This document shows, piece after piece, positions 1 through 64,000 of a stretch of DNA of 64,000 bases; within the stretch, counting starts at the first letter, position 1; every line of letters starts with the position of its first letter. The DNA is taken from NCBI GenBank assembly GCA_963665115.1, contig OY762007.1:1760001-1824000 (forward strand), written 5' to 3'. The position numbers and the translations under genes were made by a program. The notes beneath the pieces are model-generated. The model made no database searches and had not been told where the DNA came from. It was given only the letters and a program-made list of their open reading frames with translations. The DNA is from an uncultured Rivularia sp. (GTDB lineage Bacteria; Cyanobacteriota; Cyanobacteriia; Cyanobacteriales; Nostocaceae).

Positions 1-32
1 ACGATTATGAATATAGGTGTGGATAATCTATA

Positions 33-228
33 ATGCCGATAAAGCTTTGAGAGAAAAATAAACAGCCTATCAAGATTGTGTCGCCAAGCTATTGCAGTTG
101 TTCCAAAAAACAAGAAAGTTAATGTTGCAATACTTGCGATGCTTGGATTAATTATTGTATTGAGTACTGCGATCGCAATTGCAACAATCCATAAAGATAA
201 ATTAGATATTGAGTTTGATGAGGGATAG
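33..228 (+). CDS. Possible small membrane protein (~64 aa, needs one frameshift near the start)
   Basis: Open frame FERKINSLSRLCRQAIAVVPKNKKVNVAILAMLGLIIVLSTAIAIATIHKDKLDIEFDEG* with one hydrophobic helix; the ATG at 33 is out of frame by 1. Confidence 0.3.
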
Positions 229-662
229 TGTTTGGGGGACATCAAAAAAATATGGGGTATTCTCAAAGACATGATTTTTCAAACCCAATCATTTTCTATA
301 TCTTTGATAACTTGTTTCATCTTCAAATTTAATCAGCCGATTTAGGTAAATTAAAATCGCTTTTTCTCTGATTAAATATTATTAAACAAGACCACAAACA
401 TTACATTGTTAAAATATATTCTTATGTATTAATACGCTTTTATGTTTTACTGGGGTATGAAATTATTGTTCATTAATTTATTAAAACGTGAAATTACATA
501 AACTAAAAATGAAATAAATACTAACTATTTATGTATACTACTTAATTAAATCACCATGCCTGATGTTATGCGAATTAAAAATAGCCCAGAACTTATAATG
601 TTTGGGCTACAACTAAAATCGTCAATATTTTCTGCAATTATCACATACTTACAAAATTTGTT

Positions 663-1839
663 TTATAAATCGTATTCACTTTCCAAAAAAGACAGTATAC
701 GTTCTTGTTTAGATGTAAGATTAGCAGGGTCATGTATTCTTGAAAGCGCCTCAAGTACAGCTATATGAGTGGGATCACCGTCTTTGCAAACTATATCCGC
801 TAATCGCCGAATACGTTGACAATTTTGAGCAGCAATTTCTTCAGATGCTGTATATGTTGGTTCCAAATTTTCTGGTTTGACTGTGGGTAAGTCCATTTTC
901 CACATCCTAATAGCACAACTATGAAGATTCACCGCATTAATTATGCACCAACATCGGGAATATTGTCTTAAATCTGGATCGCCTTTAGAAATAATTTGAC
1001 AAACTTCACCTACAATTCTTGGATTAGGAACGCGCTGTTTGTCTTTAATTTGTTGAACAATACTTGTATTTCCTCGTTTATTATCAAATATCTGTTGAGC
1101 TAAAGCACTTCCTTGAGTATGCACTACTTGAGCTAGGGATAGAATATCTTCTTTGGTCATCTTGGGGCTACGAGATAAAATTGAGTGCTTAACTTTTTCT
1201 CCTAAACCATCAGCTAAAGTGTCTAATGCTTGGCTTAATTTTGCATCGTTCTTGATTGTTCTGGGACTAACTTTATATTCAGCAGCTAAAGATTTCGCTT
1301 TGTCCCATCGAGATAGCATCTTCTAATTCTTCTTCCGAAGTGCAAAACTTGCACTTCGGGGAATTCTGTTTTAAATTATCTTCACGATTACCCTTCAAAT
1401 GCAGATAGCGTTTACCTCGGAGGTAACTAGCAACTTCTGGTGTAGTATTGCGCCGCCCTAATTGATTATTAACTATCCAGCAAATAGCATTATCTCTGGA
1501 TGGCATATCAATTTCTACAATTTTGTACGGAATTTGATTTTTAGTACAAATTTCATAGCGGTTGTGTCCATCTAAGATAATAGACTTACCTTTCCAAACT
1601 ATCAAAGGGTCAATACAACCAAATTCTTTTAAATTTGCTTCCAATTGTGTTTTCTCTTCTACAGAGAGTGGAGGAATTAGATTTTTAAATTCAGAGTCAA
1701 TCTGAAGTTCTACGTTGAATGAGGGTGGTATTGATGGTGTAACTCTTTCTTCGTTTTCTTCGACAGTCTTTGCTTGTAGATCCTGTTGTTCGTCACAAAT
1801 TATTGAAGCTGAATTTATACTCATAATTATTCCGCTCAC
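663..1839 (-). CDS. ParB/Srx N-terminal domain + HTH protein (one gene, frameshift ~1300)
   Basis: IDSEFKNLIPPL...DPLIVW...ILDGHNRYEIC...NQLGRRN is a ParB-like motif set; the overlapping second ORF continues with AKSLAAEYKVSPRTIKNDA (HTH). Confidence 0.75.
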
Positions 1840-1879
1840 GAGTTCTATTTTTTTAAAGTGAAGATTGTTGTCGTAAATT

Positions 1880-3242
1880 TCATTCCATTAGAGACGCAAT
1901 AGCTCCATAAGATTTGTCAAATAGAACAGTGGCTGTTCCAGTTTCTCCATGTCTTGCTTTAGCTACAATCAGTTCTAATATTTTTTGGTCTGAAGTATTC
2001 GGGTTATAGTACTCGTCCCTATATGCGAGGATAATGTTATCGGCAACCATCTCTAATATCCCCGACTGGCTAAGATCGCTCATTGTTGGACGCTTAACTG
2101 GTCTACTTTCGACAGCCCGATTAATTTGGGAAAGTGCTAATACGGGAACATCTAAATCACCTGCCATTTTATAAAGTTCCCTTGCTACTTCTCCTAACTC
2201 ATAACTACGATTACCGCTCAAGTCGGAAGCCATCATCTGTAGGTAATCAATTACAACTAACCCTATTTTTCCTTTCTTACTTTTGATTTGACGACATTCA
2301 TGGGCAATGTCAGAGACTTTAACTCCCCTACTGTCACTAATGTAGAGTGGGAAAGTTGATGCAATATTGACAATCTTGTTGATATTGCTTAATTCCCAAT
2401 CAGCCAAGCTTTCACTCAAAGCTCGGTGTCTGCGGATGCGGTCACTTTGTATCGGAACAAGGTCGCAATTTTTATAATCGGAAGCAATACTGATCAAACT
2501 CCATAAGCGATATTCCAATTGCTTTTTAGTCATCTCTAATGAAAAAAATATTACCGGGAGAGAATGGCTTAATATCATCTTCAATGCAAGGCTTAGGGAA
2601 ATGGCACTTTTACCCATTGACGGTCTACCTGCAATTAAAGTCAGCGTACCTGGTTCAAATCCTACTATCAACTTATCTAATTGGTTAAATCCGGTCGAAT
2701 AGATCGGATTAACGTTTTCAATTTCCTCGTAAGCAGCAACGGCGATCGCGCTATTATGTTCAGTATTTGAGCAAAGTCTTTGATTGAAAATTTGAAAAAT
2801 TTTTTGTTCGGAGCTATCTAATATCTGTGGTAAGTCAATTTCTGTCTGATAGCCGAGTTGAACGATTTCATTACCCGCTCTTATCAATTGCCTCCTTCTA
2901 TACTTTTCCATAATTAAATCGGCAAGAAAATCAATGTTTACAGCCGATACCGTTCGGTCTACAAGTGATGCTAATTTATTCCTACCACCTACCCGAATAA
3001 GTAAATTATGGTCATCTAACCAACTGATAATTGTGAGTAAATCTGTTGGTTTACCTTGACTATCAAGTTCTAATGCAGCATCATAAATTTCTTGGTGAGC
3101 TTTGATATAAAAAGCTTCTGGAATTAAGTGAGAACGAACTCGTACAATAGCTTGGGGGTTTAGAAGTATTCCGCCGAGGACAGCTTATAGAGGCTTCTAT
3201 ATTTGCAGGGGGCATTTGATCAATCATTTTATTCACACTCAT
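1880..3242 (-). CDS. dnaB: Element-encoded replicative DNA helicase (frameshift ~3186)
   Basis: N-terminus MSVNKMIDQMPPANIEA/AVLGGILL..., Walker A AGRPSMGKS, FSLEM, VVIDYLQ, ALSQINRAVE, KRPTMSDL, AKARHGETG. Confidence 0.9.
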
Positions 3243-3275
3243 TCTTAAGATTGCAGTTCAATTTTTTGTACGATT

Positions 3276-4088
3276 TTAAGAAGAACTTTCTTGTATCAGC
3301 GATTCCTTACAAGCAACTGTAGCTGCAACGGTTTGTTCTTCTAGCTCACGTTTCCATTTTTCTACTTGCTCTCTTGCTTGTATGCGAGAAAGTTCTTCTT
3401 GATTCCTAGAAATTTGTGAAGCTTTATAAAAACGGTAGTGAACTTCCCAGCGATTTTCTCCAGCTTTGGTATTACTTGCTAACCACGCTTCTAAGTCAAT
3501 CACCTCCTGACTAAGACTTTTCGTTTTTTCTTGACAAAAATTCAAAAAACTCGCTCGCTCCTCATCTGAGAGAGTCTTTATAAAGTCTGAATAAGTCTTA
3601 ATAGTCTGAGGAGTTCTCAAATCGCCATCTGGCAAAGGTTCTGGCTGTTGTTCGTTTCCTATAGGAAATTGTGGTTTCCTATAAGAAACCTCAGTTTCCT
3701 CTACGAAACTCGGATTTCCTATAGGAAACTCAGTATCTTTGTATTGGTCAGTGGTAATTTTGATTTTTACTTTCGATAACTTGTTAATCAATGCAAACCA
3801 ATTTGGTCTAATTTCTTAACTGCTTTTGATGCTGCTCCTTTGGAGATATTTAGTTCTTTCGCCATTTCCGTAATGCTGTATTCGAGATGGCGATACCTGC
3901 GGTGAGCTTCGCTTAACGCCAAATGGATCGAGCGAACGCAAATAGTACAGCACCTTGATTTCGGCTCCAGTCAAGTTTTTCACAGTTTCCACCCATTCAT
4001 TGTGAATTAGACGATAAAAAAGAGGTGTTTTTTGTTTGTGTTCGCCAGAATTAGACTCGTTTTGTACGCAGCAATTGTTTTTAGTCAT
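3276..4088 (-). CDS. Replication initiator-like wHTH protein (frameshifted; contains a HIP1 insertion and iterons)
   Basis: LTGAEIKVLYYLRSLDPFG joins ..RHLEYSITEMAKELNISKGAASKAVKKL (HTH) once the 22-bp insert is removed. Lies directly upstream of dnaB and has an internal repeat array. Confidence 0.65.
3654..3729. repeat. Four palindromic TTTCCTATAGGAAA-type repeats at 20-bp period (putative origin iterons)
   Basis: Copies start at 3655, 3675, 3695 and 3715; copies 1 and 4 are perfect palindromes. Confidence 0.85.
3895..3916. mobile_element. Tiny SDR5-like element inserted in a HIP1 site
   Basis: GGCGAT[ACCTGCGGTGAGCTTCGCTTAA]CGCC; removing the insert restores GGCGATCGCC. Confidence 0.75.
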
Positions 4089-4240
4089 ATTTTTTAGAAA
4101 GCCTGAAACATTTAAGCCGAGCTATTGGTCTACTAATTCGGCACTTGAAAATAGATGTCTCACCAAAGCTGTTGGTGCTATTATGTGGGTACTCAAAGCT
4201 AACTCATCCATCAATGAGGCATCTTTGTAAAAAAGTAAGC

Positions 4241-4288
4241 ATTGCTGAAATAGCAATTACAAAAATATAATATTGCTAACTTGGCAAA
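4241..4288. promoter_or_regulatory. Two putative operators ATTGCT-N5-AGCAAT between divergent rep and XRE genes
   Basis: Perfect copy at 4241-4257; near copy ATTGCT-aactt-GGCAAA at 4272-4288. Confidence 0.55.
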
Positions 4289-4310
4289 CATTAAGTAAAG
4301 AAATGTTGCG

Positions 4311-4638
4311 ATGAGCCAGCACAGAGAAATTTTTAATCAGCTATTGTTGGCTTTTGATTATTCAGCCAAACAGGTGAGTGGTTGGACTGGAATTCATCAA
4401 AGTCGTCTCAGTCGATTTCGCACGGGAAAACTCGATTTAGAAGCAGGAGAATTTTTCAGCTTACTTACTTGTATGCCAAAAGAATTTCAAGATACTTTTT
4501 GGCTTAAGATTCGTGTGGAAGAAGCAGATTGGCGAACGAGAGTTTTATCTGCTAGTGATAACGAAATTGAAGAAATTCTTAGAGGGACTAGCAGATAGAT
4601 GGGCAAGCAGTGTGGGGCAAGCAAAAGTCGCTTCCTGA
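4311..4638 (+). CDS. XRE/Cro-CI-type HTH regulator (C-terminus possibly frameshifted ~4585)
   Basis: SAKQVSGWTGIHQSRLSRFRTGK HTH; divergent from the replication genes. Confidence 0.7.
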
Positions 4639-5957
4639 CTTGTCTGTGCTAGGCTCAAGATTACTATTATCCTGCGATCGCCTATCGTTTAAAGTTTATC
4701 GAACTGTTGAGAAGAACAACAATTGAAACGAAAAAGAGCCGTTATTCCTTCAAAAGTTTAGCTATGTGGAGAGTCGTAAATTTTATTTTTGAACGACGCA
4801 ACTAAACGCATTTTCAGCTTAAATAATCGCTGCACTAAACGTAAACCTTGTTGCGTTATTAAAATACGAATCGCAACTACACGATTTTTTTCACTCATAA
4901 CTGTGGACTCCGAGTGTTCCTTAAATAGGGAATTAATTATCACTTAGTAGATGCCCGCATAATTTAAACCTATGCGGGTATTAAAATCCATCAACAAATT
5001 TTCTGATGGTTTTAACTGTAGCCGTAGACACCTAATTAAAAATGATGACTAAATTACACAGAAAACAAATCTACCTAAAGTGATAGTTGTTTTTTTATTC
5101 TTAACTTCCACAATTATTTTTTACGCTCAATAAAAAAGTTTTTATACAAATATTAATTTAAACAATCTATACAATTACGTAATCAGCTTTTAAATTCCTA
5201 ACCGTTAAACTCATATTTAACAGTTGATTAACTATAAATGTAAGCTACTCTACAAAAACAGATGTGTAGAAAATAAAACATTTTGAGCGAGCAAATATTA
5301 TTTTACTTATTCATTATGCATTGATTATTATCTGAAATATTTATAAATACGAGATTTTCAACAAATAAATCAAATTTTGTTGAAATTTTACTTAATTTCA
5401 GTATTCGGTTATCACTTTTATTTATGGATACTACAGCTTTTAACATTGATGTAGTCGATTATTATTCTTGAGTATTACTATGAGCGGATTTAAAGCAATA
5501 TCAACTTTTATTTATTTACGTAGCTGAATATTTTCTTATCATCTTTTATGATACAGCTTGATATTAACCTGTAATTCTTTATTAAGCGAAAAAATTGTCA
5601 AAATACAAATAAATATGTATAAATAGTTCAAAGAGCTTTTTTTTGATTCAAAACAGGTCTACTCGTATTAATCAGACGCGAGATTGTATGATGAACAACA
5701 TTTTTTCTGAATCTGCATAGTGGGGGCTTGCAATCAGAAGAAAGGTTTGTTTGGAGAACGCTGGTTTAACCGCTTTTTCTTAACTGTCTCGAACCTTACT
5801 TACTTCGAGACACAATCAAACTTGAAATTGTTTCCAATTGCAATAGTTTTAATTACGGTAAGTCCGAAAAAGATCGAAGAAAAACTATTACGAAAAAAAT
5901 CACGAAAAATTAATTCATTGCCTGCTGAAAAACAATAAAAATTTAGAGGTTAGTAAC

Positions 5958-6200
5958 TTGGCTAAGCGAACAATGTATAAGCTGCCACCTGATGCAGAAC
6001 TTTTGACGATTCAAGAAGCATCAAAAAGGTTAGGAAAAGGTTTTAGCCGTACTTCAATTCTTCGTCGAATTAGTTCCGGACAATGGAAAGAAGGTTTACA
6101 TTGGGTTGATGCAAGACGCAATGATTCAATGAATCGCCTTATCAAAATCAACGTTACTGCCGTGCTGAACGGATTTATAACTCCAGCAGCTTTTCGTTAG
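5958..6200 (+). CDS. Excisionase/RDF-like small DNA-binding protein
   Basis: LLTIQEASKRLG..SRTSILRRI...W.EG.HW wHTH pattern; GAGG RBS upstream; convergent with the integrase. Confidence 0.7.
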   Translation: MAKRTMYKLPPDAELLTIQEASKRLGKGFSRTSILRRISSGQWKEGLHWVDARRNDSMNRLIKINVTAVLNGFITPAAFR

Positions 6201-6243
6201 ATTTTCCTGGAAGGACAATTCAATCCCTCCAGACAGTTTTGAG

Positions 6244-7380
6244 TTAAGGAGCAGGTGGTCTACCTGTTCTATTAATTAATGTTTCATAAACTTTTAGGTA
6301 TGTTGCTTCATCAATCCAAGCTCGATATGTCTTGCAATGGGTGGTAACTGAATGTCCCATCAATTTTGCTCCAAAGTCGGGAGTGAATCCAAATTCAAAG
6401 CATCTACGTGCATAGCAGTGACGTAAATTATATGGGGGAAATGGAATTTTGAAATCGTAGAAAAATCCAGATACCTTGGTTCCAAGTTTGGCATTGGGGG
6501 AATCTTCGATTGATTTCAAATTGGGTAAGACGATTTCTTTAAGATTCCAATTGTGTGCCCATTCCAGATACAACGGATAAATAAATCGCTCTCCTGTTTT
6601 GGTTTCATCGCTAACTCGTGCAGTGGGAAAATCTAGCATATCAACATGAAATGCTTCATGGGGACGCAAACCGTATGCCGCACACATCCCGTATATCCAC
6701 TGCCAACCGGGGCTGGTAATTCTGTCTCGCCATTGAACTATCTGCTCGTCTGTTGGTAAACTTCTTGGCGATACTGTTCCAGGTGAATAACTACCAGTCA
6801 GTTCTTTGATTGCTTCTAAATTTTCAAGCTTGGCGAATTTAGCTAGTCTACCCAAAATGTCACATACTCTTTTACGACTTCGCGTATCGGGTTCGGTAAG
6901 ACTTGCGAATTCGATTATCAAATCGATAGAAAGTTCTGCATCCGAGGCAAATTCGGCGAATTTTGGAAAAACAACTTGATAATCTTTCTTCCAGGTTGTT
7001 TCGGTTTGCTGGTTGCGCGATCGCCTTCTCCAATATTCGGTTTCAAACTTTTCTACCCAATCCGATACGGTTTCGGGTTTGGGCGATTGACTTAATTGCC
7101 ATTGTTCCCAACTAAATTGACATTTATCAAGTTCTACTCTTAAAGCACGAGCTTGTTGCTCTGCATACTGTAATCCTGCAATGGTAGCTTTAACTCCTTG
7201 AGGATTTTCTTTTGTTCTCAAAGAAAGCTTCTGCTGGTAGGGTTTAGTTTTACCCGAATTTGGCTTTGGTGGAAGCGTTCCTCTTAACCATAAGGTTCCT
7301 CCACGCTTCTCAATGCTGATGCCAGTATTTGAAGCCTTCAATCTACCATTTGCTTGAGCAAGACGATTATTAATGTCCAT
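6244..7380 (-). CDS. Tyrosine recombinase/integrase (cyanobacterial type)
   Basis: Catalytic set YGLRPHE, KTG, YNLRHCYARR, LMGHS...H...Y. Confidence 0.95.
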   Translation of the reverse strand: MDINNRLAQANGRLKASNTGISIEKRGGTLWLRGTLPPKPNSGKTKPYQQKLSLRTKENPQGVKATIAGLQYAEQQARALRVELDKCQFSWEQWQLSQSPKPETVSDWVEKFETEYWRRRSRNQQTETTWKKDYQVVFPKFAEFASDAELSIDLIIEFASLTEPDTRSRKRVCDILGRLAKFAKLENLEAIKELTGSYSPGTVSPRSLPTDEQIVQWRDRITSPGWQWIYGMCAAYGLRPHEAFHVDMLDFPTARVSDETKTGERFIYPLYLEWAHNWNLKEIVLPNLKSIEDSPNAKLGTKVSGFFYDFKIPFPPYNLRHCYARRCFEFGFTPDFGAKLMGHSVTTHCKTYRAWIDEATYLKVYETLINRTGRPPAP

Positions 7381-7491
7381 AAAAATTTACCCCAAAGATT
7401 TTAAGGGACTGTTTTTTATAGAAGATGTCACCCAATTTCAAACGGACGAACACGCAATACTCTACTGAGCAGTTTTTCCTAGTCCTTAAAT

Positions 7492-7525
7492 GGTAGCTAA
7501 AACTGTGACTAAATTTGTGACTAAA
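7492..7525. repeat. Putative integrase arm-type sites
   Basis: TGTGACTAAA at 7504 and 7516 plus degenerate GGTAGCTAAA at 7492 (12-bp period), between int and the tRNA. Confidence 0.55.
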
Positions 7526-7632
7526 ATCGTGGGTTGATTCTACCCCATTTGACCTAAAATGGTACAAACGAAGAATCCACTCCTGGAAGCTAGAAGGCGC
7601 TTGGGGAGGGGGAAACAACGGAATATAAACAA

Positions 7633-7704
<72 letters not shown>

Positions 7705-8349
7705 GCACAATAGAGTTTTTATCTTACCAAAATTTTATTTATAAATCTACCCCTTTGTAGATTATTTTGTGAAATACCTTCAAGAGATTAAGGATAAGCA
7801 GTAAAAAACCTTGTCGAAGGAAAATACAACTGTAGGGAATTGAATTCAAAACGCAGAAAACTATGTTTTTTGATAACAGTCTTAGAAGCAGTATGAGTCT
7901 ACAATCACCATTCCGACTTGCTATTTAACCACAAACCTTTGAGAGGATGTCTAAAACACCATATTTTTTCGTTATTCACCCACCCATTGCATTACCTCAC
8001 ATTTGTGCTAGGATTTTCGGTTACGTAGAATACATATTTTTCTCTGTAGAAACAGTATTTATACTCTTTAAGAGATCGGTACTGGAAAACATTAAACATA
8101 ATATATTTATATCTTAGGATAGATGAAAAACATAAAAAAGGCTCTTGATAGTATAAGATATTGAAGATAAATCTCGGTTTTTACTTACAAAATTGAGGCA
8201 TTAGTAAATATACATAACCTTAAAATTATTGAGGGCTTGGCAGTATGAATATGCTACTAAAGAAGCATTAACTACCATCAAATTAGTAAGTTATGACTAC
8301 AAAGGAGAATTGGACATTAAGACTCGTATTAGATTGGTATCACCATCAT

Positions 8350-9144
8350 ATGAAAGAAGTTTCGACCATAACTATTGCTCAGGTAACGGATATACATCTA
8401 TTTGCCTCGGAACAGAAGCAGCTACTGGGAATGCCTACCACAAAGTCTTTCCATGCAGTTATCGAGCGCTTAAAAAAACTGCGAGAGGAACTCGATATGC
8501 TGTTGTTGACGGGAGATTTGTCAGGTGATAGTACGTCACAATCTTATGGTAATTTGCAAAATATGCTGAGTCCCCTATTTCTTCCTAGTTATTGGCTGCC
8601 AGGAAATCACGATGATTTCACAATAATGAATGAAGTTCTAAATCTGGGGCTGGTTTCTCGCCGTAAATGTTTTGAGCGCGGTGGATGGAATTTTGTATTG
8701 TTAGATTCTTCGGTACCTGGTGAGGTGCATGGTTATCTACGCCGCGAAACTTTGGAATGGCTAGATCTACAATTAAGTATGACGAGCGATCGACCAACAG
8801 CAGTAGCACTTCATCATCCTCCCTTCCATGTAAATTCTTCTTGGTTAGATAACAGTAGCTTGCAAAACTCCGAAGAATTTTGTGCAGTTTTAGATAAATA
8901 TCCGCAAGTTCGATTGGTGTTGTTTGGTCACATACATCAAGAATTTTATACTCAACGGCAGGGTGTTGATTATTTAGGAACTCCTTCAACCTGCGTTCAG
9001 TTTCAGCCAAGAAGCAAAAAATTTGCTCTTGACCAAAAATCACCAGGATTTCGCTTGATGAAACTTTACCCTAATGGAACTTGGGAAAGTTGGATTGAAA
9101 GAGTTCCGTATTTTCACACTGTAGAGTTAGCAGCAAATGGATAA
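8350..9144 (+). CDS. cpdA: 3',5'-cyclic-nucleotide phosphodiesterase (Icc/CpdA metallophosphoesterase)
   Basis: DIH, LTGDLS, PGNHD, LHHPP, GHIHQ and PSTCVQF motifs. Confidence 0.88.
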   Translation: MKEVSTITIAQVTDIHLFASEQKQLLGMPTTKSFHAVIERLKKLREELDMLLLTGDLSGDSTSQSYGNLQNMLSPLFLPSYWLPGNHDDFTIMNEVLNLGLVSRRKCFERGGWNFVLLDSSVPGEVHGYLRRETLEWLDLQLSMTSDRPTAVALHHPPFHVNSSWLDNSSLQNSEEFCAVLDKYPQVRLVLFGHIHQEFYTQRQGVDYLGTPSTCVQFQPRSKKFALDQKSPGFRLMKLYPNGTWESWIERVPYFHTVELAANG

Positions 9145-9177
9145 TGACAGTGAGCAGTTATCAGCTATTGGTAATTG

Positions 9178-9768
9178 TTAAACTTTTACTTCGTCGGCAA
9201 AGCTGTGCCAGCGGACAAATTGAAATGGTCCTGCTACCGAACCCCAAATGTGTTCGTCGTTTTCTAAGTCTCTTCCTTTGTCTCTGCTGATAAATTTTTC
9301 TGTGTCAATTTCAAATTCGCTGTCAAGGTAAGTATTTTGTCCTTTACGAAATACAATACAGCTTTTGCCTGGTTCTACCATCCCTTTGAAACTGTGACCA
9401 GTCCATTCTACAATCATGTTACAGCCAGATAGTTTCTCCAAATCATTCTGCTTTAATGCTTTGAGACGCTCCAAGTCGCGGGATGCACCCCCAAATTTTT
9501 CCGCATCTTTAACTCTATAATTTTCAATTTCTATATGGTCCCCTGCATCAACTAATTTATTAACTGCAACACGATAGGGGTCATTAAGCATATAATCATA
9601 AGCTTGCTCAACATAAAAGCTTACCCCCGACAATAAATTATGCGGTAGAGGACGCATACATACCCGAATATGAGCGAAAAAGGGCGGATTTTCAAAAGCT
9701 TGTTCTTGATTGCTGAAATCAGAAGCCATCCAGCGAGCTAAGGTTGGTATATCAGTAGAGTGCGACAT
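9178..9768 (-). CDS. cpcT: CpcT/CpeT phycobilin lyase
   Basis: MSHSTDIPTLARWMASDFSNQEQAFENPPFFAHIRVCMRPL is the typical CpcT N-terminus. Confidence 0.92.
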   Translation of the reverse strand: MSHSTDIPTLARWMASDFSNQEQAFENPPFFAHIRVCMRPLPHNLLSGVSFYVEQAYDYMLNDPYRVAVNKLVDAGDHIEIENYRVKDAEKFGGASRDLERLKALKQNDLEKLSGCNMIVEWTGHSFKGMVEPGKSCIVFRKGQNTYLDSEFEIDTEKFISRDKGRDLENDEHIWGSVAGPFQFVRWHSFADEVKV

Positions 9769-10122
9769 TATATAGAATATATATTGTGGTTAAAAGTTTT
9801 CCAGATAAAGGTATATTACCAACTGAAGTACCTGTTTGTTTCGCTACGCGCAACGAATTTAAACAAGTTTTCTTCTTGCAAAACTATAATCTACTAATTG
9901 CCCGTGTGAGGTTTTCTCTGGGGCAAGTTGAATAATTTCTTCTAAATCAGCGCAAATTAGGAAAAAATCAGGAGAATGGAAGTTAATCTTCAATATGCAG
10001 ACTTTTCACGGATTTGAAATATCGATGGAGAAAGTTGTAAAAGATATTGGTCTTTCGTTTTAGTTGATATGGAATAGTTCTTATAATTGTTATGCTAAAA
10101 TCCCATTCCCTATTCTAAGAAA

Positions 10123-11472
10123 ATGATAAATATACAACGTTTTAGTATTACAATTGCTACAACCATTACAATTTGTTTGCTTTCGACTTCGTTGACGTTA
10201 GCGAAAGAAAAAAAGCCCAAGCCACCAAAAGAATTTCCACCAAATCCATTAGAGATTACCGTAACCGATCCATTGCTACCGGCTCGGGCTAATCAACAAT
10301 CTTTAAGTGGTGAGGAAAAGCGTTCTTTGGAAGCGGCTTTGGATAAACTTAATCTAGAAGCAACTGCAAAACTGCAAGCGGGAGATACTCCAGGAGCATT
10401 TGCAACTTGGAATAGAGAACTACGTTTACGTCGCTATTTGGGTACTTTGGCAGAAATTGAAGCACTACAGCGGGTTGGTGGAATTGCTTACACTAAAAAC
10501 AATCGCCAGCAAATAAGATATATTACCGAGCGATTGCAAACAATTCAAAAACAGGTTCAACAAGAGCAAACACCGAATTTGCAAGTATTGCAGGCTTTGG
10601 GTGAAGCTTACCGTCAAGTGCGATCGCCTTTGTTTGCGGTGGAAGCTTACAATCAAGTTTTGATAATTGTCCGAGGAAGTTCGGATATTGCAACAGAGAT
10701 AGAGGCTTTGAAAACAATTGGAAAAATTCATCTTGATTGGTTTGATTATCCAGCAGCTGCAACGACTTACGAACAATTAATAAATTTAGTTAATAATAAT
10801 AGCGATATTGAAGAATCTTTAAAAGATTTAGCTTACATTTATGACCGGACAAAACAGCCTTTAAAAGCAATAGATGTACGTAAAAAACTATCGTTAGTTT
10901 ACCGTCAAATAAATGATATTGCACAGTTATCGGCATTGAAATTAGCTATAGGTTCGGATTACGAAGCTTTGGCAAAAGAAAATCCTAATTTTGTCGATGA
11001 AGCTTTTAAAAATTATCAAGAAGCCTATACTATGGCTTGGGATTTTCAACAGTATGTACGTGCTGCTGAAGCTTTACAAAAGTTAGTTTCCTTGTATGTT
11101 GCAGAAAATCAAACAGAAGATGCTTTGCAAACAAGTCAGATTTTATTACAAGCAGAAGAACGAGCTGCTAACTTCTACGGTATGATGAATGCCTACGAGC
11201 AAATAGGTAAAATTCATTTACAGCGTCAAGAAAATCAATTGGCTCTTGCAGCTTTTCAAAAAGGATTAGAATTAGCGCAGCAATTAGGTTCTGAAACTGA
11301 TGAATTAAAAGAGCAAATTCAAAAAATATCGGGAAGAAACTTGAAACTGTTGAGATTATGCCGCCCTAATTTGCTACAGCATTCTCTTGTGAAAGCCGAT
11401 TTTCTTGAAAAATTGTCAATATTTGAGTTGAAACTATATTTTCGCTCGTTTTTTAGGAACCATCACTTTTAA
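10123..11472 (+). CDS. Secreted TPR protein (last ~45 aa may be frameshift read-through)
   Basis: Signal peptide followed by helical TPR-like repeats. Confidence 0.8.
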   Translation: MINIQRFSITIATTITICLLSTSLTLAKEKKPKPPKEFPPNPLEITVTDPLLPARANQQSLSGEEKRSLEAALDKLNLEATAKLQAGDTPGAFATWNRELRLRRYLGTLAEIEALQRVGGIAYTKNNRQQIRYITERLQTIQKQVQQEQTPNLQVLQALGEAYRQVRSPLFAVEAYNQVLIIVRGSSDIATEIEALKTIGKIHLDWFDYPAAATTYEQLINLVNNNSDIEESLKDLAYIYDRTKQPLKAIDVRKKLSLVYRQINDIAQLSALKLAIGSDYEALAKENPNFVDEAFKNYQEAYTMAWDFQQYVRAAEALQKLVSLYVAENQTEDALQTSQILLQAEERAANFYGMMNAYEQIGKIHLQRQENQLALAAFQKGLELAQQLGSETDELKEQIQKISGRNLKLLRLCRPNLLQHSLVKADFLEKLSIFELKLYFRSFFRNHHF

Positions 11473-11645
11473 GGAGTCTTTTTTGCTGTAGTAAATTGGA
11501 ATTTGGTTATGAAATTAAATTGTGCCGTAGTATATTGTCGAAACAGCGATTTCATATGCGGGAAAGTCGCAGCAATGCAAGTTATGGATAATTATCTGCA
11601 AGATATTCTTTAACAGTTTTGATAACAGAAGATAGTTTTTCATCT

Positions 11646-12008
11646 TCATACAGCAGCTTCCAGTTTAGTTAAAAGTGCAACCCTATCTTTTATTCCCAAC
11701 TGATAAATAAGCAAAGTTAAAAAGTATTCCCAATCCAATTGTCTCCGTTGAGCAATTCCATCGTAAAGTTCTACACCTGGTGGATTGCGTGCAATATCAA
11801 ATAAAATATCCAAGGTATGCACAACTTCCTGCTCTTCTACCCAACAGGAGATATATTTTTCTTCCTCTTCAATTGCTGTATCTTCTTTTTGCCATTGATA
11901 TCTATTTTGTTGAAATTGGCTGCCAAAGCCTGCAAACACTTCAGCCCCAATCGGTGCTGATAAATCAGCTAGGAATTCCAGCATTTTTTCTCTGCTTTGT
12001 TTTTTCAT
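11646..12008 (-). CDS. Hypothetical protein
   Basis: 120-aa ORF; may continue to ~11583 after a frameshift. Confidence 0.55.
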   Translation of the reverse strand: MKKQSREKMLEFLADLSAPIGAEVFAGFGSQFQQNRYQWQKEDTAIEEEEKYISCWVEEQEVVHTLDILFDIARNPPGVELYDGIAQRRQLDWEYFLTLLIYQLGIKDRVALLTKLEAAV

Positions 12009-12156
12009 CGAATATTGTGTTAGATAATTTATCTACACTAAGCATGAGCGCTCTATAATCGCTGCCTATAGTTCCATATCTGCCAATATTCCAATATAAG
12101 ACTCATTCCCTAAATATGTGGTTGAGTGCAACTATTAATTTTTGTAAATACCCTTG

Positions 12157-12176
12157 TTAATAAAAATCTTTATCAA
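12157..12176. promoter_or_regulatory. Putative Fur box upstream of isiA
   Basis: TTAATAAAAATCTTTATCAA, an imperfect palindrome ~250 bp before isiA. Confidence 0.5.
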
Positions 12177-12422
12177 TAAACTAAGCATTAAGTCAAAAGA
12201 TAAAAACGTTGCACTGTTAGCGGTAAGTTCCTTGGCGGAGTATGTTTGTGTAACTATAGTGCTTCTAAAGCTATATTGCGTAACTATTCCAACCGAAACG
12301 GACTTCGATTAAAATTTTCGTATTGTGGCAATCAATCAAGCTGCTTTGAACAAAACAAGTTGAGCAGTTAATTACAGCCAAATTGTTGAGTAAATATAGC
12401 AATAAGGAGCAAGCGTTAAACA

Positions 12423-13469
12423 ATGCAAACTTACGATAATCCCAGAGTTAAATATGATTGGTGGGCTGGTAATGCACGCTTCGCCAAATTGTCAGGTTTA
12501 TTTATCGGCGCTCATGCAGCGCAAGCGGCTTTAATTACTCTGTGGGCTGGTTCATTCACTCTATTTGAACTGTCTCGATATAACCCCGAGATTGCAATGG
12601 GGGAACAAGGGTTAATTTTGTTGCCTCATTTAGCGACTTTAGGTTTTGGTGTAGGAGATGGTGGGATTGTAGTTGATACATATCCTTTTTTTGCTATCGG
12701 AGTTATACACCTGATTTCATCTGCTGTCTTTGCTGCGGGTGGGCTGTTCCATACCTTCAAAGCTCCTCGAAACTTGAAAGATGCGACGGGACAGGCTCGC
12801 AAGTTTGACTTTGAATGGGATGATGCCAAACAATTAGGAATTATTTTGGGACATCACCTGTTGTTTTTAGGAGCCGGAGCATTGTTGTTAGCAGCTAAAG
12901 CAATGTACTTTGGCGGACTCTATGATGCAGCATCTGAGACTGTCCGCACGGTGACGAATCCGACTCTTAACCCTTTAGTCATCTATGGTTATCAGTTTCA
13001 TTTTGCTAGTGTCGATAATCTCGAAGATTTAGTAGGGGGACATATTTATGTCGGTGTAATGTTGATTGGTGGAGGAGTATGGCATATTGTCCAGGAACCA
13101 TTACCTTGGGCGAAGAGAGCGTTAATCTTCTCTGGTGAAGCCATTCTTTCTTACTCTTTAGGAGGAATTGCCTTAGCTGGATTTGTTGCATCTTATTACT
13201 GTGCGGTAAACACTTTGGCTTATCCAGTTGAGTTTTATGGTCCTGCTTTAGAACTAAAGTTTGGTATTTGTCCCTATTTTGCAGACACTATAGATTTACC
13301 TTATGGTGCTCATACAGCCAGAGCATGGTTAGCAAACTCTCATTTCTTCCTTGCTTTCTTCTTTTTGCAAGGACATTTATGGCACGCGCTACGAGCTATT
13401 GGTGTTGACTTCAAACAGTTTGGTAAAGCATTGGATACTGCTGTAGGTACTGTCGGTAGCGAATCGTAA
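12423..13469 (+). CDS. isiA: Iron-stress chlorophyll-binding protein IsiA (CP43')
   Basis: [21 protein letters not shown]-terminus; CP43-like helices; [17 protein letters not shown]. Confidence 0.95.
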
Positions 13470-13533
13470 TAACTATGGAGACGTTGTTTTATACAGCGTC
13501 TCCAAATTGCAATGTTAGAAAAGGGTAAAAATT

Positions 13534-14500
13534 GTGGCTGTTTCAACCGATAAAACTTTTGCATCAGGTACAGAGTCACCTTGGTTAGTTGGTAATGCTC
13601 GTTTAACCGATTTATCAGGGCAATTATTGGGCGCTCATATCGCTCATGCAGGTTTAATTATGTTTTGGGCGGGAAGTATTACCATTATTGAGGTATTGCG
13701 TTTTGCCCCTGGTATACCAATGTATCAACAGACGATGACTTTGTTACCCCATCTTGCAACTTTGGGTTGGGGAGTTGGTGCTAATGGTCAAGTGGTAGAT
13801 ACTTATCCCTATTTTGTCATCGGTATTCTGCATTTAATCGCTTCAGCAGTTTTAGGTGCGGGTGGACTTTTTCATGTATTTCGCGGTCCGAAGGTTTTGT
13901 ATAGCCTCGGTGGAATCGTAGCGAAATTTCACTACGAATGGAACGACCCCCAGACAATTAGCTTTTATCTTGGGTAATCATCTGATTGTTCTTGGTTTGG
14001 GAGCATTTCTTTTAGTAGTAAAAGCGATGTTTGTTGGTGGAATTTATGATGCTAATCTTGGTAACGTGCGATTAATAAGTAACCCAACTCTCGACCCAAG
14101 TATTATATTTGGTTACTTAGTTGGTTTAAAAGATGGCAGTTGGAATATTTTAGGAATGGCGAGCGTTGACAATTTAGAAGATGTCATCGGCGGTCATATT
14201 TGGGTAGGATTGATGTTAATTTTTGGTGGTGTTTGGCATATTTTAATACCACCTTTTAGCTGGGTAAGGCGAATTTTTCCAATTGAAAACGGTGAGGAAA
14301 TTCTTTCTTATAGCCTGCTTGGTTTAGCTTTAATGGCTTTTATATCTATTCCGTTTATAGCCTATAACCAAATAGTCTATCCTAGCGAATTCTATGGTTA
14401 TGACAGATTAGGTAGAGCGAATGTACAGCTTTTTCTAGGAATTCTAGCTTTTTGTGGTTATATTTGGCATTCTTGGCGTTCCCGTCAAATTAACCTTTAA
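13534..14500 (+). CDS. IsiA/Pcb-family paralogue (frameshift ~13950, C-run)
   Basis: [22 protein letters not shown]; removing one C gives [13 protein letters not shown]; then [10 protein letters not shown] and GYIWH. Confidence 0.85.
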
Positions 14501-14546
14501 TTCTCCATAGTTTTTAATTTTTCTGACTTGAGAGCCTACTAAATTC

Positions 14547-14584
14547 AATGTCCGTAGTTGAAATTTCTCTGCGGGCATTTTTTT
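14547..14584 (+). terminator. Intrinsic terminator after the isiA-pcb pair
   Basis: AATGTCCGTAG...CTGCGGGCATT stem followed by a T-run. Confidence 0.6.
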
Positions 14585-14608
14585 GGAAAATTATTTTGAG
14601 GATAAATT

Positions 14609-14884
14609 ATGCTACCTACAATTTTTTGTGCTTTCTGTGCGTGGACAATAGTTATTTTAGGCATTGCTAGTTTTTGGTTGATGCTAAATAAAGGAACAAA
14701 TCACCTCAAAAAGCTACATGATATTCCTTGTTCTGACTGTGATTTTTTTACCAATGATTACCGTCTCAAATGTACGATTCATCCGGAACAAGCTTGTTCG
14801 GAAGAAGCTATCGGCTGTATTGATTTTGAGGTGAAAACCGCTAATTGCAATAGTTGTCAAAAAGGTAAGCGTAAATTATATTAA
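14609..14884 (+). CDS. Conserved cyanobacterial small membrane protein with Cys cluster
   Basis: TM helix then LHDIPCSDCDFFTNDYRLKCTIHP..ACSEEAIGCIDF; GAGG RBS. Confidence 0.75.
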   Translation: MLPTIFCAFCAWTIVILGIASFWLMLNKGTNHLKKLHDIPCSDCDFFTNDYRLKCTIHPEQACSEEAIGCIDFEVKTANCNSCQKGKRKLY

Positions 14885-15067
14885 GCTGCGACAGCCCTTA
14901 AGTTAGGCGATCGCATTTACTTTCGCTCTGTGCTAATCCTACAAACCGGGCGTTGTGACTGCTGCACAAGATATCTCTAATTCCAAAAGCAACGGATTCG
15001 CAATTCATATATTTACAAAACTTCACAAAATCGAGGATACATATTTTCAAAATATTGATATGCTAAA

Positions 15068-15097
15068 AAATAATTATTGCAAGTAATAATCATTAAC
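15068..15097. promoter_or_regulatory. Putative Fur box upstream of flavodoxin
   Basis: AATAATTATTGCAAGTAATAATCATTAAC resembles the GATAATCATTATC half of the Fur consensus. Confidence 0.45.
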
Positions 15098-15296
15098 TTA
15101 GAATGCTTGATGAATATTATTTGCCTTTGTATATAATTGGATGCTTCTCTAGAACCGATGTAGAGAATGATGGGGTTAGTTTTCTCCTTCATGCTCTATG
15201 CTCATTATCTCAAGAACGAATACATCTAATAGAAAGAAGTTGCAATAATTTCATTTTTTCTCAGTTAATTAATTTTCAACAGCGAGTAATCAGGAA

Positions 15297-15806
15297 ATGT
15301 CAAAACAAATTGGTCTTTTTTACGGTACTACAACTGGTAAAACCGAAGCTGCGGCGGAAACGATTCGGGATGCTTTCGGTGGTGATGTGACTATGCATGA
15401 GATAGCTGATACAGATACGAGTGATTTTGATGAGTATGAATGTTTAATTATCGGTTGTCCGACTTGGAATATCGGCGAACTTCAGAGTGATTGGGAAGGC
15501 TTTTTTGAAGAACTAGATGAGATTGATTTTAGCGCTAAGACAGTTGCTTACTTTGGTACCGGAGATCAAATTGGGTACGAAGAAAACTTTCAAGATGCGA
15601 TGGGAATTTTAGAAGAAAAAATTTCTGAGAGAGGTGGGAAAACTGTTGGTTATACGTCAACAGATGGATATGAATTTAGTGAATCTAAAGCTTTGAGAGA
15701 TGGGAAGTTTTGCGGGCTTGCCCTTGATGATGACAATCAATCGGATTTAAGTGATGAAAGAATCAAGGCTTGGGCTGCTCAAGTTAAATCAGCTTTCGGA
15801 TTATAA
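15297..15806 (+). CDS. isiB: Long-chain flavodoxin
   Basis: [37 protein letters not shown]. Confidence 0.95.
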
Positions 15807-15873
15807 ATTTAGTCATGTGTTCTTTTTTAGTCAGAATTTCAAACCCGTTAAACAATCCAAAATCCAAAATCAA

Positions 15874-16923
15874 ATGGCTGTAACAACTCTATCCAATCGA
15901 ACATATAGCTTTACTAACGTTGACTGGTATCGTGGTAATGCTCGTTTGCTCAACTTATCCGGTAAACTTCTGGGCGCTCATGTAGCTCATGCAGGTTTGA
16001 TAGTCTTCTGGGCGGGTGCAATGACGTTGTTTGAATTAACGCACTTTAACCCAGCTTTACCAATGTACGAACAAGGGTTAATTTTACTTCCACATTTAGC
16101 AAGTCTTGGTTTAGGTGTCGGTGCTGGGGGTGCAGTAACTGACATTCAGCCCTATTACATAATTGGTGTAATACATTTAATTTCCTCTGCGGTTTTAGGC
16201 GCGGGTGGTATATTTCATTCGTTAAAAGGACCGAGTGTATTGCCAGAAAACTCTAGTTTCGCGGGCTTTTTTGGCTATGACTGGAAAGATAAGGATAAGA
16301 TGACCACTATTTTAGGAATTCATCTGATTCTTTTAGGTGTAGGTGCTTGGTTATTAGTGGCAAAAGCCATGTTATGGGGTGGACTATTCGATCCTCATTT
16401 CGGAACGGGTGGAGACGTGCGAGTAATTAATCATCCAACACTTAATCCACTGAGAATTTTTAGCTATTTATTACCCGTTCATGGTGCTACAGGAATGGCT
16501 GCTGTGGATAACCTAGAAGACGTAATTGGTGGTCATATCTGGGTTGGCTTAATGTGCATTGGTGGTGGTATTTGGCACATCAGAAGTAAGCCATTTACCT
16601 GGACAGAAAAACTTTTAGTTTGGTCTGGAGAGGCTTATCTATCCTACAGTTTAGGAGCAATAGCATATATGGGATTTCTGGCTGCAACTTTTGCTTTTTT
16701 CAATGACACAGTTTATCCAAAAGTCTTTTACGGGGCTGCAAGAATGATAGAATCCTCTCCAGATTTAGTCTCTTCTCGGGGATGGTTGGTAAGTTTTCAT
16801 ATTGCTTTAGCAACCCTATTTCTATGCGGACATATATGGCACGCTAGTCGCGCTCGTTTAACCGAAGCTGGATTTGATTTTAATAATGACGATATAGTCA
16901 ACCCTCCGAGAGTTGTTAGCTAA
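15874..16923 (+). CDS. Third IsiA/Pcb-family chlorophyll-binding protein
   Basis: [24 protein letters not shown] ... [10 protein letters not shown]; probable start MAVTT at 15874. Confidence 0.9.
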
Positions 16924-16979
16924 AAAAATTGGATTGACGGCTTACGGAAAGCAGTCAATCTAATTCGCCAAAATAAAAA

Positions 16980-17007
16980 CCTGCGAACCTAATATAAGGT
17001 TCGCAGG
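16980..17007. terminator. Hairpin between convergent genes
   Basis: CCTGCGAACCT-aatata-AGGTTCGCAGG; T-rich tail on the minus strand. Confidence 0.6.
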
Positions 17008-17177
17008 AAGTCAGAATTTTGAAGGGAAATTCTCTGAATATTTCTACTCAAATTTAAAAAAGTTTGGTAGTGGAAGCATCTTGCTCCTTCTTTGCTGAGG
17101 GGAAAGATGCTCCCACTATAGAACTTAACTGGAAAAACTATAAAAGTGATGTGAAAGATAATTTCAACAATCTAAAC

Positions 17178-17965
17178 TTACTTTGCAGATTTGTGTGATT
17201 TACGCTTACGTAAGAACATACCACCACTAACAGCTAACATTCCTAAAGCGAAGCTTGGTTCGGGTACGCTGGCTTGTACAAATTTCCCTTTGCCAACGCG
17301 GAATGTATGGTTGTCAGTTTCAAAACCACCGTCACCGACTTGAGAAATCATAATCTTATCGAAGTTATCATCTATACCTTGAGAGAAGAACTCGAAGAAA
17401 CCATTTGTTTGTCCTCCATGCTGCTGGGCTGCTGTAGGAGCAAGCGCGGTCAAGATATTGTATGTTAAAGTGGTCGCAGCTTGGGCCATACCCTTACTAT
17501 CTGTGTAGTTGAATTCTACAGCATTACCTGCATTGAAGAATTCGAGGGTGTTACCTTCACTCAAAGCGCCCAAATTTATACCGAAGTAATTGAAAGTATC
17601 GCCTTCTTTAGCTGTTTCGATAACAGCACTTTTACCTTCAAATACTTGTAAATAATCCGATGTGTTTTCTTCGCCATTCACCCCAGCAGGTGCCCATCTC
17701 TTTTCACCACCAACTGAAGTTTTATTATTACTACCCTCGAAAGAATACTTTACTTTATCATTACCTGGCAACTTGCCGTCATTGAAATCAAATGTCTCGT
17801 AACCTGCGTCATTAACATTCTGCGAAAAAGCACCTTGGTTTGTTACATTGCTATCGCGAAAAGCACCAGAAAACTATAGCTAAAACCAGCAGCTTGTGCA
17901 GAACCAGCGTAAGCAACGGTAGCGATAGCAGATAAAGCAGCAATTGAAAATAATTTCTTAAACAT
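17178..17965 (-). CDS. PEP-CTERM surface protein (frameshift ~17870, T-run)
   Basis: Signal peptide MFKKLFSIAALSAIATVAYAGSAQA; C-terminal VPEPS + TM + RKRK. Confidence 0.85.
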
Positions 17966-18807
17966 GAATCTAATTCTTTTCTCTTTAATGTCTTCTCTTT
18001 AATCTTCTCTTTCGAGCCGATATCTGAATTGTGCGCTGTATTGAAGACAAAAGTTAGGTGATATTTACTGAAGTCTGAAATATTTTCAACTCATAAATAA
18101 AAAGTATTAAATTTTACTTCGACTAGAGAATATCTCAGTATTGAACTACCTAAAGTAAGCTTTCTTCACCAGTTATGTAAAAAACAATCCAGATTTTATC
18201 GCTATAATTGTGAAGAAATGACATTATTGTTTTTATATCCCGAATTAATGCCAACGGCTTTACAAGTAACTCAAATTTAAACGCTAAATTTGAGCCTCAA
18301 ATAAAGGATAATCCTCAATCACTGCGTATCTACGATTGCTGAAATTCATCTCAAACATAACTGCGATCGCGATTTGAGCAAGGTCATCTTATTTATCCAA
18401 TATTTTGTACCATTTTATACACTTTATTTTAGTTCAGCTAATTACTTATATATATATAAAAAAGGTAGTAATTCTACTTTTTAATTAAGAAATTGGGAAT
18501 TGGGAATTGGGCATAGGGCATAGGGCATAGGGCATTCGTAATAGAACTACCCAGCAGATTTTTTTATCGCCAGAATGTTTTATGTTCCTTGTAAGCTGTT
18601 ACGCATTTTATTTGTATTTAACTAGCGGGCAAGATGCCCGCACTACAAGAATTTGATATTTATTTCCTACGGACACGCTTCGCTAACGTTTTACACAATT
18701 TAGCTGCACATCAGCTTATTAGTGCAGGTACCGGATTCCCAATTGACACTAAAAGCTTTTACCTATAATCTTTAAGCAATTTAGAAATAAATAATTAAAA
18801 TAAATAT

Positions 18808-19794
18808 ATGAACAAAGTAGATTACCTGCGTATCAGTTTAATAGACCGTTGTAACTTTCGCTGTCATTATTGCGTGCCGGAAGGCGAAAAACTTGATTAT
18901 ATATTACAACAGGAATTACTAAATTATCAGGAGTTATTAACTCTACTAAAAGAAGTATTTATTCCATTGGAATTTACTAAATTTCGTCTTACCGGAGGTG
19001 AACCATTATTACGTCCGGGGGTAGTTGATTTTGTTGGAGAAGTTGCTTCTCTTTCTGGATGCGATGATTTAGCAATGACGACTAACGGTTTTTTGTTAGA
19101 TAAATTAGCAAAACCACTTTTTGATGCTGGTTTGCGACGCATCAATATCAGTCTTGATTCGCTAAATCCAGAAATTTTTGACAAAATGATTGGGAATGGG
19201 GGAAAGTCGCGCTGGGAAAAAACTTGGCAAGGTATTCAAGCAGCCTATGAAGTAGGTTTCAATCCTTTGAAGCTAAATGTAGTTGTTATCAAAGGAATAA
19301 ACGATTCGGAAATTCTCGAATTAGCAGCTTTAACTATCAAGCGTAATTGGCACGTCCGTTTTATTGAATTTATGCCGATTGGTAATAGTAAATTATTTGA
19401 CGAATCTGCCTGGATTCCTTCTGTGGAATTACGTGAAAGTATTTCGCAAAAATTCGGCTTAATTGAATCTAATATAAAAGGAAATGGCCCGGCAGATGTT
19501 TTTAAAATTCCTGGTGCTAAAGGTACTTTAGGATTTATTTCGCAAATGTCAGAATGCTTTTGCGACAGATGCAACCGGATTCGTTTATCTGCCGATGGTT
19601 GGTTGCGCCCTTGTTTATTAAATGAAACTGGTCAAATTAATTTAAAAGATGCGTTACGCAATGGAGTTGATTCTTCTGAGTTAAGGGAAAAGGTAAGAGA
19701 TTTACTGTTTCTTAAAGAGGAAATTAATTTTAAAGAACGAGATAGGGGAACAATTGGTACTTACAACCGTACTATGTCACAAATTGGAGGTTGA
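18808..19794 (+). CDS. moaA: GTP 3',8-cyclase
   Basis: CNFRCHYC radical-SAM motif, [11 protein letters not shown]-terminal MSQIGG. Confidence 0.97.
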
Positions 19795-19896
19795 GAACAA
19801 TTTTGGATTTTAACAACGGATGGGTTTGTTTTAGATTTTATATTTTAGTTCGCCGGGGGTTGAAAACACCCGCATAATAGCAAAATTCCGATAAAT

Positions 19897-20167
19897 CTCA
19901 CATCTTGCACCATTCGCAACAACCGCCTTGGAATAAATTCTCCGCAGTCGCTACAACGGGGGGAACCCCCGCAACGCGCTGCTCTCCAGGCTCAAAAATA
20001 AAGTCTGATTGCGGCAGACTGGGTAATGCTTTGAGTGCGTTTTAACGTACTTTGTTTATGCAGCCCTGAAATTGATTTCTCTGCGTTCACGCGGAGCGTG
20101 CGGGCTAGAAAGCCTCCGGCTTACAAGGCGGGTATTCGGGCTTAACGACACTGGTGCAAGATGTCAG
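19897..20167. mobile_element. MITE-like element, 16-bp TIRs, 6-bp target duplication
   Basis: CTCACATCTTGCACCA ... TGGTGCAAGATGTCAG (1 mismatch), flanked on both sides by ATAAAT (19891-19896 and 20168-20173). Confidence 0.8.
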
Positions 20168-20375
20168 ATAAATAGGACTAATTTAATACCCAATATATTT
20201 AGTGTGGTATTTGATTTTTTAGTCGTCTTTAGAGGGACTTTCGCTATTAGCCGCGAGTAATGCTTTTAACTACTTATGTATACAAGGCAGCCTTATTAAG
20301 AAGAGGGATTTCCCGTTTTTATCAAAATTTTCTACAAATCATTTAGAATTATCAGGTTGAACTCCAAAAAAAATA

Positions 20376-21602
20376 ATGCAATCTAAACTACATTATTCTA
20401 ATAAGTTAGCAAAGCTAATCCTGACAAGTTATCTTTGCTGTTTACCTTTGCTAGCTTGTGGCGATCGCCAGCAAATCAGCCAAGATCAAACTTCACCAAC
20501 CGCAGAAGCTCAAACAACTTCCCAAAAGGCACCTCTATCATTACAAACATCACCACAAGATGATAAATATTTTCTTGATAATCAAATTTGGGGTGAAGCT
20601 GGAGATAAACAAAATTTACTTAAAGCAATTGATTATAGTTTAAGCTATCTGCAAACTCCAGGAGCTTCTTCGACTTATGAAAAATATATTGTTCCCGAAA
20701 TTACCCGAGAAAGAGTTGAAAAAAGCCTGAATAGATTTCGTGAATTAGTTGTTAATTCTCAAAACGCTGAAGAATTACAGGCTGCTGTTAACAAAGAATT
20801 TGTATTTTATAAATCTATTGGTTCGGACAATCAAGGTACTATTTTATTTACTGGTTATTACAAACCAATTTACCAAGCAAGTCGCCAACCAACAGCAGAA
20901 TACCGCTATCCCGTCTATCGTTTACCCGAGGATTTTAAAACTTGGAGTAAACCCCATCCCACTCGTTTAGAATTGGAAGGTGCAGACGCTTTACAAGCAG
21001 AAAAAGGGAAACTAAAAGGTAATAAATTATTTTGGTTAAAATCCCGTATGGATGCCTTTCTGGCTCAAGTGCAAGGATCTGCGGTATTGGAATTTTCGGA
21101 TGGTACTACCACTTCAATTAATTATGCAGCAAATACCGACCATGAATATGTCAGTTTGGGGAAAGAATTAATCAAAGATGGGAAATTGGAACAAGAAGGA
21201 ATCACTCTAGAAAAAGTTATTAATTATTTAGAAGAAAATCCCGAAAGCCAAAATGAATATTTACCTAGAAACCCTCGTTTTATCTTTTTTAAAGATACTA
21301 AAAACGCTCCCGCAATCGGCAGCCTTAATGTCCCAGTTACACCAGAAAGATCGATTGCTACAGATAAATCATTAATGCCTCCCGGTGCATTAGCCATAAT
21401 TCGCGCACCTTTCCCATTTATTAACCAAGGCGAAATTGAACAGCGTTTAGTTAGTCGCTACGTACTCGATCAAGATACAGGAGGTGCAATCAAAACCCCA
21501 GGGAGAGTTGATTACTATATCGGTGTCGGCAAAGAAGCAGGCGATCGCGCTGGTGCTATTGTCAATCAAGGCGAGCTATATTACTTATTATTGAAGAATT
21601 GA
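20376..21602 (+). CDS. mltA: Membrane-bound lytic murein transglycosylase A (lipoprotein)
   Basis: Lipobox LLAC; FTGYY.P, QVQGS, NPRFIFF, SIATD, DQDTGGAIK..GRVD. Confidence 0.92.
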   Translation: MQSKLHYSNKLAKLILTSYLCCLPLLACGDRQQISQDQTSPTAEAQTTSQKAPLSLQTSPQDDKYFLDNQIWGEAGDKQNLLKAIDYSLSYLQTPGASSTYEKYIVPEITRERVEKSLNRFRELVVNSQNAEELQAAVNKEFVFYKSIGSDNQGTILFTGYYKPIYQASRQPTAEYRYPVYRLPEDFKTWSKPHPTRLELEGADALQAEKGKLKGNKLFWLKSRMDAFLAQVQGSAVLEFSDGTTTSINYAANTDHEYVSLGKELIKDGKLEQEGITLEKVINYLEENPESQNEYLPRNPRFIFFKDTKNAPAIGSLNVPVTPERSIATDKSLMPPGALAIIRAPFPFINQGEIEQRLVSRYVLDQDTGGAIKTPGRVDYYIGVGKEAGDRAGAIVNQGELYYLLLKN

Positions 21603-21674
21603 CGACTAGATTTAACCCATTGCCTATTACCCATTACCTATTACCTATTACCTATTACCAATTATTAATTACCC

Positions 21675-22716
21675 TTACTCTGGAAAAACTTTCACGGCAT
21701 CATCTGCTATTGATATTTTTACAAATGTTCCTTCAGGTATTATTGTATCCGTCATTGTTCTGGCATGAATTTCTCTACCGGAAGGAGTTTCTAAACAATA
21801 GCGGTATTCTCTTCCTAAAAATCGCCGTTTGGTAATCTTTACTTGAGAATCTGTATCTGGTTTTAAAATACAATCTTCTTGGCGAATCATTACTTCACCT
21901 TTCTTCTGGCTATGATTTTCCTCAATCTCAAAACAACCAATTTCAGTTTGCCAATCATTACCTTGACGACGGGCTGGTAAAAAGTTGGCTTGAGTGACAA
22001 ATTCTGCGACAAAACGCGATGCCGGATGGCTGTAAATTTCTTCTGGGGTGCCTATTTGTTCTAAGTTTCCCTGACGCATCACTCCTACTACATCTGCGAT
22101 AGCGAGAGCTTCTTCTTGATCGTGAGTAATAAAAACTGCCGAAGTTCCAGCAAGTTTGAGAATATCTCGAATTTCTTCTCGCAACTGCAATCTAACTTGG
22201 ATATCAAGATTAGACAATGGTTTCATCCAAAAGCATTAATTTTGGTTTGGGTGCTAAAGCACGGGCTAAAGCAACTCGTTGTTGCTGCCCCCCGGAAAGT
22301 TCGTAAGGATAACGTTTTTCTAAAGTTTCTAAGCTTACCAATTTTAAAACTTCCGAAACCCGTTGTTTAACTTGATGTTTATTCAAGTTTTTTAACCCAA
22401 AAGCAACGTTTTCCGCTACCGTCAGATGTGGGAAAAGTGCGTAATCCTGAAACACAATACCAATATCACGTTTTTCTGGTGGTACCCAATCAGTCGGAGA
22501 GCAAACTTTCTGTTCCCCAATTTGAACTTTTCCAGTTTGCGGAAATTCAAAACCACCAATTATTCGTAACAAAGTTGTCTTACCGCAACCCGAAGGACCA
22601 ACTAAAGCTAGTATATCTCCTTCTTGCAATGTCAAAGAGACATTATTCACCGCAGGAATCTTACTTTCTGCAAAGGTTTTAGTTATAGTTTGTAAGCTGA
22701 GAATTTCTTTTTGCAT
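21675..22716 (-). CDS. futC: Fe3+ ABC transporter ATPase (frameshift ~22222, A-run)
   Basis: GPSGCGKT, LSGGQQQRVALARA; LLDE/PLSNLD is split by one extra A; TOBE-like C-terminus. Confidence 0.85.
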
Positions 22717-23027
22717 TTTACAATAATTGGGAAGGGGTAATGGGTAATTGGGGATTGGTAATTAGCAATTAATAATTAATAAGCTTTTATACATATTTAC
22801 TCAATTTTTAGACCTAGCTTATATTTTGTTTATATCTGATTTATCGACGATTGGAATTAATCAAAAATCAAGGAGAATCTTGAATTTATAAGTTTACTCA
22901 TAAAAATTATTATTTTGTAAATAAGCAATGGTTTTATCTCTGTAAAAAAGAATAAATAAATCTAATCAAATAAAATGAATTGTAATTTATCCTCAGTTAT
23001 AAAAGTAGAACAAGAATCAGCTATTTT

Positions 23028-24614
23028 TCAGGATTTTTTATTAGCTTTCTCTTGAGATAACACAAAAAATGTTGAAGTCATAGATACTATTAATATCATC
23101 AACGAAGCTGCTGCTGCATCGGCAAAATCCACATTTTCTGTTGCTTTCCAAGTTTCTACTGCGAGGGTATCAAAGCCTATAGGCGATAACAGCATAGTGG
23201 CGGGTAATTCTTTCATTGCTGTCAGAAATACTAATACGGTACCGCTTAAAATACCCGGACTTACTAAAGGTAATGTGACTTCTTTTAATGTTTGCCAGGA
23301 TGATTTACCTAAACTACGCGCAGCTTCTTCTATTTGAGGATTTACTTGTAATAAAGAAGTACGAACGGTTCCGATTGATTGCTGCAAAAATAATATCAAA
23401 TATGCAAAAATCAACATCGGTAAAGTTTGGTACAAAAATGGTAAATAATTAGCACCAAAAAAGACTAATGATAGAGCTACAACTATTCCGGGTACGCCAA
23501 AACAAATATAAGTTGCACGTTCAACTATAGCAATAATTTTAGAAGGAAACCTTACCGACAATATGGCGATTGGTAATGCAAATAAAGTCGTGATAATTGC
23601 TGCTAAACCGGCTGCGGTGATTGAATTCAAAGTTGGTTTTAGTAAATCAACAAATTCGTATTCAGTTAATAATCCTTGAATTAACCAAAATACTATGGTG
23701 ATTACGGGTAGCACCACACCCAAAAAAGTAATTACCGCGCAAAAAAGCAAAGCTGGCAACTTCCATTTTCCTAACTTAACCAATTTCCCCGGACGAAATG
23801 ATGAGGTTCCGCGAGTATAATAAGCAGCACGGGAACGCATTCGATATTCTAGCCACAACATTAACATTACTATTGTTACTAGCACCAAAGATAAAGCCGC
23901 TGCTGCATCGCGGTTAAAGCTGGCTTGATATTGGATATAAATTGCCTGGGTAAAAGCATCAAACTGCATTAAAGAAGGAGTACCAAAGTCTCGCAAAGCG
24001 TACAAAGCTACTAACAATCCCCCGGCAATTAATGATGGATACAATTGTGGTAAAACAACTTTGATAAAAGTATCTCTACTGTTGTAACCCATACTGCGAG
24101 CCGCTTCTTCCAAAGAAGGATCTAATCCTTGCAACGCCGAACGCAGACTTAACAACATATAGGGATAAGTAAACAAAGTTAATGCAAGAATTGCCCCAAA
24201 CCAACCATAAATAGAAGGTAATTCTTCCACACCCAAAGGTGCGAGTAGAAGTTGCAGAAAACTACCCCTCGGTGCAAAAGCCCCAATTAGCGCAAAACTC
24301 CCAACATAACTGGGAACAGCCAAAGGTAATGTAGTTGCTATCAACCAAAAACGTCGCTTTGGTAAATCCGTTCGCACCGTTAAAAATGCCAAAGGAACCG
24401 AAATTAAAGCAGATAACAGCGCAACAGCCGCCATTAAAACAATACTATTAAACAAAATTATCTGATTTTGCTGGCGGGTAAATAATTGCAGTAACTCTTC
24501 CCCACCAGCATAAGCCGCACGAATCACCAGATAAAACAACGGTAAAGCGATCGCAATTGCTACTACCACTGCTGCGACACTCAGAAATAACGGAGGGCGA
24601 GCCGCCTTTGACAC
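23028..24614 (-). CDS. futB: Fe3+ ABC transporter permease
   Basis: Duplicated permease with two EEAARS.G motifs; follows futA. Confidence 0.9.
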   Translation of the reverse strand: MSKAARPPLFLSVAAVVVAIAIALPLFYLVIRAAYAGGEELLQLFTRQQNQIILFNSIVLMAAVALLSALISVPLAFLTVRTDLPKRRFWLIATTLPLAVPSYVGSFALIGAFAPRGSFLQLLLAPLGVEELPSIYGWFGAILALTLFTYPYMLLSLRSALQGLDPSLEEAARSMGYNSRDTFIKVVLPQLYPSLIAGGLLVALYALRDFGTPSLMQFDAFTQAIYIQYQASFNRDAAAALSLVLVTIVMLMLWLEYRMRSRAAYYTRGTSSFRPGKLVKLGKWKLPALLFCAVITFLGVVLPVITIVFWLIQGLLTEYEFVDLLKPTLNSITAAGLAAIITTLFALPIAILSVRFPSKIIAIVERATYICFGVPGIVVALSLVFFGANYLPFLYQTLPMLIFAYLILFLQQSIGTVRTSLLQVNPQIEEAARSLGKSSWQTLKEVTLPLVSPGILSGTVLVFLTAMKELPATMLLSPIGFDTLAVETWKATENVDFADAAAASLMILIVSMTSTFFVLSQEKANKKS

Positions 24615-24639
24615 TTTTTTATACTCCTGTTTTTATGGG

Positions 24640-24737
24640 GAATTGGGGAATTGGGGATTGGGAGAGGGGGTAGAGGGGGTAGAGGGGGTAGAGGGGGGAG
24701 AGGGGGTAGAGGGGGTAGAGGGGGTAGAGGGGGAGAG
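24640..24737. repeat. G-rich tandem repeat (GGGGGTAGA)n with heptamer STRRs
   Basis: Seen directly, between futA and futB. Confidence 0.9.
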
Positions 24738-24812
24738 ACAAGGTGAAATTGATTCCTAACTCGCTACTTACTACTCATTACTCATTACTCTTAACTCCTA
24801 ACCTTTAACCTG

Positions 24813-25814
24813 TTAAACGATTCCTGCTTTTTCTAGTAACTTTAAGGTTTCGTCTAAGCTATCAAGTTTGGATAAGTCAATATTAGGGGGATTCAATTTA
24901 TCTAAAGGCACTAAGGATTTGTCGGCTTCTACTCCTTTTGCCAAAGGATACTCGTTTGTTTGGGAAGCAAAGTATTTTTGTGCTGCCGGACTTACCATAT
25001 ACTTGATAAATGCTTGAGCATCTTCTGGTTGATCGGTGGATTTAAGTATTGCGAACCCTGCAACGTTAACCATTGCACCTGCATCCCCATTGGTGAAGTG
25101 ATGTGCTACGGGGAAATTTGGATCGTCTTTCGTAAAACGAGGTAGATAATAGTGATTCACCAATCCTACATGAATTTCACCCCGTCCTAAAGCCTTGACT
25201 ATTGACGTATTGTTACCGTATTTCTTGACATCGTTGGCTTTCATTGCTTTGAGCCATTCCAATGTTCTTTCATCACCTTCTATAATCCGCATTCCCGTAA
25301 CAAATGACTGAAACGAACCATTTGTTGGTGCCCAAGCAACTTTACCGCGCCATTTTGGTTGGGTTAATTCCCACACATCTTTCGGCAACTCGCTTACTTT
25401 AACTAAGTTCGTATTATAATCAACCACGCGAGCGCGTCCAGAAACTCCGATCCAATTCCCCGTAGGTGAACGGAAGCGAGAATCTACTTCTTCAAGGATC
25501 TCCGACGGAATCGGTTGAGTTCGTTGCTTCTGCTCTAAAGCACCTAAAGCTCCCGCATCCTGTCCCAAGAATACGTCAACTTTACTATTTTCGCCTTCTT
25601 CTAAAAGCGCGATTGTTAACTCAGAGGTTTTTCCGTAGCGCACTTTAATATCTAAGTTCAAGTCTTTGGAAGCTTGTTCGAGTAGGGGGGAAACTAGCTT
25701 CTTGTTTCTACCGGAATAAACAATAAGACTTTTAGAATTATCGCTTTGTGCTTCACACCCCGCGCTGATGACTAAGGAAGCAATCAATCCCGCTAATAAA
25801 AATTTTTGTCGCAT
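24813..25814 (-). CDS. futA: Fe3+-binding lipoprotein
   Basis: Lipobox SAGC; VYSGR, GRARV, TNGSFQSFV, VNHYY (paired Tyr iron ligands). Confidence 0.9.
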   Translation of the reverse strand: MRQKFLLAGLIASLVISAGCEAQSDNSKSLIVYSGRNKKLVSPLLEQASKDLNLDIKVRYGKTSELTIALLEEGENSKVDVFLGQDAGALGALEQKQRTQPIPSEILEEVDSRFRSPTGNWIGVSGRARVVDYNTNLVKVSELPKDVWELTQPKWRGKVAWAPTNGSFQSFVTGMRIIEGDERTLEWLKAMKANDVKKYGNNTSIVKALGRGEIHVGLVNHYYLPRFTKDDPNFPVAHHFTNGDAGAMVNVAGFAILKSTDQPEDAQAFIKYMVSPAAQKYFASQTNEYPLAKGVEADKSLVPLDKLNPPNIDLSKLDSLDETLKLLEKAGIV

Positions 25815-26041
25815 TTTTTTATCTTTTTCTCCAGTAAAACAATTAGCTGTTTCGGGTTAAGTCATCAAGACATCATGTATAACATCTATGTGCAAGCAGT
25901 ACATCATAACGCTCAAAAGCTCGTCATTAGTACTATAAAAGCATCAAGAAAAATTAATGCAATCGCCACCGTAGTTTTTTCTACTTGGCGATCGCCTTCT
26001 ATATGATTTCTCTGTAGCTTCACTCAATAGCTGTTATTAAC

Positions 26042-26054
26042 GATAACATTTATC
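26042..26054. promoter_or_regulatory. Putative Fur box upstream of futABC
   Basis: GATAA-CAT-TTATC palindrome. Confidence 0.5.
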
Positions 26055-26523
26055 AACAATTCTGTAATGTATAACGAGTAAATTTGAGTGTAAACCCGCA
26101 AAGTTTAGGAGATTGCAATTCGATACGCGCTCGCGATGCGTGTATTGAGAAAAAGAAGCAGATTAAACCGATGTTCCTCCGGCTTTTAAACAGAATTAAT
26201 CGCCAATAAGCTGTTTTTCAACTTGAGAATAGCACAATAGAGTTAGAAGGTAATAGCGTTGCATGACTTTATTTAGCCAGCCAAGAACGAAAAATAATTG
26301 GCGATCGCACTCGCATCAAGATCATTTTTATAATCCGCTTCCTCTGTAGCTAGAAGCCTGTATGATGCAATACATCTGATGTACAAAAAATTATCTATAA
26401 TAATTTGCAATAAGTTTCAAGGTATTATATAAAGTGATTAATGACTTGCAGATTGTAAATTACGAGGGATAGCTGGAATTCAATCGATGAACAAACAAAC
26501 TAAATTTTTGATATATATTAGGA

Positions 26524-27030
26524 ATGAAAATAGCAAAAGCAAAAGCGGCATATGCTTTTTTAATTAATAGTGTGAGAACGGTAGTATTAGGAACAGTGAG
26601 CGCTGAGAATACGCCTAATGTCAGTTACGCACCTTTTATTATGGATGAAGCTAAAAATATTTATATTTTTGTCAGTAAGCTTTCTATTCATACTGATAAT
26701 CTTCAAGCTAATCCAAAAGCCAGCGTAATGTTAGTTGAAGATGAAGCTAAAAGTAAACAAATTTTTGCTCGTCGTCGCTTGACTTATTCCTGTAATGCTA
26801 CTGCTATTGATAAAAACTGTACAGAATGCAAGCATATCGCCAATCAATTTGAGAAAAGATTCGGAAATATTGTTTATATGTTCCGTAGCTTACCAGATTT
26901 TAATATTATTAAATTTACGCCCTATGAAGGTATTTTCATAATGGATTTTGGTTCGGCTTATAAAATAAAATCTGATGACTTAAATCATCTTATTTATATT
27001 GCAGAAGATGAAAATAATGAAGCTAGCTAA
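26524..27030 (+). CDS. HugZ/HutZ-like PNPOx-fold heme utilisation protein
   Basis: PNVSYAPF, YIFVSKLSIHTDNL, SVMLVEDE...IFARRRL, LPDF. Confidence 0.85.
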   Translation: MKIAKAKAAYAFLINSVRTVVLGTVSAENTPNVSYAPFIMDEAKNIYIFVSKLSIHTDNLQANPKASVMLVEDEAKSKQIFARRRLTYSCNATAIDKNCTECKHIANQFEKRFGNIVYMFRSLPDFNIIKFTPYEGIFIMDFGSAYKIKSDDLNHLIYIAEDENNEAS

Positions 27031-27222
27031 TTGATTAATATTAATCAAATGATTTTTATATTTTTATGATGAATAAATCAATTCTATAACAATCTATTAT
27101 TTATCATCGTGTAATTTAATTTTTGATTATCTTCCGAAGATGGAAAAAGTTAGGTAATGGATGCATTCATAAATAGTATGTGTAAGTTTTTAGGATATAT
27201 TTGAAAAATTTTTGCAAGATAC

Positions 27223-27239
27223 TTGATATAACTTATCAA
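27223..27239. promoter_or_regulatory. Putative Fur box with adjacent -10 element
   Basis: TTGATA-TAACT-TATCAA perfect arms, followed by TACTAT. Confidence 0.5.
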
Positions 27240-27772
27240 TAATTGTACTATATCAAGAATATTGTAATGAGCAAATATCAGCAGAAATGAAAACTATCTT
27301 ACGTTTGTTTGAATGTAGAATCATTCTTCACAGAGGGACAAGTTGCTGCTAAACCTTATAGTTCGTTCTATTAATGCTAAACAGCGAGACGCAATAGTTG
27401 ATGCTTTGAGAAAAACTCGTAATAGCTTGGGTATTGAAGCGTAATCTATATTTACATTTATACATATTCAGATTTAGTTACAGCCTCTGGGATAGATATA
27501 CTCTTTCACCAATTACCAGAGGCCCTTTTTTAATCTTTCACTTTTGACTTATAAATCAATTCAGACAACGCTCGGCAGCGACGTAAATTTAGCATCTTTA
27601 ATATTTAGTTAAGAACAATAAAAAATTGATTATCTATTTGTAGCCTATATTTCTTGCTTATTTGAGTTAATGCCACTTACTATCAATTAAAATGCCCGTT
27701 CTTACAAATATCTGGCTGTGTTTAAGCAGTAGATATTGACTGACTAATAAAGCCGAAAAACTTCTAATTAAA

Positions 27773-27892
27773 TTGGTAAGGAGTCTGGGAATCAATTCAA
27801 AATCAGTTGCTTTGTTTCTAGCTTTGGGTTTAGCTGCAAGTATTACTGCTTGTAGTGGGGCTGATGTCGGTGGTGAAGGTGGAGAAGGCTAA
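27773..27892 (+). CDS. Tiny lipoprotein with acidic GGEGGEG tail (start uncertain)
   Basis: (M)VRSLGINSKSVALFLALGLAASITA-CSGADVGGEGGEG*; lipobox; AAGGAG lies 7 nt before the in-frame ATC at 27791. Confidence 0.7.
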   Translation: MVRSLGINSKSVALFLALGLAASITACSGADVGGEGGEG

Positions 27893-28011
27893 AAACCTTT
27901 AAAAATAGTCTTTTTTTTGGATGTGTCTTGAATATTTAACAGCCATCATGCTAGCTAGTATTGGCTGTTTTTTCTATCCCGATGTTTATTTAATTTTGTG
28001 TGAGGAGAGAA

Positions 28012-29505
28012 GTGAAAAATATCTGGAAAACTTTATTAGCAAGTCCATCTGTTTTAGTTGCGACTTTGATTTTAAACGCTACATCAGTTGCAGCACAAAC
28101 GGCAGCAACATCGGAAAATATTCAAGAAGAAACAAGGGCGCAGGTAACTTCTGTATCTCAATTTTCTGATGTACAGCCTACAGATTGGGCATTTCAATCA
28201 TTACAGTCTTTAGTAGAGCGTTACGGCTGTATTGCTGGATATCCAAACAGCACTTTTCGCGGTAATCGAGCATTAACAAGATATGAATTCGCTGCGGGTT
28301 TGAATGCTTGTTTGGATAGAATTAACGAACTAATAGCTGCTGGAAACAGCAATGCAGGTGGCGAAGACTTAAGCACTATCAAAAGATTGCAGTCAGAATT
28401 TTCTTCTGAATTAGCAACATTGCGCGGTAGGGTGGATGCAGTTGAAGCTAAAACCGCTCAAATCGAAGCAAATCAATTCTCTACAACTACCAAGTTAGAG
28501 GGAGAAGTTGTTATTGCTGCAACTGATGTTTTTGAGGGTAATACTGCAAACAAAAACACGACTTTAGGTACAAGAGCGCGGATTAATTTCGTTACCAGTT
28601 TCACGGGTAAAGATACTTTATACACTCGCATCCAAGCTAATAATATTCCCGATACCGACGAGATTCCTTTAGCCTTCGCTGGCGATAGTGATACCAATGC
28701 TTACTTAGACGGATTATGGTATAGTTTCCCGTTAACAAAAAGTACTAATGTCATCGCGATCGCCAATGCAGGTGCAGCGGATGACGTGGTAGATACCGTT
28801 AACCAATTTGATGGAGATGGAGCAAGTGGAGCCTTATCTAAATTTGGTACTCGCAACTCAATCTATTATCAAATGGATGGTTCTGGATTGGGAATTACTC
28901 AAGAGTTGGGGAAGAGTTTATCATTCAGTTTAGGGTATTTAGCTAGTGAAAATAACGACTCCAGCCAAGGAAGCGGTATATTTAATGGTCCCTACGGTGC
29001 TTTAGCGCAACTAACTTTTGAACCCAGCAAGCGTTTTAAAGTTGGTTTAACTTACATCAATGCTTATAATCAAGGTTTAGATGCTCAAGGTGTGAATTTA
29101 GGTTCATCCTATGAAAGCGATTCTTACGGTGTTCAAGCAACATTGGGTTTAGGCGATAACTTGGTATTAGGAGGCTGGGGAGGCTACACAAATACTCGCA
29201 GCTTGGCTTCGAGTGGAGATGCAGATATCTGGAATTGGGCTGTTACTTTAGGATTACCCGACTTTGGTAAAAAAGGTAATTTGGCTGGGGTGATTTTTGG
29301 GATGAATCCTAAAGTTACAAATTCGAGTATTGCTGGTTTAAACGAAGATCCAGATACTTCCTATCACATCGAAGGATTTTATCAGCACAAGGTAAATGAT
29401 AATATCAGCATTACTCCAGGGGTTATTTGGGTAACAGCACCCGGTAACAACAGTAACAATGATGAAGCGTTGGTTGGTACTCTTAGAACTACCTTTACTT
29501 TTTAA
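28012..29505 (+). CDS. SLH-domain / OprB-type outer-membrane porin (iron-uptake porin family)
   Basis: QVTSVSQFSDVQPTDWAFQSLQSLVERYGCIAGYP, QFSTTTKL, terminal LRTTFTF; GAGGAG before the GTG. Confidence 0.93.
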   Translation: MKNIWKTLLASPSVLVATLILNATSVAAQTAATSENIQEETRAQVTSVSQFSDVQPTDWAFQSLQSLVERYGCIAGYPNSTFRGNRALTRYEFAAGLNACLDRINELIAAGNSNAGGEDLSTIKRLQSEFSSELATLRGRVDAVEAKTAQIEANQFSTTTKLEGEVVIAATDVFEGNTANKNTTLGTRARINFVTSFTGKDTLYTRIQANNIPDTDEIPLAFAGDSDTNAYLDGLWYSFPLTKSTNVIAIANAGAADDVVDTVNQFDGDGASGALSKFGTRNSIYYQMDGSGLGITQELGKSLSFSLGYLASENNDSSQGSGIFNGPYGALAQLTFEPSKRFKVGLTYINAYNQGLDAQGVNLGSSYESDSYGVQATLGLGDNLVLGGWGGYTNTRSLASSGDADIWNWAVTLGLPDFGKKGNLAGVIFGMNPKVTNSSIAGLNEDPDTSYHIEGFYQHKVNDNISITPGVIWVTAPGNNSNNDEALVGTLRTTFTF

Positions 29506-29587
29506 TATTTCACCTTAATTCTAATAGGTTTGTAGTAATGATTTTAGTCCTTAATCTCAGGGCTAAAGCCCTTACTACGAGCCTTAA

Positions 29588-30562
29588 TTACTGTTCAAAA
29601 CTAACACATTCTTCCAACCAATCGATCATCTTTTGGGCATCTAAATTTTGTCCGATAAAAACTAATTGATTCGATGGAGTTGTTGTCCATTCATCTCTTT
29701 GAAAATTACAGCGTTTACCGCTAAGCTGGAAAATATGTCGGAGTTTACTTCCTTGATACCAGATAATCCCTTTTGCTCTAAATACTGTTTTTGGTAATTG
29801 TTCGTCTAAGAATTTATTAAACTTTTCAACACTTAAAGGTTTATCACTTTGGAAGGAAACGGACATGAAATTATCTTCTTTCAACCGATTGGTAGAAGAT
29901 GATTCAATACTATACTGTAAAGACGAAAGTGAAAGTGTTTTAAAATTAGAATCACCCACATCTAAAATTAAAGGTAAAGAAACTTTTCCGTATTCACAAC
30001 GGATAATTTTGGCATCGACTTTAATTGAATTAATATATTCTTCAACTTCCTCAAGTTGCACTGACGATACTAAATCTATTTTATTTAATAAAACAATATC
30101 GGCATAAATAACCTGTTCTACAGCAATTTTGCTATCAAAGTTATTAGAATTAAAATTTTCTGCATCAACAACTGTTAAAATAGAATCTAAACGAGTTACA
30201 TCCCTTAAATTACTGCTGGTAAAAGTCATCATCAAAGGTACGGGTTCGGCTAAACCAGTTGTTTCGATAACTATATAATCAATATTATGACTTTCTAAAA
30301 CTTTATTTACAGCTTCTATCAAACTAGCATTAATAGTACAGCAAATACAGCCGTTACTGAGAAGCATCATATCTTCATCAATAGAGACTAAAAGCTGACT
30401 ATCAATATTTATTTCCCCAAACTCGTTGACTAAAACAGCTATTTTTAGATTTTGACGATTGGTCAAAATTTGATTTAATAAAGTAGTTTTACCACTTCCG
30501 AGAAAACCTGTGATTATTGTCACTGGTGTTTTTTGTTGGGAAAGTTCAATGATTGAGGTCAT
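29588..30562 (-). CDS. COG0523/CobW metallochaperone GTPase
   Basis: GFLGSGKTT, NEFGE, GCICC, ETTGLA, NKID, RAKG, LVFIG; lacks a His-rich insert. Confidence 0.92.
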   Translation of the reverse strand: MTSIIELSQQKTPVTIITGFLGSGKTTLLNQILTNRQNLKIAVLVNEFGEINIDSQLLVSIDEDMMLLSNGCICCTINASLIEAVNKVLESHNIDYIVIETTGLAEPVPLMMTFTSSNLRDVTRLDSILTVVDAENFNSNNFDSKIAVEQVIYADIVLLNKIDLVSSVQLEEVEEYINSIKVDAKIIRCEYGKVSLPLILDVGDSNFKTLSLSSLQYSIESSSTNRLKEDNFMSVSFQSDKPLSVEKFNKFLDEQLPKTVFRAKGIIWYQGSKLRHIFQLSGKRCNFQRDEWTTTPSNQLVFIGQNLDAQKMIDWLEECVSFEQ

Positions 30563-30909
30563 AACTATAGAAATTCGGTTTAATTCCCGTAACTATTTGT
30601 ATGTTGAGGGAACGGGGAACGGGAAACTAGAATAAACTTAAAGTTGGATTGCTATATGATTAATTACAGCAAATGTTTTTACTTCCAAACAAGAGGTCTA
30701 TATTAATCCTAGATGATTTTTAATCAATTGAGATGCCCAGAAACCCGGTTTGATCAAAAAACCGGGTTTCTTCATTTGGCTTAACAGTATATATTATCCT
30801 AAAAATCTGAATTTAAAAGTTTGCAGCTATCGCTGTTTCCTTTTTTTGAATTCTTTGTTTACCTCTCCTTGTACGGAAGAACTATTAAGTATTATTTTGA
30901 GATTTACAA

Positions 30910-31105
30910 ATACCGTATTATAACCTCAGCCTTACCAACCTTGGAGGTGCCGATTTCAAAAATGCTAACTTGAGCGGTGCTGACTTAAGTTACGCTAATC
31001 TTAGAGATGCTGTAAATTTAACATTACTAACAGGTTAAAGCAGCTAATAACTGGGTTAAAGCAGACTACGCTCCAGAATTTCGTAAACAATTGGGTTTAT
31101 CTTGA
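30910..31105 (+). pseudogene. 3' remnant of a pentapeptide-repeat gene
   Basis: NLSLTNLGGADFKNANLSGADLSYANLRDAVNLT / QVKAANNWVKADYAPEFRKQLGLS*; no start codon found. Confidence 0.6.
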
Positions 31106-31270
31106 TTCAAAAATAATGAAATAGTTAGCCAAATAGAAATATCAAAAAAATCTTTCCAGTAACTGTTTTTAAAGATTAAACGAAATATTATGTGGTTGAA
31201 ATGCAGTTTTGTGAAACTTCTGTGAAGTTGTTTGAGCAAGACTGAGCCTTCTTTCAGGAGACAGCAGTAG

Positions 31271-32437
31271 ATGCTTCGCCACATATTTACTAAAACTCCC
31301 ATAGCTCTAAGACAGTTGATGAAAGAAAAAAACTGTTTTGGAATTGCTGTGGCTGGTATTGCTTTCGCAAATATTCTAATGTTCTCTCAAATGGGCTTTG
31401 AAGCCTCATTATTTGATAGTTCAACCGCACCACACAAAAGTCTAAATGCCGATTTAGTAGTAGTTAATCGCTACTTTGAGTCTATATATTCAGTCAAAAA
31501 CTTTCCCCGACGACGTTTATATCAAGTTCTAGGATTTGAAGGAGTAGAATCTGTTAGTCCTTTGTACATCAGTTCCGGAAAGTGGAAAAATCCGCAAACT
31601 CTTCACAGCCAGACTATTTTGATATTCGGTACCGATCCGCGTACCACAGCATTTAAGTCTGCTCAAGTCAATCGAAATATCTCTGAATTACAGAAGCCGA
31701 ACACGGTATTATTCGACCAAACATCCTTACCCATATTTGGTCCTATAGGCACTTTATTTCAACAACAATCAAACGTTGAAACCGAACTCAATGGCTCGAA
31801 AATTCAAGTTCGTGGCTTGTTTAACTTAGGTGCATCTTTCGCAGCCTATGGCAACGTAATTACCAGCGATACAACATATTTACACTTATTCCCTCAGTCT
31901 TCTGTCACTAAAGTTAAACTTGGTTTGGTCAAACTTAAAAGCGATGTCGATATTAACCAAGTTCGTAAAAACTTAGAAACTGCTTTACCTAAAGACGTAA
32001 AAATTTTTACAGTCTCAACTTTTCAAGCCGCAGAAAAAGCTTATTGGGCAAAAACTACACCCATCGGTTTTGTATTTGGCTTTGGTGTAATTATCGCCTT
32101 TCTTGTAGGTACTATGGTGGTGTATCAAATTATGTATTCCGATGTCGCCACCCATTTACCGCAATATGCCACCCTCAAAGCAATGGGATATCGCGATCGC
32201 TATTTGATAGGGGTATTAATGCAAGAATCATTAATATTAGCGATATGCGGCTACATCCCAGCGTTCGCAGTATCTTGGCTAATATACGATCTTGCTGCTT
32301 TCCTGACGCTGCTACCTATTTATATGACTCTTCAAAGAGGTATTATGGTATTTCTATTAACAGTAACTATGTGCTTAATTTCCGGGTTAACAGCAATAAG
32401 AAAGTTACAATCTGCCGATCCTGCCGATGTATTTTAG
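31271..32437 (+). CDS. devC: DevC-family ABC exporter permease
   Basis: KTPIALRQL, ILMFSQMGF, VYQIMYSDV..HLPQYATLKAMGY, RKLQSADPADVF. Confidence 0.88.
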   Translation: MLRHIFTKTPIALRQLMKEKNCFGIAVAGIAFANILMFSQMGFEASLFDSSTAPHKSLNADLVVVNRYFESIYSVKNFPRRRLYQVLGFEGVESVSPLYISSGKWKNPQTLHSQTILIFGTDPRTTAFKSAQVNRNISELQKPNTVLFDQTSLPIFGPIGTLFQQQSNVETELNGSKIQVRGLFNLGASFAAYGNVITSDTTYLHLFPQSSVTKVKLGLVKLKSDVDINQVRKNLETALPKDVKIFTVSTFQAAEKAYWAKTTPIGFVFGFGVIIAFLVGTMVVYQIMYSDVATHLPQYATLKAMGYRDRYLIGVLMQESLILAICGYIPAFAVSWLIYDLAAFLTLLPIYMTLQRGIMVFLLTVTMCLISGLTAIRKLQSADPADVF

Positions 32438-32511
32438 ATGTATTTTAAATCTTGTATCCTGCAAGGTATTGTAAAAAGCACTCTAGTAGTCTAAGTTTGC
32501 TTTGTTGAGGA

Positions 32512-33174
32512 GTGGACAAACATATGCAAATTACAAATCTACTGAGTGCGGGTGGGATAGTAATGATACCATTGCTGTTCTTCTCGATATTAGTAGCGAC
32601 ACTAATTATCGAACGCATCCGATTTTGGGTCAAAATAAACCGTCGTCAAACACGCATAGTAGAAGAAGTACTTAAACTTTATCGTCGAGATAATGTAGTT
32701 AGTGCCTTGGAAAAACTCAAGCAAAATACCGATTTACCCATTGCTCGGATCTTTTTAGCAGCTTTAGAATTAGAAGAAGCAAACCCAGAAGAATTTCGTC
32801 TAGCATTAGAAAGCGAAGCACAAGCCGAAATACCTTTACTAAAACGCTTTCAAAACATCTTCGATACAGTGATTTCTCTTTCACCACTCTTAGGACTTTT
32901 AGGAACCGTTTTAGGACTAATTGCTTCTTTTGCTTCGCTCAACCTTGGTAACGTTGGAGGTACCCAAACAACCAACGTTACTGGTGGAATCAGCGAAGCA
33001 TTAGTTTCCACAGCAGCAGGATTAATAGTGGCTATCTTTACACTATTATTCGCCAACACATTCCGGGGATTATACCAGCGACAAATCGCATTAATTCAAG
33101 AATACGGCGGACAATTAGAATTACTTTACCGTCGTCATTACGAACGGGGAAATAAGTTAGGAGTTAGGAGTTAG
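32512..33174 (+). CDS. exbB: MotA/TolQ/ExbB proton channel
   Basis: SPLLGLLGTVLG, GISEALVSTAAGL. Confidence 0.9.
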   Translation: MDKHMQITNLLSAGGIVMIPLLFFSILVATLIIERIRFWVKINRRQTRIVEEVLKLYRRDNVVSALEKLKQNTDLPIARIFLAALELEEANPEEFRLALESEAQAEIPLLKRFQNIFDTVISLSPLLGLLGTVLGLIASFASLNLGNVGGTQTTNVTGGISEALVSTAAGLIVAIFTLLFANTFRGLYQRQIALIQEYGGQLELLYRRHYERGNKLGVRS

Positions 33175-33243
33175 GAGTGAACAGTGAATAGTTAGGAGTA
33201 GTGAGTAGTGAGTAGTGAGTAAGGAGTGATTAAAAATTCTTTC

Positions 33244-33322
33244 CAATGCCCAATTACCAATTACCAATTACCAATTACCAATTACCAATTACCAATTACC
33301 AATTACCAATTACCAATTCCCA
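33244..33322. repeat. STRR heptamer array (CCAATTA)n
   Basis: About 10 tandem copies. Similar STRR arrays near 18490, 21620, 33155, 34760-34980, 39230, 40800, 44745, 45670, 49345 and 50100. Confidence 0.9.
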
Positions 33323-33331
33323 AATAAAATC

Positions 33332-33736
33332 GTGAAACTACCAGAAGAACCAGATATTCCAGCACAAATTAATATCGTACCGATGATTGATGTGATATTC
33401 GCGATTTTGGCGTTTTTCATTATGTCATCGTTATTTTTGACAAAAATAGAAGGATTGCCAGTAAATTTACCCAAAGCATCATCGGCACAACAGCAACAAG
33501 CAACTGAACCAATTGCGGTCACAATTGACGAATTAGGTACAATTAGCTTGAATAGACAACCGATTACTCTCGATCTATTAGAAGCTGAAATCAAAAAATC
33601 AATTAATGTAAATCAAGAACGATTGGTAATAGTTAATGCAGACGAAAAAGTAGGGCACGGAAAAGTAGTCGCCGTCATGGATAAATTGCGAGAAATACCT
33701 GGAGTTAGATTGGCGATCGCCACTGAAAAACCATAG
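33332..33736 (+). CDS. exbD: ExbD/TolR
   Basis: INIVPMIDVIFAILAFFIM, VNLPKA, NADEKVGHGKVVAVMD. Confidence 0.9.
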   Translation: MKLPEEPDIPAQINIVPMIDVIFAILAFFIMSSLFLTKIEGLPVNLPKASSAQQQQATEPIAVTIDELGTISLNRQPITLDLLEAEIKKSINVNQERLVIVNADEKVGHGKVVAVMDKLREIPGVRLAIATEKP

Positions 33737-33786
33737 AAAAATTTTCTATTACATAAACCTTTTGAACTAAAGATTGAACTAAAAAT

Positions 33787-33999
33787 ATGAAAAAGACTAT
33801 TTGGGTAAACGAACAAATAGACCCCTCCGGATTAATTTACGCTTGTATTGCCTGCTGCAACGAGTCTCAAGCAAAAGATTGCCACGAGTCTTTCAAAAAT
33901 GACTTGAATGAAGTACAGTTGGCAGCCGGTTGGATAGCGCGAATGAGAACAGTAGAATCCTGGGATGAAGTTCCAGTTAATTCTTTAAAACTAAATTAA
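33787..33999 (+). CDS. Conserved small cyanobacterial protein
   Basis: IWVNEQIDPSGLIYACIACC...SWDEVPVNSLKL; looks like a conserved family of unknown function. Confidence 0.75.
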   Translation: MKKTIWVNEQIDPSGLIYACIACCNESQAKDCHESFKNDLNEVQLAAGWIARMRTVESWDEVPVNSLKLN

Positions 34000-34140
34000 T
34001 ATTGGGTTTTGGTTTGATTAATAAACAGGACTAGTTGAGATAAGGAATAGGGTTGGGAGAACGGGAAACGGGGAACAGAGATAAAAAAGTTTTAGTAATT
34101 AATTATTGATAATTGTTCATTGATAACTGATAATTGAAAT

Positions 34141-34155
34141 TGATAATAATTATCC
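34141..34155. promoter_or_regulatory. Possible Zur/Fur 7-1-7 box
   Basis: TGATAATAATTATCC, one mismatch from TGATAATNATTATCA. Confidence 0.4.
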
Positions 34156-34213
34156 CAGATTATAGATACTATCTATATAAAGGATAAACATTTGGAAAAA
34201 CCCTATTTAATTA

Positions 34214-34768
34214 GTGAGCTATCCAAAAATTTTCTCTTTCAAAAAAGACTATAAAATCAACTTAGTCAGTGAAAGGGGAGAAGAAATTCAAATTTCAATT
34301 CATTCCCCTACTCGGTATATTCGTGAAAACTGCCAACGGATATTACCAGATTGGAACAACAAGTTAGAAATGTCGGTAGCTATTGTTTTACAACAATCCC
34401 AATTTGCACTTACAGAAACTTCACCCCGAATAGAAGCAGAAAAACAGCGCTTGCGAGCAAAATTCATGAGGTTTGCTTGCGATGTTGCATTCGATTTAAG
34501 AGATAAACAATATCTGACAGACTTGATAGATCCCCGTACCGGCTATCCATTGCTATCTCGCCCCGGACAAATTCCCCATGACGATACCGCAGTTGTCAAA
34601 ACATTGCTTAAATACCCAATGATTTGCAACAAATGCCGCGTATTAATTCACCCTAAATGGGGAACAGCAGTTTATCCCAGTATTTTAATTTCAGTAGCAC
34701 CCAGAATCATCATTGCCCGAACAATTCAAAGCAACGCCATCTTACACGGATGGGAGGAAGTTAGTTAG
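34214..34768 (+). CDS. MMADHC/CblD-like protein
   Basis: EAEKQRLRAKF, DLIDPRTGYP, CRVLIHPKWGTAVYP. Confidence 0.75.
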   Translation: MSYPKIFSFKKDYKINLVSERGEEIQISIHSPTRYIRENCQRILPDWNNKLEMSVAIVLQQSQFALTETSPRIEAEKQRLRAKFMRFACDVAFDLRDKQYLTDLIDPRTGYPLLSRPGQIPHDDTAVVKTLLKYPMICNKCRVLIHPKWGTAVYPSILISVAPRIIIARTIQSNAILHGWEEVS

Positions 34769-34981
34769 GAGTTGGGAGTTGGGAGTAGAGAGTTGGGAGT
34801 TGGGAGTAGGAAGTAGGGAGTAGGGAGTAGAGAGTAGAGAGTTGGGAGTTGGGAGTAGAGAGTTGGGAGTTGGGAGTTGGGAGTTGGGAGTTGGGAGTTG
34901 GGAGTTGGGAGTTAATAATAATTTGTCTCCTTGTCTCCTTGTCTCCTTGTCTCCTTGTCCCCTTGTCCCCTTGTCTCCCCC

Positions 34982-36058
34982 CTAACTCTTTTTCGGTTTC
35001 CGCAATGGCTTTGAATCTATCGGTCCTAATATCTTGTTAAGTGCGCGTAATTGTTCGGCTGTTCCCATGCTTATCATTACATCCCCTGTCATTAAAATAG
35101 TCTCTGCTGTAGGGCCACCAATCAGTTCTCCACTAGCACGACGAATCGCAAGAACTAATGCTCCAGTTTGCGCTCGCAATCTTGCTTCTCCTAAACTTTG
35201 ACCGACAAAGGGACAAGATTTATAGTCAATTAAAACTTCTTCCATGTAGAGCTCGCTACCTTTTCCTGATATAATTCCGTCTACGAAATCCATTATCTGG
35301 GGTCTTAAAGCTGCTGCTGCCATTCTTCTACCGCCGGTGATGTAGGGCGAAACTACTGCATCTGCACCGCCTCGCTGAAGTTTTTGTACGGCTTCTTCTG
35401 TGCTGGCGCGGGCGATCGCCCTAATTCGCGGATTAAGTGTTTTGGCGGATAAAACTATGTATAAATTTTCGGCATCTGATGGTAGTGCGGCGACGATACA
35501 AATAGCTCTATCTATTCCTACGCGCATCAGCGTTTCATCTAAAGTTGCATCACCTTGATATATGGTATAACCTTCTTCTTGAGCTTGTCTGACAGTATCT
35601 ACTTCCGAATCAACAACTATAAAACTTACACTTTCTGCTTCAAATTCTTGAGCGATTTGACGACCTGTACGACTAAATCCGCAAATAATATAATGTCTAG
35701 ATAATGATTCCATTGTTCGCCGTTGTTGTCTGAGTCGAATTCCTTCTTGAAAATATCCTTGAATTACGGCCTCTGTAAATCGATTAACAATATAACCAAT
35801 GGTAACTATCCCCATTAAAATTAAGGCGATAGTAAATAACCTTCCTCGGCTTCCTAATGGTATAGTTTCTCCATAGCCAACGGTTGATAAGGTGATCACC
35901 GTCATATAAGCAGAATCTTCCCACTTCCAACCTTCTACAAATCTGTACCATAAAGTTCCCGTCAGCAACACGCCACAAAAGGACAGTGTTCCAATCATTA
36001 ACTCTTGCTGGATGCGACGATATTTTTGCTCTAATATCGAAAAAACGGCTTTTTTCAT
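34982..36058 (-). CDS. Two-TM potassium channel with RCK/TrkA domains
   Basis: TLSTVGYGE filter, [13 protein letters not shown]-terminal TrkA-C domain. Confidence 0.92.
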
Positions 36059-36490
36059 CGCTCTCCAAGTTTACAGACATTTCGGTAATATAAATAAAAT
36101 TACGAATAATTTTGGATACCCTTGTAATATTAATTACTAATTATTTCAATATCAAGCTTAATTAATTTTTGATTTATAAATTATTAAATTGGGTACAACA
36201 AATTGTGCTGCTACGACATTGAATCGTAACATCATTTCTGCTGTATCTATACTATCTTTGCTACTAAAATCAAATATGCTTTTTCCCGAAGCGGTTGGGA
36301 TAGAGCATAAAGCCAATAACTAATCTAACTCTTCTGAAATTTATTTTAAAACATCGGTAAATTACGTTGCAACCGATATTTACCCCAATAGCCGATCGGA
36401 ATCGCAATTATTGAAACGGCTAGTTGAAATAATATCGTAAAAATCATTGCACCAAATCCTCTTAAACCCGCAACGACTCTAGCTGCACCT

Positions 36491-36745
36491 TCACCACTTA
36501 TAGATATACCTCCACCAAGATGTAAATAGAGCAGTAGGAGCGCCCATAAATTCGATGAAAACTAAAAGTAATGCAATCCTTCTGTGACGTGAAGGGTTGA
36601 TATCGCGATCAAAGTCTTTTGGTAATAACAAAATTATTATCGAACTAGTTAACCAAGCAGCACCGCATAACATTGGATGTATTGGTAATAGGAAAAATTG
36701 TAAGCTAATCAGTGGTGCGAGAATAGGAATTATATGAATTGACAT
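36491..36745 (-). CDS. Small membrane protein downstream of the HIRAN gene
   Basis: 84 aa, hydrophobic, 30 bp after the HIRAN stop codon. Confidence 0.5.
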   Translation of the reverse strand: MSIHIIPILAPLISLQFFLLPIHPMLCGAAWLTSSIIILLLPKDFDRDINPSRHRRIALLLVFIEFMGAPTALFTSWWRYIYKW

Positions 36746-36775
36746 AATAGAATTATTCGGAAGAATAATTATTAA

Positions 36776-37537
36776 TTAGGCCACATTATAATCAATATCA
36801 GTGGCATATGCAATTGGCTGATATTCATTACCACTAAATGGACTAAACCCAGATTTCCATTCTGCTGTTAAATTACACAGTAAACGTTGTTGTAAAGGTG
36901 TTGGTGCGGGATTTACTCTTTCAACTCGGACTAGAACGCTATTTAGATTTTCTAATAATACATGAAAATCATTATTAAGATATCGTGGACAATAACCTAC
37001 ATTATGATGATCTTTTGTACAAAGCATCAATACCTTAGAATCATAAGGGTTCTGTAACTCATGAGATAAATATAATAATTCCCCCGGTTCAGATTTAAGA
37101 ATCCTTTCAACAGAAGATAATGGAAAATATCTTAACCCACGTGCAAAAAATTTCATCTCATATAAACCGTTTTCATCTTGACTCGGACAAGGGAAAACTT
37201 CTAAAGTATCTGTAGCTTTTCTTCCACCACTACGAGCTAAAATATTAATAGGTTCGTCTTCCTTTTCAGGAATATTCAACCGCTCAATATAATTTTTATA
37301 ATCGGGACGAGAAGACCGCATAATCCGATTAGAGAATAATGGAAAAATTATTGTTGATTTATATACCTGATTGAACTCAGGAAAAGAATACAAAGCATTG
37401 AAACCGCATTGCTCTCTAGCCTGCAAAGCACCTCTTACATATGAAAATTGGTATTCTTCCCCATCATAAGTCAAGCGACCAATGGGAAACCATGTACGAG
37501 TATTTGGATCTTGCCAAGCCAGAAATAGGGTTTTCAT
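36776..37537 (-). CDS. HipA-N(HipS)-like + HIRAN domain protein
   Basis: LFLAWQ...IGRL...YQFSY...FPLFSNRI...RPDY N-domain; HIRAN-like FARGLRY...ELQNPYDSK...VGYCPRYL. Confidence 0.8.
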   Translation of the reverse strand: MKTLFLAWQDPNTRTWFPIGRLTYDGEEYQFSYVRGALQAREQCGFNALYSFPEFNQVYKSTIIFPLFSNRIMRSSRPDYKNYIERLNIPEKEDEPINILARSGGRKATDTLEVFPCPSQDENGLYEMKFFARGLRYFPLSSVERILKSEPGELLYLSHELQNPYDSKVLMLCTKDHHNVGYCPRYLNNDFHVLLENLNSVLVRVERVNPAPTPLQQRLLCNLTAEWKSGFSPFSGNEYQPIAYATDIDYNVA

Positions 37538-37656
37538 ATAGAAAAATTATTTAGACATAGCATATTAAAATATATATGTCAGTTATACAAGATATTGTAC
37601 TCCGATATCAGAACGCAACAATGTCATTGAGTAACACAACTAATGATTTACTGGTT

Positions 37657-38567
37657 TTATAAACTTTCACGCAGCTTGAGTAATCTACTTCGATTAAATT
37701 CCAGTATTCTCTGTGCAAATTCGATAGCGCTTGGTGATATCCGTTCTTGTGGAATGCGCTCAAATAGTTCTGAAGTATTTGCAGATGATATATTTGATAG
37801 ATAATCTAACCACAATAAAGCTGCATCTGGATAACCTTGTGCAGCTAGATAAAATGCATCAAATGTTTTAAGCGTCTTTTGATCGCCTGTTTCACCATAA
37901 AAAGCTGAAGTGGATCTACTTGCGTATGCTTCTACAGAAAAACCAGCATCTTTTGTTTTCAGTCTTTCTTTACGTTTTTATCCAATAACTCTCTACCAAG
38001 ACAAGAAGCATGGTCATAAGTCGGAGCTAAGTGAGTTTTATTAACTAAATTGACAAATGCCCAGTTTTCATGGTGTCTATCAGTATTACCAATCCAAGCA
38101 TCTAAAAGTAAATAACCGATAAAAGTTTCTACTGCATTACTTATACCTTCTGGTGAAGTCCAGCCTACAGGAAAATTAATAGAATCACCTGCAATAGCAT
38201 CTAATACAGAATTGATTGTGTGTTGAGAAGGATTTTTTATATCCCTGAGATAATCTGGAATTGTTCTAGATAAAATTTCATTACCAAAAGTAAGACTACC
38301 CCCTTTAGGCAAAAAATATGGTGAGATAATTCCTTTCTCTCCTTGAAATGTCGCCAATTCATATTTTGCGTGAGGTAAATGCAATAATTCGCATAACTCT
38401 GCCGCAATCTTTTCTGACCAATCTTCACCTGTATTAGGTCTAGCTTTTTTATATAAACAGTTACCAAAATTTTCATGGTCAAACCAAAACTTTTCTTTGG
38501 TTCCCATTTGTTCTTCTTCACCAGGTGCATCTAGCGAAATTTCAATAATAGAAAAATAATTAGCCAT
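37657..38567 (-). CDS. HipA/CtkA-like Ser/Thr kinase (frameshift ~37975, A-run)
   Basis: GTKEKFW, GEDWSEKIAAEL, DAWIGNTDRHHENW, APTYDHASCLG; the shifted frame continues ~105 aa to ...RLLKLRESL*. Confidence 0.85.
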
Positions 38568-38609
38568 GATGTATTATTTCATGTGGTACATCATGGCAAA
38601 AATAAATCA

Positions 38610-39221
38610 TCACCGTGAGCTAGCAGCCAATTGACTCCAACCAACATAAGGCAACTTCGCCGCAGTCTCTCTCACCTTCTGTGCATTACTTACCAATTGT
38701 CCGCAAGCATCCCAAGTACCGGCAACAAACATATTTTTCGCACCTTCACCCATGTTTACGGCTGCTGAAAAATCACCGCACTGTACTTTCATTGCTTGCA
38801 AATCTACCGTGATATTTGTTTGAGGATTATCAGTTAACATCACCTGCAATTGTTGAACGGTATCGGAATCAGCAGTAACACAAGGAACGCCCATCGCTAC
38901 GCAATTACCGAAAAATATTTCTGCAAAGCTTTCGCCAATTAAAGCCTGAATTCCCCATTTTGCAAGTGCTTGAGGTGCGTGTTCCCTTGATGAACCACAG
39001 CCAAAGTTACGGTTGACTACTAATATGCTTGCATTCTGATACTGCGGACGATCGAAGGAATGTTTGCCTTCAAGTCCTTTGCGATCGTCTTCAAAAGCGT
39101 GTTCTCCTAAACCATCAAAGGTAACGCAACGCAAAAATCGCGCTGGGATGATTCTATCTGTATCGATGTCGTTACCAACTAAAGGAATACCGTTTCCGGA
39201 AACTGTTTTAACTTCACTCAT
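38610..39221 (-). CDS. leuD: 3-isopropylmalate dehydratase small subunit
   Basis: [23 protein letters not shown]. Confidence 0.97.
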
Positions 39222-39327
39222 TACGATTTTGGATTTTAGATTTTAGATTTTGGATTAAAGAATTGGTAATTGGTAATTGGTAATTGGGAAAATTCTTCCC
39301 CCTCTCCTTTCAACTAACAACTAACAA

Positions 39328-40737
39328 CTAACCACTAACAAACTCTCGCACATCTGCAACGGTGCCTTTAATTGCTGCTGCTGCAACCATTGCGGGACTC
39401 ATTAATAATGTACGTCCGGAGGCGGAACCTTGTCTTCCTTTAAAGTTGCGGTTGGAGGAAGAAGCACTTATTTGTCTTCCCTGCAATTTATCGGGATTCA
39501 TTGCCAAACACATGGAACATCCGGGTTCTCGCCATTCAAATCCGGCTGCTTCAAAGATTTTATCTAAACCTTCGGCTTCGGCTTGCTTTTTGACTCTTTC
39601 GGAACCGGGTACTACAAAAGCTTTGATTCCTTGGGCTACATGATGCCCTTCGGCGATTTTGGCGGCTTCGCGTAAGTCAGTTATTCTACCGTTGGTGCAG
39701 CTGCCTATAAAACAAACATCTATTTTTGTACCTTTGATGGGATTGCCGGGTGCTAAATCCATGTAGCGATAAGCTTCTTCGGCAATAACTCGGTCATCTG
39801 CTGGTAATTCTTCAGGCTTAGGTACGGATTGATTGATTCCTATACCTTGTCCGGGAGTGATTCCCCAAGTAACTGTGGGTGGAATGTCTGCGGCATCAAA
39901 TACTACTACATCATCGTATTGTGCATCAGCATTACTACGGAGAGATTCCCACCAAGCAATGGCTTTTTTCCAGTCTTCTCCTTTGGGGGCAAAGTCTTTA
40001 CCTTTGAGGTATTCGTAAGTCACTTGATCGGGATTAACGTAACCGCATCTCGCACCGCCTTCGATGGACATATTACAAGCAGTCATCCGTTCTTCCATGC
40101 TCATTTGTTCAAAGGTGGTACCTGCAAATTCGTAAGCGTATCCTACACCACCTTTCACGCCGAGAGTACGGATTATATGTAAAACCACATCTTTGGCGTA
40201 AACACCCGGTTTTAAAGTACCGTTTACTTCGATTTTACGGACTTTTAACTTAGATAGAGCCAACGTTTGCGAAGCCAATACATCCCGCACCTGAGAAGTA
40301 CCAATACCAAAGGCGATCGCCCCAAAAGCACCGTGAGTTGAAGTGTGACTATCACCACAAGCAATGGTCATTCCCGGCTGGGTAAGTCCCTGCTCTGGCG
40401 CAATTACGTGAACAATACCTTGATTTCCCGTACCAATATTGTAAAAAGTTATGCCATTTTCTTTACAATTTGTTTCAAGCGCCTGCATCATCTCTTCTGC
40501 CAAAGTATCGACAAAAGGACGCGCTTGATTATCTGTAGGTACAATATGATCCACCGTTGCCACCGTGCGTTGTGGAAACAATACGACTAATCCCCGTTCC
40601 CTAAGCATAGCAAAGGCTTGAGGACTTGTTACCTCATGAATCAGATGCAGCCCAATAAACAGTTGCGTTTGTCCGGATCTTAGGGTACCAACTGTATGTA
40701 AATCCCAAACTTTATCAAATAACGTGCCTTTGCTCAT
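39328..40737 (-). CDS. leuC: 3-isopropylmalate dehydratase large subunit
   Basis: [44 protein letters not shown]. Confidence 0.98.
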
Positions 40738-40918
40738 CTCAATCCGTTTGCTAAGAGTCAGGTTTACTGAATGTTACCAAAAAACGGTGACGGACGGGAG
40801 GGGGAGAGTGGGAGAGTGGGGGACAAGGGGACAAGGGGACAAGGAGAAGGATTATTAATTGTCAACTCACTACTTACTACTCACTACTCCCAACTCCTAA
40901 CTGTTCACTGTTCACTGA

Positions 40919-41248
40919 TTACTGTTTCTGTCGCTCATTAAGTTCTTTTAATTGACGCTCCATAGCATCGAAAGCATGACGAATTACTGCATCTACGGGT
41001 TCGTACTGTTCTCCTTTGTCGGGGCTGCGGTCTACTGCTAGTTCGTGGGATGGTGGTACGGTGATATCTAAACGCACTCTATAAGGAGAACCGCTGCTGG
41101 GATGGTCATGTGCTTTTTCGATAGCTACGCGACAACTGCTGATATGGTCGCAAAATTTTTCTAACTTAGCAATTTTGGAATTTACCAATTCATCTAAAGC
41201 ATCTGTTTTTTCTACACTACGATAAGTAATTTCTGGCTGTACGTTCAT
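40919..41248 (-). CDS. HPF/RaiA (S30AE)-family protein
   Basis: PEITYR...KIAKLEKF.DHISSCRVAIE...YRVRLDITVP...AFDAMERQL. Confidence 0.8.
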   Translation of the reverse strand: MNVQPEITYRSVEKTDALDELVNSKIAKLEKFCDHISSCRVAIEKAHDHPSSGSPYRVRLDITVPPSHELAVDRSPDKGEQYEPVDAVIRHAFDAMERQLKELNERQKQ

Positions 41249-41869
41249 AAAATTTTACTTTGTATATATGATTCCAATTAGTCTCTGCATAATGTAATGT
41301 AAGTATCCTCCTTTTGACTTCTTTCTCAAAGATGAAAATTTTGTAATACCTTTCTATCTTTCGTAGGAGATTTTTTTGCAATATAGGAGAAACCAATACG
41401 GTATTTATTACCATTTATTAATAGAGTAATAAAATTTTTTTGTCTAATTTCATATCTTGCAGCATTATTAATAACTTATATTTTTTACTGTTATTTATTA
41501 CTAACACTTTTCTCTATAATAAATATTGTATTATAATTATTAATCATATCGTTTACATTAAATAAAGATACTTATTCTAACTTTTTAAGTTCATTTTGTA
41601 TTTTAGCGCAAACTAATAATACTCATTAATATAATTTGAGTAGACATTTTTCATCCAGTATAAAAGACAAAATACTTTTCTCTAACAAAACCGAACATTC
41701 AATTCTAAAATTATTTATTTAGAAATAAAAATAACTTCATCAACTCTTTTTATCTTTCTCTGTAATATTACGTAAATCATACTAAATATATAGGTGTAAA
41801 TTTGATATTCTGGCTTTAACTCCTACCAAATACTACTTAGGAATTGTAAATAATACTTAAGGAAAAAGA

Positions 41870-42760
41870 ATGAAGGATTCTGCGTACTTGCAGTTGAAAG
41901 CTTATCTAGCTTCGGATGCGATTGTAGATTGGCAAACAAAAGATATTCCAATCTGTTCAATCCCAGTTTTTACTAAGGGTATGCAGGCTAACAGGTACTT
42001 TTTCGGACATACAAAATGGGGAAAGGAATACTTTGAAACTAGTCATCGTAGCGAACCTTTTAAGGAACGTTGGCAGGCTGTGATGGGTAGTTGGGATGAC
42101 AAAATTGTAGTTGATATCGGATGCGGTCCTGGTAATGTTTATGCAACGCATGGCGGTAAGCCTAAATTATTAATTGGGGTTGATGTTTCTCTAAGTGCTT
42201 TAGAGATGGCTCGCGAAGTTGGCTATACACCGATTTTAGCTGATGCCCATCATCTACCATTTGTAGATAGCTTTGCAGACATAGTTGTTGCTAATGCTAC
42301 CGTTCATCATTGCGATGATATGGGTAGAATTTTAACAGAAGCGGCGCGTTTGGTGCGTCCCGGTGGATTGTTGTTTACCGACCAAGACCCCCAGCGTACA
42401 GCTTGGGATTTGAAAGGAGCGGGTCTATTTATACGAGATATTCGATACCCTTTGTATCGTCTGCTTGGCAGCAAGTATTACATTCCTTATAAGGAAAGAC
42501 ACGCACGTTGGAAAACTGAAGTTCACAATCAAAGACCGGGAGATGGGATTACACCCGATGTGTACTACAAAGCTTTGGAACCATTAGGTTTTGAGGTGAA
42601 ATTATATCCTCACTCTCACGATTTAGGTGCAGAGGTACTTAAAGGTAAAAATGGTCGAAATTCTTGGAGATTGAGATTAAGTCAACGGTTATCAGGCATC
42701 AACCCCGAAACACCAGAAGCAGCACAATCGATAATGTGTATCGCTAGACGTACCAATTAG
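41870..42760 (+). CDS. Class I SAM-dependent methyltransferase
   Basis: VDIGCGPG, GVDVS, ADAHHLPF, RLVRPGG. Confidence 0.88.
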   Translation: MKDSAYLQLKAYLASDAIVDWQTKDIPICSIPVFTKGMQANRYFFGHTKWGKEYFETSHRSEPFKERWQAVMGSWDDKIVVDIGCGPGNVYATHGGKPKLLIGVDVSLSALEMAREVGYTPILADAHHLPFVDSFADIVVANATVHHCDDMGRILTEAARLVRPGGLLFTDQDPQRTAWDLKGAGLFIRDIRYPLYRLLGSKYYIPYKERHARWKTEVHNQRPGDGITPDVYYKALEPLGFEVKLYPHSHDLGAEVLKGKNGRNSWRLRLSQRLSGINPETPEAAQSIMCIARRTN

Positions 42761-43186
42761 TTGCTCCCGATATTGCATCACCTTAATCAATGGTGGCTGC
42801 TAAGACAATTTCTCTGTTTTAGCAACAGTTTCAGGGAAGCCATCATCGAAAAATATATGCCAGCTTGCGTTCTTAGATTTTAAATTAGAGAATTAGAGAA
42901 AATTTATAAATCTATTTTCTATCTAAGAAGACAACTTGGCGTTTCTGGTTTTAATCTTTTTTAACCTCAAGTTGAATGCAAATAACTAATATCTACATTT
43001 TTGCACTCAAAAAATCCTTTCATTTAGCATCAAATCTAAAATTGCTGTATATATTGCTAATAATCAACTACTTTTTGCAAAAGAATTATAGTCAATGCCA
43101 TTCTGATGATTTTTTACGCTTTAATAATTCATTTTCCCGGATTTTGCTGTAAAACCAGAAGAAGGAAAAATACGATTCAGGAAAAT

Positions 43187-44744
43187 ATGAGTTCAATTCG
43201 CATTGAAGCGGAAAATTACAAGGATGGTATCGACAGCACTGTTGGTAATAATGGTGGAGAATATCGCTTTGAGGATGTTGATATTCAATCTAGCAAGGAT
43301 ATTGATGGTGGTTATTCGCTGGGTTGGATCGATTCGGGTGAATGGTTAACCTACGATTTTACCGTTCCGACATCGGGAGAATATCGTTTAGTGTCCCGTA
43401 TGGCTTCGGCACGAGATGGAAATCACAGTTTTCAAGCAACTCTTGAGGGACAACAAACAAATTTTGATGTCGGTAATACTGGTGGTTGGTGGAATTGGCA
43501 AAATATTGAGTCTGCTCAAACTTTCTCTTTGAATGCAGGTAATTATGAAATGCGTCTCGATATGTTGGGAAGTGTTTTTAATATCAATTATTTAGAGTTA
43601 GTTCCCATCTCTCTAATAAATAATAGTAACAGTAATTTAATTTATGGAGGTACGGGAAATAATTCTTTCTATGGCGATCGCGGAATAGATACTATTACTT
43701 ATAGTGCAGCCAATTCTAGTATTGTTGCAGATTTAAATGCTGGTAAAGTAACTCACAATTCGACAAACTTTTCTATGCAACCCCTTAAAATAATGCCTTT
43801 GGGTGATTCCAATACAAAAGGTTGGGGAAGTTGGGATTTAGGTGCTTATCGGGATGATTTATGGCAATTGTTTGAGAACAATTTTGAGAATAATAAAGTA
43901 GATTTTGTTGGGGCCTCACGCAACGGGGCCACAAGGTTTCGATCGCGATAATGCCGGATTTAGCGGATGGAGAATTCGTGATATCGACAGTGCTGTTGAT
44001 GGTTGGTTGAATGATGCTCAACCGGATATGGTGCTGTTAGAAATCGGCACTAACGACATACTTCGAGATGACAATATCAGTCAAGCACCCAGTCGTCTCA
44101 ACAAACTGATCGACAATATTACCAATCAGTTACCAAATACCCAGCTTTTAGTCAGTTCAATTCCTCCAATTAGTCGCACAGAAGAACAACGAAAAGAGGC
44201 TATAGAATTTAATTCGCATATACCAGGTATCGTTGATAGTAAAGCAGCACTTGGTAAAAATGTTAGTTTTGTCGATATTTTCAGCGCGTTAACACCCGAT
44301 GATTTACAAGATGGAATTCATGCGACTGTAGAAGGTTACAGCAAGATTGCCGACGTTTGGTATGATGCGATTCTCGATCAAAATAAACCTCAAGATAGCT
44401 TAAGCGACATCGAGAATATCATCGGATCAAACTATGATGATGTAATTATAGGCAACAGTGGTGTTAATACTATTCAGGGTGGTGCTGGTAACGATACATT
44501 AACCGGCGGTGGTAGTAGTGACACATTTGTTTTAACCTTGGGAGAAGGAATTGATACTATTACCGATTTTATAATTGGTGAAGATTCTATAGCTTTATCT
44601 ACAGGTTTAAACATTCAAGATATTACTGCTATTCAAGGTTCCAGTAGCGGTTATAACGACACCACGATTATCCATAAAGATGAAACCTTAGCGATATTAA
44701 CCGGAATAGAAGCAAGCAGTCTTTCTGCTAATGATTTTATATAA
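43187..44744 (+). CDS. Secreted CBM6-like + SGNH/GDSL esterase + RTX Ca-binding protein (frameshift ~43910, G-run)
   Basis: RIEAENY...GWIDSGEWLTY, TGGWWNW; PLGDSNT, IGTND, DGIH; GGAGNDTLTGG; D.ITDF C-terminus. Confidence 0.8.
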
Positions 44745-44846
44745 AGGGGATTGGGCATTGGGGATTGGGCATTGGGCATTGGGCATTGGGGAAAATTTAA
44801 CCCTTAACCTCTAACCTTTGACCTCTAACCTTTAACCTCTAACCTA

Positions 44847-45665
44847 TCACAATTGCAATTCTGCTAACCCCAAATACTTAACCCCTTCGGGTGTGGTTTC
44901 AAAGCGACAGGGTAATACTTCTAATCCCATAGATACAGCTTCCCGCAATAATTTACCATATAAGGGGTCGGCAATATCTCCGGGTGCAAAGTGAGTACAA
45001 TCGCTACGGTTAATAAAATACAGCATTACTCCACGAGTTTGGGGCAAAAGAGCCATTAATTCTCGTATATGCTTTTGTCCCCTCGTGGTTTCTGTGTCGG
45101 GAAATAATGCTAATCTTTTATCCGTCCAAGTTGTATTTTTCACTTCTAAATATATTGAACGGTTATCATCTTTTGGTAAAGTTTTATTCTCTATCCCTAC
45201 AGAATTACTATCTATTGCATTATCTAAAAGTGAAAGTTGATTTGCTAAATGAGTTGCTTTTTCGGAGACAGGTAAATAGAAATCTACTCGGCTTTTTCTA
45301 TCTTGTCCGTAAACAACTTCGCTTTTCACTTCATCGTACTTTCCTAATTCTGGAAAAATATGTTTTTGTAGCGCTATTTTAATAATTTTATTTGGTAAAC
45401 CTGTATTTACACCTACCCAAGTTGGTTCGTTATCGTGCAATTGAATCATTTCCCAAGTGTAAGCTAATTTACGTTTGGGATTGTCTGATTTCGATAGTTG
45501 TACTGGATTTCCGGGAATATATACTCCCTTCATCGGGCCAGTATTTGGACAGTGTGCTGTAACAATTTCCCCAGAAGCAAGTTCTACATCTGCGAAAAAT
45601 CGCTTGTAGCGTTTAACTAAAGTTCCTGGATATAAAGTTGGATAACGGTAAAGGAAGTCAGTCAT
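44847..45665 (-). CDS. sfsA: SfsA nuclease-fold protein
   Basis: KRYKRFFAD, AHCPNTGPM, SRVDF, EVKN, FPDTETTRGQKH. Confidence 0.93.
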   Translation of the reverse strand: MTDFLYRYPTLYPGTLVKRYKRFFADVELASGEIVTAHCPNTGPMKGVYIPGNPVQLSKSDNPKRKLAYTWEMIQLHDNEPTWVGVNTGLPNKIIKIALQKHIFPELGKYDEVKSEVVYGQDRKSRVDFYLPVSEKATHLANQLSLLDNAIDSNSVGIENKTLPKDDNRSIYLEVKNTTWTDKRLALFPDTETTRGQKHIRELMALLPQTRGVMLYFINRSDCTHFAPGDIADPLYGKLLREAVSMGLEVLPCRFETTPEGVKYLGLAELQL

Positions 45666-45866
45666 TTTGGATTTTGGATTAAAAATATTTAATTAAAGTT
45701 AGGAGTTAGGAGTTATGGAATTTTGGATTAGAAACGTTTAATTAAGAGTTAGGAATTATGAATTTAAAACTCAATGCCTAATGCCCAATGCCCCATCCCC
45801 AATTCCCCATCCCCAATTCACAATTCGTCGGTTAGGATATGTATCTATAATTAATTGAGTTAACCG

Positions 45867-47147
45867 TTGAGTGTGATGGAACAAGAATCGTTTGATAAGG
45901 GATTGGAAAAGGCGAAGCAAAAAGACTATGCTGGCGCTGTTGAGGAATTTACCAAAGCGCTGCAAGTTAATTCTGAGTTTGTTGAAGCTTATTATCAACG
46001 AGGTTTAGCATACTACGATTTGGGACATATTCCCCAAGCGGTTTTTGATTATGATGAGGTTTTGAAGCGCGATTCTTATAATGTTGATGTATATTATTGT
46101 CGTGCTTTAGCCCGGTTAGCGTTGAAAAATTTACCCGGTGCTTTAAAGGATGTTGATAAAACTATTGAGCTTAATTCTTATAAAGCTGGCGCTTACAATT
46201 TACGGGGTGTTGTAGAGCGTAAGTTGGGAAATATTGAAAGTGCGATCGCCAATTTTAAAAAGGCAGCACAATTGTATTTGGAGCAGAAGGATGCTGATAA
46301 TGCAAAGTCGTGTATGGAGAAGGTGAAGCAGCTACAACCGCGCAAGCAAGAGGTTTTTGTAGAAAAATCAGTTTCTCAAACTGCGAGATTAATAACGGAG
46401 AAAGATTATTTTACCGCTTTGTTAGAAAAGGCGGAAAAGGGAGACACCCGCGAAGCGATGGAAGATTTGAATTGGGTGTTAAGAGCAGATTCTCAAGATG
46501 GGAAAGCTTATTGCTGTCGCGGGGTTGTATATTGCAAGCAGGGAAAATATCGAGAAGCGATTGCAGATTTTAATGCAGCACTACAGTTGAATTTTGAAGA
46601 TGCTGCGGTTTATCGCAATCGTGGTAAAGCACGTTTGCAGATGGGCGATAATCAAGGTGCTATTACTGATTTTAATCAAGCTTTAAAAAAACAGCCTGAA
46701 GATGATTTGATATATGTTGCTAGAGGTAATGCTTATCAAGCCATAGGTCATTATTTAGGTGCAATTGAAGATTATAATCAAGCTTTAGAATTTAATTCGA
46801 CTAGTGCGACAGCTTTCTACAATCGCGGTTTATGTAATATTCGCATGGAAGAAATTCCTCAAGCAATTACCGATCTTCAGAATGCAGCGAGTATTTATTG
46901 TGAAAAAGAAGATTGGGATAATTATCAGCAAGTTTTAGAAAGTTTGAAAAAAATTAATGCTCCCGCTCCTGAAACTCCAAAAAATGACTATGAACAGTTA
47001 CGCTATCGGTTGCTAAGATTAGTTGGTGGGCAATGGGAAATTGCTCAAAGATTAATTGAACAAGCAAAGTTTTATTATCCCGGAATGTCGGAAGAATGGT
47101 ATATCGAAACTGTTATTCATGATATCGAAAAGGATATGGGAAGATGA
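45867..47147 (+). CDS. TPR protein
   Basis: Multiple AY.NRG...A..DF..AL repeats. Confidence 0.9.
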   Translation: MSVMEQESFDKGLEKAKQKDYAGAVEEFTKALQVNSEFVEAYYQRGLAYYDLGHIPQAVFDYDEVLKRDSYNVDVYYCRALARLALKNLPGALKDVDKTIELNSYKAGAYNLRGVVERKLGNIESAIANFKKAAQLYLEQKDADNAKSCMEKVKQLQPRKQEVFVEKSVSQTARLITEKDYFTALLEKAEKGDTREAMEDLNWVLRADSQDGKAYCCRGVVYCKQGKYREAIADFNAALQLNFEDAAVYRNRGKARLQMGDNQGAITDFNQALKKQPEDDLIYVARGNAYQAIGHYLGAIEDYNQALEFNSTSATAFYNRGLCNIRMEEIPQAITDLQNAASIYCEKEDWDNYQQVLESLKKINAPAPETPKNDYEQLRYRLLRLVGGQWEIAQRLIEQAKFYYPGMSEEWYIETVIHDIEKDMGR

Positions 47148-47212
47148 TTGGGTATTAGGTAATTGGGCATGGTAAATAGTTAGTAGTTAGTTGGTAGGTT
47201 AGCTTGTAGCTG

Positions 47213-47249
47213 GTAGGTTGGGTTGGAGACGAAAACAAATTTAGGTTGT
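47213..47249 (+). repeat. GTAG-type REP-like sequence, copy 1
   Basis: GTAGGTTGGGTTGGAGACGAAAACAAATTTAGGTTGT, identical to 49151-49187. Confidence 0.85.
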
Positions 47250-47427
47250 AATTAAAATTTTTATTTATCGTGTCGTAACCCAACTTTTCGCTAACTATTA
47301 AATAATTCAACTGAATCTTGTATTCGACTCATTGCTTAATATTAATTAGCCTCATATTAGCTGGACACTTTTTTTTTAAACGAGTAGCATAGTCTTAGGG
47401 TGATTATTATATAAAGCCGGATAAAAA

Positions 47428-49140
47428 ATGGATAGTATCGTACTACAGAAAATACATTTTGATAGCCTCAGAGTTAAGTACAAAGTAGGTAGCAATAGAA
47501 CTTTTGCGTCGAATAGTTTTCTTTATTTAATATTGCGAAAATCTGACTTAGGTATGCAAGTGACAGATGTAGAGCTTCAATGGTTAACAGAAAATCACTT
47601 GTCTAATTGTATTGAGTTCATTTCTTTACAGCAATATAAAGCAGAAGAAGAAAAAAGACTAGAAGCAGAGTTAATGCAATTGCGATCTAAATACCTTATT
47701 CCAGATAATATAGAGCTTTCTACCGCAAGTTCTATCTATTCAGTGCTTTGGAAACTAGAAACAGGAAATACACTTGCAAATTCAGACTTTGAACTGCTTA
47801 ATGCTCATAATCTTGTAGAAACAGTTGCTCTAATTCAAGATATTGCGAGTTTTTCAAAGCTAAAAACTAAATTCAAAGCTACTCATAATTTGAGTTTACT
47901 TCCAGAAAAACCTCTTTTTCTAATTTTGAAGAAACTAGATGCGAAACAGGAATTATCGAATTCTGAATCTGAATGGCTTTTAGACTCAGGCTTTGAAGAA
48001 ACGTTAGGAATTTATTGGCAGCAGGAAGATATAAGAAAAGCTGAACTTGAATTTTTAGAACTAAAATCTAAATATCAGGTCACCTCTTATCCTGATACTT
48101 CTATTTCTAGCCGACTTTATTCTATATTAAAAAAACTTGAGTTAGGAGAAACTTTAGATATTAAAGATGGCGAATGGTTAAAAAACAAAAAATTCAACTC
48201 TATTATCAAACTAGATCAAGAGCAAAAATTAAGTAGATTATTTTTTCAATTAAAAGAACATTATCGGGCTTCTCAACATTCTGAGATAAAACCTTTTGGT
48301 CAGTTATTTAAAGTGCTGATAAAAATGGCTTATGATGATACGGGAGTTTCAAAGCTAATTGGAATTATTCAAACACTGCCAGAACATTTCAAATCCGAAC
48401 TGCGTGAAAAAGATATTAATTGGTTAACACAAGAAGGACTTTGTGAAACTGCGGAAATTGCTCGTAAAATTCATTTTCAATCTTTAAGGCGCAAATATCA
48501 AATTATAGATCCTAATTTGGCAATAGATCCATTTTACGAAATTATGCTTAAACTTGAGCGTCAGGAGCGCTTAGATCCAAAACAGGTAGTTCAATTAATT
48601 GAAGAGCGTCGTCTTTCCCGACATGGAAAAATAGCGATCGCCTACTATAGATTAGAGGCAATTTTTTATGAAAAAGAGCACAAAAGAACTGGAAACAAGT
48701 GGAATTTACCTAGTGCAAGCAGTAACTGGCGTAAAGCTGATGAATCAGAAAAAGCGTTAGAAGTTACAAAACAAGTTAATTTGAGTAAGGTACGAGAAGC
48801 CGATCTTAAATCTGCCTTGTTGGTAACAAGAGGTGCGGCTTTTCGCGATTTAAATCGATTGGATGAAGCAGAAAGTTGTGCTGCACAAGCAATGGAATCG
48901 CAACCCGACAATCACCAGCCTTATACATTGATGGGAGCAATTTGTTACGATAAAGGTAAATTTGCTGATGGTGATGTCTGGTTTGAAATGGCAGCAGAGC
49001 GGGGTGCTAACGATACAGACGATGAAATTGAAAAAATTGTCCGAATGACAAAAGACAAGAATAAACGTAAAGAAGTCGTAGAATATCTTCTTAACAAAGA
49101 TCCAAAGCGTTATGGATGGGCAAAATCCTATTTAAAGTAG
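47428..49140 (+). CDS. Helical-repeat protein with C-terminal TPR
   Basis: About six F..LK.KY...LY.IL.KL...L...E..WL modules, then TPR (TRGAAFRDL...A..CA..A). Confidence 0.8.
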   Translation: MDSIVLQKIHFDSLRVKYKVGSNRTFASNSFLYLILRKSDLGMQVTDVELQWLTENHLSNCIEFISLQQYKAEEEKRLEAELMQLRSKYLIPDNIELSTASSIYSVLWKLETGNTLANSDFELLNAHNLVETVALIQDIASFSKLKTKFKATHNLSLLPEKPLFLILKKLDAKQELSNSESEWLLDSGFEETLGIYWQQEDIRKAELEFLELKSKYQVTSYPDTSISSRLYSILKKLELGETLDIKDGEWLKNKKFNSIIKLDQEQKLSRLFFQLKEHYRASQHSEIKPFGQLFKVLIKMAYDDTGVSKLIGIIQTLPEHFKSELREKDINWLTQEGLCETAEIARKIHFQSLRRKYQIIDPNLAIDPFYEIMLKLERQERLDPKQVVQLIEERRLSRHGKIAIAYYRLEAIFYEKEHKRTGNKWNLPSASSNWRKADESEKALEVTKQVNLSKVREADLKSALLVTRGAAFRDLNRLDEAESCAAQAMESQPDNHQPYTLMGAICYDKGKFADGDVWFEMAAERGANDTDDEIEKIVRMTKDKNKRKEVVEYLLNKDPKRYGWAKSYLK

Positions 49141-49150
49141 TTGGTAGCTT

Positions 49151-49334
49151 GTAGGTTGGGTTGGAGACGAAAACAAATTTAGGTTGTTAATGGAAATGTT
49201 TATTAATCGTTTGTTGTGAAATTAAGGCGGGCAAGGATGCCCACTCCACAAGAATGTATTTGAGTCAAATAAAATTCGCTATATAGATTATTTGTTTATA
49301 AAGTATATGTTTGGTGAAACCTAACCCAACCTAC
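49151..49334 (+). repeat. GTAG-type REP-like element, copy 2, with closing inverted arm and nested palindrome
   Basis: GTAGGTTGGGTT ... AACCCAACCTAC; internal GCGGGCAAGGATGCCCACT resembles the palindrome at ~18623. Confidence 0.75.
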
Positions 49335-49379
49335 AAACTGTTTCTAATCCCCAATCCCCAATCCCCCATTCCCAATGCC

Positions 49380-50039
49380 CTATGCCCCATTCCCAATCAA
49401 AGAAACAATTTCCTGTAAATCATTAATAAAATAATCGGCTTCTTGCTTAACTTTTTCTCTCACTGCATATCTACCAAACCCGATAAACAGATCGATAACG
49501 GGTTTGCTTTCCAAATCGCTAACACCATCACCAACAGCGACAATTTTGCTTGGAGAATATTTATCTTTTAAACTTTTAACAACTTCGGGTTTACCACCGT
49601 TACGTGTTGAGGGATAATTACGGTCAAAGTCGCGATAGCTGCCATCTTCGTTAAAATAAAGGTCAACTGCTTCGATTAATTCTACATCAAGATAATCGGC
49701 TAAAGGTTTGATTGCTTGACGATAACCACCGCTTAAAATAACTGGTGTCCATCCTTTGTTTTTTAAAGTTGTAATTACTTGCTTTGCGGAAGGTTCAACT
49801 GTATCGATATATAACTGACCAACTTTTGAGACATTGGAAGCAGATGGTTGAATAATTTCTAAACGTCGTGCAAAGATACTTTCTAAAGTAATTTTACCTT
49901 CCATCGCTTGCTCTGTCATCTTTTCAATTTCTTGAGTTGCTTCCTCACCAGCAACACGGGCTAACTCATCAACTCCTTCAATGCTGCTCAAAGTACTGTC
50001 GCAATCAAAAATAATAATCTTATCGTGTTGCTTTGTCAT
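49380..50039 (-). CDS. serB: HAD-IB phosphatase, phosphoserine phosphatase-like
   Basis: FDCDSTL, EGVDELA, AMEG, LSGG, GK, VGDGVSD. Confidence 0.8.
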   Translation of the reverse strand: MTKQHDKIIIFDCDSTLSSIEGVDELARVAGEEATQEIEKMTEQAMEGKITLESIFARRLEIIQPSASNVSKVGQLYIDTVEPSAKQVITTLKNKGWTPVILSGGYRQAIKPLADYLDVELIEAVDLYFNEDGSYRDFDRNYPSTRNGGKPEVVKSLKDKYSPSKIVAVGDGVSDLESKPVIDLFIGFGRYAVREKVKQEADYFINDLQEIVSLIGNGA

Positions 50040-50250
50040 ATTTTTTATTATCGATTGGCTGAAACTGCAAAACCCATAACCACCAGCATCTTATCAATAT
50101 TTGGTTGTTAGTAGTTAGTGGTTAGTTGTTAGTTGTTAGTAGATATTATCAATATGACATTGTTCATTTTCAATGCCCAATCCCCAATGCCCAATCCCCA
50201 ATTCCCAATTACCCATTGATAATTGTTAATTGATAATTGATAATTGATAA

Positions 50251-52200
50251 ATGCGATTTTTATCTTTATTTTTTGCTACTCTGCTTGCAGTAATCTTACT
50301 ACCTATGCCGATGGTTGCTGCTGTTACTCCTATTATTCCTGGAGACAATCTTGTTGTTGAGGGAATTCCCCCGATTCCTGGGGATTTAGCTCAAAAAGTC
50401 GAACGCTATACTCAATTCCGCTCTGCTGGTATTTCTAGCTGGCATCCCACAAAGCGCGAAATGCTGATTTCAACTCGCTTTGCAGATACTCGACAAACAC
50501 ATTACGTTAAATCTCCTCTTGCTACTCGTCAACAATTAACTTTCTTCCCCGAACCCGTGCGCGGTGCGAGTTTTCAACCTACGGAAGGTAATTATTTTGT
50601 CTTCAGTAAAGATGCTGGCGGTAATGAATTTAACCAGAATTATCGCTATGACTTAGATACTGGAGAAGTTACTTTATTAACCGATGGTGAGTCAAAAAAC
50701 AGTCGTGGAGTGTGGTCTAATAGTGGCGATCGCCTAATCTACACTTCTACTCGTCGCACTGGTAATGATGCTGATTTTTACACTATTAATCCGCAAAATC
50801 CCGCAAGTAATAAACTGTTAACCCAAAATGAAGGTGGTGGCTGGTACGGTTTGGATTTCTCGCCGGATGATGTTAAGTATTTAGCGTTGCAGTATGTTTC
50901 TGTAAATGAAAGTTATCTGTGGTTGGTAGATACTTTCACCGGTGAGAAGCAACAGCTACTACCTAAAAAAGGTGAGGAAAAGATTTCTTACGATGGCGCT
51001 TATTTCAGTAAGGATGGCAAAGGTTTATATGTAATCACCGATCGCGATTCCGAGTTTTCCCGGTTAGCATACGTTAGTCTTGATACTTTAGAGCATACTT
51101 ATCTCAGCAAGAAGTTTCGTTGGGATGTTACCGATTTTGACCTTTCCGATGACGGTAATTTCCTCGCTTTTGTAACTAATGAAGATGGAACCGGGGTATT
51201 GCATATTCTTAATACTGCTACCCGTCGTTTCAAACGTTTACCAAAGCTTCCTGTTGGGCAAGTATACGGAATTCGATGGCATAATAATAACCGCGATTTA
51301 GGTTTTACGCTGATTTCAGCGAAGTATACTGCCGATGCTTATTCTTTGAATATCCGCAGTAATAAAGTTGAACGCTGGACTCAAAGCGAAACTGGCGGTT
51401 TAAATACTAGCAGCTTCTCCGATGCAGAGTTAGTAAGGTGGAAGAGTTTTGACGGTAGAACAATTTCGGGCTTTTTATATCGTCCTCCCGCTAAGTTTAC
51501 CGGAAAACGTCCGGTAATAATTAACATTCACGGCGGTCCCGAGTCCCAGTTTCGTCCTTCTTTTTTAGGAAGATATAATTACTACCTGAATGAATTGGGT
51601 GTTGCGGTTATATTTCCTAACGTGCGAGGCTCAACGGGATACGGTAAAACTTTTACTAAGTTAGATAACGGGTTTCGTCGGGAAGATTCTGTTAAAGATA
51701 TTGGTGCTTTGCTTGATTGGATAACCACGCAACCGCAATTAGATGCAGATAAAATTTTAGTTACCGGGGGAAGTTATGGTGGCTATATGTCTTTGGCTGT
51801 TGCGACGAAATACAGCGATAAAATCAAAGCTGCAATTGATATTGTTGGTATTTCTAATTTTGTGACTTTCCTAGAAAATACTAAAGGTTATCGAAGAGAT
51901 TTACGAAGAGTGGAATATGGAGACGAAAGAGATCCGAAAATGAGGGAGTTTCTCCAGAAAATTTCTCCTACAAATAATGCTGAAAATATCAAAGTGCCGT
52001 TATTTGTAATTCACGGAAAAAATGACCCCAGAGTGCCGTTAATTGAAGCGGAGCAAATTGTTGAAACGGTGAGAAAGAATGATGTACCCGTGTGGTATTT
52101 AATGGCAAAAGATGAAGGGCATGGGTTTAGTAAGAAGAAGAATATTGACTTTCAATTTTATTCTACGGTGATGTTTATTAAGGAGTTTTTACTGAGTTAG
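50251..52200 (+). CDS. S9 family peptidase
   Basis: Signal peptide, beta-propeller, IHGGPE, GGSYGG, NDPRV, EGHGF. Confidence 0.93.
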   Translation: MRFLSLFFATLLAVILLPMPMVAAVTPIIPGDNLVVEGIPPIPGDLAQKVERYTQFRSAGISSWHPTKREMLISTRFADTRQTHYVKSPLATRQQLTFFPEPVRGASFQPTEGNYFVFSKDAGGNEFNQNYRYDLDTGEVTLLTDGESKNSRGVWSNSGDRLIYTSTRRTGNDADFYTINPQNPASNKLLTQNEGGGWYGLDFSPDDVKYLALQYVSVNESYLWLVDTFTGEKQQLLPKKGEEKISYDGAYFSKDGKGLYVITDRDSEFSRLAYVSLDTLEHTYLSKKFRWDVTDFDLSDDGNFLAFVTNEDGTGVLHILNTATRRFKRLPKLPVGQVYGIRWHNNNRDLGFTLISAKYTADAYSLNIRSNKVERWTQSETGGLNTSSFSDAELVRWKSFDGRTISGFLYRPPAKFTGKRPVIINIHGGPESQFRPSFLGRYNYYLNELGVAVIFPNVRGSTGYGKTFTKLDNGFRREDSVKDIGALLDWITTQPQLDADKILVTGGSYGGYMSLAVATKYSDKIKAAIDIVGISNFVTFLENTKGYRRDLRRVEYGDERDPKMREFLQKISPTNNAENIKVPLFVIHGKNDPRVPLIEAEQIVETVRKNDVPVWYLMAKDEGHGFSKKKNIDFQFYSTVMFIKEFLLS

Positions 52201-52271
52201 GGAATTGGGCATGGGGGATTGTAAGATAATTATGATGCCAATTTCCCCGTGTTTTTTATTATTGAATTAAA

Positions 52272-52740
52272 TTAAGGTGTTGAAGGTGATGACTGCTGAA
52301 CCCATCTAATATCATCTAATGCACGCTCATAACAAAAATTGTCCTTCTGTTGTTTACAAATTTCTGCTACTTTATGATAGTCTGCAAGTGCTTTCTGCTT
52401 GTTTCCAAGTCTATGGTACAGCTGCCCTCGCCGGGAGTAGGCACCAACGATGCTGGGGAAAGCATTAGGATCTCTAGGGTTAATTCTGATGACCTCAGTG
52501 AAATCTGCAATAGCTTCCTCTGTCCTTCCCGATGAATAGCGAAGAGTTCTCCGGTTATAGAAAGCAGCAGCATCATTGGGATTTTTCATAATAGCCCAAT
52601 CTTGTTCTAAAGTAATTCCCCACTTATTAGCAAAGGGACCCCATACTATAAAATCCTTCAAAATAAGGTAAAGTTGACACGCCGTCAGCTCGCTAATGAG
52701 GATAGCAGCTATCCCTAATAAAGAAAGTTTGTAAAAGGTT
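52272..52740 (-). CDS. Short TPR protein, possibly a lipoprotein (start unclear)
   Basis: TPR motifs; the frame extends upstream to TFYKLSLLGIAAILISELTAC. Confidence 0.55.
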
Positions 52741-53092
52741 CTTCTGATGTTGATTGTTTTTTTTGTATTTAATTTTTTCTAACGTTGAATGCGGCTGACC
52801 GTTACTTTATTCCGATGTAGTCTACTACAATTCTAATATTCTTTAATCCACGAATTTACAATTTAAAAAATTGGAAGCAATAAAAACCCGATTTTTTTGA
52901 AAAACTGGGTTTCTGAATTTTCGGGAGACGAAAAGACTACTGCCGACGGTTGCGACGGAGCTTTATATTTTTTTTGAACAAATTAAAAGTATTAGCGCTT
53001 CTAAAGCGATTATCAATCCCACTCTGCTTTAAAATAGCTTATAGGTTCAATTAATCAAGCTTTACTTCTGTGATTCGTGACTTTAAAACTCA

Positions 53093-53638
53093 ATGAAACT
53101 TAGGGCTAAAATAACTACTGGTTGGAATTACCAAAAATCTAAATCATGGACGGCTCGACAACTACATGAAGCTGCTTTAAGAGATGAAAACTATCTTGAA
53201 TTTCTCTCTAGTCAAATCCAGCAGCATCAAATTAGCGATATTTATCATTTAGATCAACTTTTTCGTAAAAATACTCGAGGCTTCAAACCGCTCAAGAACT
53301 TTGTTGCTACCTTAAGTGAAATTGAAAGCGATCGCGATCTTACTTGTCACATTGATGTTTTTGCCTATAGTTTTCTCAAACAAGCTAAGAATTTTGATTG
53401 GATATTACCGTTTGAGGTTAAAAACAACAAAGAGTTTATCGAAACAATCCGCAACTGGTTGGGGATTATCAGGCAACTTGAAAATTTTGAGCGTTTTGGT
53501 CACGATCTTCCACAATCATTAGCTAACAAGTATTTAGCTCTCAGACAAATTATTTCCAGGCTCTCGGTGAGGGATGAAATTAGAACTTTAGCAATTTTGC
53601 TAATTAGCGGGCCCTTCAACTTTAAAGGAAATATCTGA
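53093..53638 (+). CDS. Hypothetical protein
   Basis: 181-aa ORF, no recognised motif. Confidence 0.6.
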   Translation: MKLRAKITTGWNYQKSKSWTARQLHEAALRDENYLEFLSSQIQQHQISDIYHLDQLFRKNTRGFKPLKNFVATLSEIESDRDLTCHIDVFAYSFLKQAKNFDWILPFEVKNNKEFIETIRNWLGIIRQLENFERFGHDLPQSLANKYLALRQIISRLSVRDEIRTLAILLISGPFNFKGNI

Positions 53639-53860
53639 AGATTTAGGACTTCACTATAGTATGGGAGTTAGAAGTATTGCTGTTTTTACAAATATCGATA
53701 TTGTCAAACAATCGGGACAAATCTATTATATTGGCCCTGAATACTTGGCGATAGTAATATTTTGTATTCGCGAAACAGTTGGCTTAGATTTACTAAGTAA
53801 TTATAATTTAGAATCAGAAATAATCGACAATTAAACCGTTATCTACTAATAATCAACACT

Positions 53861-54775
53861 TTGACGATGGAAAAATTACAAGATGCTATAACAAAGCCTG
53901 AATTTTTAATTTATTTTTTAATTTATTTAGGGACAATTATTGGCACTCAACTGCTCTACTCACTAGGTATTTACTTACGTCAGACTAGGACTAATAAACG
54001 ACGTTTTGCTCGCGGTTTACCAGAAACAATATTAATTCACCATGCGGAAAAACAATCCTCTCGTCGCATTGATGTTTTAATTCAAAACTTTCTCCTATTA
54101 GCTTCAGTTTTTATTGTTCCTTTTTTGTTAGTTTCTATCAGTTCTCTTGAGGATGCGGATAAAAGTAGCTTACTTCTCGTTTTTGTCCTTTTATTAATTT
54201 GGATTTTCGTTAACGGCACCGATCTGATTAAAGCTTTTCTTAATGGTCTAGCTTTCAAAACTATTACTGCTTTTACACAGCCTTTTCAAGTTGGAGATCG
54301 GGTTAATCTCAAAGGTATTAAAGGTAAAGTAGTTAAGTTTAATACTTTTTTTGTCGTCTTGATAACACCTGATGACGATCTTATTAGTATACCTACTCAT
54401 ACCCTTTGGAATGAAGTTTTAAACTCTGCTAATTCAGGCAATCGTTCTTCTTTGTGTGTGATAAATTTTTACCTAGCTTCTTTTAATACTGCCGAGCAAC
54501 GACAGGCTGCTGAAGATACTATTTGGGATGCGATACAATCTTCTGTTTATTACGAACCTTCTTTACCGATGCAAATTTATCTGAGCCAAACTCCTGATGC
54601 GATTAAATTGACGGCCAAAGCCTACGTTGCTTCTACTTATAACGAACCTCTTTTCAGCAGCGATGTTACTCGTGCTTTTTTAGATTTTGCTTCCAAAGCG
54701 AACATTGCTTTAACTCCAAGTACGTGGGAAGTAGGTGTAGAACATAATTATGTCGCAAAAAGTAGAAAAGCTTAA
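53861..54775 (+). CDS. MscS-family mechanosensitive channel domain protein
   Basis: TM helices then PFQVGDRV...GKVVKFNTF...LISIPT. Confidence 0.8.
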   Translation: MTMEKLQDAITKPEFLIYFLIYLGTIIGTQLLYSLGIYLRQTRTNKRRFARGLPETILIHHAEKQSSRRIDVLIQNFLLLASVFIVPFLLVSISSLEDADKSSLLLVFVLLLIWIFVNGTDLIKAFLNGLAFKTITAFTQPFQVGDRVNLKGIKGKVVKFNTFFVVLITPDDDLISIPTHTLWNEVLNSANSGNRSSLCVINFYLASFNTAEQRQAAEDTIWDAIQSSVYYEPSLPMQIYLSQTPDAIKLTAKAYVASTYNEPLFSSDVTRAFLDFASKANIALTPSTWEVGVEHNYVAKSRKA

Positions 54776-54973
54776 ATCACTTTCTAGTTATTCAGTTATG
54801 TAATCAGCAACTTAAAAGCAACTATTCAGGACTTAATAGAGCCCCCCTTAAAAAGGGGGGTTGGGGGGATCGAGAATGTCTGGAACACTATATTTCTCGT
54901 GATTGCTGCGTAAGTCCTAGTATTCTCTAAATTATTTTTATGAAGGCTATTAAGATTTTCACGAATTACGAAT

Positions 54974-57900
54974 TTACTTACAGAGTTCGCGATCGCTTTC
55001 TTTAGCATTGGATTCAAGATAATATGCAGCTTGTAGGCAAGCAGCCTTCACTAGTTGATTTAAATCTAATTGCAACTCTCGCAAATCCCACAGGATTAAC
55101 GTTCCGTCATCATAGCTAACTGAGGCAAGAGTTTTACCGTCAGGGCTAAAACTAACAATTTTGACTGGCTTATTTGGCTCATTGTCTGGGTTTGAGGTTT
55201 GCGGTTCTTTATCATCAAGGTTCGGGTTTAAGGTTTGGAATTCTTCACCATCAAGGTTCGGGTTTAAGGTTTGCAGTTCTTTACCATCAAGGTTCCAAAG
55301 TTTTACGGTACCGTCTTCACTCGCAGTTGCAATAATTTTTCCGTTGGGGCTAAAAGCGACGCTTAAAACATTATTATGCCCTTTGAGGGTTTTGAGTTCT
55401 TCGCCTTTCTTGTTCCAGAGTTTGATGGTATCTTTACTAGCAGAGGCAATGGTATTTTCGTTGGGACTCCAAGCTACACTGTTGAGTGCATATTTATGTC
55501 CGTCGAATGTTTTGAGGAATTGACCGTTTTTGTTCCATAGTTTAATAGTTTTATCATCGCTACCAGAAGCAATGGTTTTTCCATCGGGACTCCAAGCTAC
55601 ACTGTTGACATAAGCCTTATGTCCTTCGAGTGTTTTGAATACTTGACCATTTTTGTTCCATAGTTTGATAGTTTTATCTTCACTACCAGAGGCAATGGTA
55701 TTTCCGTCGGGACTCCAAGCTACACTCAAAACCGAATCATCATGTCCTTCGAGAGTTTTGAATACTTGACCATTTTTGTTCCAAAGTTTAATAGTATTAT
55801 CATCACTAGCAGAAGCAATGATCCTTCCGTCGGGACTAAAACTAACGCTTAAAACTTTATCCGTATGTTTGATTTTTGTTGGAATCGTTTTCCATCTCTC
55901 CTGCTTCAACCTCCAGATTTCGATGGTACCTTCCTTTGTACCAAAAGCAATGTTATTTCCTTTTGGGTTCCAAGCAACGCTGGAGAATAATGCTTGATTA
56001 TCTTCCTCAAGCTTTTTCAGTTTCTTATCCAATAAGCTCCAAAGCCTGACAGTATTATCCTCGCTAGCAGTAGCTATTTTCTTTCCGTCAGGGCTGAATT
56101 TGACACTGTTGATTCGACCGTCATGACCTTTAAGAGTTTGCAGAAGTTTTCCCCTTGTGTCCCAAATTTTAACAGTATTGTCGGCACTTGCAGAGGCAAT
56201 AGTATTCCCTTCAGGACTCCAAGCTATACTCAAGACGGAATCTTCATGTGCTCCAAGAGTTATGGGTTCCTCTTCTTCTATGTTCCAGAGTTTAACATTC
56301 TTATTACTAGCAAAGGCAATAGTCTTCCCGTCAGGACTAAAACTACCGCTATAAAATTTAATATCTTTGTCTTCTGGTATGGCTTTAACTACTTGACCAC
56401 TATTAACATTCCAAAGTTTGATTTTACCACCTTGAATAGCAGAAGCAATTGTCTTACCATCGGGGCTGAAGCTGAAACTTGTAATCTTTTCTCGATCGGC
56501 TGTAAGGAGTTTCAGAGGATTTCCTCGGCTATTCCAGAGTACAATCTTATTATCCGAATATCGAGAGGCTATAGTTTTTCTGCGGGCACTCCAAGTTACA
56601 TTCTTGACGGAACCATGCTTTCGGAGAGTTTTGGTTCTTTCTGACTGCAAGTTGAACATTCTAACAGTTTTTTGATCTTTAGTAAAGGCAATAGTTTTGC
56701 CGTCAGGACTAAACCTATAGAATTGAACGTTACTGCTGTTACTGGCTAGCTGTGTGGTTTTAATTACCTTGCCGTTAAGATTCCAACGTTTGATTGTACC
56801 ATCTTCGCTAGCTGAGACAATTTGCTTTCCGTCACGACTCCAAGCTACATCTTTGACTTTACCTTGATGTTTTAAACGATTTTGCTCTCTAAATCCATGT
56901 TCATAAACTGTTGCCTGTAAAGCTGTTAAAACTAAACTACGAGTTTCTTGATTTGGGCGCAATCCTTGTTTTAATATTTGTTCCCCTGCCCTAACGGCTT
57001 CAATTAGAGCATCAAACTTGAGATCTTCCTGATATAGCATCGAGGATAATCGAATTACAGAAGAAATCTGACGTTCAAGAGCTGCTTGGGCTTTTTTCTT
57101 CTGCTCTTCAGCTCTTTTCTTAGCGTTTTCAGCGTTTTCCTCAGCGTTTTCAGCGTCTTGCTGAGCTTTTAGGGCTGTTTCTTTAGCTTTTAGGGCTTTT
57201 TTCTTCTGCTCTTCAGCATTTTTCTGTGCTATTAGGGCAGTTTTCCTCTGAGATTCAGCCCTTCCCCTCTCCTGCCATGCCAATCCAGCAAGAACAACAG
57301 CAACCAAAAGTGCAATACTAACGGCACCAAGAAAAAACTTTTGTTTTTTAGCACTTTTTTTCTGTTCGGCTATCTTCTCTTGCTGTAAAAGCAGCATTCT
57401 TTCTTGTCGGCGTTTTTCTTCTTTTTGTGCTAGTTCAATCGCATTTTGACTGGCTTGAATAAACTCTTTCTGAAGAAAAGTTGTAGCAGGTTTTTTCTTT
57501 TTCTCTTCTGTCTCTTCCAACCAGTTTTGAGCAATTATTAAGTTACTACCCCGCAATAATAAATCATCATTTTTATTCTTCTGCTCCCACTCTAAAGCTC
57601 TTTGTAACCACTTACTATGATTTTGGACGTGTTCTCTGTCAGTTTCAATTGTTCTGAGCAATTGATTGAAGTTGGCATTAAAATCTTTGTTATTGCTGTT
57701 AAAATCAATCCATTGCACTTTGGCTAATTCTGGATGTAAATCGCTGGTATTTATTTCCCGATGCAGCACCGTCACACAGCGTTTATTCAACGAAGCTGCA
57801 TACTCCACCTCCGAATTACAGTAAGGTGAATTTACAGAACGCGGTGAGATAATAAATACAAAATTATCGGATATTTTAATTCCTCTATTAATTTCTTGTT

Positions 57901-59338
57901 GAAAATCACTCCCCGATGCTATACTTTCTTGATCGAACCAAGTCGTTTTTCCCTGTAGCTGTAAAGCATCATTCAACTTTCTCGCTAAGTCTGAGTCAGC
58001 ACGAGAGTAGGAAATGAACACATCGAGCGATTCTAATGGAGGTTGTTGCAGACTTGCGACAATAAATTCTGATTGTAATGGAATGGGTGGATGCTGCGTT
58101 CTTTTATGTGCCACCTCCAACCAAGTTTCGGCGCTGTGCAGGTTATATCCCCGTAGTAAAATACTAGGATTGTGATTTTGCTGTTGCCATTTCAAAGCTT
58201 TAGTTAACAGGATTTTATGCTCGTTGTAGTAAGCTGCATCCTCATATAAAATTTTGAGTAATTCGCTTTCATCGAGTTGATAATCAGCTTCGGTTAGATT
58301 ATCCGTCAAGTCAATATACTGTAAATCCTGCAATGCAGATGGTAATTCTATATTGTCAGTTGTTTGTACCAGCAGGGGAATAATCCGCTTATTGAATTCA
58401 ACAGCTAAATCCAATTCTTGCTGAGTGTAAGTGGATTTGACTGCATGAGGAGAAAGTAAATAAACCAAGTTATCGGCTTTTTCAATCCCCTGTTTAATAG
58501 AGTTGACAAAATCTTCCCCTGTTTTAATATCTATGGTATTTGTCCAAACCGTAATACCTTCTCGTCTTAAACTAGCGCGAATTTTCTCCATTGTGGCTCT
58601 ATCTTCCTCAGCATAGGAGAGAAATACCTGAGTCATCAAATTATTACCATTTTTGATGCTTTCGGTAATGAATTCGCAATGCAAATCGCTGGGAACACAA
58701 GGTGGTTGGGAGTCTTTGAAGCGAATTTTCAACCAAGCTTGAGCCTTTTCCTTTTCTTCCCCAGTTAACAAGTACCTTGTTTGCTTTTGATTCCTCTCCC
58801 ATTCCAAAGCTTTATTTAAAAACCTGGTATGCTGTTGTACATAATCTCTATGTAAATCAAGTAAATTAATTAAATCTGCGAGGGATTTGTCAAAATCATT
58901 TTTATCCTCTTGGAAATACACCCAGTTAATTTTACCGATTGTTGGGTGCATATTCACAAAAGATGTGTGTTTCCCTTGTGCAATGTATGCCTCCCAATCT
59001 TGTAAACTACCATTGGGATATCTAGAAAGCCAAGTTTCCCGATTAATTTCATCGACGTGTAATAAAGGAATAATCCGTTTATTACACTTAATCGCTAATT
59101 CTATTTCCTTAAGACAATAGGGGGAATTGATCGAATGGGGACTAATAACAAATAAGAAATGATCGGCTTTTTCGATACCATCATCAATTTGATTTTGAAA
59201 ATCAACACCCAAAGGGATATCGTTAAAATCGAACCAAACTTCCAACCCATGTTTGTTTAAACTAGATTGAAGTTTTAAGGCAAAATCTTTACTGTCAGCT
59301 CGTCCGTAGGAGATGAAAGCATCGAAAAATTTAGTCAT
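54974..59338 (-). CDS. Triple-TIR / TM / coiled-coil / WD40-repeat protein
   Basis: Three F(I/L)SY TIR domains, TM FFLGAVSIALLVAVVLAGLAW, ~14 WD40 repeats. Confidence 0.93.
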   Translation of the reverse strand: MTKFFDAFISYGRADSKDFALKLQSSLNKHGLEVWFDFNDIPLGVDFQNQIDDGIEKADHFLFVISPHSINSPYCLKEIELAIKCNKRIIPLLHVDEINRETWLSRYPNGSLQDWEAYIAQGKHTSFVNMHPTIGKINWVYFQEDKNDFDKSLADLINLLDLHRDYVQQHTRFLNKALEWERNQKQTRYLLTGEEKEKAQAWLKIRFKDSQPPCVPSDLHCEFITESIKNGNNLMTQVFLSYAEEDRATMEKIRASLRREGITVWTNTIDIKTGEDFVNSIKQGIEKADNLVYLLSPHAVKSTYTQQELDLAVEFNKRIIPLLVQTTDNIELPSALQDLQYIDLTDNLTEADYQLDESELLKILYEDAAYYNEHKILLTKALKWQQQNHNPSILLRGYNLHSAETWLEVAHKRTQHPPIPLQSEFIVASLQQPPLESLDVFISYSRADSDLARKLNDALQLQGKTTWFDQESIASGSDFQQEINRGIKISDNFVFIISPRSVNSPYCNSEVEYAASLNKRCVTVLHREINTSDLHPELAKVQWIDFNSNNKDFNANFNQLLRTIETDREHVQNHSKWLQRALEWEQKNKNDDLLLRGSNLIIAQNWLEETEEKKKKPATTFLQKEFIQASQNAIELAQKEEKRRQERMLLLQQEKIAEQKKSAKKQKFFLGAVSIALLVAVVLAGLAWQERGRAESQRKTALIAQKNAEEQKKKALKAKETALKAQQDAENAEENAENAKKRAEEQKKKAQAALERQISSVIRLSSMLYQEDLKFDALIEAVRAGEQILKQGLRPNQETRSLVLTALQATVYEHGFREQNRLKHQGKVKDVAWSRDGKQIVSASEDGTIKRWNLNGKVIKTTQLASNSSNVQFYRFSPDGKTIAFTKDQKTVRMFNLQSERTKTLRKHGSVKNVTWSARRKTIASRYSDNKIVLWNSRGNPLKLLTADREKITSFSFSPDGKTIASAIQGGKIKLWNVNSGQVVKAIPEDKDIKFYSGSFSPDGKTIAFASNKNVKLWNIEEEEPITLGAHEDSVLSIAWSPEGNTIASASADNTVKIWDTRGKLLQTLKGHDGRINSVKFSPDGKKIATASEDNTVRLWSLLDKKLKKLEEDNQALFSSVAWNPKGNNIAFGTKEGTIEIWRLKQERWKTIPTKIKHTDKVLSVSFSPDGRIIASASDDNTIKLWNKNGQVFKTLEGHDDSVLSVAWSPDGNTIASGSEDKTIKLWNKNGQVFKTLEGHKAYVNSVAWSPDGKTIASGSDDKTIKLWNKNGQFLKTFDGHKYALNSVAWSPNENTIASASKDTIKLWNKKGEELKTLKGHNNVLSVAFSPNGKIIATASEDGTVKLWNLDGKELQTLNPNLDGEEFQTLNPNLDDKEPQTSNPDNEPNKPVKIVSFSPDGKTLASVSYDDGTLILWDLRELQLDLNQLVKAACLQAAYYLESNAKESDRELCK

Positions 59339-59470
59339 TAACGGCTAGGCCTATTTTATGTAAAAATACTTAATTTTAAACTTATAAATTATAGTACAAC
59401 ATTTGAGTGATGCGTAGGCTACAAACCAGCGTTACTTCTTTCAATTTTTTCTCATAGCGTCACCCAACTT

Positions 59471-59597
59471 ACAATACTACTCGGTGAAGGGGAGATCCTC
59501 CCTAACCCTCCTTAAAAAGGAGGGAACTAAGCCCCCTTTTTAAGGGGGTTTGGGGGATCTAACGATTGCGTTCAATTCCTTAACCGAGCAGTATTGT
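59471..59597. repeat. Small inverted-repeat-bounded element containing CCCCCTTTTTAAGGGGG-type REP palindromes
   Basis: ACAATACTACTCGGTGAAGG / CCTTAACCGAGCAGTATTGT (18/20). A related REP palindrome lies at ~54841-54871. Confidence 0.65.
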
Positions 59598-59688
59598 CAC
59601 CCACCCTACAATGGAAGTTAAAACCCAGAGGATTCTATTTAAATAACTATTCCCCATTCCCCATTCCCCATTCCCTATTCCCCATTCC

Positions 59689-60426
59689 CTATTCCTCAAT
59701 TAAATACGACTTAATCAACTCAGTCGTACTCACAAAACTCTCTTTGAAGTCAAGTATTTGCACCAACCCCGAAGCAACTAATTCCTTCGCACCCTCATCT
59801 GTAGTTTTCCCATCTATGGCAGCACTCAGCGCATCGGCTAATCTTCCACTACCAGCTACAGCCAGCACCTTTCTATTTGCTTTATGGCTTTCCGATACAT
59901 CTTTTCTGGAAATTTCTCCACCGTTAACTAAAACTGCTATAGATGGCGCTCCCTTGGCTATTACAGTAGCTACATTTGCTAACCAAGGTGATTCATCACC
60001 CCAGTCACAGCCAGGAATAAACACAAAATGACTGTGGTTTGGTTCCAATGCTGACACTTCTTCTGGTGGGGGTTGATTGGGCAGAGCTACTTTTCCTACT
60101 GGAGTTACACCAATTAAGGCAAATTGCGCCGATATCTGGGCACGAGCTTGCCCAATCATCTGCATCACACCAAAATCTGTACCACCATCCACAACAGAGG
60201 CACCTAGAGTTTCAATTACCGGAGCCAGCACATTGACAAATAGCGATCGCAAACGGTTTAAATCGGTTTCGCTCATTTTACCTGCACCACCCAAAATTAC
60301 GAGGATGGGGCGCGGATTGTCAAAACCTAGTTCCGACATAGCCGATAATAAGTCCTTTTGAGACTCAACTCGAATCGCAGATGCCGTTAGTCCATTTGAC
60401 ATGGCAAGCCTAAAGGGTTTTTCCAT
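59689..60426 (-). CDS. Stand-alone SLOG protein, TRPM-like prokaryotic (LSDAT) family
   Basis: LVILGGAG, VVDGGTDFGVMQMIG, LIGVTP, LEPNHSHFVF, WGDES, VLVNGG, VAGSGRLAD. Confidence 0.85.
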   Translation of the reverse strand: MEKPFRLAMSNGLTASAIRVESQKDLLSAMSELGFDNPRPILVILGGAGKMSETDLNRLRSLFVNVLAPVIETLGASVVDGGTDFGVMQMIGQARAQISAQFALIGVTPVGKVALPNQPPPEEVSALEPNHSHFVFIPGCDWGDESPWLANVATVIAKGAPSIAVLVNGGEISRKDVSESHKANRKVLAVAGSGRLADALSAAIDGKTTDEGAKELVASGLVQILDFKESFVSTTELIKSYLIEE

Positions 60427-60568
60427 GTGAGTGTAAGTAGGTTGGCGTTGAAAATTGTAATTAGGGCAAGGCAGTCGGCAGTAGGAATAAGGGTTTTAGG
60501 GTAAAAAACATTTTGTTATATAGTTATATTTACTTGTGCCGACTTAATTATCAGTTTTAAATTATAGT

Positions 60569-60970
60569 ATTGATTTATTATACACAGATGAGTTAGACGG
60601 AATACTCATCAAAAATGTATTTTCAACTAAAGCAATAGAAGCGGCAAGAAAACACGTTGAAAGCATATCATCTAAATTTGAACGGATAATCTACGGAGAA
60701 AAGCTTGGTTTCTCTCTAATAGAAACAAAAGATGACTTAAATAAGTATTTCCAGAAAGCATCTGATTTTATATTGCAATTAAAGAAAATTTTCTCTAATA
60801 AGTTTGAAGCAAGAATATTTAACATTTTCAATAATCTTCATAGTTTAAAAAATATCAAATTTCTTCACACAAAAGGGGAAATCGGGTTAAGCGCATCTTT
60901 ATACAGAATTTGTATAAAACAAATCCTTCTCATATTAGTTATTTTTTATTTTATTTTTTATAACGTTTAA
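60569..60970 (+). pseudogene. Gene remnant without a clear start, possibly 2OG-Fe(II) oxygenase-like
   Basis: ~130 open codons IDLLYTDELDGILIKNVFS...; family assignment is weak. Confidence 0.3.
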
Positions 60971-61086
60971 CGCGGCTACGTAATTACTCAAAAACACACG
61001 AATTTACATACCCAGTTATCAGGAATCTATTTTGCTCATAGTGTAGGACTAATTAGTAAATTAAACACTATATTAGAGAATTACAC

Positions 61087-61491
61087 ATGAAATTATCTTC
61101 TTTATCTTTGCAGAAATTATTTTTATCTGTGGCCAGTGTATGTTCGCTATCAATTCCTTTCATGCAATCCGCACAAGCTACTCCATATCAGGAAGTACGT
61201 CATTATTGTAAAGATTATGAAAGCGTATTTGTAGCTGCTGAAACTAAGAATTTTTATGTGAGTATTTGCGGCAGCCATTCACCTTATCATTATGTAGGTG
61301 TTAGTAAGAAAACTGGTAAATCTATACGATTACCTTTAAATGTAGATGGAGTAGATTCACGAGGACAATATTTTGAAGCTGTTAATGGCAAGTATACTTA
61401 TATTTTGGCTAATTCAACTAAAGGTAAGAATTTAACTGTTTCTAAAGGTTATCGCGAACTTCTAAGCGAACCTGTTTTAAGAGGTTTTTAA
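61087..61491 (+). CDS. Secreted hypothetical protein
   Basis: Signal peptide ending AQA; C....FVAAETKNFYVSICG...YVGVSKKTG.SIRL. Confidence 0.8.
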   Translation: MKLSSLSLQKLFLSVASVCSLSIPFMQSAQATPYQEVRHYCKDYESVFVAAETKNFYVSICGSHSPYHYVGVSKKTGKSIRLPLNVDGVDSRGQYFEAVNGKYTYILANSTKGKNLTVSKGYRELLSEPVLRGF

Positions 61492-61617
61492 ACTAAATAT
61501 TCTAAATATTGTTTTACGTTCATTATTTATTTAAACCTAAATTAAAGGAGACGTTGCACTGCAACGTCTCTACATTTTTTTTATATGATTAGCATTTTAC
61601 CTATTACCTATTACCTA

Positions 61618-62247
61618 TTACCCATTACCTTTCAAAATAGTTTTTATTTGATCGATTAAACTAGTACCACCCCAAATCAAAGCTGCAAAAACGGAACCAA
61701 TTAATACTGCTGCGATCGCGCAAATAGTTAAACCACCCAAACTAATTGCACCGTCGTCTTCTAATAAACCAAAGCCGGTTACAAAAATACCAATTGCTGG
61801 TAAAGTATTTGTTCCGGGAATGGGAATCATCATGAAGCTTGACATTAAGGCGATCGCTAATCCAATAATGATTTTTCCGGGAATAGTAGTACAAATAAAC
61901 GGTAAGCGGGGACGACTTACGGCTTCAATTTTCTGTAAGAATGGAATTCCAGCTTTGACAAATTTTTGCGCTGTTTCAAGTTTAATCGGACGTTTTGCAA
62001 ATTTTTCCGGCAGCCAGGGTTCTTCACGTCCTATAATTAATTGCGCTGCTAAGAATATCATTATGATTCCGAAGGGAATTGATATAACTGGTGCCGGAAG
62101 CGGTAAAGCTGAAGGTAAAGAGAGGATAACAAACAAAAATCCGAAAATTCTTTCCCCTGCTAAATCCAGGACATTTTCTAAAGTTACGGTATCACCACGC
62201 TTCTCTTCAAAAAAAAAGCGGTTTAATTCCTTGGACAGTTTAGGCAT
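61618..62247 (-). CDS. exoD: ExoD exopolysaccharide synthesis protein
   Basis: LSLPSALPLP, PWLP, PIPGTNTLPA, EDDG. Confidence 0.9.
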   Translation of the reverse strand: MPKLSKELNRFFFEEKRGDTVTLENVLDLAGERIFGFLFVILSLPSALPLPAPVISIPFGIIMIFLAAQLIIGREEPWLPEKFAKRPIKLETAQKFVKAGIPFLQKIEAVSRPRLPFICTTIPGKIIIGLAIALMSSFMMIPIPGTNTLPAIGIFVTGFGLLEDDGAISLGGLTICAIAAVLIGSVFAALIWGGTSLIDQIKTILKGNG

Positions 62248-62329
62248 AAGATTATTAAGAATACAGTTTTATCAAGCACAATATACAACCTGAAAATTAA
62301 CTATACCGGAAGCGCTGCTTGTTTTCATC

Positions 62330-63112
62330 ATGGGAAGATACTTAAAAGTTATTAGATTATTCTGGAGTGCTGCTATAGCGGCTGAAATGGAGTACCGCGT
62401 CAATTTTGTCATTGCAACTCTCAGCAGCGTGGGAAACCTGGCGGGGAGCTTGTTTAGTTTGTTTTTGTTTTACCGTACTGGCTATACTTTTTCTGGCTGG
62501 CAATGGGAAGCGGCTTTGATAGTTGTGGGGATTTACACTTTATTGCAAGGCTTTTCGGAAACGTTTCTCGCTCCTAACTTAAACCGCATCGTGCGTCACG
62601 TACAGGAAGGAACTCTCGATTTTGTTTTACTAAAACCCATCCGCAGCCAATTTTGGCTTTCTTCCCACACCGTTTCACCCTGGGGAATCTCGGATTTGAT
62701 TTTTGGCAGCATTATAATTATTTACGCTGGTAATCGTTTGGGTTTGGGAATTGGCGATTATCTTGTTAGCATTCCACCGCTGTTTTTTGGTTTAATAATC
62801 CTTTATAGCTTGTGGTTTATGTTGGGAGCTACAAGTATTTGGTTTGTGAAAATATACAACGTAACTGAAGTTTTGCGGGGATTGATTGAAGCCGGAAGAT
62901 ATCCAATGGTTGCTTATCCGGCGGCTTTTCGGATATTTTTTACTTTTGTAGTTCCGGTGGCTTTTTTAACTACCGTACCTGCCGAAGCGATGCTTGGTAG
63001 AACTCAAATTGTTTGGGTGATAGGTGCGGGAATTTTGGCTTTAGCGTTATTTTTTGTTTCGTCGAGATTTTGGCTGTTTGCGTTGAAATCTTATACTAGT
63101 GCTTCGAGTTAG
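62330..63112 (+). CDS. ABC-2 family permease
   Basis: EYRVNF, GTLDFVLLKP, GRYP, PVAFLTTVPA, YTSASS. Confidence 0.88.
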   Translation: MGRYLKVIRLFWSAAIAAEMEYRVNFVIATLSSVGNLAGSLFSLFLFYRTGYTFSGWQWEAALIVVGIYTLLQGFSETFLAPNLNRIVRHVQEGTLDFVLLKPIRSQFWLSSHTVSPWGISDLIFGSIIIIYAGNRLGLGIGDYLVSIPPLFFGLIILYSLWFMLGATSIWFVKIYNVTEVLRGLIEAGRYPMVAYPAAFRIFFTFVVPVAFLTTVPAEAMLGRTQIVWVIGAGILALALFFVSSRFWLFALKSYTSASS

Positions 63113-63185
63113 GGTTTTGGAAAATATGTTTTGAACGCAAAGGGGCGCAGAGGTACGCGGAGTTTGAAGAAGAAAGAGGATTGAA

Positions 63186-64000
63186 ATGGATACAAATCTT
63201 TTAAATCAAATGGTGAGTGAATTAAAAGAATTAGGTGCGATAACATCGATTCAGGTAGAAAAGGCATTTAGCAAAGTTTTACGTCACAAATTATTAGAAA
63301 CCTTCTATATTCCTGGAGATTTACAACAACCAATTGTCAATAAACCAAATAACCCAGATCCGGAACACCTAAAGCTTATTTACTCTAATAAATGTCTTAT
63401 TACTCGTATAAGTGATAGGCAAGCATCAAGTTCAACATCCGAACCGATGTTAATGGCTCGTATGCTTGAATTGCTGGCGCTTTCTGCCAAAATGAAAGTT
63501 TTAGAAATTGGCACAGGTACTGGTTACAATGCTGCACTGATATCAGAAATAGTTGGCGAGCAAAATCTTGTTGTTTCTATAGATATTCAAGAAGATGTTA
63601 TTGCTCAAACTCAAAGATTACTATCTGATGCGGGCTACCCAAATATTAATTTAGTGCTGGGTGATGGCTTTCACGGAGTTCAACAGCAAGCACCATACGA
63701 CAGAATTATTGCAACTGTTGGATGTTTTGATATTTCACCTTATTGGGTAAATCAGCTTTCGACTTCTGGCTTGATGATATTACCGCTACATCATGGAGGC
63801 TGGGACTCCTTTAGTAAAAGTTTGGCAGCAAGAAGAAACGCTACTCGGTAAAGTAGTTGGTATTTCTGGTTTTATGCCTTTTAAAGGAGATGAATTTGCG
63901 GATGAACCTGCACCTTTTGGTTTTATGAATTCAGTTTCGATTGAAGAGTTTGAAGAACTTGCTTTATTTGATAACCTCGAAGTTGAGCATACCAGCAACT
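63186..64000 (+). CDS. Protein-L-isoaspartate O-methyltransferase-like protein, extended (frameshift ~63803; runs off the window)
   Basis: SSTSEPMLMARMLE, VLEIGTGTGYNAAL, GDG..G....APYDRIIAT; the shifted frame continues PLVKVWQQEETLLGKVVGISGFMPFKG. Confidence 0.8.

Follow-up and report, generated by a model that had tools for sequence, protein, structure and literature searches.

The closest described systems are the Thoeris systems of types I, III and VII. In the available parts of their descriptions, type I consists of the TIR protein ThsB and the SIR2-SLOG protein ThsA (10.1101/2021.01.06.425286), type III of several ThcB TIR proteins and a SLOG protein of the SMF/DprA type (review PMC13276650), and type VII of a ThsB TIR protein and the SLATT effector ThsH, with canonical cADPR made upon infection (bioRxiv 10.64898/2025.12.03.692087). 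In the same parts, detection of phage infection is the task of the TIR proteins, and a membrane-spanning TIR receptor is not mentioned. The definition of type I also includes 3'cADPR as the signal and anti-phage activity.

Among bacterial domains, the LSDAT clade of SLOG is most closely related to the domain with which TRPM channels bind ADPR. LSDAT-SLATT pairs have reportedly been described by Burroughs et al. in 2015. The available part of a second-hand account also gives this association (PMC13143021), as do the names of the Pfam families. In the literature searched, no ligand and no upstream enzyme was found reported for the LSDAT domain.

Here, a locus is described in which an LSDAT gene lies beside a gene for a large multi-TIR protein. 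It lies outside Thoeris types I, III and VII, and the pairing of the two genes is not due to chance.

Organization of the locus

The window, i.e., the whole stretch of DNA that was analyzed, comprises 64,000 nt of an uncultured Rivularia sp. (assembly GCA_963665115.1, contig OY762007.1, positions 1,760,001-1,824,000, forward strand; genome completeness 99.9%). The two co-directional genes proposed by an earlier sequence-only reading were recovered on the minus strand, separated by a gap of 350 bp: a stand-alone LSDAT (TRPM-type SLOG) gene of 245 aa (59689..60426) and a receptor gene of 1454 aa (54974..59338), which encodes three units of a TIR plus a helical module, a hydrophobic helix, a coiled-coil-like linker and WD40 repeats. 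The intergenic stretch (59339..59688), where relatives have a patatin gene of about 385 aa, contains heptamer repeats (about 59649-59697) and a palindromic insert of about 120 bp (59476-59595) that is flanked by 17-bp direct repeats; no patatin remnant was found in it.

A scan for promoters and terminators yielded signals at chance level, and no defence genes were found within about 15 kb of the pair in the window. Contigs from an RNA library of a related strain overlap parts of both genes, but transcription cannot be inferred from contigs. The convergent neighbor (53861..54775, plus strand) had been assigned to the MscS family, and a Pfam match to the MscS beta-domain agrees with this. The additional suggestion that it takes part in the system was not borne out: of 143 loci, only three, all from the closest sister species, have an MscS gene next to the pair. 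MscS was thus ruled out as the effector and the gene was judged incidental.

The LSDAT protein and the triple-TIR cassette

The 245-aa protein is indeed a SLOG of the TRPM type, as had been read from its sequence. It matched Pfam PF18171 (LSDAT_prok, 'SLOG in TRPM, prokaryote') with E 1.3e-64 and 217.5 bits at a curated cut-off of 25.4, and it is predicted to have the TRPM MHR1/2 fold. Profile searches returned LSDAT families and no other SLOG clade, PADLOC gave no match for this protein, and the genome contains no second LSDAT gene. The top PDB sequence match was human TRPM2 (E 1e-17), which was also the top Foldseek match (E 1.6e-15, TM 0.76) of the AF2 model (pLDDT 93.7). The residues M88, W142 and R195 align with TRPM2 M215, Y295 and R358, so that three of the four TRPM2 pocket residues tested by mutation are kept or conservatively replaced, while R302 is not retained. 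The protein is predicted to be a sensor of an ADP-ribose-type nucleotide with a largely conserved TRPM2-like ADPR pocket.

The receptor begins with the triple TIR-helical cassette (residues about 5-639; 57422..59326, minus strand). Here, the earlier reading was confirmed: Pfam detected three TIR_2 stretches, the motif of the helical module starts at residues 177, 381 and 581, and the motifs YCLKE, YTQQE and YCNSE, which start at residues 74, 304 and 506, provide a glutamate at the catalytic position of each TIR. These residues, Glu78 (59105-59107), Glu308 (58415-58417) and Glu510 (57809-57811), all on the minus strand, are retained in 62/62, 59/62 and 59/62 homologues, respectively. The earlier statement that there is no NTPase between the TIRs and the WD40s was confirmed as well: a Walker A motif is absent, also from the homologues (0/150), and residues 1-713 matched no NTPase family at E values up to 1.

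The AF2 model of the cassette (pLDDT 90.9, pTM 0.87) predicts that it folds as one compact unit. Foldseek retrieved single-TIR matches only, and Atlas scores for the helical module were below 0.8, so that no known fold was assigned to this module. The number of TIRs per chain varies from three to seven among the homologues. PADLOC found ThsB-like matches, and the top PDB sequence matches include the NAD-depleting TIRs of Cat1 and SARM1. The three TIR domains are likely to be NAD-cleaving enzymes.

Predicted topology and exchangeable sensors

The proposed membrane helix was found as a single strongly hydrophobic 19-mer at residues 668-686 (57281..57337, minus strand; Kyte-Doolittle mean 2.71 versus 0.87 for the next best segment), which is preceded by a lysine-rich stretch. 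It is retained in 54 of 57 complete homologues, and the positive charge is greater before than after the helix in 52 of these 54. In a larger set it was present in 133/141. The same helical module and hydrophobic helix also follow STAND NTPases in the Rivularia genome; therefore, such a helix is typical of the family and its presence is no proof of membrane crossing.

Behind the helix follows the predicted extracytoplasmic sensor, a coiled-coil-like stalk with WD40 propellers (55079..57271, minus strand). A coiled coil and about 14 WD40 repeats had been expected; WD40 repeats are present and a coiled-coil-like linker was recognized in the sequence, while the pattern search yielded 13 repeats, with about 14 being plausible. 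In other proteins the same cassette and helix bear CHASE2, Cache or WG tails instead. Cache is an established extracytoplasmic sensor. The same is true for CHASE2, according to the available part of PMC8195603, and all 15 CHASE2-tailed homologues have the hydrophobic helix. The exchange of tails at this position therefore supports an outward-facing, swappable sensor and, together with the conserved helix and the positive-inside charge, speaks for the topology that had been proposed. The receptor is thus predicted to be oriented N-in, C-out.

Recurrence of the pair and a third component, the effector slot

Whether SLOG-TIR linkage recurs in other genomes had been set beforehand as a test, and the answer was positive across cyanobacteria. 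In a sample of 400 cyanobacterial genomes, in which relatives are not independent, LSDAT was found in 22 of 24 receptor-positive genomes versus 8 of 376 receptor-negative genomes. Furthermore, a receptor gene lies within about 8 kb of 9 of the 30 LSDAT genes, while about 0.13 would be expected. Also in groups with a patchy distribution the SLOG and the receptor occur in the same genomes (2/9 in genus g7, 1/19 in g24, 1/4 in family f12). The initial caveat that TIR-WD40 genes are common and that adjacency could be chance did not survive, as linkage is far above chance and, besides the receptor, the genome yielded no other full TIR_2 protein.

The linkage is not universal. A SLOG gene is adjacent in 16/72 metagenome loci and in 9/32 long ones, and thus most receptor genes have no adjoining SLOG. 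Eight of the 30 LSDAT genomes have no receptor match, and the five of these that were tested carry unrelated TIRs only. Six LSDAT loci of Chloroflexota showed no TIR in their vicinity.

The sequence-only reading missed a third component, a dedicated effector slot that is occupied by DUF4231/SLATT or by patatin and has been lost in this genome. Most other LSDAT genomes encode a SLATT-type (DUF4231) membrane protein, which is often fused to the SLOG: a strong DUF4231 match was obtained in 27 of the 30 LSDAT genomes, DUF4231 lies within about 7 kb of LSDAT in 21/30 loci, and among 69 longer LSDAT homologues 65 have DUF4231 as a fusion partner. DUF4231 itself exceeds the cut-off of the SLATT_1 model. 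In one locus (L180) an LSDAT-DUF4231 fusion is encoded directly upstream of a TIR-helical-WD40 gene, and in another (L110) a SLATT3-SLATT1 gene occupies the slot.

The alternative occupant is a CapV-like patatin gene, which lies between SLOG and receptor in eleven relatives. The only two LSDAT genomes with no DUF4231 match, G026 and G366, have the gene order SLOG-patatin-3xTIR-WD40. The GGGIRG, GTSTG and DG motifs of the relatives' patatin are intact, but its score with NF041079 (CBASS CapV phospholipase) was 126 bits and thus under the cut-off of 200. It is flanked by SLOG and TIR genes, with no CD-NTase gene directly beside it. A SLOG-patatin fusion was not present among the 69 longer LSDAT homologues.

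In this genome and in three sister species the patatin has been lost and no SLATT is present, while SLOG and receptor have been kept. A search of the Rivularia genome for an effector in trans, in which the positive controls were detected, revealed no DUF4231, SLATT_1, TPR-S or cognate patatin; a patatin paralogue with 36-38% (C1:2.817 Mb) is split in two frames. Because none of these is present, the effector step cannot run as it does in relatives.

Selection on the remaining pair

Comparison of the four patatin-less sister species showed that SLOG and receptor are under purifying selection despite the loss of the patatin. For the cassette dN/dS was 0.14-0.20 (P < 1e-7 against neutrality), and for the SLOG pN/pS was 0.16-0.41, computed from codon 13 (P 0.007-0.05 in five pairs). 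An apparent rise of the SLOG value to 0.5-0.6 proved spurious: in L003 and L004, two of the three sister species, a one-base insertion near codon 12 puts the N-terminus out of frame. The WD40 side of the receptor is fast-evolving, with dN/dS of 0.93-1.95 for the transmembrane helix and stalk and of 0.43-0.86 for the WD40 repeats, the latter possibly inflated by repeat misalignment.

Proposed mechanism and alternative explanations

We favor, at about even probability, the explanation that the two genes encode receptor and sensor of a Thoeris-like module that recurs in cyanobacteria, would use an ADP-ribose-type messenger and has lost its effector gene here. The receptor would span the inner membrane once, with the three TIRs inside and the WD40 sensor outside. 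An outside ligand, e.g., a cue from a phage or from the cell envelope, would bring the pre-packed cassettes together or change their orientation without an NTPase switch. The TIRs, with their conserved glutamates, would then cleave NAD+, and their product would be captured by the free LSDAT protein, whose TRPM2-like pocket is largely conserved. In the ancestral module, in which SLOG and effector are linked or fused, LSDAT would then activate the effector, either a membrane pore of the SLATT/DUF4231 type or a lipase of the CapV-like patatin type, leading to membrane damage. The empty slot together with purifying selection indicates that in this genome the circuit would most likely end in NAD+ loss through the TIRs' own activity or in a further partner.

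In four species just this pair has been kept under purifying selection, and no effector was found; this would also fit the rather unlikely alternative that the TIRs are the killing effector, acting by NAD+ depletion, while the SLOG is a brake that binds or hydrolyses the TIR product and sets the threshold, with SLATT and patatin being optional. A chain with three to seven TIRs would be suited to turning over NAD+ in bulk, the matches to Cat1 and SARM1 point in the same direction, and some SLOG domains are N-glycosidases (available part of PMC9503650). However, the overwhelming fusion to, or position beside, SLATT/DUF4231 is a sensor-effector pattern, and Nostoc-like genomes that lack the receptor still have LSDAT-DUF4231.

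A role of the circuit in envelope or cell-contact signalling of filamentous cyanobacteria instead of anti-phage defence is unlikely; it would be compatible with the chemistry of the favored explanation. The presence in only 12 of 24 genomes of the genus, the fast-evolving sensor and tandem receptor arrays (L188) are traits of conflict systems, and the effectors are known from CBASS and Thoeris. On the other hand, the loci lie among housekeeping genes and not in defence islands, CHASE2 versions occur in TPS/ShlB/CHAT/DUF928 clusters, and some DUF4231 partners bear lysozyme, GH19 or C39 peptidase domains.

Also unlikely is a helix that does not cross the membrane, in which case the protein would be a cytoplasmic or tethered NLR derivative minus the STAND NTPase, with WD40 repeats that sense phage proteins inside the cell. 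The hydrophobicity of the helix, the charge bias, and the CHASE2 and Cache tails at the same position argue against it, although the helical module and the hydrophobic helix derive from STAND-type receptors, the receptor has no signal peptide, the helix is missing in 8/141 homologues, which have long tails, and one homologue ends with an FHA domain, which is normally cytoplasmic.

That the pair is a decaying remnant after effector loss appears quite improbable. The absence of effector genes, the one-base insertion in two sister species and broken copies in other relatives (half a SLOG in L035, a truncated pair in L184) speak for it, but changes among the four species are mostly synonymous and both ORFs are intact in the window; for the receptor, decay was already disfavored. 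Finally, chance adjacency or a SLOG that gates the MscS channel is highly improbable, as the adjacent, convergent MscS gene is rarely found at other loci, linkage and co-occurrence are far above chance, and the genome contains only one such TIR gene.

The favored module may, as a tentative extension, represent a cyanobacterial family of true Toll-like receptors: single-pass, NTPase-free, with three TIRs in one chain and swappable sensors, and with a free TRPM2-type SLOG that reads their messenger and docks onto exchangeable effectors. The outer sensors would comprise WD40, CHASE2, Cache, WG and FGE-lectin. If true, bacteria would have a transmembrane form of TIR second-messenger signalling as well as a split counterpart of the ADPR-gated TRPM2, and the effector-less pair would reveal a second job of the SLOG as regulator of the receptor. 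With this module, a candidate enzyme, two candidate effectors and a soluble sensor of 245 aa are at hand; therefore, it becomes possible to test directly how TRPM2 nucleotide gating originated, and the natural effector deletion is a built-in control.

Comparison with known systems

As in type I Thoeris, a TIR with catalytic glutamate lies beside a SLOG predicted to read an ADPR-type signal, but this SLOG is of the LSDAT/TRPM type instead of STALD and is free-standing without SIR2 fusion. The combination of multiple TIR domains with a SLOG protein resembles type III, with the differences that LSDAT is another SLOG clade and that a single chain contains all TIRs together with a membrane helix; the score with the ThcB4 model was 102 bits at a cut-off of 220. 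Relatives' loci mostly pair a TIR enzyme with a SLATT membrane effector, like type VII. However, the TIRs here belong to a large receptor, predicted to be transmembrane, which has three of them and an outer sensor that can be swapped. In addition, there is a separate SLOG of the LSDAT clade, and the slot may hold a patatin in relatives; DUF4231/SLATT_1 is absent from this genome, while relatives correspond loosely to type VII in this respect. The patatin itself differs from CBASS CapV in its sub-threshold score and in being flanked by SLOG and TIR instead of CD-NTase.

The SLOG family and the SLATT association are shared with the LSDAT-SLATT pairs of Burroughs et al. 2015, as far as the available accounts describe them. 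In the literature covered, which did not include that paper and its supplement, no link of LSDAT to NTPase-free TIR transmembrane receptors or to patatin was found. The TRPM2 MHR1/2 ADPR-binding domain is the closest solved homologue by sequence and fold, but the bacterial version lacks the TRP channel domain and occurs either apart from a 2-TM SLATT unit or in fusion with it.

With TIR-STAND-WD40 receptors of the nSTAND1/Avs type the receptor shares the post-NTPase helical module, the hydrophobic helix and the WD40 tail, but, in contrast to these NLR-like proteins, it and its homologues have no central STAND NTPase. A Toll-like receptor consists of an LRR ectodomain with a C-terminal TIR. The predicted arrangement of a sensor outside, a single helix and TIRs inside is the same as in the animal receptors; unlike there, the TIRs are N-terminal and predicted to be enzymes instead of adaptors, the C-terminal domain is WD40 instead of LRR, and the predicted N-in/C-out polarity is the reverse. 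Sensing outside the cytoplasm with a TIR messenger inside would extend bacterial TIR signalling to the Toll-like plan.

The two genes and their genome

The SLOG gene (59689..60426, minus strand) and the neighbouring gene for a triple-TIR/WD40 receptor (54974..59338, minus strand) were both recovered upon checking the sequence of the window, in agreement with the sequence-only reading, and this observation is real. In a domain search the 245-aa upstream protein was identified as LSDAT_prok, a TRPM-type SLOG (E 1.3e-64). The 1454-aa receptor comprises three units of a TIR_2 domain and a helical-module copy, followed by a hydrophobic 19-mer, a charged linker and WD40 repeats. The 19-mer (residues 668-686) has a mean hydropathy of 2.71 versus 0.87 for the runner-up, and a Walker A motif was not found in the receptor by motif and domain search. 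The source genome is a single, 99.9% complete contig in which this pair accounts for the only LSDAT gene and the only full TIR_2 protein. The nearest loci bearing names in a homologue search belong to Rivularia-like cyanobacteria.

A third gene and its loss

In 11 related loci (L005-L014 and L035) a gene of 378-408 aa is located directly behind the SLOG gene and ahead of the receptor gene. It encodes a patatin with intact catalytic motifs (four were domain-scanned, all 11 aligned), which resembles CBASS CapV with a score under the curated cut-off. The gene is cleanly missing from this slot in the window and in three sister species (L001, L003, L004), and whole-genome searches did not find the module's patatin anywhere in these four genomes. 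A rapidly built tree of 71 cassettes (the three TIR-helical units) places the four patatin-less species in a single clade nested among patatin-bearing loci, and thus the absence represents a loss. The source genome also carries a paralogue 36-38% identical to the module's patatin, which is broken across two reading frames (L175, G000:C1:2817088-2818327). A palindromic element of ~120 bp, flanked by 17-bp direct repeats, lies between the SLOG and TIR genes (59476-59595); it is present in L001 and L003, not in L004, and a related palindrome is found at ~54840-54930.

At other loci SLATT-type membrane proteins occupy this slot. The survey took an even sample of 400 further cyanobacterial genomes, 30 of which have a strong LSDAT match (E <=1e-27; three weak matches were left out). 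A strong DUF4231 match was found in 27 of these 30 genomes versus 3 of the 370 others, and within ~7 kb of SLOG at 21 of the 30 loci; the two LSDAT genomes without any DUF4231 match are the two that carry SLOG-patatin-receptor. Longer LSDAT homologues are fused to DUF4231 in 65/69 cases and to patatin in 0/69. Against SLATT_1, DUF4231 scores above the cut-off. LSDAT was reportedly defined, and its SLATT link reported, by Burroughs in 2015. At L180 a SLOG-DUF4231 fusion lies immediately upstream of a TIR-helical-WD40 gene, at L183 SLOG, DUF4231 and a triple-TIR receptor are consecutive, and at L110 the slot is occupied by a SLATT3-SLATT1 gene. A search that detected control genomes revealed no DUF4231, SLATT_1 or TPR-S in the source genome.

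Several receptor-adjacent DUF4231/SLATT proteins have C-terminal C39 peptidase and GH19, or phage-lysozyme, domains (L100:2846-5044, L122:3745-6165, L112:11181-12578), which suggests putative wall-degrading effectors. TPR-S (TPR sensor) proteins, one of them fused to SLATT_1, recurrently adjoin LSDAT or the receptor (L074:7532-9745, L181:7330-10527, L187:4720-6942, L039:6337-7956) and may be an additional effector type. At L188 (G388:C48:1-20000) three triple-TIR-WD40 receptors in tandem are followed by two DUF4231 genes.

The SLOG sensor and a possible relay

Human TRPM2 is the best solved relative of the SLOG by sequence (E 1e-17) and the best fold match of its predicted structure (TM 0.76). 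TRPM2 residues M215, Y295 and R358 affect ADPR binding, according to 10.64898/2026.03.30.715250. They align with SLOG M88, W142 and R195 (positions counted by hand on the alignment), of which M88 is conserved to at least 90% and the others are invariant in 33 sequences; TRPM2 R302 is not conserved.

Beyond the demonstrated anatomy, linkage, effector slot, effector loss and selection pattern, a relay has about even chances of being correct. A ligand outside the cell would be sensed by the outer part of the receptor, the TIRs would be activated and produce a messenger, and the SLOG would bind it and activate a membrane-damaging effector, putatively in defence. That the TIRs are themselves the effector and the SLOG a brake is rather unlikely. 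Signalling outside defence, which overlaps with the other readings, we consider unlikely. A defence island was not seen in the window, the nearest strong PADLOC matches being ~16 kb off. Of two minus-strand ORFs at 36779-38567, one matches the PADLOC candidate defence system PDC-M03B (E 7e-93); the other matches PDC-M03A (E 6e-85), spans only ~200 of 305 model positions and may be truncated.

Receptor architecture and topology

The catalytic-position Glu is kept in 62/62, 59/62 and 59/62 triple-TIR homologues for TIR1, TIR2 and TIR3, respectively. AlphaFold2 predicted residues 1-640 as one confident folded unit (pLDDT 90.9, pTM 0.87), and PDB matches to the cassette were to single TIRs alone. 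The receptor family comprises 596 clusters at E <=1e-30. Proteins among the best 150 of these have two to seven TIRs and lack a Walker A motif throughout; their tails are WD40 (100), CHASE2 (15), short (9) or other (26). Scanning of 20 of the 26 other tails revealed Cache (1), CHASE2 (1), WG repeats (2), FGE-sulfatase (3, one also with WG), TPR (1), pentapeptide plus FHA (1) and no family (12). The receptor probably derived from the STAND-NTPase class, since STAND NTPases of the source genome are likewise followed by this helical module and hydrophobic helix.

The helix is retained in 54/57 complete local homologues, with greater positive charge before than after it in 52 of the 54, and in 133 of 141 long-tailed representatives among the best 150 clusters. 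CHASE2 begins right behind the helix at the equivalent position (residue 648 in L089), and in the 71-cassette tree CHASE2-tailed receptors branch within WD40-tailed ones. These features favour TIRs inside and the sensor outside, although the presence of the helix behind STAND NTPases calls for caution. A cytoplasmic receptor is distinctly improbable; the homologue with the FHA tail speaks for it, as it does not fit an outer tail. Triple-TIR-CHASE2 genes adjoin DUF928, and at several loci also TPS, ShlB and CHAT-TPR (L089, L186, L195 and related loci), as though a TIR had taken over from the cluster's customary output domain.

Selection following loss of the effector

In comparisons among the four species without the patatin, cassette dN/dS is 0.14-0.20, similar to the 0.11-0.20 of patatin-bearing pairs. 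The values are 0.93-1.95 for helix and stalk and 0.43-0.86 for the WD40 part, a pattern of a conserved predicted enzyme whose sensor diversifies. Computed from codon 13 onward, SLOG pN/pS is 0.16-0.41, with purifying selection at binomial P 0.007-0.05 in five pairs with small counts. That the pair is decaying after effector loss is therefore very improbable. The same additional G occurs near SLOG codon 12 in L003 and L004 (8001-8040 in both loci), with an in-frame ATG just downstream; this may reflect incipient decay or a restart that is tolerated.

Recurrence of the pairing

The TIR-helical receptor family (E <=1e-15) was found in 24 of the 400 genomes. LSDAT is present in 22 of these versus 8 of the 376 remaining genomes, related genomes not being independent; the two receptor genomes without LSDAT are assemblies in 300 and 450 contigs. 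In patchy groups both occur in identical genomes (2/9 of genus g7, 1/19 of genus g24, 1/4 of family f12). A receptor gene lies within ~8 kb of LSDAT in 9 of 30 cases (two of them at 7.0 and 7.4 kb), versus ~0.13 expected by chance from gene counts and genome sizes. The suspected recurrent SLOG-TIR linkage was thus borne out, and adjacency by chance, or with the MscS gene as partner, is next to negligible. The part in the system once suggested for MscS was not upheld, as it adjoins the pair in just 3/143 loci, all from sister species.

A strict operon is argued against, because SLOG is visible at 16/72 metagenome receptor loci (9/32 among those of at least 9 kb), the TIRs of five LSDAT-positive genomes tested are all unrelated, and no TIR lies close to LSDAT at any of six Chloroflexota loci. 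Unrelated TIR genes lie within a few kb of LSDAT at two of nine non-cyanobacterial loci. In a Methylococcaceae genome a RyR-domain protein gene lies directly behind LSDAT (L029:3118-4941).

Comparison with known systems

No description of this module was found in the literature, judged by titles and abstract openings, and none of DUF4231 together with TIR. The comparison drew on PMC13143021, PMC9503650, PMC8195603, 10.1101/2021.01.06.425286, PMC10907252, PMC13276650 and PMC13069673. The available main text of 10.64898/2025.12.03.692087, which describes type VII Thoeris as TIR plus SLATT with cADPR, does not mention WD40, patatin or DUF4231; it counts phospholipases among 29 putative effector types, and therefore its Table S1 may bear on novelty. 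By their membership features the pair falls outside Thoeris types I, III and VII, STAND receptors and TLRs. In its way of working it resembles Thoeris, the closest being type VII (TIR and SLATT, cADPR) and type I (TIR and SLOG).
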